DNA of 40,618 nt from a virus (Duplodnaviria > Caudoviricetes), in the IMG/VR virus record IMGVR_UViG_3300028586_000009, positions 1 through 40,618 of that record; one strand, written 5' to 3'. The notes under the pieces were generated by a model that did not search any database, was not told where the DNA came from, and was given only the letters and a program-made list of their open reading frames with translations. A program made the position numbers and the translations under genes. Of the stretch, positions 1 through 40,618 are shown in pieces (position 1 is the stretch's first letter; each line of letters opens with the position of its first letter).

Positions 1-127
1 ACACTCAGCGGTTGCGATGGCTGCGGCGGGTGCAATGGGTAGGTCGGTGGCGGGGATGGGCTTACGGGCCTCCGCAACGTACTTACGGACGGGATTAGGA
101 TGCACGCGCTCCACAACCCGGTTGATC
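1..127. repeat. Terminal direct repeat, copy 1 (circular-assembly overlap)
   Basis: Bases 1-127 are identical to 40492-40618, and an ORF reads through the junction. Confidence 0.95.
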
Positions 128-222
128 TGCTTGTGGCTCCTGTGCGTCACCACAGCAGTCGTTGGCAGTGCCGCCGCGATGCACAGGTATTTTATGCCCT
201 TGTAGGTTAGGAGGGTTTTCAT
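1..222 (-). CDS. PEPxxWA-CTERM protein, N-terminal part (continues at 40491 down to 40288; 141 aa total)
   Basis: ATG at 222 overlaps the stop of the upstream gene (ATGA). It reads MKTLLTYKGIKYLCIAAALPTTAVVTHRSHKQINRVVERVHPNP..., in frame with ORF 40288..40605. Confidence 0.85.
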   Translation of the reverse strand, partial: MKTLLTYKGIKYLCIAAALPTTAVVTHRSHKQINRVVERVHPNPVRKYVAEARKPIPATDLPIAPAAAIATAEC

Positions 223-431
223 TGGTTCTGTCCTTCCTGATCTGTGAGGTGCTGGCGGACGGCGTCGAGGATGTCTTTTGCGACCAATCGACTTGTCGCC
301 AGCTTGAGCCCGATCCCGTATCGCTCGTTGAGGCTGTACCGCATCGCCTTGGCGATCACCCCCTCTCCCATTTCGTCGAGGGCGGACACGACTGCCCCAT
401 CCTCCCCCTTGCTGCGCGATGCGGAGGTCAT
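219..431 (-). CDS. Hypothetical protein (start MTSASRS)
   Basis: ATGA coupling at both ends within the leftward operon. Confidence 0.65.
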   Translation of the reverse strand: MTSASRSKGEDGAVVSALDEMGEGVIAKAMRYSLNERYGIGLKLATSRLVAKDILDAVRQHLTDQEGQNQ

Positions 432-595
432 AATTTCCTCACTTTCAGATCGCCGCATTCACGGCAGCGCAAGTGGTAGTGCCGAGCAATCGGACGAGAG
501 CCTCCATCCCCATCGAAGACACGAATCTCCTGATGAATGTCCCAGTAATGCCGGTGCCAATCGCCGACGAAAAATAGGCAAAGCAACCGAACCAT
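428..595 (-). CDS. Small Cys/His protein, 55 aa (DUF1660-like Zn-binding); not in ORF track
   Basis: MVRLLCLFFVGDWHRHYW...HYHLRCRECGDLKVRKL; start and stop overlap the neighbouring genes. Confidence 0.65.
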   Translation of the reverse strand: MVRLLCLFFVGDWHRHYWDIHQEIRVFDGDGGSRPIARHYHLRCRECGDLKVRKL

Positions 596-936
596 TATGC
601 CTTCTCTCCCTGCGGCAAGAGGCGGATGGCGGCGGCAGCGTTGGAATATTCATAGTCCAGCAGTTCGGCATCGAGCGGATCCATACCGCCACCGATTGCA
701 GCCACGCGCGCTCGTTCCGCGCGCTCGTCCAGATGCTTCGCCGCAACAGCAAGCCCATCCGCATAGGACCGCGATGGGGGTGTGGTGCGAGCGATCAGGT
801 CCGCAAGGTTCATGGCGGTGATCGTCGATCCGCTCTCGAACGCCGCGGCTTCCTCGTTCCCGGCAGCGCGTTCAGCCGCCTCTCGCTTGCCCGACATTTC
901 GGCGTAGCGTTTGCAGATCTCGACAGCCCCGCTCAT
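595..936 (-). CDS. Hypothetical early protein
   Basis: Coupled ORF in the leftward operon. Confidence 0.65.
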   Translation of the reverse strand: MSGAVEICKRYAEMSGKREAAERAAGNEEAAAFESGSTITAMNLADLIARTTPPSRSYADGLAVAAKHLDERAERARVAAIGGGMDPLDAELLDYEYSNAAAAIRLLPQGEKA

Positions 937-1508
937 GATGCCTGCCCCTGTGCGTTGGTGAGGGCGAGGGCGGCGCGGGCGCGTTCTCCACCATCGCGGA
1001 CGATATCGCCTTCCTCGGTGGACAAGCCGTAGTTCGTCACGTCGACCCGATAGCCGTCGCCGTCTCGGTCCGCGTAGAACTCAAGAACTCCCCGCAAGTC
1101 CTCCGACAGTGCAGGAGGCGTCGGGACAGTTTCGGTCGGTGGCGTTTCCGGGGTGGCGAGGGCAAGTGCCTCACGTTCGTATTCCGGGTCGCGAATGGCT
1201 TTGGCGATCTCGGATGCGGTATCGCATTGAACCGCCGCGTCATCATTATGGCGGTCCTGCAACACGGCCCATGCAGCGGCCTGCATTCTGTCGGCAATCG
1301 CTGCACAACGCGCACGTTCCGCCTCCCTTTCCCCGCCGACCGACGCGGAAGGGAGTAGGGCTTCAAGGTTGTCAGCAATGTCCAGCGGATCGGTCTGCAT
1401 TGGGCACGACATGTCGAGGTCATTCGTCAGCAACCAATCGCTGCACTCGCGCAACCACGCAATCGCCTCTTTAAGCCCCGTTGCGGTGGCATCGGTGGGA
1501 GGGGTCAT
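933..1508 (-). CDS. Hypothetical mosaic early protein
   Basis: Coupled ORF carrying the common phage motifs ERARCAAIA and LEFYA...RARAAL. Confidence 0.7.
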   Translation of the reverse strand: MTPPTDATATGLKEAIAWLRECSDWLLTNDLDMSCPMQTDPLDIADNLEALLPSASVGGEREAERARCAAIADRMQAAAWAVLQDRHNDDAAVQCDTASEIAKAIRDPEYEREALALATPETPPTETVPTPPALSEDLRGVLEFYADRDGDGYRVDVTNYGLSTEEGDIVRDGGERARAALALTNAQGQAS

Positions 1509-1849
1509 GATTGGGGCTCCTGTTGAGCGCGGGCGAGCGGGAGGGCGTCGAAAGCGCGAACAGCAGCATCGGGTGCGGCGGGCAGCAGTCGGATGCGCAG
1601 TGGTCCGTCGCGATTGTCGCCCTCAATGAGGGCATGCGTCTCGCCTCGCTCGACCCGGTTTAGGTTCTTCCACTTGGCGACCGCCCAATCCCCGAACATG
1701 CAGGCAACCGGCGCGCCGCGCTGGCTAGGCCCAAGCGAGAAGCCAGCATCCGACATCAGTGCGCGCGCCGCGTTGTAAGCGTCGAACGTTGCGCCGCCTG
1801 AAACGGTGACGAAGAACCGGTCCCTCCCGATCGCCAGACCCCCGCTCAC
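1505..1849 (-). CDS. Conserved phage hypothetical protein
   Basis: Coupled ORF with a GFSLGPSQRGAP...AKWKNL motif. Confidence 0.7.
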   Translation of the reverse strand: MSGGLAIGRDRFFVTVSGGATFDAYNAARALMSDAGFSLGPSQRGAPVACMFGDWAVAKWKNLNRVERGETHALIEGDNRDGPLRIRLLPAAPDAAVRAFDALPLARAQQEPQS

Positions 1850-2757
1850 TGTCCCGCACTCCCGGCGGACAGGGTGCGGAAAGCGCGTTTGCCGCCATCT
1901 GCGGCTAAGGCGTTACGGCCCGCATCGCCCTCACTGTGGATCAGCCGGGCAAGCCGCGCCTGTTCGCCATACCATGCCAACGCCTCCCGCAACTCCCCTT
2001 CTCGCGCCTCGGTGGGAGGCGTCGGGGTGGCGGCGAGGAAGGCGAGCAAGCCCAACGCGTATGTGTCAAACTCCTGCGACGTGATTTCCGAACGCCGCAG
2101 TCGATTATGTGCAACCGTGATGCGGGTCAGCACGCGACGCGCTTCATTGCCCTCCCCCTCCTGCGACGTTGCGGGCTGGGTAGCGAGGGCGGCGCGGATC
2201 AGATTGCCGAGCGACGTGAGAATGCCAGAGACGGGATCAGCGATCGACTCCGGCAAGTCTTCGATAATCTCCAAATCGTCTTCGTATTCGGTTGTCAGAA
2301 CCCAATCGCCGGATACGTGGATGGCGCCCTTGATCGCCGCCCGCTGAACGTCGGTCAGCCATGCATCGAGAATGGCCCGCTCCACCTCTCCCGCCTGATT
2401 GGTCGCGGGTGCAGGTTCGGGGGATGCGGCGAGCATGGCGGACCACACCTCGCGTTCGTTCATAATATCGGCGGTCTTGAGGGCTGGATCGGCCTTGATA
2501 CGGACATCCCGATGCAGAGCTTCGAGCATCGCCTCGGTAGGCTCGCGCGGCACCAGCACGTAATCTGCACTCGCGGATGGTACAGAGGCGAGGCGGTGGC
2601 GGGCGAAGGCATGGACGATATCCTTGAAGTCCGCCTGCCCCGTGCGGATGACAGCCGCGTCGATAACATAGCCGCCCTGCGAGTCCAGATAACCCGCAGC
2701 CGCCTCCCGATCCTCCTGCGCAACCGTCACCGCTTGCTGGTCTGTCGTATCGGTCAT
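1846..2757 (-). CDS. Hypothetical mosaic early protein (start MTDTTDQQ)
   Basis: RBS TAGGAG-ATGATGAG-ATG at 2757; contains the VLVPREPTEAM...WSAMLAA module common in phage early genes. Confidence 0.75.
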   Translation of the reverse strand: MTDTTDQQAVTVAQEDREAAAGYLDSQGGYVIDAAVIRTGQADFKDIVHAFARHRLASVPSASADYVLVPREPTEAMLEALHRDVRIKADPALKTADIMNEREVWSAMLAASPEPAPATNQAGEVERAILDAWLTDVQRAAIKGAIHVSGDWVLTTEYEDDLEIIEDLPESIADPVSGILTSLGNLIRAALATQPATSQEGEGNEARRVLTRITVAHNRLRRSEITSQEFDTYALGLLAFLAATPTPPTEAREGELREALAWYGEQARLARLIHSEGDAGRNALAADGGKRAFRTLSAGSAGQ

Positions 2758-2777
2758 CTCATCATCTCCTAAAGGGA

Positions 2778-2960
2778 TCAAGCGAATGCCACAGCGGATG
2801 CCACGATGACAAGCGCCATTGCGATCCACAGGGCAAGAGAAACGTACCAGGATTCGCCTGTGTGGTCGGGCTGTAGTGGCCCGTCGCGGTGCTCACGCTG
2901 CCAACTCGTCATCGGGCGCGGATCGTAATGGTCGGTGCCTTTGATGGTTATGCGGGTCAT
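2778..2960 (-). CDS. Small membrane protein
   Basis: C-terminal hydrophobic helix; ATGA coupling. Confidence 0.65.
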   Translation of the reverse strand: MTRITIKGTDHYDPRPMTSWQREHRDGPLQPDHTGESWYVSLALWIAMALVIVASAVAFA

Positions 2961-3250
2961 GCCACGGTATCCTTGATGAAGCGTCCGCGACTGTCACGGT
3001 TACGGATCTTGGTGAAGGGGGCTAGACGAGCACGGTCACGATTGGCGACAATCTGAAGATCCCAAAGCCGTTGCCGCAGATCCGTGATGATCTTCTCATG
3101 ATGGTCAATCCAAGTCGCCTGGCCGCAGGCTTCTTGTTCGGTAATTGCGTGCCGACGTGCGCTGTCGGCCAACCGCTTCATCAACCCCGCAATCTCCGCA
3201 TCCTTCTCCGCTACGATGCGCTTGTGGGTGGTGGTCTTTATGAACATCAT
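2957..3250 (-). CDS. Hypothetical coiled-coil protein with C-terminal RDxxGRF motif
   Basis: Coupled ORF ending RNRDSRGRFIK. Confidence 0.7.
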   Translation of the reverse strand: MMFIKTTTHKRIVAEKDAEIAGLMKRLADSARRHAITEQEACGQATWIDHHEKIITDLRQRLWDLQIVANRDRARLAPFTKIRNRDSRGRFIKDTVA

Positions 3251-3477
3251 GCGTCCTTTCTAGCTGCGAGCATGGCGTCGGCCTGCGCGTAAGCATCGCA
3301 TGCGACGCTTTCCAAAGCACTTTTCCCTCCCATTATACCGTGCTGTCCGGCGCTCATTGCGGAGATTATTGCAGGCATTGCCTGACCGGCGAACCAATCG
3401 CGCAAGGTCATGCCCTTCGCATCAGAACCTTGAATCCCACCACCGGCGAGCGGGAACGCACTTGGATAATAATTCAT
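3247..3477 (-). CDS. Conserved phage protein (GMTLRDWFA...AYAQADAMLAAR family)
   Basis: Recognisable widespread phage motif. Confidence 0.8.
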   Translation of the reverse strand: MNYYPSAFPLAGGGIQGSDAKGMTLRDWFAGQAMPAIISAMSAGQHGIMGGKSALESVACDAYAQADAMLAARKDA

Positions 3478-3623
3478 GCTGCCATCTCCATTTTCTCTGT
3501 TCTGCGTGCATCATCCCAACCCCCAAACCATGCAGCCCTAGACGGTCCTGCGAGGCGATAAGGGTTCTGTGCCCGCGTCCGGTTGCGCTGGTAGTCCGTG
3601 GCGCCGATCTGGCGGGGGGTCAT
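3474..3623 (-). CDS. Rmf/CrpP-fold-like protein, 49 aa; not in ORF track
   Basis: MTPRQIGATDYQRNRTRAQNPYRLAGPSRAAWFGGWDDARRTEKMEMAA has the NPY...W.GGW..A pattern of ribosome modulation factor; ATGA overlaps on both sides. Confidence 0.65.
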   Translation of the reverse strand: MTPRQIGATDYQRNRTRAQNPYRLAGPSRAAWFGGWDDARRTEKMEMAA

Positions 3624-3856
3624 GGTTGCACCTGTGCGCGCTCAACCAAAGCGCGGGCAGCGGCTTGATATGTTAAAACTGGGTCGAGCTTGCTAAATCC
3701 AAACAGCGCCTTTATCGCTCGCAGGAAGAACCCCCCGCCATCTTCGTATATGTCTTGCCCCTTGCGCAACTCTGCATGGTAGGCGTTGATTTCGTCCCAC
3801 CCGATGCGATCGATAGCGCGCTCAAGCAGTACCAGTTCTTCGGGCGTAAAGCTCAT
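3620..3856 (-). CDS. Hypothetical protein (start MSFTPEEL)
   Basis: ATGA coupling to the upstream Zn-ribbon ORF. Confidence 0.65.
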   Translation of the reverse strand: MSFTPEELVLLERAIDRIGWDEINAYHAELRKGQDIYEDGGGFFLRAIKALFGFSKLDPVLTYQAAARALVERAQVQP

Positions 3857-3981
3857 GTCCATGACTCCGATCCGCATTTAGGGCAGCGGTAAATATTGAG
3901 GATGCCGCCAAGGGCTACGGGCATTTGTCCGCATCCGTGCTGGCGTGGCTTCGGGCAATGTTCTGGCGGCTGGCGTTTCAC
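3853..3981 (-). CDS. Zn-ribbon-like microprotein, 42 aa; not in ORF track
   Basis: GTG start; KRQPPEHCPKPRQHGCG...YRCPKCGSESWT; fills the gap with GTGA/ATGA overlaps. Confidence 0.55.
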   Translation of the reverse strand: MKRQPPEHCPKPRQHGCGQMPVALGGILNIYRCPKCGSESWT

Positions 3982-4199
3982 GCTTCCACCTCCGGCCCAT
4001 GCAGTTCCAAATCTTCCTGCCGCAGCATATCCACCGCCTGCGCATCCATGTCATCCAGCGCCTCGTCGAGCTGGTAAAGCGCGTCGGACGTGAACTCCTG
4101 GAAATCCCTGGCCTCCACGATCTGGCGGATGATGCGCAGTTGAACACCCAGTTGCGCGTCCTTGATGGCGCGGGTCATGGCGTCGTAGTCGTGGGTCAT
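3978..4199 (-). CDS. Acidic hypothetical protein
   Basis: Coupled ORF with a D/E-rich C-terminal half. Confidence 0.7.
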   Translation of the reverse strand: MTHDYDAMTRAIKDAQLGVQLRIIRQIVEARDFQEFTSDALYQLDEALDDMDAQAVDMLRQEDLELHGPEVEA

Positions 4200-4723
4200 T
4201 GTGCGGACTCCGTGGACTGGGTAGCGAGGGCGGCGGTTGCAGCGCGAAGATGGTCCCCGGTAATCGCGTAATCATCGCCAGCAGCGGGCCGATATGCGAA
4301 GAAGTCGCCGTATTCGCCACGCGGGCCAACGATCTCACCCGCTTTTGCGAACGGCGCTAACGCGTTTCGTAATCGCACCACTTCTTCCGCCTGCGACGAT
4401 ACATGCTGGGTTGAAATGGCGGTGATCGTAGCAATCAAATGATCGGCTTCGCTTTCCGAGAAAATTAGCGGGGGCAACGATGGCATAAGGTCCCAAGCCT
4501 GTTGCAGCTTATCTTTCGCCTCCAGGGATGTTGCGTTCTGAGCGAGGGCGGCACGAAGTATCGGGGCAAGCATGCGAGCGTCGTTTTTCCAACTCTCAAA
4601 ATTGGCAATCTCATACCTAACTGCACCTGCGGCAGCTATACAGTTGGTTAAATCGAGCGCTTGCCTGAGTATTGCCTGTAGCGCGATTACTTCCGTTTCA
4701 GGCATATTCTTTTCCTTCGTCAT
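4196..4723 (-). CDS. Hypothetical early protein (start MTKEKN)
   Basis: ATG at 4723 overlaps the stop of the 36-aa ORF. Confidence 0.7.
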   Translation of the reverse strand: MTKEKNMPETEVIALQAILRQALDLTNCIAAAGAVRYEIANFESWKNDARMLAPILRAALAQNATSLEAKDKLQQAWDLMPSLPPLIFSESEADHLIATITAISTQHVSSQAEEVVRLRNALAPFAKAGEIVGPRGEYGDFFAYRPAAGDDYAITGDHLRAATAALATQSTESAQ

Positions 4724-4830
4724 AATGCGTAGTCCCACTCTGGATCGATGCGGCCGCTTTCAAGCCCGTGCTGCTCATCTTCATCAAGGATGAATTCGAC
4801 CAGAAAATCGTCATCATGTTCAAAGTCCAT
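4720..4830 (-). CDS. Highly acidic 36-aa peptide, first gene of the leftward operon; not in ORF track
   Basis: RBS AAGGGAG; MDFEHDDDFLVEFILDEDEQHGLESGRIDPEWDYAL (14 D/E, 1 R). Confidence 0.65.
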   Translation of the reverse strand: MDFEHDDDFLVEFILDEDEQHGLESGRIDPEWDYAL

Positions 4831-4861
4831 CTCAGCGGCTCCCTTGCTGCGTGTTGAATGG

Positions 4862-4890
4862 GGTATGGGCTCGAAAAAGAATGGCGTCAA
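4862..4890 (-). promoter_or_regulatory. Leftward sigma70-like promoter
   Basis: TTGACG-17 nt-CATACC on the minus strand. Confidence 0.55.
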
Positions 4891-4903
4891 TCATTCTTTT
4901 TCG
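4872..4903. promoter_or_regulatory. Operator-like perfect 12-bp inverted repeat between divergent promoters
   Basis: CGAAAAAGAATG-N8-CATTCTTTTTCG. Confidence 0.65.
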
Positions 4904-4932
4904 TTGACCACTTGTTTTTTCATCGCTAGCTA
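4904..4932 (+). promoter_or_regulatory. Rightward sigma70-like promoter (leaderless transcript)
   Basis: TTGACC-17 nt-TAGCTA, with ATG 7 nt downstream and no SD. Confidence 0.6.
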
Positions 4933-4939
4933 TTGGTCC

Positions 4940-5137
4940 ATGGAAAAACAGCAAGCCATTGCGGCAATCCGAGAGCGGGCCAACGGTGTCCGTGTTCCCA
5001 TCTACAAGCTGTGTGAGAGCGTGAAGGTTTCGCCCGCTACGTTCACACGGTGGAAGACCAATCCAGAGTCTGCCCGCTGGTCGGTTATCGGTAGGCTGGA
5101 GAAGGCTTTGATAGAACTGGAGAAGTTCAGTGTCTGA
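4940..5137 (+). CDS. Cro-like HTH regulator, 65 aa
   Basis: IYKLCESVKVSPATFTRWK helix-turn-helix; first gene of the rightward arm. Confidence 0.75.
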   Translation: MEKQQAIAAIRERANGVRVPIYKLCESVKVSPATFTRWKTNPESARWSVIGRLEKALIELEKFSV

Positions 5138-5426
5138 CGATCCCGTCTTAATTTACCGCGAGGCAGCGGGGCCTAAATGCCCATTTCGAGCGGTCAACAT
5201 GCCTTGGCAGTCGGGGTTCTACCCCCTCTCAGAAGCAGCCAAAGCCATCAAGTCCGAGCACAACGGCATTACGGCAGACAGGGCGCCCTATGCCTACGGT
5301 TTCGCGCCCAACCCGGCGATGCAGGAATGGTACGAACTGCTGGCATCTGAACGCGCCAAGGGACGTATCGTGCGGTTTGATGGCCGCTGGTTGACCCGCG
5401 CACAACTCAAAGAGCTAGTCCAATGA
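5130..5426 (+). CDS. Hypothetical protein
   Basis: Coupled ORF. Confidence 0.6.
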   Translation: MSDDPVLIYREAAGPKCPFRAVNMPWQSGFYPLSEAAKAIKSEHNGITADRAPYAYGFAPNPAMQEWYELLASERAKGRIVRFDGRWLTRAQLKELVQ

Positions 5427-5725
5427 ACCCCCAACCCAACCACTACGCAATCTACACGGGCGGCTTCAAGCCTGTGGTGGTGCGGGTTCTAGGCGTGGCG
5501 GGAGACATCGCTACGGTGCAGGAAGGCACACATCACCAGCTACGCGCACAGCTTTGCGATATCGTTGCATACGGCCCCGCACAGGCCCCGCTAGAGGCCG
5601 CTGTAGGCAAGATGACCCGCGCCACGGCAAAGGGTGACAGGATGCGCGCTAAGGCCCGTAACTGGGTCAAGGATGAACATGCACGGATTGTCCGTGAAGC
5701 TATGGAGATGACTGATGTTCGATAA
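5423..5725 (+). CDS. Hypothetical protein
   Basis: ATGA coupling. Confidence 0.65.
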   Translation: MNPQPNHYAIYTGGFKPVVVRVLGVAGDIATVQEGTHHQLRAQLCDIVAYGPAQAPLEAAVGKMTRATAKGDRMRAKARNWVKDEHARIVREAMEMTDVR

Positions 5726-5858
5726 CCCCTATTTCTACATCGCCGTTGTGATCGCCGGAATTGTGGCGCTCGCGGTGCTTATCGTGAAGTTCATTCCTGA
5801 TGGCTACGAAAACGAGAGCGGCTTTCATTATGGCCGTGAAGATGGAGATGAGATGTGA
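5715..5858 (+). CDS. Small single-TM protein, 47 aa; not in ORF track
   Basis: RBS GGAG; MFDNPYFYIAVVIAGIVALAVLIVKFIPDGYENESGFHYGREDGDEM. Confidence 0.65.
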   Translation: MFDNPYFYIAVVIAGIVALAVLIVKFIPDGYENESGFHYGREDGDEM

Positions 5859-6163
5859 ACGAGTTTAAGGGAACGCCGGGGAAGTGGTTTAGCCTTGGCG
5901 ATGGCATCGTATATGTCGAAGACACCAAACGTGTTTATGATTCTCCGGTAAAGTTAGGATCTGGCTGGATTGAGGATGCATGGGCAGACGACAAAGCAGA
6001 TGACGAGGTTCTTGCAAATGCAAATTTAGTCGCAGCGGCACCGGATTTGCTGGAGGCTTGCGATGAAATTTACGCATGGGCCACAAAGGATGGTGATGCT
6101 GTAGACCTTAACCGCGCTTTAGAAATGATCGATGCCGCTATCAAGAAGGCCCTCCAGTCATGA
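5855..6163 (+). CDS. Conserved phage protein (TPGxW...ANAxLxAAAPDLLEA family)
   Basis: Recognisable motif. Confidence 0.75.
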   Translation: MNEFKGTPGKWFSLGDGIVYVEDTKRVYDSPVKLGSGWIEDAWADDKADDEVLANANLVAAAPDLLEACDEIYAWATKDGDAVDLNRALEMIDAAIKKALQS

Positions 6164-6426
6164 CCATCGAAGCCATGTTAGCCGAACGCGGCACGACGTA
6201 TGGGGAATACCCGGTAGGCGCCAAGATCGCGATGGACCTGTTCGATGTGGCGCAGGCCAGCCCGTCGTATCGCAAGATGACAGCGGCGCAGCAATATGCT
6301 GTGTTTATGATCCTGGCGAAGCTGTCGAGGGCGTTAAACGGCGACCCGAACCATATCGACGACTGGAGCGACGTGGTTGGGTACGCCACTCTCGTCCTCA
6401 ATACCCTAACCGGAGATGAAAAATGA
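6160..6426 (+). CDS. DUF6378-like protein
   Basis: LAERGTTYG...MILAKLSRALNGDPNHIDDWSDVVGYA. Confidence 0.75.
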   Translation: MTIEAMLAERGTTYGEYPVGAKIAMDLFDVAQASPSYRKMTAAQQYAVFMILAKLSRALNGDPNHIDDWSDVVGYATLVLNTLTGDEK

Positions 6427-7109
6427 ACCAGCGTATCGGCCCCAAGGAACTAGAAATCATCGCCCAAGCCATCAAGGAAGGAAAAAGCGCCGCCAAGGTT
6501 TCAAAAATGATCGGTTTCGCAACATCGACCATCTACAGCGCCGCCCGTGTGAACAATCTGGGCGACTGGGCGGGGAAGAAAGCGGTCCGCACAATTCCCG
6601 CCGAGTTTGCCGAGTACGCCGCCACGAACAGCAACGAAGCCTGCGCGCATCGGTTCGAGTGTGGTGTCGAGCTTGCCCGCAAGTGGCGTGTCGAGTTGGG
6701 TATCCCGAACTACAAGAAGCCCTACGAAGAGCGGAACATGGCCTATTTCGCAAAGGTAGCCGCCTCCATGCCGATACACAAAGCCGCCAAGCATTTCGGC
6801 ATGTGTTCCCGCAAAGCCCGCAAGCTGCGTAACGAACTGGGTCTCCCGAAGTTTGGCTCGCTGGCTATCGTGCCGCCTTCAGCAGGGCCAAACACGGATC
6901 CGGAAGAGTTGCAGGCGTCGGTGTCGTTTCTCCAGCGGGAAGGCTATATTCCGGTCGTCCGTTGCACCCCTGAACGCCGCCCCGCCATCGCAGGCCGCTT
7001 CTGGATCTGTGGCAACGTTCACGGCGTCCTGACCGATGCGCAGTTGATCGAGCGCGTTACGGAGATTCGGGAGCGGCGGGAGCGGATGGCGCGTAGGTGG
7101 GCTGCTTAG
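6423..7109 (+). CDS. Multi-HTH putative DNA-binding protein
   Basis: Three HTH-like repeats (e.g. ACAHRFECGVELARKWRVELG, AAKHFGMCSRKARKLRNELG). Confidence 0.65.
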   Translation: MNQRIGPKELEIIAQAIKEGKSAAKVSKMIGFATSTIYSAARVNNLGDWAGKKAVRTIPAEFAEYAATNSNEACAHRFECGVELARKWRVELGIPNYKKPYEERNMAYFAKVAASMPIHKAAKHFGMCSRKARKLRNELGLPKFGSLAIVPPSAGPNTDPEELQASVSFLQREGYIPVVRCTPERRPAIAGRFWICGNVHGVLTDAQLIERVTEIRERRERMARRWAA

Positions 7110-7131
7110 GACTGACACCAACGAGATGACG

Positions 7132-7160
7132 AAGGGGCTGGGTAACACCGGCCCTTTTTT
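7132..7160 (+). terminator. Intrinsic terminator
   Basis: GGGGCTGG/CCGGCCCT stem followed by a T run. Confidence 0.7.
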
Positions 7161-7165
7161 ATGCG

Positions 7166-7194
7166 TTGACATTCGCCAAGATGGCGACCATATT
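7166..7194 (+). promoter_or_regulatory. Promoter of the recombination module with an internal operator
   Basis: TTGACA-17-CATATT; inverted repeat TCGCCA-AGA-TGGCGA in the spacer. Confidence 0.65.
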
Positions 7195-7220
7195 GCGGGT
7201 TCCTGAGATGAGGAACGGAT

Positions 7221-7901
7221 ATGACGATCAAATATCACAACGATCTTGTGCAAGGATCGGATTCTTGGCTGGCTGCTAGGGCTGGCCTGCTGACGGCTTC
7301 CGAGATGCACAAGATCATTACACCAACGCTGAAGATTGCAGATAACGATAAAACCAAAGCCCACGTCTGGGAGCTATTGGCACAGCGTATCAGCGGGCAT
7401 GTCGAGCCCCAATATGTATCAGATGATATGTTGAGGGGGCAGGCTGACGAGATACGCGCGCGTGACCTGTATCGCGAGCATTACGCCGACACGCAGACGG
7501 CTGGCTTCATCACGAATGACGAATGGGGCTTTACGATTGGCTATTCGCCCGACGATCTAGTCGGTGATGAAGGCTTGATCGAATGTAAGAGCCGTCGCCA
7601 GCGTTTTCAGATTCAGACGATTGTCGAGAATGTAGAAACCGGAATCGCCGTCCCAGATTACCTGATGCAATGCCAGACCGGAATGCTGGTGACAAAGCGT
7701 AAATGGTGCGACCTCATTTCCTACAGCGGCGGTTTGCCTCTTGCCGTTATTCGGATCAATGCTGACCCAGCAATTCAAGAGGCAATTGTCGCAGCGGCTA
7801 CCGCTTTCGAAAACAAGCTTGCCGAAAAGCTGGCAATCTATGAGCGGGTAGCCAAAAACCTAATTCCTACCGAACGCGTAACTGAGATGGAGATGTTTTG
7901 A
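7221..7901 (+). CDS. YqaJ/lambda-exonuclease family nuclease
   Basis: QGSDSWLAARAGLLTASE, YSPDDLVG..GLIECK, YLMQCQ motifs. Confidence 0.9.
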   Translation: MTIKYHNDLVQGSDSWLAARAGLLTASEMHKIITPTLKIADNDKTKAHVWELLAQRISGHVEPQYVSDDMLRGQADEIRARDLYREHYADTQTAGFITNDEWGFTIGYSPDDLVGDEGLIECKSRRQRFQIQTIVENVETGIAVPDYLMQCQTGMLVTKRKWCDLISYSGGLPLAVIRINADPAIQEAIVAAATAFENKLAEKLAIYERVAKNLIPTERVTEMEMF

Positions 7902-7902
7902 C

Positions 7903-8535
7903 ATGACTGACATGACCGCAGCAATTCAGCCCAAGGCAGACGAACTTGCCGCCGATCATTTGCTCTCCGGGCCGATGACCATCACCATTACCTCTGTCGA
8001 GGTAAAACCGGGGACGGAGCGTCCGGTAACGATCTGGTACGAGAACGACGGCGGACTTCCTTTCCGCCCGTGCAAGTCGGTTAGCCGGATCTTCGTGGCG
8101 GCATGGGGACCAGATGCCAGCAAGTACGCGGGCAAACGCGCCACCCTTTACCGGGATGCATCGGTGAAGTGGGGCGGCATGGAAGTCGGCGGAATCCGCA
8201 TTTCGCATATGTCAGATATTGCGCGCGACCTCGTGCTGGCCCTTACGGCTACCAAGGGCAAGAAGGCGCTAACGACGGTCAAGCCTATGCCTGCCGCACC
8301 CGCACCAAAGGCCCGCCAGACCGCCGAGGAATGGGCCGCAAGCCACATCGCTGAGGTTGGGCATGCTCAAGACGCCGATGCCATCGATGCGCTTCAGAAG
8401 GGTGCGGAGAAAGCTATGGCTAAGCTCATAACCAGCAAGCCGGAACTGCATGCCGACGTGATGAACGCATATGACCGGCGCATTGCCGAGTTGGCACCTG
8501 CACCACAGGCTGATGATGGGGAGGCTGGGGAATGA
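7903..8535 (+). CDS. Conserved phage protein, candidate ssDNA-annealing/binding partner of the exonuclease
   Basis: Immediately follows the exonuclease; PCKS...WG...LYRD..VKWGG..VGGIRISHMS motif; acidic tail. Confidence 0.55.
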   Translation: MTDMTAAIQPKADELAADHLLSGPMTITITSVEVKPGTERPVTIWYENDGGLPFRPCKSVSRIFVAAWGPDASKYAGKRATLYRDASVKWGGMEVGGIRISHMSDIARDLVLALTATKGKKALTTVKPMPAAPAPKARQTAEEWAASHIAEVGHAQDADAIDALQKGAEKAMAKLITSKPELHADVMNAYDRRIAELAPAPQADDGEAGE

Positions 8536-8780
8536 GCGCGTACATCACCAGAAAGCAGTATAAGCAGGCAATGGAAGCGAGTGACGCCATTGCCATCGCC
8601 GCTGAACTAATCATGCAGGCATCAAAAAAGCTGGATCAGGTTGATGCGCGATTCATGGCAAAGTTAGATGCTATCGATGGTGTAGATCAGATCAACCGCG
8701 AACTAGCACATGCTTTGGATCACCTATCATCGGACATATCGTTAGAAGCCGACGCAGCATCGGAACATCTGGATGACTGA
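8532..8780 (+). CDS. Hypothetical protein
   Basis: Coupled ORF. Confidence 0.6.
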   Translation: MSAYITRKQYKQAMEASDAIAIAAELIMQASKKLDQVDARFMAKLDAIDGVDQINRELAHALDHLSSDISLEADAASEHLDD

Positions 8781-8967
8781 CCGCGACCTAATTCAGAAAC
8801 TAGGAGGCTGTGCATCTGTAGGCCGCGACCTGAACCGCACAACCAAGAGCGTCTACCACTGGACCACGCGCGGCATATCGTGGCCGTGGCGCGCTCGGGT
8901 TGCTGCGTTGGCTGCATCGCGCGGGGTGCCGGTGCCTGGTGACTTTTTGACTAGAGGGAGTGAGTGA
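8773..8967 (+). CDS. Cro-like HTH protein
   Basis: LIQKLGGCASVGRDLNRTTKSVYHWTTRGI. Confidence 0.7.
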   Translation: MTDRDLIQKLGGCASVGRDLNRTTKSVYHWTTRGISWPWRARVAALAASRGVPVPGDFLTRGSE

Positions 8968-9187
8968 TATGGAATGGCAACAGATAGATACGATACCGAC
9001 TGATGGTACTGAGGTTTTAGCCGCAATTTACGTTCGTGATATGAACGGCAATGGTTGGTGGGAGCGCCACGTCATTGCGATCGATGACGAAACTGGCGAG
9101 GTCCATGACAGCCTTTATGGAGGTTGGGATCGAAGCGATTACGGCTATTGGCACGTGCTTCCTGACGCGCCCGCTGATCCCGCATGA
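8960..9187 (+). CDS. DUF551-like protein
   Basis: WQQIDTIPTDGTEVL...YWHVLPDAP. Confidence 0.7.
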   Translation: MSDMEWQQIDTIPTDGTEVLAAIYVRDMNGNGWWERHVIAIDDETGEVHDSLYGGWDRSDYGYWHVLPDAPADPA

Positions 9188-9396
9188 AACCCCGCCACCA
9201 CGCAAAGCCGGTAATGACCGTCGCGCAGGCTACCACGCAGCTTAACACGCTGCTGGTAGGTTGCTCGGATACCGCGCTCGCCGCACTGGACGCTGATTAT
9301 CTGTCGCGGTGCTACAAGGTTAAGCCGATGGTCGCCATGCAGATGCTTCGGGATCAGCGGGAACATAGGAGGGCGCGGGATGGCCAAGACATTTGA
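9184..9396 (+). CDS. Hypothetical protein
   Basis: Coupled ORF. Confidence 0.55.
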   Translation: MKPRHHAKPVMTVAQATTQLNTLLVGCSDTALAALDADYLSRCYKVKPMVAMQMLRDQREHRRARDGQDI

Positions 9397-9595
9397 TGGC
9401 AATTGGCGTTTGGCATTTGCTGATATAGTGGCGTCGGAACCCGCGTTTGCGTGGCTACCGGTTACGCTTTGGACTGGGCAACGCGTTTGGTTGCGCAAGG
9501 TCTATCGGATTTACGCCTACAAGCATCAAAACCTGTGGGGCGGTCCAGATCGCAGTGTTCATTATTCGCTTACTATTCCATGGGATGCCGTATGA
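9380..9595 (+). CDS. Hypothetical protein (FAWLPV...RVWLR family)
   Basis: Recognisable phage motif; RBS GGAGG. Confidence 0.6.
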   Translation: MAKTFDGNWRLAFADIVASEPAFAWLPVTLWTGQRVWLRKVYRIYAYKHQNLWGGPDRSVHYSLTIPWDAV

Positions 9596-10026
9596 TTATG
9601 CCATCGCCGTTCGATCTGAGTGAGGATCCTATTAAGCCTGTCGCTCGCTTCCCGATCGAGGCCACGGACAAAAACCCTGCTACCGAATTGCAGAGGCAGG
9701 CGACGTTCCTCAAGATGATGCGGACGCTCGCCCCCAACGTCATCTGCTATGCCAATACCAACGGCACGCACATTGCGTCGTTTGCTGGTAGGGCTAAGGC
9801 GAATAAGGAAGGGCGGACAATCGGGGCTAGCGATGTCACGATCGTCTGGAATCGCGGGGTTGCCTGGATTGAGTTCAAAGCGGGTAAGGGCTCGCTTAAG
9901 CCTGCCCAGATTGAGTTTGGAAACAGGCTACACGAGATGGGGCATCATGTCGCATGTTTCCGCGATCCCATTTCTGCCGTCGATTGGCTGCGCTCGATTG
10001 GTGCCCCTGTTCGCGGCGTAAAATAA
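9592..10026 (+). CDS. VRR-NUC (PD-(D/E)XK) nuclease
   Basis: E..RQ...EG..GASDVTI...WIEFKAGKGSLKPAQIEF; start at ATG 9592. Confidence 0.85.
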   Translation: MIMPSPFDLSEDPIKPVARFPIEATDKNPATELQRQATFLKMMRTLAPNVICYANTNGTHIASFAGRAKANKEGRTIGASDVTIVWNRGVAWIEFKAGKGSLKPAQIEFGNRLHEMGHHVACFRDPISAVDWLRSIGAPVRGVK

Positions 10027-10029
10027 TCT

Positions 10030-10072
10030 TTGCGTTGAGTGATAGAATGACCTATCGTTCCATCACTCAACG
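10030..10072 (+). promoter_or_regulatory. HNH gene promoter inside a 15-bp inverted repeat
   Basis: TTGCGT-17-TATCGT; arms CGTTGAGTGATAGAA / TTCCATCACTCAACG (14/15 match). Confidence 0.6.
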
Positions 10073-10081
10073 GGAGGTTTT

Positions 10082-10576
10082 ATGGAAGTCTGGTTGCCAG
10101 TTTTAGGTTATGAGTCCTCTTACGAGGTTAGTAACCTTGGACGTGTTAGGCGTCTTTCTACGGGCTTGATACTCCAGTATGTGTACAACGTTAAAGGCTA
10201 TCCCATAGTTACGCTATCTCAATATGGCGTTTCCAAAAACAGCGCTGTTCATCGGATAGTTCTTAGGGCATTTTGCGGTGCCGAGCCTTTCGATGGCGCG
10301 CAAGCTGCACACAACGATGGTAACGTTGGAAACCCCCGGCTTACAAATTTACGCTGGACTAGCCCAACTGAAAACCAAGCAGATCGTGTCAGGCATCGTA
10401 CAGACCTTAGAGGTGAGGCAGTTTTTGGCGCTGTTCTGACGAAGGATAAGGTTAGAGAAATCCGCGAAAAGGTTTCAACAGGTAGAACCTATAAACAGCT
10501 AGGAAAAGAATATGGCGTAGATCCTGGCACCATCTATCACATTAAACACCGCAAAACATGGAAGCACGTAATATGA
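10082..10576 (+). CDS. NUMOD4-HNH homing endonuclease with C-terminal HTH
   Basis: EVWLPV.GYE..YEVSNLGRVR, VHRIVL.AF, HNDGN..NPRLTNLRW; AT-richer codon usage. Confidence 0.9.
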   Translation: MEVWLPVLGYESSYEVSNLGRVRRLSTGLILQYVYNVKGYPIVTLSQYGVSKNSAVHRIVLRAFCGAEPFDGAQAAHNDGNVGNPRLTNLRWTSPTENQADRVRHRTDLRGEAVFGAVLTKDKVREIREKVSTGRTYKQLGKEYGVDPGTIYHIKHRKTWKHVI

Positions 10577-10830
10577 GCAACATCGCAAACGTAGCCGCTG
10601 AAGAGGTCCGTCTTTTGATCGAACGTGTCGAAAGATTAGAGACGGAGAAGGCCGGTATCTCGGACGATATCAAGGACACGTTCAAGGAGGCGTCGGGTCG
10701 AGGCTTTGATGTGAAGGCCCTCAAGACGATCATCGCTATCCGCAAGAAGGACAAGGACAAGGTTCAGGAAGAGCGCGCCATTCTCGACGTCTATCTTGAC
10801 GCGATGGGCATGCAGTACGCGATGCTGTGA
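10573..10830 (+). CDS. gapR: GapR/DUF2312 nucleoid-associated protein
   Basis: LLIERVERLETEKAGISDDIKDTFKEASGRGFDVKALKTIIAIRK...ILDVYLDAMGM. Confidence 0.9.
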   Translation: MSNIANVAAEEVRLLIERVERLETEKAGISDDIKDTFKEASGRGFDVKALKTIIAIRKKDKDKVQEERAILDVYLDAMGMQYAML

Positions 10831-11147
10831 TGAAAGCCGATGCGACCATAAACGGCGACACCGCCGAGCGCGCGCATCGTTTCTCAATCTCCATCCATTG
10901 CCCTAATTGCGATGAGATGGAGATGGCCGCTAGGTGCGATCTAGCGGCCATGAGAGACGCGGCGATGATTGGAGCGCACCGGGCATCCGATAGCGCGTCC
11001 GCAATTCTAGGAGAGGTTGCCCGTTTAGCTGCTAATGCGGTTTACGCCCCGATCCCTACCAGTCGCTTAATCCGGCTTCGCGCGGCACTAACGCTAACGA
11101 TGATGGCAGCGCGGGAAGTTGACATTTTTATGAATAATAGCAGTTGA
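10827..11147 (+). CDS. Hypothetical protein
   Basis: Coupled ORF with a CPNC motif. Confidence 0.55.
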   Translation: MMKADATINGDTAERAHRFSISIHCPNCDEMEMAARCDLAAMRDAAMIGAHRASDSASAILGEVARLAANAVYAPIPTSRLIRLRAALTLTMMAAREVDIFMNNSS

Positions 11148-11180
11148 CGCCAATTGGCATATGCGCCAATATGCGCATAT
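11144..11180 (+). promoter_or_regulatory. Promoter with palindromes; leaderless HTH transcript
   Basis: TTGACG-17-CAATAT, ATG 6 nt later; palindromes GCCAATTGGC and ATATGCGCATAT. Confidence 0.6.
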
Positions 11181-11358
11181 GACAAGAACCGCATTTGCCG
11201 AATTACGTAAAGAAATGGGGTCGCAGCGTAAAGTTGCGGCCCTTCTTGGCGTAGGCATCCGCACGGTGCAGCGCATCGAAAATGGCAGCTTGGGGGACGA
11301 TGTCCCTACGAAATATAGGAGGCTTATTCTGAGCCTAAGTGATGGCGGGCATGGATGA
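11179..11358 (+). CDS. XRE-family HTH regulator
   Basis: LRKEMGSQRKVAALLGVGIRTVQRIENG. Confidence 0.8.
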   Translation: MTRTAFAELRKEMGSQRKVAALLGVGIRTVQRIENGSLGDDVPTKYRRLILSLSDGGHG

Positions 11359-12622
11359 CATGGACGATCCAGACAACCTGAACAAGTATTGGGATTCACT
11401 CCCAGAGCGTACACCGGAGGATGACGGCTGGAGTTTTGAGCCGCCGCCTGCAAAGCTAAGGATCGTAAACGATGAATTCAGGGCGGAAAGCGCGCCCGAT
11501 CGACTGGTGAAGGCAACACCATTTACGTGGCGTCCTACTGCTGAGATACCCCGGCGCGAATGGCTTTACGGTAGGCATCTGCTGCGCAAGTTCGTCTCGC
11601 TGGATGTCGCTGCTGGCGGCGTCGGTAAATCGTCGCTCAAGATCGGTGAAGCCCTTTCGATGTCGACCGGACGCGACCTCTACAACAAGGGATTGCCAGA
11701 AGGCCCGTTAAAGGTCTGGATGTGGAACCTGGAGGATCCGCACGACGAAATCGAGCGCCGTCTTCACGCGACCGCACAGCTATTCAATATCAAGGCCGAA
11801 GAGATTGACGGACGCCTGTTTGTCGACAGTGGACGCGATCAACCGCTGGTGATGGCAACGGAAGGCCCGAGCGGCGCCATGATCGTTCGGCCGGTGATCG
11901 ACGCGCTTATTGAAGAAATGCTGGCGCGCGGGATCGACGTGCTTCAGGTTGACCCATTCGTCAGCTCGCACGCGGTTAGTGAGAACGACAACAACGCAAT
12001 TGATATTGTCGCGCGCGAATGGAACGTGGTGGCAGAGCGAACCGGAGCATCGATCAACCTCGTCCACCACGTCAGGAAGCAAAACGGGGACGCGGCAACC
12101 GCCGATAGCGCGCGCGGTGCATCGGCACTAATTGGCAAGGCCCGGTCTGTGCTGGTTTATAACCGGATGACACCCGAAGAGGCAAAGAACCTTGGTATCG
12201 ACGAAGACCAACGTCGATTCTTTTTCCGCGTTGACAACGACAAGGCGAACCTTGCCCCACCTGAAGGCGGCGACTGGTATCGCATGAACAACGTCGATCT
12301 TGAGAACGGTGATAGCGTCGGCGTCGCATGTTCGTGGACACCGCCCGATCTATTCGAGGGAATGACCGCCAGCCACCTTTACCGGGTGCAGAAAGCCGTA
12401 GCCGAAGGCGAATGGCGCGAGAATATCCAGTCCAATGAATGGGTGGGCATTCCAGTCTCACACGCGCTCTTGATGGATCATAGCGAGGAAAAGGACAGGA
12501 AAAAGATTGCTCGCTTCATTAAAGTCTGGATCAAAGAAGGGGCCTTGGAGGTGGTCGACAAAGAGGATAAACAGCGTCGGTCACGCAAGTTTGTGGTCGT
12601 CGGAAAGTGGGTTGAGATGTAG
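11339..12622 (+). CDS. AAA_25/RepA-like SF4 replicative helicase
   Basis: Walker A AAGGVGKS, NLED, Walker B LQVDP, LVHHVRK, ARGASAL. Confidence 0.85.
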   Translation: MMAGMDDMDDPDNLNKYWDSLPERTPEDDGWSFEPPPAKLRIVNDEFRAESAPDRLVKATPFTWRPTAEIPRREWLYGRHLLRKFVSLDVAAGGVGKSSLKIGEALSMSTGRDLYNKGLPEGPLKVWMWNLEDPHDEIERRLHATAQLFNIKAEEIDGRLFVDSGRDQPLVMATEGPSGAMIVRPVIDALIEEMLARGIDVLQVDPFVSSHAVSENDNNAIDIVAREWNVVAERTGASINLVHHVRKQNGDAATADSARGASALIGKARSVLVYNRMTPEEAKNLGIDEDQRRFFFRVDNDKANLAPPEGGDWYRMNNVDLENGDSVGVACSWTPPDLFEGMTASHLYRVQKAVAEGEWRENIQSNEWVGIPVSHALLMDHSEEKDRKKIARFIKVWIKEGALEVVDKEDKQRRSRKFVVVGKWVEM

Positions 12623-12781
12623 TTGCTCCACTATAAAAAAAGGCAGGTGGAGCAAGGTGGAGCAGGTGGCGCAAGAAGCAACCTGTAAACTTGCTCCACC
12701 ACCACCTCCCTCCCTATGGGAGGTGGTGGGTGGAGCAAGTGGAGCAGACCGGATTTGAGGTGATAGATAGAGGTGGAGCAA
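12623..12781. repeat. Iteron/hairpin cluster, putative replication origin
   Basis: Eight copies of GTGG(A/C)GCA in both orientations plus a 22-bp inverted repeat (12689-12740). Confidence 0.7.
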
Positions 12782-12832
12782 AATGCCCTAGCGATGCAGG
12801 CTTAAAATCAGAAATCACAAAAAGGAAAAACA

Positions 12833-13129
12833 ATGACCAAGCGTTATGACGTATCAGCCCCTCGCGAATACAACGACCGGGACGGCAATAAGAAAACGAG
12901 CTGGACCAATCTGGGCGTGGCGTTCGAGAAGGATGGCAAGATTAGCATTCTGCTGAGTGCCCTGCCGATGCCTGGACCGGATGGACAGGCTAAGCTTATC
13001 CTGATGGAGCCTAGGGAACGCGATGGTGCTGGGTCTGGCGGGGGACAGTCATACGGGGGCGGAAATAGCAGGCCGCAGCAGTCACAGGCACCGAAGCCGA
13101 CCGACCTAGACGACGAAATTCCCTGGTGA
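12833..13129 (+). CDS. Putative single-stranded DNA-binding protein
   Basis: Short OB-like N-terminus, Gly/Gln linker and SSB-type tail DLDDEIPW. Confidence 0.7.
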   Translation: MTKRYDVSAPREYNDRDGNKKTSWTNLGVAFEKDGKISILLSALPMPGPDGQAKLILMEPRERDGAGSGGGQSYGGGNSRPQQSQAPKPTDLDDEIPW

Positions 13130-13135
13130 GTAGAA

Positions 13136-13164
13136 GGCGGGGCCAAAAACCCCGCCACTTTTTT
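13136..13164 (+). terminator. Intrinsic terminator
   Basis: GGCGGGG/CCCCGCC stem followed by a T6 run. Confidence 0.7.
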
Positions 13165-13185
13165 GGAAAGTGCCAAATAATGCAG

Positions 13186-13326
13186 ATGCCACTGACCGCC
13201 TTCATAATCGAAATGCTGAAGGCTGAACCCGATAAGGTCGCAAAGGCAGACCCGCAAAAGGTGGCTGCGCGCTACGGCATCAACCCGGACCACGCAGCCG
13301 CATACCTCCGCCTCCATCGCGGGTGA
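13186..13326 (+). CDS. Small hypothetical protein (start uncertain)
   Basis: MPLTAFIIEMLKAEPDKVAKADPQKVAARYGINP; the longer ORF call runs through the terminator. Confidence 0.5.
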   Translation: MPLTAFIIEMLKAEPDKVAKADPQKVAARYGINPDHAAAYLRLHRG

Positions 13327-13339
13327 GAAAAATTGGGGG

Positions 13340-13372
13340 TTGACGTGACGAACGGGCAGGCGTATTCGTTAC
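13340..13372 (+). promoter_or_regulatory. Promoter with an imperfect inverted repeat
   Basis: TTGACG-17-TATTCG; GTGACGAA...TTCGTTAC. Confidence 0.55.
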
Positions 13373-13392
13373 GAACATTAGGGAGATACGAG

Positions 13393-13575
13393 ATGACCAC
13401 CGACATGATGAACGCACTGGCAGCACGGGTTAAGGCAAAGCGCGAGGCCGCTGGCACCAACGTCCGGTTTGTGAATGAGCGCGGGCAGGCTGACGAGTTT
13501 TCGTTTGCTACCGCAGAGCGTGCCGAGGCTTTTCGCGCTGCTCGGGTTCGTATGGGTTCGGAGATGCTGGCGTGA
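13393..13575 (+). CDS. Hypothetical protein
   Basis: RBS AGGGAGATACGAG-ATG. Confidence 0.7.
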   Translation: MTTDMMNALAARVKAKREAAGTNVRFVNERGQADEFSFATAERAEAFRAARVRMGSEMLA

Positions 13576-14267
13576 CACGCAACATCGTCAGCCTGTTCGA
13601 CGAGTCCGGTAACATGGGGCGCCCGTGGGCAGAAGCGGGATATGCCGTCCACTGCTTCGATATTCTCAACGCCGACAAGGAAACGGAATATTTCGAAGGC
13701 GGTGGCCTGATTATGTATCACTACGCGGATCTGGACGATTATGCGCAGTGGCCGTTCATCAAGTCGCTTCGCCCTTCGATCATGTTCTCTTTCAGCCCGT
13801 GCGATGACGTGGCGGTGTCCGGTTCGCTGCACTTCGCCAAGAAGCTTGCCGCAAACCCCGAATGCCAGCGTATTGCCTGTGAGCGTGCGCGGCTGGTTGA
13901 GCGGCTGGCATCGGAGGTCGGTTGCGCATGGATGCACGAGAACCCCGTGTCAGTGCTGTCGACCATGTGGCGCAAGCCGGACTTTCATTTTCATCCGTCT
14001 GACTATGGCGGGTATCTGCCCGAGGATGACGTGCACCCCCGCTGGCCTGAGTACATTGCGCCGCGTGATGCTTACCCTAAGAAAACCGGCATTCGCTGCG
14101 GTGGGGGTTTCATCAAACCAGCCATGAAGCCGGTGGAGCGCCCTGAAGGCTTCTCGACACAGTTTCACAAGCTTGGTGGCAAGTCTGCCAAGACCAAGCA
14201 GATACGATCAGAAACACCACGCGGATTTGCGCTTGCGGTATTCCAGGAGAATTCGAAATGGCTTTGA
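13572..14267 (+). CDS. Phage Dcm-like DNA cytosine methyltransferase
   Basis: SLFDESG (motif I), FSPCDD (PC), HENPVSVL (ENP), YPKKT, RSETPRGFA. Confidence 0.8.
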   Translation: MTRNIVSLFDESGNMGRPWAEAGYAVHCFDILNADKETEYFEGGGLIMYHYADLDDYAQWPFIKSLRPSIMFSFSPCDDVAVSGSLHFAKKLAANPECQRIACERARLVERLASEVGCAWMHENPVSVLSTMWRKPDFHFHPSDYGGYLPEDDVHPRWPEYIAPRDAYPKKTGIRCGGGFIKPAMKPVERPEGFSTQFHKLGGKSAKTKQIRSETPRGFALAVFQENSKWL

Positions 14268-14452
14268 CAACCACACAACGCACGGCCAAGCATCGGCTGG
14301 CGGTGAAGGAGAGGATGGCTCGGATGGAAAGGGCTCTGGTGTTGATCGCTGCGGATAATATCTGGGATGACGCTTCGGACTTGCGTCAGATTGCTCGTGA
14401 GGGCCTTGCAGTGCCAGATACCCCAACCACCACACCCAAAACCCCCGAATGA
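14258..14452 (+). CDS. Hypothetical protein
   Basis: RBS AGGAG. Confidence 0.6.
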   Translation: MALTTTQRTAKHRLAVKERMARMERALVLIAADNIWDDASDLRQIAREGLAVPDTPTTTPKTPE

Positions 14453-14512
14453 GGCTGTAGACCCCCTAGGAGGCGGTCTGAAGGGCATTCTAACACGATA
14501 GGGAGATACGAG

Positions 14513-14815
14513 ATGGCAACGCCAAAGATGAAACGGGTAGTGATAGAAAACATTGCCCATGAGCTGAGCGAGGGTATCGACAGGGCTATTGCGGTGCTTC
14601 AGGGACACAAAGCTCGATACGAGGCAGAGGGCTACACGAACCTGGAACTCGAAATTGAGACTGATTACGAGTATGGCGATACCTACGCCCGCGCGTATCT
14701 CAGTGGAGAGCGCATGGAAACCGAGCACGAAATGGCGCTCCGCGAATGGGCTGCGCGTGATGCGGACCAACGCGAGCGCAATCGGTATGAAGCGCTAAAG
14801 GCCAAGTTCGGTTAA
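14513..14815 (+). CDS. Hypothetical protein
   Basis: RBS AGGGAGATACGAG-ATG; ends YEALKAKFG. Confidence 0.7.
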   Translation: MATPKMKRVVIENIAHELSEGIDRAIAVLQGHKARYEAEGYTNLELEIETDYEYGDTYARAYLSGERMETEHEMALREWAARDADQRERNRYEALKAKFG

Positions 14816-14851
14816 CACCCCGCCCGTATGGGCATGAATGGAGAGATTGAG

Positions 14852-15028
14852 ATGATCGATTGGATTGAATGGAATGGAGGCGACTGGGACGGCGCTCCAG
14901 ATGAAATCGTTGAGGTTAAATATCGAAGCGGCGTAACTGAAACATGTGCTGCATCAGAGGTGGCTTGGTTCAAGCACGATTGGTCCGCCAATCGGGAAGA
15001 TATCGTAGCTTACCGCGTCGTTTCATGA
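14852..15028 (+). CDS. Conserved phage protein (WIEWNGG...DIVAYRVV)
   Basis: Recognisable motif; GGAGAGATTGAG-ATG. Confidence 0.7.
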   Translation: MIDWIEWNGGDWDGAPDEIVEVKYRSGVTETCAASEVAWFKHDWSANREDIVAYRVVS

Positions 15029-15204
15029 CCCACGCCAACGCCGCCAACGACCGCTACCACCAGCTCCTAGCCCTGTCCCGCATGGGCGCGAACCGTGAGG
15101 AGGCTGCGCGGTCCGTGGGGGTTAGCCTCAAGGGTATGGAGGGGTTGCTGTGGCGGCGGTTGGGAAGTGGGGTGTGGCCGGTTGTTTTTGATAAGGAGAG
15201 TTGA
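15025..15204 (+). CDS. Small HTH-like protein
   Basis: GANREEAARSVGVSLKGM; ATGA coupling. Confidence 0.55.
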   Translation: MTHANAANDRYHQLLALSRMGANREEAARSVGVSLKGMEGLLWRRLGSGVWPVVFDKES

Positions 15205-15205
15205 G

Positions 15206-15445
15206 ATGGCGATGAAAGACATTAGCGACGTGCAGGTTCTTCAGGCTGTTACAAAGGCTCGCGCATCGAATTTCGAACTTTGGCCTTACGATATTCTCGA
15301 AACGGAAACCAAGCAGCATTGGAAAGTCTGTTTCCGGGCTATGGAGCGGGCTGAACGTCGTGGGCTGTTGGAATGCGGAGTTTCTCTGCGAACCGGTTGG
15401 CTGACCGAGAAAGGCAAGGCATTGGTCGCCAGTGCTCTCACGTAG
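15206..15445 (+). CDS. Winged-helix-like hypothetical protein
   Basis: AAGGAGAGTTGAG-ATG; RAMERAERRGLLECGVSLRTGWLTEKG. Confidence 0.65.
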   Translation: MAMKDISDVQVLQAVTKARASNFELWPYDILETETKQHWKVCFRAMERAERRGLLECGVSLRTGWLTEKGKALVASALT

Positions 15446-15447
15446 AC

Positions 15448-15534
15448 ACAAAAAATCCGGGGAGCGTCAGCTTAGGGAGAAGCCGCTCAACCCGGATCAT
15501 TGGCGCCGTCGATGGAGATGAAACATCGCGACGC
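15448..15534 (-). ncRNA. Putative two-hairpin antisense sRNA with anti-start and anti-SD loops
   Basis: Minus-strand promoter TTGCGT-18-TATATG (15568-15539). Hairpin 1 loop is UUUCAUCUC; hairpin 2 loop is CUCCCU and ends in a U-tract. Confidence 0.65.
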
Positions 15535-15582
15535 TGGACATATACCGCGAGTTCGTGCATATACGCAATAGGGAGATTTGAG

Positions 15583-16050
15583 ATGGAATTCGGACCTGAG
15601 ATTAAAGTTGATGGGGTTCGGCCTGAGTGGCTTGAGGATGATGATGCCATGGAGTACAGACATTCTATGGATCGGCCAGAGGATGGCATGATTCCCGTCA
15701 CAAGGCATGGCGGGTGGTCTGCCGGTGACTGGAAGTGTGTTACCGCCATTCGCCTCTCCGCCACGCATTCCTGCTATCAGACCACCCCAACCCGCACGCC
15801 GCTGGAGGATAGGATGGTGGCGCATATGCTGGACAGCTGGAGGTCAATGGCAAAAGTAGATCCAAAAGATGTTGGCCCGCACTTCGCAGCTAACTGGATC
15901 GAAACCGCCAAAAGTATTCTAGCTGAGGCAGAGAACCCGGATATTACCGAGGCACGGATTTTGGTCGAGTCGATGAATAATGCTTCGGACGAAGATATTG
16001 CGCTCGCCGCTCTCGCTCGCGGGCGCCAACTCGAAAAGGAAGGCAAGTGA
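15583..16050 (+). CDS. Hypothetical protein (start MEFGPEI)
   Basis: RBS AGGGAGATTTGAG-ATG. Confidence 0.7.
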   Translation: MEFGPEIKVDGVRPEWLEDDDAMEYRHSMDRPEDGMIPVTRHGGWSAGDWKCVTAIRLSATHSCYQTTPTRTPLEDRMVAHMLDSWRSMAKVDPKDVGPHFAANWIETAKSILAEAENPDITEARILVESMNNASDEDIALAALARGRQLEKEGK

Positions 16051-16211
16051 TGACACGAGTTAGGTTATGCGGTTTCCTTGTTCGCGTCATAATGCGGATT
16101 GACCCAGGCTTTTTACCCCGGCTGTCAATCGAAGTAACGGACAGAATTGATCCTAGTTTTAAGCGTTATTACGATGCAGAACGTCATTCCAGCATGAGTA
16201 GCGGTGTATGA
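16050..16211 (+). CDS. Small hypothetical protein; not in ORF track
   Basis: TGATG and ATGA overlaps with its neighbours. Confidence 0.45.
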   Translation: MTRVRLCGFLVRVIMRIDPGFLPRLSIEVTDRIDPSFKRYYDAERHSSMSSGV

Positions 16212-16321
16212 GAAAGATTCTATTAGCTATCGCCATCATCTTTATCGCCACCCCCGCAATCGCAAAGGATCGCGTCACTTGCGGGCGTGGTGGATGTCAT
16301 GAGGGGATTCGGCCGTGGTGA
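16208..16321 (+). CDS. Secreted micro-peptide precursor, 37 aa; not in ORF track
   Basis: MRKILLAIAIIFIATPAIA|KDRVTCGRGGCHEGIRPW: a classical Sec signal plus an 18-aa mature part with two Cys. Confidence 0.65.
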   Translation: MRKILLAIAIIFIATPAIAKDRVTCGRGGCHEGIRPW

Positions 16322-16509
16322 TCACGAATAGAGCGGAATATCTCATTCGCAAGAATGGTATTTTTTATAGGCCGAGCGCGCAGGGTTATACATTGTCAAA
16401 AGCTGATGCAGGACGATATACACTTACAGATGCTATTTCGCTTAGCCATCCAAATGGCCAGCATGGGCCCCGAGATGGTATTGATTACACGCATGAGGAT
16501 CAAGTATGA
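16318..16509 (+). CDS. Conserved phage hypothetical (YLIRK.G.FYRP.AQGYT...AGRY)
   Basis: Recognisable motif; GTGA overlap. Confidence 0.6.
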   Translation: MITNRAEYLIRKNGIFYRPSAQGYTLSKADAGRYTLTDAISLSHPNGQHGPRDGIDYTHEDQV

Positions 16510-16552
16510 CCGCCCACTTGATGCTTCGGGCGTTTGGGGTTAAGTGAGAGAT

Positions 16553-16891
16553 ATGGAGAATCCTGAAGTTACAGGCGAAATCAGGGATACCCGATTCAAG
16601 CCCGGTCAGTCTGGCAATCCCGCTGGACGTCCTAAGGGCGCGCGTGCAAGACTTGGTGAAGCATTCATTGACGCATTGCTGGCGGATTGGAACACTAATG
16701 GCGTAAAAGCCATCATCGATATGAGAGATGAGCGTCCAGGCGATTATGTGAAGATTGTCGCGTCCATCCTTCCGAAAGAACTTAGTGGCCCCGATGGCGA
16801 GGCTATAAAGCATGAAGTCAAAGCCCTTGCTGTTGGCAAGCTGTCCGAAGGGTCTTTGCGCGAAATTGCAGGCTTGGGAGATGAATCATGA
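16553..16891 (+). CDS. terS: Terminase small subunit (DUF5681-type N-terminus)
   Basis: TRFKPGQSGNPAGRPKG...ELSGPDGEAI; lies upstream of TerL. Confidence 0.8.
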   Translation: MENPEVTGEIRDTRFKPGQSGNPAGRPKGARARLGEAFIDALLADWNTNGVKAIIDMRDERPGDYVKIVASILPKELSGPDGEAIKHEVKALAVGKLSEGSLREIAGLGDES

Positions 16892-17055
16892 ATGACCGTA
16901 TTTTGTCGTGCAAGAATGGTGGTTGCCTCACGCCAAAGGAATGCTGCGACCGTGGTGCTGGTCTTAGCCAGAACTGCATTATCCGCGAAAAGGTGGCCGG
17001 CACCGTGAATCAGTGGATCACCGATGTAATACCGCGCAATGCACCTAACTCTTGA
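16888..17055 (+). CDS. Cys-rich 55-aa protein between terS and terL; not in ORF track
   Basis: MNDRILSCKNGGCLTPKECCDRGAGLSQNCII...; ATGA overlap and GGGAG RBS. Confidence 0.5.
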   Translation: MNDRILSCKNGGCLTPKECCDRGAGLSQNCIIREKVAGTVNQWITDVIPRNAPNS

Positions 17056-18628
17056 CGACCGCCAAGCAGCCCGCGACGAACTAGCCCGCCGCTACGTCGC
17101 GGACTTTGCTTGTTCTGTGGACATTCCAACTGTCCCGGTTAGCGAAGATCCAGACGAAGCGCGGTTTACCGAACTGCATCAGCCAAAGCTTGCGAGCCAT
17201 CATGCGTTGCTGCTGAGGAAGCTCCAGCTGCTTGGCACGCCAGCGGTTCCTAACCTGATGGTGCTGATGCCTCCAGGTTCAGCTAAGTCTACCTATGTTG
17301 ATGTGGTGTATGTGCCGTGGTTCATGGCGGCAAAACCCAAGCGCAACGTGATCCTCGCCAGCTATGCGAGCGACATTGCGAAGAAGCAGGGGCGTCGCGC
17401 TCGCCAGCTCATCAAGACCCCGGGCTTTAACCGCATATTCCCGTCGTGCGCGCTGCGGTCCGACCAGTCAGCGGCTGACGAATGGGCGCTGGAGAATGGC
17501 TCGGAATACATGGCTGGCGGTATCCTGTCTGGCTTGACGGGTAACCGTGGTGCGCTGGGCGTGCTGGATGACCCTATTAAGGGACGACAGGCGGCAGAGT
17601 CTCAGGTGATCCGTGACACGACGTGGGACGCCTATACGGATGATTTCTGCTCGCGTCTCATCCCAGGCTCGCCGCAGATCATGATCCTCACACGCTGGCA
17701 CTCCGACGACCCGGCTGGTCGCATCCTTCCTGAAGATTGGGATGGGCAGTCAGGGGCGTTCTACGGGCGTGATGGGCGCTGGTGGGAGGTAATCTGCCTG
17801 CCTGCTATCGCAGACCGCGACGACGACCCTCTGGAGCGCGCTATAGGCGAGACGCTGTGGCCTGAGTGGTTCAGCCATGAGCATTGGGCGCCGTTCCAGC
17901 GTAATACACGGACATGGACCAGCCTGTACCAGCAGAAGCCGACAGCGGACGAAGGTACGTTCTTCAAAACTGATTGGTTCAAGCGGTTCTCGCTGGCCGA
18001 TCGTCCTACCGCGCTCAACATCTACATGACGAGTGATCACGCACCGGGTGGGGGTGAGAAGAACGATTTTAACGTGTTCCGTGTTTGGGGCATCGACGAA
18101 CATCAACATATTTGGCTTCTCGATGGTCACCGTGCTCAGGCCACAATCGACGTTGCCATGGGTGTTAAGCTTGATCCGTTGACTGGTCAGCAGACGTTAG
18201 CCGATACAGGCGCGCTGGCCCTAATCAAGAAATGGAAGCCGCTGTGTTGGTTTCCAGAGGCGGACAATAACTGGCGGTCGGTTGCTGCATTCGTGACGGC
18301 TTCCATGCGTATGCACCGTGTGCCTTGCCGTATCGAGCCGTTATCAACGGCAGGCGGCGACAAGGCAACCAAGGCGCAGGCATTCCAAGCCAAGGCGGCG
18401 ATGGGTGAGGTGCATATCCCTATCGGTCCGATGGGCGAAGAAGTGTTGGATCAGTACCGCAAGTTTCCGGCTGGCAAGCATGACGATGAGATTGACGCGG
18501 CTGCTAACATTGGCCGCGCTATCGACATGGCGCACCCTGCGATCGTCAAGGTAAAGGCTGTATCCACCAACCCGCCCGATGGTGACTACCGCCGACGCCC
18601 GCAGCCATCATCTTCAGCTTGGGGGTGA
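17039..18628 (+). CDS. terL: Terminase large subunit
   Basis: Walker A MPPGSAKS, Walker B GVLDDP, LTRWH..D, SLYQQKP, KFPAGKHDDEIDA. Confidence 0.95.
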   Translation: MHLTLDDRQAARDELARRYVADFACSVDIPTVPVSEDPDEARFTELHQPKLASHHALLLRKLQLLGTPAVPNLMVLMPPGSAKSTYVDVVYVPWFMAAKPKRNVILASYASDIAKKQGRRARQLIKTPGFNRIFPSCALRSDQSAADEWALENGSEYMAGGILSGLTGNRGALGVLDDPIKGRQAAESQVIRDTTWDAYTDDFCSRLIPGSPQIMILTRWHSDDPAGRILPEDWDGQSGAFYGRDGRWWEVICLPAIADRDDDPLERAIGETLWPEWFSHEHWAPFQRNTRTWTSLYQQKPTADEGTFFKTDWFKRFSLADRPTALNIYMTSDHAPGGGEKNDFNVFRVWGIDEHQHIWLLDGHRAQATIDVAMGVKLDPLTGQQTLADTGALALIKKWKPLCWFPEADNNWRSVAAFVTASMRMHRVPCRIEPLSTAGGDKATKAQAFQAKAAMGEVHIPIGPMGEEVLDQYRKFPAGKHDDEIDAAANIGRAIDMAHPAIVKVKAVSTNPPDGDYRRRPQPSSSAWG

Positions 18629-18630
18629 GT

Positions 18631-18720
18631 GTTACGACGTGATGGGATTTGAACCCATGCAAGACCCGTTAGGTTTTCACCAAGCCAGCGCTCTATCCAA
18701 CTGAGCTACGCCGCCGTAAC
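18631..18720 (-). ncRNA. tRNA-like RNA (intact D and T arms, non-canonical anticodon arm, no CCA)
   Basis: TAGCTCAGTTGGATAGAGC and ATGGGTTCAAATCCCAT; the ends pair GTTACGGCG/CGTCGTAAC. Confidence 0.7.
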
Positions 18721-18727
18721 GACTTGA

Positions 18728-18756
18728 CATTTACCCCACTAGCCCATGACACGCAA
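18728..18756 (-). promoter_or_regulatory. Promoter for the tRNA-like RNA
   Basis: TTGCGT-17-TAAATG, 7 nt upstream of the structured RNA's 5' end. Confidence 0.55.
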
Positions 18757-18798
18757 GTAGCGTAAACAGGTACCAGAATACCCGCCCGGAGCGCTCGC

Positions 18799-20763
18799 AT
18801 GATCCTTGATGACGACAACAAAGACGGCATCGCGTTAACCGGCGCGACCCAAACCCTGCCCGAATACATCAAGGGCACACCGCCTAGCATCGAGCGGTTG
18901 CGTCAGGGGTTCGACGATGCGCGTGCGGCTGAAGATGGTGGTATGTCGCAGCGCAACCAGAAGGCGCGGGACTATTTCGATGGTCCGGGTCAGTTGTCGA
19001 GCGAGGTCCGCGCAACGCTCAAGACGCGCAATCAGCCTGCAATCTACACCAACCGCATCCGTCCTGCCATCAACGGCATCCTAGGCGTCCTGGAGGCGGC
19101 ACGGAGCGATCCGCAGGCATATCCACGCAACCCAGACGACCAGGACAGTGCGGACGTTGCCAGCAAGGTTCTACGGTACGTTGCCGACGACTGCGACTTT
19201 GGCGATGTGAAGATGGAGGTGGCTGAGTCGTTCCTAGTGGAAGGCACGGGCGCGGTCATTATCGAGATGGACGATGACAGGATCGTCGCCACGCAGATCC
19301 GGTGGAAGGAGTTTTACGCAGACCGCTATAGCCGCCGCAATGACTTCGCCGACGCTCGCTACATGGGCATGGCGAAGTGGATGGACGCCGAACAGGTCAT
19401 GGAGAAGTGGCGTGCGCGGATCGATAAGTTAGGTGACCCGCTGAAGCCTGATGGCGTCGGTATGTTCGGGTCGGACAAGTTCGAGGACACTGGCGACGAG
19501 GGCGCTGGCTGGATCAATACCCGCCGCCGTCGTGTGCTGGTGGTCGAGGAATACCGCGTCATTGACGGCGAGTGGAAGCGCATTGTCTACATCGCGTCGG
19601 GCGTGTTGGAATATGGTCCCTCGCCGTACCTTGATGACAAGCAGCGGCCCGACAACCCGATCAAGGCGGTTAGCTGCTACGTTGATGCGAAGAACTGGCG
19701 GTATGGCCCTATACAGGACATGATTCCGATCCAGGATGAGGTAAATGCAAGCCGGTCTCGTTCCCTGCATTTGATGAACAGTCGACAGGTGCAGCAAACC
19801 GATCCGTCGGCGCCTCCTGTTGATCAGGACATTGCACGCATGGAGGCCGCTAAGGCTGACGGTGTGATTCCGGCTGGCTGGGCTATCGTTTCGACAGCGG
19901 AACAGTCCAGCGCCAACCTGATGCGAATGCAGGAGGCCAAGAACGAAATCGAGCGAATGGGGCCAACGCCTGCTGTGCTTGGTCGCCAGGATGGCGCGTC
20001 TCAGTCTGGCCGTGCTCGTCTGGTGTCGCAGCAGGCCGGGTTGACCGAACTGGCACGTCCGCTTGCTCGCCTGACATCGTGGGAGTTGGATTGCTACCGG
20101 GCCATGTGGGACCGTGCGCGGCAGTTCAAGAATGAGCCATGGTTTGTGCGGACTACTGACGATCCCAAGGCTATGGAGTTCTTGCAGGTGAATGAGCCTG
20201 AGATGGGCATGGCTCCGAAGATGATGATGGACCCAGCCACGGGGCAGCCCGCCATGGATCCGATGACGGGGCAGCCTATGGTGCAGATGGCGCAGGGCAT
20301 TGTCGGCTACAAGAATCGCCTTGCAGAGATGCAGGTTGATATCATCCTGGATACGACGCCTGACACGGCTAACCTTGCGCAAGAAACGTGGGCTGAGCTT
20401 GTTAGCTTGGTCACCAACGCGGGCGGGCTTCAGGCTGTAACGACGCCGGAATTCAAGGTCATGCTGGAGATATCGCCTCTCGACGACAAGACGCGCATTA
20501 TTGAGAAGCTCGACAAGTTCACTCAAGAGCGCGAGCAGAACCAAGTCGCACAATTGACGCAGCAGGTTCAACAACTAACCGCCGCACTTGAGCAGAAGAA
20601 GCAGATTGACGGTGCTGAAACTGCTGCCGCTATTGAGGAGAGGCAGGCAGGTACGCTACAGAAAACTGCCGCCGCGCATAAGACTGCTGCTGAGGCGGAT
20701 ATGACGCAAGCACAGCTTTATGGCGCTTTGGGCCTCAATCCGTTGATAGCTTTGCAAGATTGA
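18799..20763 (+). CDS. Portal protein (P22-like)
   Basis: Position and size; RDYFDG.Q...NRIRPAINGILG, YGPIQDMIPIQDEVN; Q-rich coiled C-terminus. Confidence 0.9.
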   Translation: MILDDDNKDGIALTGATQTLPEYIKGTPPSIERLRQGFDDARAAEDGGMSQRNQKARDYFDGPGQLSSEVRATLKTRNQPAIYTNRIRPAINGILGVLEAARSDPQAYPRNPDDQDSADVASKVLRYVADDCDFGDVKMEVAESFLVEGTGAVIIEMDDDRIVATQIRWKEFYADRYSRRNDFADARYMGMAKWMDAEQVMEKWRARIDKLGDPLKPDGVGMFGSDKFEDTGDEGAGWINTRRRRVLVVEEYRVIDGEWKRIVYIASGVLEYGPSPYLDDKQRPDNPIKAVSCYVDAKNWRYGPIQDMIPIQDEVNASRSRSLHLMNSRQVQQTDPSAPPVDQDIARMEAAKADGVIPAGWAIVSTAEQSSANLMRMQEAKNEIERMGPTPAVLGRQDGASQSGRARLVSQQAGLTELARPLARLTSWELDCYRAMWDRARQFKNEPWFVRTTDDPKAMEFLQVNEPEMGMAPKMMMDPATGQPAMDPMTGQPMVQMAQGIVGYKNRLAEMQVDIILDTTPDTANLAQETWAELVSLVTNAGGLQAVTTPEFKVMLEISPLDDKTRIIEKLDKFTQEREQNQVAQLTQQVQQLTAALEQKKQIDGAETAAAIEERQAGTLQKTAAAHKTAAEADMTQAQLYGALGLNPLIALQD

Positions 20764-20830
20764 TTTATAACGGTTTCCGGAGGGTGTTTCCTGCACCGCT
20801 CCGGAACCTAACCACGCGAAGGGACTCGCA

Positions 20831-21298
20831 ATGGCTAAGATTGACATAACCGAATGGCCGCAATCTGTCATCGATAGATTTTGGGCTAACGTAGAAATCG
20901 GCTCAGAGAACGAATGCTGGCACTGGCTTCGATCTTCATCGCGAGGCGGGTACGGCTCCTTCGGACACAACCGCAAAATATACAAATCTCATAGAATTGC
21001 CCTCGCCACCGTAAGCGACGGAGTTGTCGGGGATATGGCTTTGCACAGTTGCGACAACCCAAGATGCTGCAACCCGAAGCACTTGTCCGAGGGTGACCAC
21101 GCCCGCAACATGGCTGAGAGAAAGGAGCGCGGTAGGATCCAGGATCAGGCAGGTAGCCGAAACCCGCGCGCTAAACTCTCGCCCGAGTTGATTGCTGAAA
21201 TACGCTCTGCAACAGGCTCTGGCGCTGAAGTTGCCGCACGCTTCGGTATTACTCGCGGCTATGCCAACGCACTAAGGAGGGGGCTTTATTGGTCTTGA
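20831..21298 (+). CDS. HNH endonuclease with C-terminal HTH
   Basis: RFWANV...ECWHW...GYG...HRIA...LHSCDNPRCCNPKHL. Confidence 0.9.
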   Translation: MAKIDITEWPQSVIDRFWANVEIGSENECWHWLRSSSRGGYGSFGHNRKIYKSHRIALATVSDGVVGDMALHSCDNPRCCNPKHLSEGDHARNMAERKERGRIQDQAGSRNPRAKLSPELIAEIRSATGSGAEVAARFGITRGYANALRRGLYWS

Positions 21299-21444
21299 AC
21301 CAATAAACGAGGAGTGGTATCAGGATACCGTACCGCCGCCGGGTTCGGGCGATCAGGTTAGTGGACCTGCCAAAACCACACCTGCCGCCGAGGATGTAAC
21401 GGGCGCTGCGGAGAAGGTCACGATACGACCTAAGGAGACGAAGC

Positions 21445-22191
21445 ATGGCGGATTTTCTGGATCAGACATTTCCCGAAGACCCACAGGTTGAACCTGAGGT
21501 AATCGCGCCTGAACCAGTATTGGAACCCGTAGCAGAGGCAATCCCGCCCGAGCCGGTAGCACCTGAAGTCCATGAGCATACTGCCCCTGAGAAGCCGGAG
21601 CCTGGGTTTATTCCCATCGCCGCTTTGATGGACGAGCGTGATAAGCGACGGAGCCTTGAAGAGCGTATCCGTCAGTTTGAATCGCAACAGCAGCCTGTCC
21701 AGCCAGAAATGCCGGATCCTTACGATTCACCCGCCGAATTTGCAGCGGCGCAACAGGCTCTTGTTGACCAGCGTATCACACAGGTACGGTTTGAGATGAG
21801 TGACCGGTTTGCAAAGCAGGCTCACGGCGAGGAGAAGGTATCGCAGGCAGTCGAGTGGGCGAGGGCCAAGGCAGAAGCCGATCCCGTATTCGCCGCTGGA
21901 TATATGCGAGACCCGGATCCTATCGGCTGGATCGTGAAGCAGCACGACCGGGACGGCCTTGTTTCACAGATTGGCGACCGTAGCATTGACGATTTCGTCA
22001 AGGACTACATTAGCAAGAATCCGGGGATCATTGGCGTACCGGCACCCGCAGCGGTCGCGCCTGTCGCGGCCACGTTACAACCGGCGCCGAAGACCGCCAT
22101 GCCGCCACGTTCCATCGCCTCGGACTCAAGCCCGATCAGCGCCAAGGAACCAGCAGCACCGGCAGACTTTAGCGCTATCTTTCAAAGGTAG
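21445..22191 (+). CDS. Scaffolding protein
   Basis: Acidic Pro/Glu N-terminus, IPIAALMDERDKRR coiled coil; directly upstream of the capsid gene. Confidence 0.8.
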   Translation: MADFLDQTFPEDPQVEPEVIAPEPVLEPVAEAIPPEPVAPEVHEHTAPEKPEPGFIPIAALMDERDKRRSLEERIRQFESQQQPVQPEMPDPYDSPAEFAAAQQALVDQRITQVRFEMSDRFAKQAHGEEKVSQAVEWARAKAEADPVFAAGYMRDPDPIGWIVKQHDRDGLVSQIGDRSIDDFVKDYISKNPGIIGVPAPAAVAPVAATLQPAPKTAMPPRSIASDSSPISAKEPAAPADFSAIFQR

Positions 22192-22197
22192 CCTACC

Positions 22198-23358
22198 ATG
22201 GCAGAAGTCGTTCTTGCAGGCGCGCTCGCAGTCCAGAAGTGGAGCGAGACTCTTACGCGCGAATACATCCGTGCAAATGCCCTGTTCCCCTACATGGGCA
22301 CCGAGAACACCAGCATCATCCGTATGATGAATGAGTTCAAGGACAAGGGCGGGGATACGATCAACTTCCCGATGATCACCCGCATCAAGGGTCGCGGCGT
22401 TCGTGGCTCGGAAATCCTGAAGGGCAACGAAACCGATCTGGGCCTGTTCAATACGGCTGTCACGGTCGATTGGCGTCGTAACGCCGTCAAGGTTCCGAAG
22501 TCGACGCAGCTTCGCACCGAAATCAACCTGCTTGCCGAAGCCAAGCCGCAGCTTCGCGACTGGTGCACCGAGTCGCTTCGTGACGACGTGATCAACGAGT
22601 TTGCATCGGTTGTCATCCCCGGCGCGCTCGACAACCAGGGCCTCCCCGGCACCGATCAGACCGTGCTTTACGGCTTCTCGACGGCAGCACAGCGCAATGC
22701 CTACCTGACGAACAACAGCGATCGTATCGTGTTCGGTAACGCACGCGCCAACACGGCGTCGGGCAACTGGGCAACGTCGCTGGGTACGGTGTCGCAGGCA
22801 AGTGGTCAGTCCTCGGCAGCGCATATCCGCCTGCTGAAGACCATCGCCAAGAACGCTGGCGGCGCACCTGTCGGCCCAACCGGCATGACGACCAACATTC
22901 GCCCCTTCCGTGCCGACATGACGGCGGGCCGCGAGTGGTACGTGTATTTTGTGGGTAGCCGTGAGTTCGGCCTTATCTCGCAGGATGCAACGATCGTCAG
23001 CATCAACACTTCGTCGCGTCCGCGCGAAGCCGGGGGCGTCGATAGCAATCCGATGTTCCAGGACGGCGATCTGATGTACCAGGGTGTCATCATCCGCGAA
23101 GTCCCTGAACTTGACCAGCTTCTGCTTGCAGGCGCCGGTTCGGGTGGTGCGGATCTGGCAATGGGCTTCCTGTGCGGTCAGTCGGCTATCGCGGTTGGCA
23201 TTGGCCAGACCCCGCAGCCACGCACCGACTACACGGAAGATTATGGCTTCCGTCCCGCCGTCGCAATCGAGGAACTGCGCGGCGTCAAGAAGACCAGCTA
23301 CGGCGGCGTCCAGTACGGCATTGTACTTTCTGTAACCGCCGTGCCTGCGCTGGCTTAA
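22198..23358 (+). CDS. Major capsid protein (DUF4043 / N4-gp56-like)
   Basis: GDTINFPMI...G.EILKGNE, NPMFQDGDLMYQGVIIRE, FLCGQSA, DYGF..GVKK. Confidence 0.9.
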   Translation: MAEVVLAGALAVQKWSETLTREYIRANALFPYMGTENTSIIRMMNEFKDKGGDTINFPMITRIKGRGVRGSEILKGNETDLGLFNTAVTVDWRRNAVKVPKSTQLRTEINLLAEAKPQLRDWCTESLRDDVINEFASVVIPGALDNQGLPGTDQTVLYGFSTAAQRNAYLTNNSDRIVFGNARANTASGNWATSLGTVSQASGQSSAAHIRLLKTIAKNAGGAPVGPTGMTTNIRPFRADMTAGREWYVYFVGSREFGLISQDATIVSINTSSRPREAGGVDSNPMFQDGDLMYQGVIIREVPELDQLLLAGAGSGGADLAMGFLCGQSAIAVGIGQTPQPRTDYTEDYGFRPAVAIEELRGVKKTSYGGVQYGIVLSVTAVPALA

Positions 23359-23855
23359 TCTACATGTTTCCAGCTTCTCCGCCCTATGATGCCTTGAATG
23401 GTGCTCACGCTTACATTGTAGGCGGTGGCAATGCTCTTGGTGCTCATGGCGGGGAAGCTGGCGCGGATTTTTTTGACGGATTGCTCATTGAGCAAAGCGT
23501 TACCATGGCCAGAACCTTTGGCGGGTTTTGCATTCTTGCCGATCCTACCGAGGGTTCTGTAACCATGGATGACGTTATCTTGGGCGGTAACAATTTCGAG
23601 ATTATCGACACGGTTATCATCTTTGATTCCGTTGATGTGGTTGATGTGGTACCCTTCGGGAATGATACCGATGAATGCTTCGGCTACCAATCGGTGAACC
23701 TTGAGGGTTTTGACATGCGGAGTTCGGGTATCAGCGGAGATAGTGGCGTAACCGTCCTTATCTCTACTGCCCTTAATGATGCGGCCGCTTCTGCCAATGA
23801 TCCTGCCATCGCTAGAGACTTGGTATCCGCGCTCTACATTTTTCCAGATTTCCAC
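23355..23855 (-). CDS. NUMOD4-HNH homing endonuclease, antisense to the late operon
   Basis: EIWKNV..GYQVSSDGRI, VHRLVAEAFI, INHINGIKDDNRVDNLE; RBS GGAGG. Confidence 0.9.
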   Translation of the reverse strand: MEIWKNVERGYQVSSDGRIIGRSGRIIKGSRDKDGYATISADTRTPHVKTLKVHRLVAEAFIGIIPEGYHINHINGIKDDNRVDNLEIVTAQDNVIHGYRTLGRIGKNAKPAKGSGHGNALLNEQSVKKIRASFPAMSTKSIATAYNVSVSTIQGIIGRRSWKHVD

Positions 23856-23865
23856 AACAGCCTCC

Positions 23866-23912
23866 GTATGGGTTCAAGTGAACACCATACTGGCATGAAA
23901 GGATAAAATCAA
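23866..23912 (-). promoter_or_regulatory. Promoter and inverted repeat for the antisense HNH gene
   Basis: TTGATT-17-TATGGT; GTATGG-T-GTTC...GAAC-CCATAC ends just before GGAGG. Confidence 0.55.
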
Positions 23913-24346
23913 TGGCTCAGTTTCGATCGCTTCAGATGACCGCACCCACGTATCCGGTTTCGGGTCCGACGGGTGACGGCCGCAGCCTCCAGTCCTCGAC
24001 TGGTACGTTCACGCTCGGCGCGCAGTCGGCGGGTGCAGTTGCCGTTAATGATACGGTGCTGATGTTCCGTGTTCACCGTAACTTCGTGGTCAAGGGCGGC
24101 TTCATGAAGTGGGACGCGCTTGGTGCGGGTGTCACGGTGGAGCTTGGTGACGCAGCCGACTCTACCCGGTACTTCGGTGCCACGTCGGCAGCGGCGGCAG
24201 GTCAGGTCGCAGTCCTTGACGTCAAGGGCCGCAACTTCAACAATGCGGCGTTCACCAATGTCATCCTGACGGTGCGTGGCGCTACCACCAGCGCAACGGG
24301 TTCGATCACCGCCGAACTGAACGGCGTTATCGAGAATCCCGCATGA
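23912..24346 (+). CDS. Virion structural protein (possible head decoration)
   Basis: Follows the capsid gene; beta-rich and Ala/Gly/Thr-rich. Confidence 0.65.
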   Translation: MAQFRSLQMTAPTYPVSGPTGDGRSLQSSTGTFTLGAQSAGAVAVNDTVLMFRVHRNFVVKGGFMKWDALGAGVTVELGDAADSTRYFGATSAAAAGQVAVLDVKGRNFNNAAFTNVILTVRGATTSATGSITAELNGVIENPA

Positions 24347-24681
24347 GTGGGTTTAAGGCGGTGTGGCTGGGTGACGAAGATCCAGCCTCGCAGATCGTCC
24401 GCATGGGGGATCTCGTGTTCGTGAAGGGGCAGTCGGTGACTGTCCCCAAGGGCCACGCGATGTTCGATGCGATCCACGACAACCCCACGTTCGCCGTCGA
24501 CAATGAGAAGGCATATGTCGTAGAAATCGATGAGCCTAGCGCCGAAGAGCAGCGCGAACGTGCCGAAGAAGGCACCGAGAAGGCTGCTATCAAGGCTGAG
24601 TTGCGCACGTATGGTATCACGGTGCAGGGTAATCCCTCGCTTGAGACCCTGCGCGGCAAGCTCGTAGACGCGACCAAGTAA
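24343..24681 (+). CDS. Hypothetical structural-module protein (C-terminal HeH-like)
   Basis: IKAELRTYGITVQGNPSLETLRGKL. Confidence 0.6.
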   Translation: MSGFKAVWLGDEDPASQIVRMGDLVFVKGQSVTVPKGHAMFDAIHDNPTFAVDNEKAYVVEIDEPSAEEQRERAEEGTEKAAIKAELRTYGITVQGNPSLETLRGKLVDATK

Positions 24682-24682
24682 G

Positions 24683-25387
24683 GTGGCTCTGGCGCGCGTC
24701 GTCTGCAATCTCGCCCTGCGTAAGTTGGGCGTGGTTGGGTCTGGAAGAGATGCGCGCGCCACTGACCTAGTGGATACGCTCAACGCGCTGCGCTCGATGT
24801 ATCTGGGGTGGATAGCCTCTGGTGCATCGGGGCGGCTCGTTGACGTGGTTATAACGGAGGATTACTGCGCCCGCCCGAATGAGCGCGTTATCCGTGAGAG
24901 TGAAGGTGCTGCGTCCGTCACACTGCCTCGCCTGTCGGCTGATGGGGTCTGGCGGCATGACTTTGGCACTAATTCCCTTGTGTGGGATGCTATTTTGGAT
25001 GGTGAAGGTAACCCCATCCTGGACGATTACAACGGCGCAATTCTGGCGGATCCGCTGGTTGAGCGGCGGGGAATGTGGAACGCCAAGCCCCCGCGTGATG
25101 GTTCGGCTATTGTCATTAGCGACCTGTGCGGTGGGCGTACTCAGACATACCTCTACGACGGCGCTGTGAAGATGTGGCAGACGATTGACGGGTTGACGCT
25201 CGATGATGAAGCGCCCCGTTCTTATGCCGATCTTAACGGGCTTGCATCTTGCCTTGCCATCGAGATTTCGGACCAGTTTGGCTCGGATATTCCCGAAGCA
25301 ACGGCTGTTGCGTCTATGCGTTTCAAGACTTCTCTGGTAACCCGCTTTGGTATGGAGCGTAGTGAAACAGTAGGAGTGTATTTCTGA
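24683..25387 (+). CDS. Head-tail adaptor (P22 gp4-like)
   Basis: ALRKLGVV...DTLNALRSM..W, LAIEISDQFG; position. Confidence 0.7.
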   Translation: MALARVVCNLALRKLGVVGSGRDARATDLVDTLNALRSMYLGWIASGASGRLVDVVITEDYCARPNERVIRESEGAASVTLPRLSADGVWRHDFGTNSLVWDAILDGEGNPILDDYNGAILADPLVERRGMWNAKPPRDGSAIVISDLCGGRTQTYLYDGAVKMWQTIDGLTLDDEAPRSYADLNGLASCLAIEISDQFGSDIPEATAVASMRFKTSLVTRFGMERSETVGVYF

Positions 25388-25770
25388 TGGCGCAGGGCTC
25401 TATTTCGAATACCTTGTCCCGCCCCGTATATCTTACGGATCTGGAAGGTAACTTTGTACCGTTGTCCGCTGCTGGCGGCGGTACGACAACGCCAGTAGCA
25501 TCATCCTCGACACTAGCCACGAAGCAGGTCGACGTAGCTACAACCGCAACGCAGATTGTTGCCGCTCGCACGGGCCGAAACGCTATCACCGTCACCAACA
25601 AGACCGGCTCTCAGCAGGTGTATGTAGGCCCTACCAGCGCCGTTACGGCAACCACTGGCCAGTTGCTCCCCGCTGGTGTAGGCGCAAGCATCACGCTGCC
25701 TTACACGGGCGCTTTGTTCGGGATCGCAGTGTCTGCCACGCAGACCGTTACGGTCGCGGAGACCTACTGA
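25387..25770 (+). CDS. Virion structural protein
   Basis: Thr/Ala-rich beta protein in the structural operon. Confidence 0.6.
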   Translation: MAQGSISNTLSRPVYLTDLEGNFVPLSAAGGGTTTPVASSSTLATKQVDVATTATQIVAARTGRNAITVTNKTGSQQVYVGPTSAVTATTGQLLPAGVGASITLPYTGALFGIAVSATQTVTVAETY

Positions 25771-26288
25771 TGGCAGATCAGTCCGTCTTTGCGCCGGTTG
25801 ATCTAACGCCGGTCTTCGACGCCATGCCGAAACCCGCTGTGGTCACGCCTAGCTCTGAGTCTCCGGGTGGCTCTCCTGGCACGGATGTCAGCCAGTTCGC
25901 GCAGATGGGCCATAGTCATCCGCGCCTGACCAGTACGACCTACGCCACCCTAGCGGCTGATGGCACGGCTACGGTGATGTTTACACGGTCATTCGCGAAC
26001 AAGCCGGGTTTCTCTATTACTGAGATTGACGCAAATGGTGCGCAGCCATTGGTTTGCGTTGTGCAGTCGTTTGTGATGTCAAACGGTGTCTACACAGGCT
26101 GTGTAATCAAAGGTTATCGCAGCCAAGCCTTGCCAGCGCAGCCACAAATGAGTGTTTTAGCAATTCTGGGTACCGTGGTTGCAGGCGTAAATAGCTTGGC
26201 AGCATCGCTCACAGGGTTTAATGTGTTTGGAGGTAGCCCTTCAGGTGCATCCGTGTCAGTAGTCGCAATCGCACGTTCCGACGTTTAA
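25770..26288 (+). CDS. Virion structural protein (fibre-associated)
   Basis: FAQMGHSHP motif; position. Confidence 0.55.
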   Translation: MADQSVFAPVDLTPVFDAMPKPAVVTPSSESPGGSPGTDVSQFAQMGHSHPRLTSTTYATLAADGTATVMFTRSFANKPGFSITEIDANGAQPLVCVVQSFVMSNGVYTGCVIKGYRSQALPAQPQMSVLAILGTVVAGVNSLAASLTGFNVFGGSPSGASVSVVAIARSDV

Positions 26289-26298
26289 GGGGTATTCG

Positions 26299-28863
26299 AT
26301 GAGCCGAATTTCAGCCTACCCCGATGGTTACATTCTCCAACCCGGGGATCGCATCATCGTGTCCAGACAGGGGCGTACTCTGTCTGTAACGGGGGCTGGC
26401 ATTACAGCTGGCGCAACTCCTGCCGAGCAGTTCGATGATTACAAGCGGTTTGTAGATAGCCGTATCACGGGACTGACGAACACCATCAATAATCTCGTCA
26501 ATCGGATTGAGGCCGTGACGGGTGAGCCAGTGTTTTCGCTTAGGGCAGTTTCGCTTTCGTCGACTGCATTTACGGCTGGCACTTTGTTTTTCGCCAATGT
26601 CAGTGGTCTTTCGCCTGGACAGCCTGTCAATGTGACGGCAGATGACGGCACGGTGTTGAGCCTGAATGATAATCTGCTGTCTGGCCTTTTTACGACGGCT
26701 GGCCCGAAGGTCATCACGTTTGTTGAGGATCCTAACGGTGTTAGCGGTGCGATTAACGCGCCCAACATCACGCAGATTGCAGTGGGCGTATCGAGCGGGA
26801 CGGTTACACCTACACCTACACCTACACCAGCCCCTTCGCCTACTCCTACTCCTACTCCAAGCGCGTTCACCATGACGCAGCTCGCGTCTGCAAACCGCAT
26901 TTATCAGCGATCGACACTGACGGGCGGTGGTCAGAGTAACGGACAGGGCACTATTCCTGTAGCGTTGGATGTGTCCACAGCTGGCAGCATCTATGCCCGC
27001 GTGCGAGCAGAGAATAGCTCCATCCTTCAGGCATCTTGGGTTGCAGCTACTACCACTGCGACCGGCGCGCAGACTGTTAACATTCCGAACGTAGATGCAC
27101 GGCTAGGCTGGTTTTATCTCGACCTTTCCGCCGATGGCACGACGTGGCAGAATGGCACCGTGCTGGTCGGCATGGGGCGGCTTATCGCCATGTCGGGCCA
27201 GTCTCAGGCGGTACGCCAGTTTGCCAAGATGCCAGCCTATGCGGGCACGAACGCATCGCTTGGTGTCACAATTGATCCAAACAGCGCCGTCTATGCCCGC
27301 TACACCGACACGGCCCGCACGTTGACGACGCCAGCATGGGCGGTGCCAGTAGATGGCGGCGCATACGACAGCACTTTCGTTTCGGAGATGCTGCGTCGTC
27401 AGATTGCAAACAAGGGCGTCAACTGTGGCGCGATCGGGCACGCGGTCGGCTCTACGGCGATTGCCGCTTGGCAGCCTGGGCAAGCGAACAACACTGAACT
27501 GCGTGCCGTTCTTGATGCGGCAGGCGGCTTCGAAGCGTTTTATTGGCATCAGGGCGGCGACGATGCGGGCGCTGGTACTAGCGCCGCAGCTTATCAGGCA
27601 GGTCTAACCGGTGTGTTCGGCGACCTTGCCGCCCGCAATGCCGCACGTGGCTCATCGTTCGAGCGATACGTTACGGCTATGGCAACGCGCACGTCTGCTG
27701 GTGCGGGCACGACAGCAAGCGTGCAGACGATCCGTAAGGCGGCGTCGGATTGGTCGGCAGCGAATAACGCGGTCTATCTTGAGCCGCACGACATCAACCT
27801 TGAAGACTCGGTACACCAGGGGCAGCCGGGCAACATCGTTCTTGCCCGCCATCTCCACCGCGCCATGTCATCCGCTACGGATACTGGTCCCACGATCACG
27901 GGCGCAACGCGCGTTGGGACTGCAATCACCGTTACGGCCTCCAGCGCGCTTGCAATGGTCGGCAATCCTTCAAACCGCTTCACGGTTTACAATGCGGGTA
28001 CGTCTGCAAGTGCGCTCGCGATCGCAAGTCTGACCGCCAGCGGCGCGCAGGCTGTTATTACTCTGTCTGTCGATCCCGGCGGATCACAGGCGCTCGATGT
28101 CCATTGGCTGCGTCACCCTGATCCGTCCAGCACGACGGCGGCTGCAAACATGCTCTACGACACTTACACGGCGGATGGCCTGCCAAACGGGCGTCAGTTG
28201 CAGCCCAATCTTGGCGGTGCAGTGATTGTTGCACCGCCGGGTGGGACTCCGACTCCGACTCCGACTCCCACGCCCACGCCGTCACCATCGTTCTCTGACA
28301 CCTTCACCGGCACCGACGGCACCGACTTGACGGCGCACACGTCCAATACAGGCCAGACATGGACAGCAGTTATTGGCCAGCTTGTTATTGCTAACAACGA
28401 GACATATACCACGACTTCTAACGCGACTGGTGCTGCCTATCTATCCAGCTATGTTCCGGCATCCGCCGACTATACGGTTAAGGGTACGGTCAAGTGCCTT
28501 ACCGTTGTTACCCAGACCGCCGCATGGGTTCTTGGCCGTGGTTCGACGTCTGGCACAACGCGCACTCACTATCAGGGCGGCTACCAGAAGTCTGGGCCTA
28601 ACGGCGAAGGCATTTACCTTGGCAAAACAGTCGCTGGCACGTTTACCGTCATCGGCTTCTTTGCCTATGTGCTGGGCGCAGGCGTTTCCGTTGAAGTCGG
28701 TTTGATTATGACCGGCTCCTCCATTAGCGTGACCCTTGATGGCACGACAGTAATCGCACCTGTTACCGATACAGCGATCACGGCGGCAGGAACCATTGGT
28801 CTGCGCGCCTTGGGTTCTTCTTCGGCTACTACAGGTCTTCATATCGACAATCTGACAGTTTAA
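26299..28863 (+). CDS. Tail appendage with SGNH/SASA-type carbohydrate esterase domain, PT linkers and a C-terminal lectin-like domain
   Basis: Blocks SGQSQA, AVGSTAIAAW, WHQGGDDA and DSVH; two (TP)n linkers. Confidence 0.75.
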   Translation: MSRISAYPDGYILQPGDRIIVSRQGRTLSVTGAGITAGATPAEQFDDYKRFVDSRITGLTNTINNLVNRIEAVTGEPVFSLRAVSLSSTAFTAGTLFFANVSGLSPGQPVNVTADDGTVLSLNDNLLSGLFTTAGPKVITFVEDPNGVSGAINAPNITQIAVGVSSGTVTPTPTPTPAPSPTPTPTPSAFTMTQLASANRIYQRSTLTGGGQSNGQGTIPVALDVSTAGSIYARVRAENSSILQASWVAATTTATGAQTVNIPNVDARLGWFYLDLSADGTTWQNGTVLVGMGRLIAMSGQSQAVRQFAKMPAYAGTNASLGVTIDPNSAVYARYTDTARTLTTPAWAVPVDGGAYDSTFVSEMLRRQIANKGVNCGAIGHAVGSTAIAAWQPGQANNTELRAVLDAAGGFEAFYWHQGGDDAGAGTSAAAYQAGLTGVFGDLAARNAARGSSFERYVTAMATRTSAGAGTTASVQTIRKAASDWSAANNAVYLEPHDINLEDSVHQGQPGNIVLARHLHRAMSSATDTGPTITGATRVGTAITVTASSALAMVGNPSNRFTVYNAGTSASALAIASLTASGAQAVITLSVDPGGSQALDVHWLRHPDPSSTTAAANMLYDTYTADGLPNGRQLQPNLGGAVIVAPPGGTPTPTPTPTPTPSPSFSDTFTGTDGTDLTAHTSNTGQTWTAVIGQLVIANNETYTTTSNATGAAYLSSYVPASADYTVKGTVKCLTVVTQTAAWVLGRGSTSGTTRTHYQGGYQKSGPNGEGIYLGKTVAGTFTVIGFFAYVLGAGVSVEVGLIMTGSSISVTLDGTTVIAPVTDTAITAAGTIGLRALGSSSATTGLHIDNLTV

Positions 28864-28884
28864 ACATGAAAGGAGGTGATGCTC

Positions 28885-28920
28885 ATGCGTTATTGGCCAA
28901 CCAACAAGCCGATCAAGTAA
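28885..28920 (+). CDS. 11-aa micro-ORF MRYWPTNKPIK
   Basis: Preceded by the extended SD AAGGAGGTGAT and followed by a hairpin. Confidence 0.45.
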   Translation: MRYWPTNKPIK

Positions 28921-28922
28921 CC

Positions 28923-28979
28923 AATGACCCACCATGGCGTTGCAATTCGCCGTGGTGGGCATTTTGGCTGTCTTTCTTT
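28923..28979 (+). terminator. Long hairpin, terminator-like
   Basis: AATG-A-CCCACCATGGCG / CGCCGTGGTGGG-CATT, then a T-rich tract. Confidence 0.55.
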
Positions 28980-28990
28980 AAGGGTCCGTA

Positions 28991-30319
28991 ATGCCAATTG
29001 TACCTTTGGGCCTTAAGAGCTACCAGCGCACGGATGGCTTCGTTCCCGAAACTATCCTGCGCAATCTGTATGTCGAGAAGGACGAGTCCGGCATCTCGCC
29101 CGATGGAACCCTGCGTATCCAGCGCCCCGGCCTCACGCGCACATTGACGCTGGGTCTAGGCCCTATCCGTGGCATGGACTACCGGGTGTCGACTGACGAG
29201 GATCTGGCGGTGTCTGGCGGGCAGTTGTTCGCTGGTGGCACGGCCAAGGGAGCCATTGCAGGCACCGGTATCACGCCGATGGTCGGGACCACGTTCGTCT
29301 ATGCGATCCTTGGCGGCAACACGCTGTATCTTTATGGCACAGGTGTTACACCGCTAATCCTACCTGATGATGCGGGCACAGTGGTCGATATCGAGCAGAT
29401 CAACCAATATCTGCTGATTCTGACGCGCTCAGGCAAATTCTACTGGATGGTCCCCGGTGCGACGACCGTTGACCCGCTCGACTTCGCAACGGCTGAGTTT
29501 TCGCCTGACAAGGCTGTGGCTATCCGACGCGTGGGCGACGAGTTTTGGATCTTCTCCGAGGACACAATCGAACCGTGGCAGTCGACCGGCGATGTCGACG
29601 CGCCGTTCCAGCGCGTCACGGGTCGCATTTACGAACGCGGCTGTTTGGCGCGCGACACGGTAAAGCGATTTGACAATTCGGTCATGTGGGTGTCAAATGA
29701 TGGAGAGGTGTGTCGTGGTGGCGCAGTTCCCCAAGTCGTCAGTGATAACGGCATCGCTGAGCGCATTCGTAAGAAGGGGGGTGATCTATCCGCCTGGGTG
29801 TTCGGTCTAGACGGCCACAAGTTCTACGTCCTGTGCATACCGGGGCAAGGGTCTTTTGCTTACGACGCGTCGACGCAGGCGTGGTCCGAGTTCGCTACGT
29901 CAGGACGTACCGAATGGGCCGCCCGTGTCGGATATGACCGTCAGGGTTCAGTGGTATGCGGTTCGTCCGTTGATGGCGCTGTGTGGCGTCTGGATCCGTC
30001 CAACGGCACAGATGACGGGTTGATGATCGAGAAGGTTATCACCGGCACGATTGCGCTGTTCGGAAAGCCGCAGCGGAATGACAATATCAGCGTGGGCATT
30101 GGCGCATCCAGCGACACCACTATCCGCATTCGCTGGAAAGATGGTCAGGACGACTATCCTGATTATTACGACGTGCTGGACGTTCGCGCGCCGTTCGATG
30201 TTTGCTCGCTGTATCGGTTGGGACGCCCTGAACAGCCTTATCGGACGGTTGAGATTAGCCACGTCGGACCGGAGCGCATCCGGTTGGCTGGTGCTGCTGC
30301 GAACCAATCATGGCGCTAA
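28991..30319 (+). CDS. Tail tube/DNA stabilisation protein (P22 gp10-like)
   Basis: DPLDFATAE.SPD, TIEPW, GC.A..TV, DGHKFYVL, YDASTQAW. Confidence 0.85.
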   Translation: MPIVPLGLKSYQRTDGFVPETILRNLYVEKDESGISPDGTLRIQRPGLTRTLTLGLGPIRGMDYRVSTDEDLAVSGGQLFAGGTAKGAIAGTGITPMVGTTFVYAILGGNTLYLYGTGVTPLILPDDAGTVVDIEQINQYLLILTRSGKFYWMVPGATTVDPLDFATAEFSPDKAVAIRRVGDEFWIFSEDTIEPWQSTGDVDAPFQRVTGRIYERGCLARDTVKRFDNSVMWVSNDGEVCRGGAVPQVVSDNGIAERIRKKGGDLSAWVFGLDGHKFYVLCIPGQGSFAYDASTQAWSEFATSGRTEWAARVGYDRQGSVVCGSSVDGAVWRLDPSNGTDDGLMIEKVITGTIALFGKPQRNDNISVGIGASSDTTIRIRWKDGQDDYPDYYDVLDVRAPFDVCSLYRLGRPEQPYRTVEISHVGPERIRLAGAAANQSWR

Positions 30320-30948
30320 AACCCCTCCGCATCCCAACGCTTACGCAGGCGCAACCGATCGTTGAAACAGATCGCAAGCCTACCACGAGCTTTCTGCGCA
30401 CGCTTAACGACATCCTGAAGTCGCTAGGTGATGCTGTTTTGCAGATTCAGCAGTTGCCGCTAATTCAGGAAGCGCTCGCCAACCTGGACGCCGCTACTCA
30501 AGCCGCGCAGGCAGCGGCAGACGCCGCAACGGCAGCAGCGGGGGATAGCGCGGCAGCAGCAGCAGCAAACGCCCGTGAAGCGTCGCTACAGGCTAGTTAC
30601 ATCGATCCCACGTCGGTGCTGACGGCTGACACAATCAACATCACCATCGCCCCTCACACCCGCATCTATCCGTCTGCTAATGGCGGAACCGCAACGAGTG
30701 TGTCCGTGGCTGGCGGAACAGCTACAGCCACAGGTGAAGGTGATACGGATTATGTGTCATACAGCGATCCAGACCGCGAGGGGGGCGCAGTAACCTATGT
30801 CGTATCTACCACAGCCCCCGCGCAGACAGGCGCAACGCATGTCGTCGGTGCGGTAATGATCCCCGCAACAGGCACGGTTGAGGGTGGCGAAGGTCCGCAG
30901 CGCCCCGGCTTCGTTCGTCCACGTCAACCAGAACTGGCACTAGAATGA
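30310..30948 (+). CDS. Tail-associated protein
   Basis: Position after the gp10-like gene; Ala-rich coiled segment. Confidence 0.6.
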   Translation: MALKPLRIPTLTQAQPIVETDRKPTTSFLRTLNDILKSLGDAVLQIQQLPLIQEALANLDAATQAAQAAADAATAAAGDSAAAAAANAREASLQASYIDPTSVLTADTINITIAPHTRIYPSANGGTATSVSVAGGTATATGEGDTDYVSYSDPDREGGAVTYVVSTTAPAQTGATHVVGAVMIPATGTVEGGEGPQRPGFVRPRQPELALE

Positions 30949-31373
30949 TCGAGCGCGTAACCGACGCTGAAGTTGTAAACGAGATTGGCAACGATCCATC
31001 TGTGCGCGCCCTTATGTTTCTTGGCGCAATGTATCCGCCCGATCACCTTGATTTTACGCCATGGTGTGAAGATCCGCGCAACATCATTCTGGTTGACGGC
31101 GGTTTTGTCGCGATGTTCGTGTGGCGTGGACCGGGTATATATGAATGCCATCTGATGGTGCGCAAAGATGCACGGGGCGCCAAAGCAATGCAGACGGGGC
31201 GCGATATGCTGGCCTATGTACGCAAAGAGGGCGGGCATACCGTCTGGGGGCAACCGTCAGTGTACAACCGGGCTGCGATTTGTTATATCCGGCGCATGGG
31301 ATTGAAGCCTGTTGGCTTTGGTCAAGACGCAATCGCCGGTGACGTGCAGTATTTTGTAACGGAAGGTCTCTAG
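30945..31373 (+). CDS. GNAT-fold virion-module protein (DUF2824/P22 gp14-like)
   Basis: YECHLMVRKDARG...NRAAICYIRRMGLKPVG. Confidence 0.7.
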   Translation: MIERVTDAEVVNEIGNDPSVRALMFLGAMYPPDHLDFTPWCEDPRNIILVDGGFVAMFVWRGPGIYECHLMVRKDARGAKAMQTGRDMLAYVRKEGGHTVWGQPSVYNRAAICYIRRMGLKPVGFGQDAIAGDVQYFVTEGL

Positions 31374-32084
31374 ATGCCACCAGTAGCCATTGCAGCCGGT
31401 ATTGCAGCCGGTGGATCGATCATCGGCGGCGTTGTTCAGTCGAGCGCTGCCAAGAGCGCTGCTAAAAGGCAGCAGCAGCAGGCGCAGTCCGAACAGGCGC
31501 GGTTGCAGGCTAACCAGCAGTATATCACGGGCCTTAACCAGCCCACGATTGATCGCGGTAATGCGGCTGGCAATCTCATTGGCGGTTTTCTCGGCACGCA
31601 GGGCGATAGCGGTGCAGCATCGGCACTTGCTACCTATCGCGGGTCGACCGGCTATCAGGATATCCTCAATACTGGCCTTAACTCAGTCAGCTCCGTGGCC
31701 TATGCCAAGGGTCTAGGCGCGTCTGGCGCCACCTTGAAGGCGCTACAGGCCAAGGGGCAGGCGCTGGCCGATCAGTCGTCTGGTTCGTGGCTCAACGGCT
31801 TGCAGAACCTCTCCAGCCAAGGCCAGCAGGCGATTGGGCAGGTTGCGGGTGCTGCGACCAACACCGTTAACAACATCAACCAGTCCGGTCAGAACGCAGC
31901 GGATGCGGCGTCTAACGGCGCGCTTGCTGGCGGTGCTGCATGGTCGGGCGCATTGCAGAACCTAGCCAACATCGGCAGTGCTTATGCAGGTGGAGGGCTC
32001 TCGTCTAGCTATGGCCAGCAGGCACAGGGCCCAGCCATCGGCAGCACGCTTCCGAACGGCATGCTTAACTTTAGGGGTTTCTAG
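31374..32084 (+). CDS. Ejection (DNA transfer) protein, P22 gp7-like
   Basis: Gly/Ala/Gln-rich; YRGSTGYQ...SGATLKALQ. Confidence 0.75.
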   Translation: MPPVAIAAGIAAGGSIIGGVVQSSAAKSAAKRQQQQAQSEQARLQANQQYITGLNQPTIDRGNAAGNLIGGFLGTQGDSGAASALATYRGSTGYQDILNTGLNSVSSVAYAKGLGASGATLKALQAKGQALADQSSGSWLNGLQNLSSQGQQAIGQVAGAATNTVNNINQSGQNAADAASNGALAGGAAWSGALQNLANIGSAYAGGGLSSSYGQQAQGPAIGSTLPNGMLNFRGF

Positions 32085-33802
32085 TGCCAGTAAATTGGGG
32101 AATCCAGGGTCAAGGCTTCAACGCACTGGAGGCGTTGCAGACGTTTGGTCAGGCGCAGCAGCAGGGTATGCAGCGTCAGAACATGGCAATGAAGCAGCAG
32201 GAGATGCAGGCGCAGGTTGCAGCACGTCAGAGGGCGGGCCAGCAGTTGGGCGAAGGCGACTTTGCGGGCGCGGCGCAGACGGCAGCTATCGGTGGTGACT
32301 ATGACTTCGCTAAGTTCGCATCTAGCGCTAGTGACGATCATCGCAAGCAACTTGCCGAACAGGCTGGATTGATTGGTTCGCTCGCCGTGCGCCTGAAGGG
32401 ACAACCACCCGAAGCACGCGCGCAGGCTTTTGCGGCACTGGCTCCGCAATTGGCGCAGCGCGGGTTCGATCAGAACGAATTGGCCAACGTCGATCTTAGC
32501 GATGTAGGACTAGACAACTACATCGCCATGGCCACTAGTGCCGATCAGGCGCTGAAGGCGTATGCTGAATCACAGAAGCCGTTTGAGCTATCGGCAGGGC
32601 AGACGCGTTATTCGGCTGACGGTCAGGTTATTGCCCAGAACGCGCCGTTGCCCAAGTGGCAGTTCGATAGCGAAAGCGGTTCGTGGTTGCAGGAGCCGGG
32701 TAGCGGTCCAGCAGGGTATGCAGCGCCACAGGCACCACAAGCGCAACCGGGTGGCGGCGGCACGTTCCAGCGCATGATTGGCGCGGAAAGCGGCGGGCGT
32801 CAGTTTGCACGTAACGGACAGCCTCTCACGTCATCGGCGGGCGCTGTCGGCATGGCACAGGTTATGCCGTCAACCGGACCCGAGGCTGCAAAGGCGGCGG
32901 GCTTGCCGTGGGATCCAGACCGATTCCGCAACGATCCTGAGTACAACTCGCGATTGGGCAATGCCTATTACCAGAAGCAGTTGCAGGTGTTCAACGGCGA
33001 CGAGGCTAAGGCTGTTGCGGCTTACAACGCGGGGCCAGGGCGCATCCGTCAGGCTGTGTTGCGCAGCGGTGACGCTTGGCAGGAAAGCATCCCCAGCGAA
33101 ACGCAAGGCTATCTCCGCAAGGTTCTAGGCGGTGGTCAGGGTGGGGCACCTGGGGTGGTGAATGTTCGGCCTCCGAAAGCGCGTCGCAACACTGATGGGG
33201 CACCGTCTGGGTATCGCTTCAATGGTGGCGCACTAGAGCCGATTCCCGGTGGCCCTGCCGATCCATCAACGGCGACGGCTCGCAACGTGCAGAGCAATCG
33301 TAAGGCTGAATCCGAGTTCCGTAAGGAGTTCAACGGATTGCCACAGGTTAAGACGTTTAACACCGCGCGCCAGCAGTTCGGTACTCTTCGGGATTTGTCA
33401 CGCAAGCCCAACCCGACACCACAAGACGACATTGCGATGGTGTTCGGCTACATGAAGACGCTTGATCCGTCATCGGTGGTTCGCGAAGGCGAGTTCGCAC
33501 AAGCGCAGAACGCTGGCAGTGTTCCTGACAACGTTCAAAACCTTTATAACCGTGTGCTGGGTGGGCAGCGCCTTAACGCCAAGCAGCGCAAGGAAATGGT
33601 CAACACGGCCTACGTGAACTACAAGCAGTATCGAGCGGCGTATAACGAGACAGCCGAGCAGTATCGCGGGTACGCCAAGGACAACGGTATTGCCGCCGAT
33701 CGGGTGGCGCGCACCTACACGCCGAACATCGTAAAGGGTTCGCGTCAGGCTGCACCGGCTGCACCGGGTCGCATCTCGCCAACCATTCGCAGGATCAACT
33801 AA
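32084..33802 (+). CDS. Ejection protein with soluble lytic transglycosylase domain
   Basis: AESGG, SSAGAVGMAQVMPST, AAYNAGPG, ETQGYLRKV. Confidence 0.85.
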   Translation: MPVNWGIQGQGFNALEALQTFGQAQQQGMQRQNMAMKQQEMQAQVAARQRAGQQLGEGDFAGAAQTAAIGGDYDFAKFASSASDDHRKQLAEQAGLIGSLAVRLKGQPPEARAQAFAALAPQLAQRGFDQNELANVDLSDVGLDNYIAMATSADQALKAYAESQKPFELSAGQTRYSADGQVIAQNAPLPKWQFDSESGSWLQEPGSGPAGYAAPQAPQAQPGGGGTFQRMIGAESGGRQFARNGQPLTSSAGAVGMAQVMPSTGPEAAKAAGLPWDPDRFRNDPEYNSRLGNAYYQKQLQVFNGDEAKAVAAYNAGPGRIRQAVLRSGDAWQESIPSETQGYLRKVLGGGQGGAPGVVNVRPPKARRNTDGAPSGYRFNGGALEPIPGGPADPSTATARNVQSNRKAESEFRKEFNGLPQVKTFNTARQQFGTLRDLSRKPNPTPQDDIAMVFGYMKTLDPSSVVREGEFAQAQNAGSVPDNVQNLYNRVLGGQRLNAKQRKEMVNTAYVNYKQYRAAYNETAEQYRGYAKDNGIAADRVARTYTPNIVKGSRQAAPAAPGRISPTIRRIN

Positions 33803-35472
33803 TGGCAGGCAACCAGTACGAAATCACCGCCAAGGATGGCAGCAAGTACCAGATTAATGCCAACGATGATGCAGAGGCACAGCGCCTTGAAACGTACATC
33901 AACGGGCAGATCGACGCGGGGCAGAAAGACCCTACGCAGTGGAAACCTGAGAATGCGGAAGTCCTGCCCGCACAGATAGACCCCAACGCACGTCCTGTAT
34001 CCGAGGTTCAAGGCTTCACCGAAGGCGTCACCGACGTTCTGAACAACGCGGCGGGCTATGTTGAAACCGGGCTGGACAAGGTGGGTGGCGTTCTTGGCCT
34101 TGGTGATCTGGGGCAGAAGCTGAACAGCTTCGGTCCGTCGATTGGCCTCGCTGGTTCTGTTGCCGATGCCGAGAAGGCGCAGGACGCACAGCTTGCCGCC
34201 AGTCCTAACCAGAGTGGACAGGCGGGTTATTTCGCGGGTCAGGTAGCAGGCACGCTGCCGCTGTCGGCGCTCCCTGGTGGCGTGCTGGCGCAGGGTGCAG
34301 CCGGTGGGGCACTGTTGTCCGAGTCCGACACCGCACGCGGTATTGCTGGAGATGCTCTGTTAGGTGCGGTCGGCGGCAAGGTTGGGCAGGCTGCGTTTAG
34401 TGGCGCTGCTAAGTTGGCTGCTCCCGTGCTGTCTGATACGATGCAGACGCTTGTAAGGGCTGGGGCGCGCGCAACGCCGGGTCAGTTAGCTCGCAGTGGC
34501 ACTGGTCTAGGCAACCGGATCATGGCGGCGGCGGAAGACCGCGCTTCCAGCCTGCCCGGCGTTGGCGACATGATCACCGCCGACCGCGTAGCAGCTAATC
34601 AGTCTTTCAATGCCGCCGCGATCAATCGCGCGCTTGAACCTATCGGCGCTAAGCTCCCCGATGGTGTGCAGGCAGGAAGGCGCGCTATTCGCTTTGCAGG
34701 CGATACCCTATCGGCCAAATATGACGAATTGTTGCCGGGTCTGCGCGCTACTGGTGACGATCAGTTCGCCAGTGAACTAGCGTCTATCCATGATGAAGCC
34801 GCTTCCATGCTGCCAGAGCGCACACGCCAGTTCGACAATATCCTGCGCGGGCTGGACCGTTATTGGCAAGATGGCGTCAATCTGGATGGCGCGGCGCTGA
34901 AGGCCATTGAAACCCGCATTGGCGAGAAGTCGCGACGCTTTGCCAAGAGCCAGGACGCAGACCAGCAGGAACTTGGTGATGCTTTAGAATCGGTACTGTC
35001 CGCAGTTCGCGAGTTGGCGGCGCGTCAGAACCCAGACAAGGCCGTCGAACTTCGTGCTGTCAATCAGGGTTGGGCAAGCCTCACCCAGGTTGAGCGCGCA
35101 GGGCTGACCACTAGGGGCGAGTTCGGACCGGGTGGATACTCGCAGGCCGTTCGACGTAGCAGCGCCACCACACGTAGCCGGGGCTATGCCCGTGGCGAAG
35201 CTCTTAACCAAGATTTATCGGATGCCGCCAGCGAGGTTTTGCCATCTGAGATTCCAGATAGCGGTACCTCGGGTCGGTGGGCGCAGTCAAACCTATTGGG
35301 CCTAGCTGCTGGCGCTCTTGGCTCCATCCCCTATGCAGCAGCACGGGGCGTTGGCAGCGCCATGCAACGTCAGTCTAATATATCACCCGAACTGGCGCGG
35401 CTGCTTCAGTATGGCGCGCAGGGTGCGCCCGTAGCAGCGCCCGCTCTGATACAAAACTTGCGCAGCCAATGA
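33802..35472 (+). CDS. Ejection/internal virion protein
   Basis: Ala/Gly-rich; ATPGQ and PDSGT motifs; third of the trio. Confidence 0.7.
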   Translation: MAGNQYEITAKDGSKYQINANDDAEAQRLETYINGQIDAGQKDPTQWKPENAEVLPAQIDPNARPVSEVQGFTEGVTDVLNNAAGYVETGLDKVGGVLGLGDLGQKLNSFGPSIGLAGSVADAEKAQDAQLAASPNQSGQAGYFAGQVAGTLPLSALPGGVLAQGAAGGALLSESDTARGIAGDALLGAVGGKVGQAAFSGAAKLAAPVLSDTMQTLVRAGARATPGQLARSGTGLGNRIMAAAEDRASSLPGVGDMITADRVAANQSFNAAAINRALEPIGAKLPDGVQAGRRAIRFAGDTLSAKYDELLPGLRATGDDQFASELASIHDEAASMLPERTRQFDNILRGLDRYWQDGVNLDGAALKAIETRIGEKSRRFAKSQDADQQELGDALESVLSAVRELAARQNPDKAVELRAVNQGWASLTQVERAGLTTRGEFGPGGYSQAVRRSSATTRSRGYARGEALNQDLSDAASEVLPSEIPDSGTSGRWAQSNLLGLAAGALGSIPYAAARGVGSAMQRQSNISPELARLLQYGAQGAPVAAPALIQNLRSQ

Positions 35473-35559
35473 TCGAATGCGCGCCCGGTTCGCCTGCCAA
35501 ATCACAACTAAAGCGGCGTTAGTTCCGGTGACGAGCATTATAGACGTTTTATCAGCCAT
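35383..35559 (-). CDS. Antisense leaderless 58-aa hydrophobic/basic protein; not in ORF track
   Basis: Promoter TTGCTG-17-(TGG)TACCAT then ATG; MADKTSIMLVTGTNAALVVIWQANRARIRSLAAQVLYQSGRCYGRTLRAILKQPRQFG. Confidence 0.5.
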   Translation of the reverse strand: MADKTSIMLVTGTNAALVVIWQANRARIRSLAAQVLYQSGRCYGRTLRAILKQPRQFG

Positions 35560-35594
35560 GGGCTATGGTACCATGATACCCGAGGAACAGCAAA

Positions 35595-37601
35595 ATGTTT
35601 GGTAACAATCCGACACTCCGGTTCCCTGGGAACCTCATGCAAGTCCGTAGCATCACGGAGCTTCGCGGCATATCTCCCTATGAGATGAACGACGAGGCTG
35701 CTATTCTGGTGACAGCGGCTGGCCTGTTTACCTTCGACCCTAGTTCTATGGCGAATGATGATGGTGTGTCTGTCGTTCGTCCAGATGGCTTTACCCCGCT
35801 TCAGTCGGGGCGTTGGGTTTTGCCGGGATCGGCAGACAAGGACAACACGTTTACCACGCTGACAAGCCTCCAGGCTGCATCACCAACGCTCAAGGTCGCA
35901 ACACTGGTTGGTGATCCGACTGAAGCCGATGGCACTTTCTTCTACCGTAACGGCGCGTGGGTTCGTCAGGGCGCTAACAGCTTTGCGTTCCAGCAGACCG
36001 GCAGCGCTACGATCCGCAACATTGAAACCAAGCTGCGGGAAGTAGAGAAGTCAGTCACTGACTACGGCACCGGCACCGACTGGGGCGTTCTAGTAGACGC
36101 CGCCGTTGCATCGTTGGGAATGACGAGCGCGGTTCGGCTTGTTACCCCTCCAGGCGTATGGACCACGAGCGGGCGTGATTATTCGGCCTATCGAAACATC
36201 ACGTTCGTCATCCACGCTGGTGGTCAGATCGACAATGGTTCGTCGGCGATCGTCCTTCCCGAGCGGGTAGAGGTTGGCCTGGGTGCTGGCTTCACTGGCG
36301 CGGGGCTGGTCACTCAGAAGAACAAGGATGAGTCACCGCTTGCGGAACCGGGCGGTGGCCATGTTCGCGCGGGTAACGTCGCCTCGGGTGTTGGTGCGCT
36401 GGCAAAGAACGCAGGCGGTTACAGCAACTTCGCGATGGGCAACAACGCCCTTGCCCTGTCTCAGTATGGCCGGGGTAACATTGCGCTTGGCAATGCGGTT
36501 TTGTCCAAGATTGTAGGCGATCAGACCGGCGCACGGGCGACCATCTCGTCCGGCGAGATTATCAGCTACAACGCGCGAGGGGATGCCAACCTTGGAATAG
36601 GCAATACGGCTCTGCGTGATTGCACCACGGGTGTTGAGAATCTGGCACTAGGTGACGCCACGATGCAGCAGCTTACGACGGGGCTGTGCAATATTGCGGT
36701 GGGCGCGAATAGTCAGATTACTAATCTGACCGGCAATTTCAACGTGTCGCTTGGTGCCTATGCGCTCGTCGTCAACCAGGGCAGCAACAACATTGCGATC
36801 GGTTGGGCTGCGCTTGAGGGTCAGACTAGCGGCTCCAACATCGCGATCGGCCATGCCGTGATGAACGGCAACAAGACCGGCACTAGTAACGTCGTTATCG
36901 GTCCGCTTGGTATGCAGGCAGCACAGGCTCCCACAGATTCGGTTGTCGTGGGGCAGGAGGCAGCAAAGAACCTCGCTGGGGCTATGGGCGTCACCGCTGT
37001 TGGCGCTTTTGCGGTCGGTTCTTCGTCGGCTACACTTGTCAACACCACTGCAATAGGTCGAAATGCGTTGCTGGTCATCGCTACCGACGAATGCACGGGC
37101 GTTGGAGCGGCAGCGTTGTCGGCAAATACCGAGTTCGGCAATTGTGCGGGCTTTGGCGTCAATGCACAGGTTACCGGGCCGAATCAGGTACAGCTTGGCG
37201 ATGCGCGGACCACGACATACGCTTACGGCTCCGTCCAGAACCGTTCCGACATCCGCGACAAAGCCGACATCCGCGATACCGTGCTCGGGCTCGACTTCAT
37301 CATGGCACTGCGCCCGGTAGACTTCCGCTGGAACATGCGGGACTATTACCGCGACGAAGCTGGCAATATGCCAACCACCGTTCCTGACCAGTCGAAAAAG
37401 CGGACGCGGTATCATCACGGCCTGATTGCGCAGGAAGTCCGTGATGTGATCGAGGGCAGCGGCACTGACTTTGGCGGCTTCCAGGATCACAAGATTCTGG
37501 GAGGCGAGGACGTTCTGTCTCTTGGCTACGAAGAGTTGATTGCGCCTCTCATCAAGGCTGTGCAGCAGCTCACCGCTCGCGTTGCCGAACTAGAGTCCTA
37601 A
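35595..37601 (+). CDS. Tail fibre/spike with beta-roll repeats and C-terminal intramolecular chaperone (peptidase S74)
   Basis: NxAxG..AL repeats; SDIRDKADI, LRPVDFRW, HGLIAQEV, YEELIAPLIKAVQQL. Confidence 0.9.
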   Translation: MFGNNPTLRFPGNLMQVRSITELRGISPYEMNDEAAILVTAAGLFTFDPSSMANDDGVSVVRPDGFTPLQSGRWVLPGSADKDNTFTTLTSLQAASPTLKVATLVGDPTEADGTFFYRNGAWVRQGANSFAFQQTGSATIRNIETKLREVEKSVTDYGTGTDWGVLVDAAVASLGMTSAVRLVTPPGVWTTSGRDYSAYRNITFVIHAGGQIDNGSSAIVLPERVEVGLGAGFTGAGLVTQKNKDESPLAEPGGGHVRAGNVASGVGALAKNAGGYSNFAMGNNALALSQYGRGNIALGNAVLSKIVGDQTGARATISSGEIISYNARGDANLGIGNTALRDCTTGVENLALGDATMQQLTTGLCNIAVGANSQITNLTGNFNVSLGAYALVVNQGSNNIAIGWAALEGQTSGSNIAIGHAVMNGNKTGTSNVVIGPLGMQAAQAPTDSVVVGQEAAKNLAGAMGVTAVGAFAVGSSSATLVNTTAIGRNALLVIATDECTGVGAAALSANTEFGNCAGFGVNAQVTGPNQVQLGDARTTTYAYGSVQNRSDIRDKADIRDTVLGLDFIMALRPVDFRWNMRDYYRDEAGNMPTTVPDQSKKRTRYHHGLIAQEVRDVIEGSGTDFGGFQDHKILGGEDVLSLGYEELIAPLIKAVQQLTARVAELES

Positions 37602-37649
37602 CCATATGCGAGCTGGCGCTATCCGGCAGATTTTTATAGGAGTTGTAAC

Positions 37650-37754
37650 ATGACCGATAAACCGAAGAAGCCGAAACCGCCTATCAAGCCTAATAGTGAG
37701 TCTGCATCGACGCAGCGTAGTGGCGGTCACGGTCCGACTGTGCCGCCGAAGTAA
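37650..37754 (+). CDS. 34-aa Pro/Lys-rich peptide; not in ORF track
   Basis: RBS TAGGAG; MTDKPKKPKPPIKPNSESASTQRSGGHGPTVPPK; TAATG coupling to the next gene. Confidence 0.65.
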   Translation: MTDKPKKPKPPIKPNSESASTQRSGGHGPTVPPK

Positions 37755-38263
37755 TGTCGTGTGAGGCGCTGATCTATTTTGGGCTATGCTTAGCGGCGGT
37801 AATGTTTTCCATTCATGCCCCGGTAGGCCAGCGCCTTGCTGCATTCGTTCTTGCAGCGGGAATCGCGCTTAACTGGTGCTTCGTAGAGTGGACCTATTCC
37901 GCTTCGTCTCCACAAGCATGGCTAAGGGCACAGGGGATACCTACATCGGCTGTAGACTTGTGGACGATTGCGGATCTATCCGTTGGCGTCCTGGCCATAT
38001 TCACGGGGCGTCTTCGCTGGTGGGGCTGGGTTGTCTATATGCTTTGCATGACACAGGTTTTTGCGCATTCGTTCAGGGGCCAATTGTCTGACGAAAATTA
38101 CACCTTTTGGTTGGACAAAATGCTATTAGCGCAAGTGGCGGTGTTTTTCCTGCTAGGAGGTAAAGGTGTTTCAGATCGGATGTGTAGTCTGCTTGGCCTT
38201 CATCGGCTGGAGCGCTCTACCTCACAAGCATTGGGAAAAACTGGCAAGGTGGCTAGGCCGTGA
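37754..38263 (+). CDS. Multi-pass membrane protein (~5 TM)
   Basis: Hydrophobic helices with embedded polar residues D, Q..H, Y, Q. Confidence 0.75.
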   Translation: MSCEALIYFGLCLAAVMFSIHAPVGQRLAAFVLAAGIALNWCFVEWTYSASSPQAWLRAQGIPTSAVDLWTIADLSVGVLAIFTGRLRWWGWVVYMLCMTQVFAHSFRGQLSDENYTFWLDKMLLAQVAVFFLLGGKGVSDRMCSLLGLHRLERSTSQALGKTGKVARP

Positions 38264-38571
38264 TGGATGAAAATGATCGTCGCATCATCCTTGTTGCTAT
38301 GGCCGCTATAGGCGGTGCTATTGTGTCAGTCTGGTCCCTGCCATGGAAAGCGATGCATTGGCGAGAGATTGCCTTTGCTCTAGTCGTCGGCACGTTCTTT
38401 GGTGTCTTTGGCGTTCCTCTGGTGGTGGCTGATATGTTTCACGTCGATATCACTCCTATACGCGTTGCTTGCGGCACGACGTTCTTTGGCTCGGCATTCG
38501 GCATTGGTCTTATCCCGCTAATCCGAAAGAAGATCATCCTTATGCTTGGCCTGAAGGGAGAGCCGGAATGA
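38260..38571 (+). CDS. Holin-like 3-TM protein
   Basis: Three hydrophobic segments and a basic C-terminus; upstream of the endolysin. Confidence 0.6.
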   Translation: MMDENDRRIILVAMAAIGGAIVSVWSLPWKAMHWREIAFALVVGTFFGVFGVPLVVADMFHVDITPIRVACGTTFFGSAFGIGLIPLIRKKIILMLGLKGEPE

Positions 38572-38888
38572 TCTGGGACATTCTCAACTCATTCGGGCGT
38601 CTGCTGCTGACGTGCGTGTCCGTCATCCTCATCACCAAGTATCGCCACATGACGATCGCTGTAGAGCGGGTCGGGTTGGCAATGGCAGGATCAGGCAGCT
38701 TCCTGACGGTGGCGTTGATCTGGGAGCGCGAGGGAAGCCCATTTGAGGGCTGGTCCGTAACACTGCTGACCTACGGCGTCGTGCTGTTCCTGACCGGCGC
38801 TGCGTACCGAAAATGGCGGCATGACCGCGCCAATAACCAGATGGCCGCTATGGCTGGCCGGTGGCATGAAGACAGGAGCCGGGGATGA
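38568..38888 (+). CDS. 3-TM membrane protein of the lysis cassette (start MIWDIL)
   Basis: RBS AGGGAG; ATGA coupling. Confidence 0.65.
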   Translation: MIWDILNSFGRLLLTCVSVILITKYRHMTIAVERVGLAMAGSGSFLTVALIWEREGSPFEGWSVTLLTYGVVLFLTGAAYRKWRHDRANNQMAAMAGRWHEDRSRG

Positions 38889-39457
38889 CGACACGCGCAG
38901 AACTGTTCGATGCAATACGGCCATTCGCTCCTGACCGTCGATTTCTACCTAGCCATGTACAAGTGATTGATGCCTTGGCCGATGCTTTCAAGATCCCGCG
39001 TGGCGCTGCTGGTGCGCGCGTGACTAGTGAAGAGGGCAAGGCGCTCATCAAGGAGTTTGAAGGCGTAGAATTACGCGCCTATCCCGATCCTGCCACTGGC
39101 GGCGATCCCTGGACCGCTGGTGTAGGACATACGGGGCCTGACGTGCGCAAAGGTATGACCGTTACGCAGGCAATGGCTGACGCATGGTTGGCGGCGGATC
39201 TGCGAAAGTTTGAAACCGGCGTTTCTGGTCTGGCACCCGTAACGACGCAGCCGCAGTTTGATGCGATGGTCTCGCTTGCGTTTAACGTAGGGCTTGGAAA
39301 CTTTGGATCGTCCACGCTGCTCCGTAAGCACAATGCTGGAGACTATGCAGGCGCGGCGGACCAATTCGCCGTCTGGAATCGCGCCAATGGCAAAGTCATG
39401 GCTGGCCTGACCCGGCGACGTGCGGCTGAGACTGCTTTGTATAGGAAGTCGGCATGA
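38885..39457 (+). CDS. Endolysin, GH24 lysozyme
   Basis: IKEFEG..LRAYPD....WTAGVGHT, QFDAMVSLAFNVG, GLTRRRAAE. Confidence 0.95.
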   Translation: MTTRAELFDAIRPFAPDRRFLPSHVQVIDALADAFKIPRGAAGARVTSEEGKALIKEFEGVELRAYPDPATGGDPWTAGVGHTGPDVRKGMTVTQAMADAWLAADLRKFETGVSGLAPVTTQPQFDAMVSLAFNVGLGNFGSSTLLRKHNAGDYAGAADQFAVWNRANGKVMAGLTRRRAAETALYRKSA

Positions 39458-39738
39458 TTAACTCGACAAGCATTCCCAACATCCGCATCGTCGTCGGCAT
39501 GTGCCTAGCCGCCATTGCTGGTTACGCTCTGTTCAGCATCTATGTCGTTGTTGTGCTGCGTGATGCCACAATGACCGGCGACACGGTAGGGACGTGGAAG
39601 TCGTTTGCCGTGCTCGCTTTCGGTTTCTGGCTGGGCTCATCGTCGGGCAGTAAGGCCAAGAGTGACCCGGCTACACCAGCGGGCACCCCCTCAGATCCAA
39701 TCGCAGTAACGGAGACAACCAATGAGCCTGTTCGGTAA
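39454..39738 (+). CDS. 2-TM holin-like protein
   Basis: Two TM segments; FGFWLGSSSGSKAK motif. Confidence 0.65.
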   Translation: MINSTSIPNIRIVVGMCLAAIAGYALFSIYVVVVLRDATMTGDTVGTWKSFAVLAFGFWLGSSSGSKAKSDPATPAGTPSDPIAVTETTNEPVR

Positions 39739-39898
39739 ACTAGCTACGATCTTCGCCAAGCGGATCCTGATTCCCGCCGTCGCAAACATTGCCAAAAACC
39801 CCAAAGCACCCCTGACGCTCGATGCGGCCAAGGATGCTCTGGTGGAGGCGGCTAAGAATGAGGCTGTGCGGCAGGTTGGGAAACGGTTGGGGGGTTAA
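39722..39898 (+). CDS. 58-aa amphipathic cationic peptide; not in ORF track
   Basis: RBS GGAG; MSLFGKLATIFAKRILIPAVANIAKNPKAPLTLDAAKDALVEAAKNEAVRQVGKRLGG. Confidence 0.6.
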   Translation: MSLFGKLATIFAKRILIPAVANIAKNPKAPLTLDAAKDALVEAAKNEAVRQVGKRLGG

Positions 39899-40047
39899 TC
39901 GGGCATAGTTTTAGCAGTCATAACACCAACCCATATGCAGGTTGGGATAAGCCACAGCCAACCCCATAACCCAAAGAGACTGACGCTTGCATGTGCGTTC
40001 AATCCACCGACTGCACACCCTATCAGAAAATGTAAAAGCTTCATCAT
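39895..40047 (-). CDS. 50-aa hydrophobic membrane peptide, last gene of the leftward operon
   Basis: RBS AGGGAG; MMKLLHFLIGCAVGGLNAHASVSLFGLWGWLWLIPTCIWVGVMTAKTMPD. Confidence 0.6.
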   Translation of the reverse strand: MMKLLHFLIGCAVGGLNAHASVSLFGLWGWLWLIPTCIWVGVMTAKTMPD

Positions 40048-40081
40048 TCGGCTTCTCCCTCTCGCCCGTATCGAGTTGTTC

Positions 40082-40291
40082 TCAACGCAAACGCCGCCTT
40101 GGCGTCCGGCTGCTCCCCCCCCATATCTCAGCAATCCAGCGGTCTAGATCTCGCTTATACACAGGCATGTCAGGGGACATATCATTGATCCGCGCCACTA
40201 CGGCTTGAAATAGTCCCCGATATGGCGCTTGAAGAGCCTCCGCATGATGATACGTTGGAATATGTGCGCATTGCTCGCAAGGTAGGCTCAC
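40082..40291 (-). CDS. Hypothetical protein, 69 aa
   Basis: GAGGAGG RBS; GTGA overlap with the PEP-CTERM stop. Confidence 0.55.
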   Translation of the reverse strand: MSLPCEQCAHIPTYHHAEALQAPYRGLFQAVVARINDMSPDMPVYKRDLDRWIAEIWGGSSRTPRRRLR

Positions 40292-40618
40292 AGCTTCCTC
40301 CTCCGCATAACACCACCAATACCCCCAAACCCAAAGATCATCAGCGCCCACTTGGAAGGCTCTGGAACGGGGCTGACGGTTACAGGCGTGCCAACTGGTG
40401 GCAAAGCTCCTACGCCGCCTATGTTGCCACCTCCTACGCCGATAAACCCCCCAGACCCACCACCACCCGCAAACCCGCCGCCTCCAGGCACACACTCAGC
40501 GGTTGCGATGGCTGCGGCGGGTGCAATGGGTAGGTCGGTGGCGGGGATGGGCTTACGGGCCTCCGCAACGTACTTACGGACGGGATTAGGATGCACGCGC
40601 TCCACAACCCGGTTGATC
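40288..40618 (-). CDS. PEPxxWA-CTERM protein, C-terminal part
   Basis: Gly-rich linker then VPEPSKWALMIFGFGGIGGVMRRRKL (PEP motif, TM helix, basic tail). Confidence 0.9.
   Translation of the reverse strand, partial: INRVVERVHPNPVRKYVAEARKPIPATDLPIAPAAAIATAECVPGGGGFAGGGGSGGFIGVGGGNIGGVGALPPVGTPVTVSPVPEPSKWALMIFGFGGIGGVMRRRKL
40492..40618. repeat. Terminal direct repeat, copy 2
   Basis: Identical to 1-127. Confidence 0.95.

Follow-up and report, generated by a model that had tools for sequence, protein, structure and literature searches.

The phage antisense RNAs sar, OOP, c4 and CI are each described, in the passages of the literature on which we draw, as acting on a single phage transcript, and sRNAs that reach many mRNAs through sequences complementary to the Shine-Dalgarno (SD) element are described for bacterial chromosomes (passages of PMC8844928; further literature for comparison includes parts of PMC2864571). 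The window analysed here, that is, the whole 40,618-nt record of a phage with a 127-nt terminal repeat, encodes a predicted RNA which would combine sar- or c4-like chemistry with AbcR-like breadth and is a member of neither group. We propose that this RNA probably, though by no means certainly, acts in trans and lowers the translation of numerous early genes of the same phage.

P22 sar shares with the cis-encoded members of the RNA family described below a promoter of its own inside the 5' end of the target, a terminator of its own, and a pairing with the ribosome-binding site (RBS) that blocks initiation (NC_002371; passages of PMC12197685). However, sar has one cis target, ant, whereas the window RNA overlaps no cis start and has many predicted targets in trans; sar also yields no match to our family model R2 at E ≤ 10 and has no bulged core in its terminator. 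Lambda and P22 OOP resemble the family in being antisense RNAs located just upstream of an O-like initiator. OOP acts on cII mRNA via RNase III (passages of PMC12197685), whereas the window RNA does not lie beside its replication gene. Model R2 assigns 9.2 bits (E 2.6) to lambda OOP and does not hit P22 oop at E ≤ 10.

The RNA c4 of P1 and P7 (RF01695) displays in its loops sequences complementary to the surroundings of an RBS (passages of PMC12197685), as is predicted for the window RNA. It controls an antirepressor operon as part of repressor-based immunity, however, whereas the predicted targets in the window are dispersed and neither a repressor nor an antirepressor was found, no antirepressor being recognized among the 76 window ORFs compared with PHROGs. 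P4 CI likewise presents a loop-displayed complement that acts on two sites (passages of PMC4825925); it is processed from the transcript that it controls, pairs with seqA and seqC and causes termination, whereas the window RNA has its own predicted promoter and a U-tract opposite all neighbouring genes. AbcR1/2 (alpha-r15) and NfeR1 of alphaproteobacteria come close in another respect, since they expose two single-stranded anti-SD seeds and act on many mRNAs in trans (passages of PMC8844928). These RNAs are chromosomal and Hfq-dependent, with seeds CUCCUCCC and UUCCCCUC and host metabolic targets. Unlike AbcR, loop 1 of the window RNA includes an anti-start codon and the predicted targets are the phage's own genes; the window RNA has no Rfam match to AbcR/alpha-r15 or alpha-r14, and its seeds differ from the CUCCUCCC type.

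Architecture of the predicted RNA

The features of the element are as follows.

15449..15535, minus strand: predicted sRNA of about 87 nt, its ends inferred
15563..15568, minus strand: predicted -35 box TTGCGT of the sRNA promoter (TTGCG or TTGCC in 9 of 9 distinct homologues, spacer variable)
15539..15544, minus strand: predicted -10 box TATATG, 18 nt from the -35 box
15503..15534, minus strand: hairpin 1, whose stem differs among homologues
15515..15523, minus strand: loop 1, UUUCAUCUC, with the closing C the complement of GGAGAUGAAA; anti-start and anti-SD seed
15455..15497, minus strand: hairpin 2, terminator-like, the family-defining module
15486..15490, minus strand: UU bulge, then G-C and A-U pairs; sequence-conserved core with the local pattern of the HIV TAR and 7SK arginine-sandwich bulge
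15474..15479, minus strand: loop 2, CUCCCU, anti-SD seed, complement of AGGGAG
15450..15455, minus strand: U-tract of six U
15535..15563, plus strand: candidate promoter of gene 15583, TGGACA-17-CATATA, divergent from the sRNA promoter and overlapping it (inferred from sequence)

The promoter boxes, two hairpins and U-tract that the original prediction had read on the minus strand are present as described, and folding likewise bears it out: the minimum-energy structure (-38.8 kcal/mol; z -4.33; none of 200 shuffles equally stable) comprises two hairpins with open loops, the bases of loops 1 and 2 being 97-100% unpaired. A simple promoter/terminator scanner reported neither an sRNA promoter nor a terminator at the element; the support for both is comparative. 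One public RNA run, in which the record has a share of 0.05, yielded a single 167-nt contig that lies outside the element, and such contigs carry no information on strand or level. Taken with its homologues, the element likely gives rise to an 87-nt transcript that starts at its own sigma70-like promoter.

A fold of about equal stability is predicted for the reverse complement (-34 to -40 versus -35 to -39 kcal/mol), and this would also be expected if the functional molecule were plus-strand mRNA, as a processing site or as a decoy presenting SD and AUG in a loop, or a DNA hairpin. On the plus strand an SD and an ATG often follow the hairpin, which fits as well, but the U-tract and the promoter sit on the minus strand across the family, and we regard such readings as very improbable.

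Conservation among close homologues

In nine distinct homologues both loops are invariant while the stem of hairpin 1 has been rewritten in several ways, and double changes occur at 6 of the 23 consensus pairs; both promoter boxes are retained and the spacer between them varies. Some of these homologues were first found with patterns containing the loops, which makes loop conservation circular for them, and the same loops are present in members found with loop-free patterns, namely at seven loci (L415-417, L423, L437, L452 and L472) and at L765. Locus L333, a probable copy of the same record that equals the window in length and is identical at the element, was left out of the counts. The covariation proposed as a check in the original prediction is thus seen, with varying stems and constant loops, and points to an element under structural selection.

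On the plus strand loop 1 contains an ATG, to which GGAG directly abuts without usable SD spacing, and the frames that start there comprise 4, 12, 17, 193 or 197 codons depending on the homologue. Because of this spacing and these variable lengths, the window RNA has no conserved cis target. A 17-codon plus-strand leader starting at this ATG was considered and rejected, since it is not conserved among the homologues.

Three of the relatives carry a second family member (L815:2674-2758 in G006, L821:2924-3008 in G008 and L824:3182-3271 in G009); the one in G009 overlaps the start of an inserted gene for a 62-residue membrane protein just upstream of the main RNA.

Predicted targets in the window

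Sites complementary to the loops were located at the following gene starts.

13380..13395, plus strand: start of 13393-13575, both loops
14500..14515, plus strand: start of 14513-14815, both loops
15570..15585, plus strand: start of 15583-16050, both loops
4828..4844, minus strand: start of 4830, first gene of the leftward early operon, both loops
14840..14854, plus strand: start of 14852, loop 1
15195..15208, plus strand: start of 15206, loop 1
2755..2769, minus strand: start of 2757, loop 1 twice
3483..3489, minus strand: GGAGATG as SD of gene 3477, loop 1
5704..5710, plus strand: GGAGATG as SD of gene 5715, loop 1
5844..5855, plus strand: GGAGATGAGATG ahead of gene 5855, loop 1
6412..6421, plus strand: GGAGATGAAA, a 10-nt complement of loop 1, as SD of gene 6423
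7889..7895, plus strand: GGAGATG as SD of gene 7903, loop 1
13560..13566, plus strand: GGAGATG as SD of gene 13572 (cytosine methylase), loop 1
16877..16885, plus strand: GGAGATGAA in the SD position of gene 16888, a gene that overlaps the start of the terminase, loop 1

A motif of the type GGAG...GAGATG had been noticed at seven named starts, and the pattern GGAG-N3..7-GAGATG indeed occurs seven times in the window, always at a gene start, as against a mean of 0.4 and a maximum of 3 in 100 Markov-1 simulations. The more specific claim that AGGGAG and GAGATG stand together at these starts holds for four of the seven (13393, 14513, 15583 and 4830) and fails for 14852, 15206 and 2757, which lack AGGGAG. 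GAGATG lies at the start codon of 7, and GGAGATG in the SD position of 8, of the 14 starts with a loop-1 complement, one start having both, and since loop 1 also matches starts that use GGAGATG as SD, the target set is larger than originally proposed. Complements of loop 1 occur at 14 of 49 early but 0 of 25 late starts (p 0.002) and, among starts led by GGAG, at 14 of 26 early but 0 of 8 late ones (p 0.011); these p-values are too small, because early-region leaders are common by descent in the five genomes with this RNA type and the starts are therefore not independent. Matches of at least 10 nt are present at 5 of the 59 starts in the window (0.08 expected), and the both-loop starts 13393, 15583 and 4830 lie directly behind predicted promoters.

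The complement of loop 2, AGGGAG, is found at seven early starts and one late start (p 0.25, not significant), alongside the loop-1 word at four genes and as a site for loop 2 alone at four more. With AGGGAG at just 4 of the 14 loop-1 starts, a general clamp by both loops is not supported. The broader suggestion that the RNA silences a dispersed early regulon in trans survives without that clamp, as trans-acting antisense control with early targets. The gene at 38568, once named as a nearly perfect target, offers seven contiguous complementary bases, and these are not kept in the 90%-identical homologue of G006.

Start motif and RNA type across genomes

In an unbiased scan of gene starts in the five genomes with this RNA type (the window and four relatives), GAGATG ranked first of 2423 hexamers and AGGGAGA seventh of 3812 heptamers. 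GAGATG is present in 64 of 289 start windows of these genomes versus 36 of 682 in 14 related phages, and the loop-1 complement at 58 of 175 versus 27 of 359 GGAG-led starts, gene starts outside the window being taken from a heuristic caller. Three of the relatives (G007-G009) have 6-9% of the window's DNA and no head genes in common with it, yet possess the RNA type and the motif, while G001, whose terminase is 94% identical to that of the window, has a cis RNA type and few motif starts. Among these genomes the putative target word therefore follows the RNA type and not the virion module. Matches of at least 10 nt number two in G007 and none in G006, G008 and G009; G016 and G017 have 4-5 GAGATG starts each with only weak hits to the model.

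These counts are to be read with regard to descent. Each gene slot keeps its leader by inheritance, with exchange of the ORF behind it at the ATG (46 starts correspond to 35 N-terminal families), the 59 start windows fall into 32-44 leader groups, and the window lineage may count as one event. The same exchange is visible at 14820-15590 and in the relatives, where leaders are conserved and unrelated ORFs have been swapped exactly at the ATG, among genomes as well as among co-occurring strains.

Such inheritance would also fit an RNA that acted in cis only, either as an antisense to read-through early mRNA over 15449-15535, with loop-loop pairing leading to cleavage or attenuation before 15583, or as a mere antisense terminator, the start motif then being a side effect of duplicated leaders and swapped cassettes. 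We consider this unlikely, though it is an explanation to be taken seriously: leaders are kept slot by slot while the ORFs behind them change, co-occurring strains exchange genes on either side of the element, and cis overlap with a start is frequent in the family, sister phages of the window included (see below). A perfect cis complement would not constrain the loops, however, and yet these are invariant while the stems change; moreover, the most enriched hexamer is the exact complement of loop 1, found also in SD register in other operons, and an unrelated phage, G060, exhibits the same link between RNA and gene starts with another sequence.

In G060 the loop of hairpin 2 differs from that of the window, and its 12-nt complement occurs at the RBS of three genes, the four sites in 47.6 kb being the strand opposite the RNA itself and these three starts; at 10 nt, 3 of 51 starts match (0.00 expected). 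G060 thus represents one clear case, as judged from the sequences, of a putative co-change of loop and target outside the window's lineage. A second candidate, G002, in which the RNA reads CAUCAC and GTGATG starts are frequent, was rejected because such starts are also frequent in genomes without such an RNA. When loop hexamers are pooled, the window ranks second of 31. Across 17 other lineages the excess of loop complements in the own genome is weak (KS p 0.012; 3 of 17 within the top three ranks), and near the bottom of this ranking stand G036, G052, G062 and G068, four members of the cis or leader type. Host SD preference could explain this weak excess.

Host SD usage also enters an explanation which we hold to be quite improbable, namely that the RNA is aimed at host mRNAs as a generic, AbcR-like anti-SD RNA, or titrates a host RNA or protein, and that the phage leaders match it through host SD usage. 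Loops rich in C and U occur throughout the family, and AbcR1/2 are described as reaching hundreds of host mRNAs via two anti-SD motifs (passages of PMC8844928). Against this, related phages which most likely have similar hosts are devoid of GAGATG enrichment; late genes avoid the word, a pattern that fits self-targeting as well as a broad repressor from which the late genes are shielded.

An RNA family beyond the window

The stem of hairpin 2 recurs in sister phages with different loops. A stem-only pattern retrieved 64 viral loci, as compared with 2 for a permuted hairpin of equal composition. When the upper stem was left free, at least three further bases were paired in 44 of 73 distinct matches; when the lower stem was left free, pairing was found in 61 of 87 among the matches listed, with 19 different triplet pairs. 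Once the bulge and both pairs directly above were left free, the bulged geometry reappeared in 25 of 58 distinct matches, related sequences included. CU-rich loops lie 5' of hairpin 2 in 36 of 44 matches. Of 44 distinct viral matches counted before any filtering, 23 had the U-tract on the strand that bears it in the window, and none had it on the opposite strand. Filtering for pairing and U-tract left 94 hairpins in 63 clusters, so that pair counts, made on 39 of these clusters, are biased towards structure. In 28 of the 63 clusters a TTG-17/18-TA promoter-like match precedes the RNA on its own strand, versus 0 and 2 of 63 in two controls. Hairpin 2 defines a widespread family of predicted phage RNAs that is absent from Rfam.

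Rfam gave no match for the window at the gathering score, nor at E ≤ 10 over 15300-15700, so the comparison that the original prediction had suggested connects the element with no known model, c4 (RF01695) included. The same holds for family elements elsewhere (14 loci at the gathering score; two sets of 20 loci, 5 of them shared, at E ≤ 1), where the lone signal is a sub-threshold R1162 on the opposite strand of L740. A blastn comparison of the element with 50,697 annotated phages returned short matches at chance level only. No description of this RNA was found in the literature covered, most subscription papers lying outside that coverage. The family may be among the 10,006 unnamed candidates of PMC10690425, to judge from the accessible parts of that source, of whose six listed supplementary files three were covered by a motif search.

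Cis-encoding, as in sar and OOP, is seen in 22 of the 63 clusters, whereas the window copy overlaps no conserved ORF. In 14 clusters a gene on the opposite strand has its SD and start covered by the RNA, and in the other 8 the covered SD and start belong to a 15-19 codon ORF that runs into the start of a long ORF, much as in P22, where the short ORF to which gene 18 is coupled overlaps with the oop promoter. The long ORF behind such a leader encodes an initiator or primosomal protein in seven cases and a primase in one; at L411, L412, L445, L451, L717, L734, L738 and L623 the stop of the covered leader overlaps the initiator or primase start. The putative leader-coupled control of replication at these loci resembles that of plasmids such as R1. 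First long ORFs on the opposite strand were found in 37 of 62 clusters, and the 36 that were scanned (one being left out) comprise 14 initiator or primosomal proteins, 1 primase, 4 HNH proteins, 2 Cas4-like nucleases, 2 matches to other families and 13 without a match. Three-hairpin members without a cis start (L414, L449 and L460 as well as L638, L652 and L602) have a CU-rich loop in each hairpin or a repeated GCCCUC.

The RNA overlaps a neighbouring gene start in the sister phages L457, L458, L441 and L413, and the neighbouring gene in L458 and L441 is a homologue of window gene 15583. On account of these sisters, the window RNA appears to descend from a cis-antisense member of its family.

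The sequence-conserved core of hairpin 2 invites comparison with the arginine sandwich of TAR and 7SK, in which, as described in passages of PMC6189040, the first U of a pyrimidine bulge can form a triple with an A-U pair two steps up, beside a G-C pair. With these positions left free in the search, UY-GA/UC was found in 18 and GA/UC in 21 of the 25 bulged matches. The U-Y, G-C, A-U arrangement is thus alike, as a local pattern known from sequence and not as homology.

In bacterial genomes the U-tract accompanies 6 of 118 pattern matches, and 6 full-length model matches were obtained in 100 of 120 loci, so that most bacterial pattern matches look like chance occurrences. At L558, L576 and L577 the bulged hairpin follows the apparent 3' terminus of a 5S rRNA gene.

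The hydrophobic peptide gene

One further site had drawn attention in the original prediction.

40049..40060, minus strand: 12-nt complement of the loop and stem of hairpin 2, in the RBS of the peptide gene 40047-39895

The complement is present at 40060-40049 as had been stated; it is perfect, covers the RBS of a gene for a 50-residue peptide that is hydrophobic by sequence, and is the best match among 75 starts. That the RNA is a type I antitoxin for this peptide we nonetheless find scarcely credible: a single genome of 19 proved to carry the gene, and none of the four others with this RNA type did, half of the match requires opening of the stem, and the peptide matches no Pfam or PHROG family. 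Nor is the linkage that of a type I toxin-antitoxin pair, the peptide gene being some 16 kb distant on the circular map and occurring in 1 of 5 genomes with the RNA type. Antitoxin control is accordingly dropped as the role of the RNA; the gene may be one more target, but it does not explain the RNA.

Proposed mode of action

Trans antisense action on early genes is supported by loop conservation, by the strand and promoter statistics, by motif enrichment and by one independent co-change of loop and target. If the RNA indeed acts as a repressor of early genes, an early sigma70-type promoter would give rise to a stable 87-nt RNA whose open loops seed pairing at the RBSs of early genes and thereby lower 30S loading. 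Loop 1 (UUUCAUCUC-C) would be the main seed, pairing with GAGAUG at the start codon or with GGAGAUG as SD at 14 early genes, and loop 2 (CUCCCU) would provide a second contact at AGGGAG sites, contact by both loops being conceivable at four starts; the seeds measure 6-10 nt and are partly generic anti-SD sequences. Build-up of the RNA in the course of infection would then reduce the synthesis of early proteins. In 0 of 5 genomes (the window and the four relatives with its RNA type) was a tyrosine integrase, a resolvase, an S24 repressor domain or a ParA found, which leaves no sign of a lysogenic state to be maintained and makes control of timing or dosage of early proteins the likely purpose; toxic early products, and perhaps also co-infecting kin, might be limited in the same way. 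In such a phage RNA alone, by way of a start word common to 14-18 early genes, would time their expression, and the retention of the same leader by fast-swapping early genes would be explained.

It is tempting to go further, although the following scenario is speculative and in our estimate doubtful. The terminator hairpin with its TAR-like bulge would be a module equipped with exchangeable antisense loops, on which a phage or host protein rich in arginine docks; from cis control of replication-initiator leaders it would have been turned, at least twice (in the window lineage and in G060), into a trans-acting master regulator in a phage without CI, and new genes would join the regulon by arriving behind a matching leader. 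Apart from any such role, the sequence-conserved bulge of the family points to a binding partner, and the element opens the way to a sizeable group of phage RNAs with ties to replication initiators.

Genome context

The small protein encoded at 14258-14452 has a basic N-terminal helix, with homologues in the vicinity of the RNA in 8 of 9 close relatives bearing it and a weak homologue in G004, where no RNA was found; the protein atlas returned nothing for it, and as a lead only it may be named as a candidate binder of the bulged hairpin.

The phage sequence is present in three public DNA runs, one of which may be its source, and the runs are leaf-litter metagenomes. The genome encodes a P22-like head and DNA-ejection module, a YqaJ exonuclease, an AAA_25 replication protein, a cytosine methylase, a GapR-like protein and a PEP-CTERM protein, the last two of which suggest an alphaproteobacterial host. 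The GapR-like nucleoid protein is encoded at 10558-10830 (PF10073, E 1e-28). The PEP-CTERM gene (40288-40605, minus strand, continuing across the terminal repeat; PF07589 above cut-off, with the motif in terminal position) belongs to the leftward early operon and lies just before the hydrophobic peptide gene.

Back-to-back promoters at 4860-4945, with TTGACG-17-CATACC leftward and TTGACC rightward, and a 65-residue Cro-like ORF at 4940-5137 with homologues in six relatives give this region the appearance of a lambda-like switch that lacks a CI gene. At 12620-12785, immediately behind the replication gene, about seven copies of TGGAGCA in both orientations surround a long inverted repeat (12691-12741), and this segment looks like an iteron origin.
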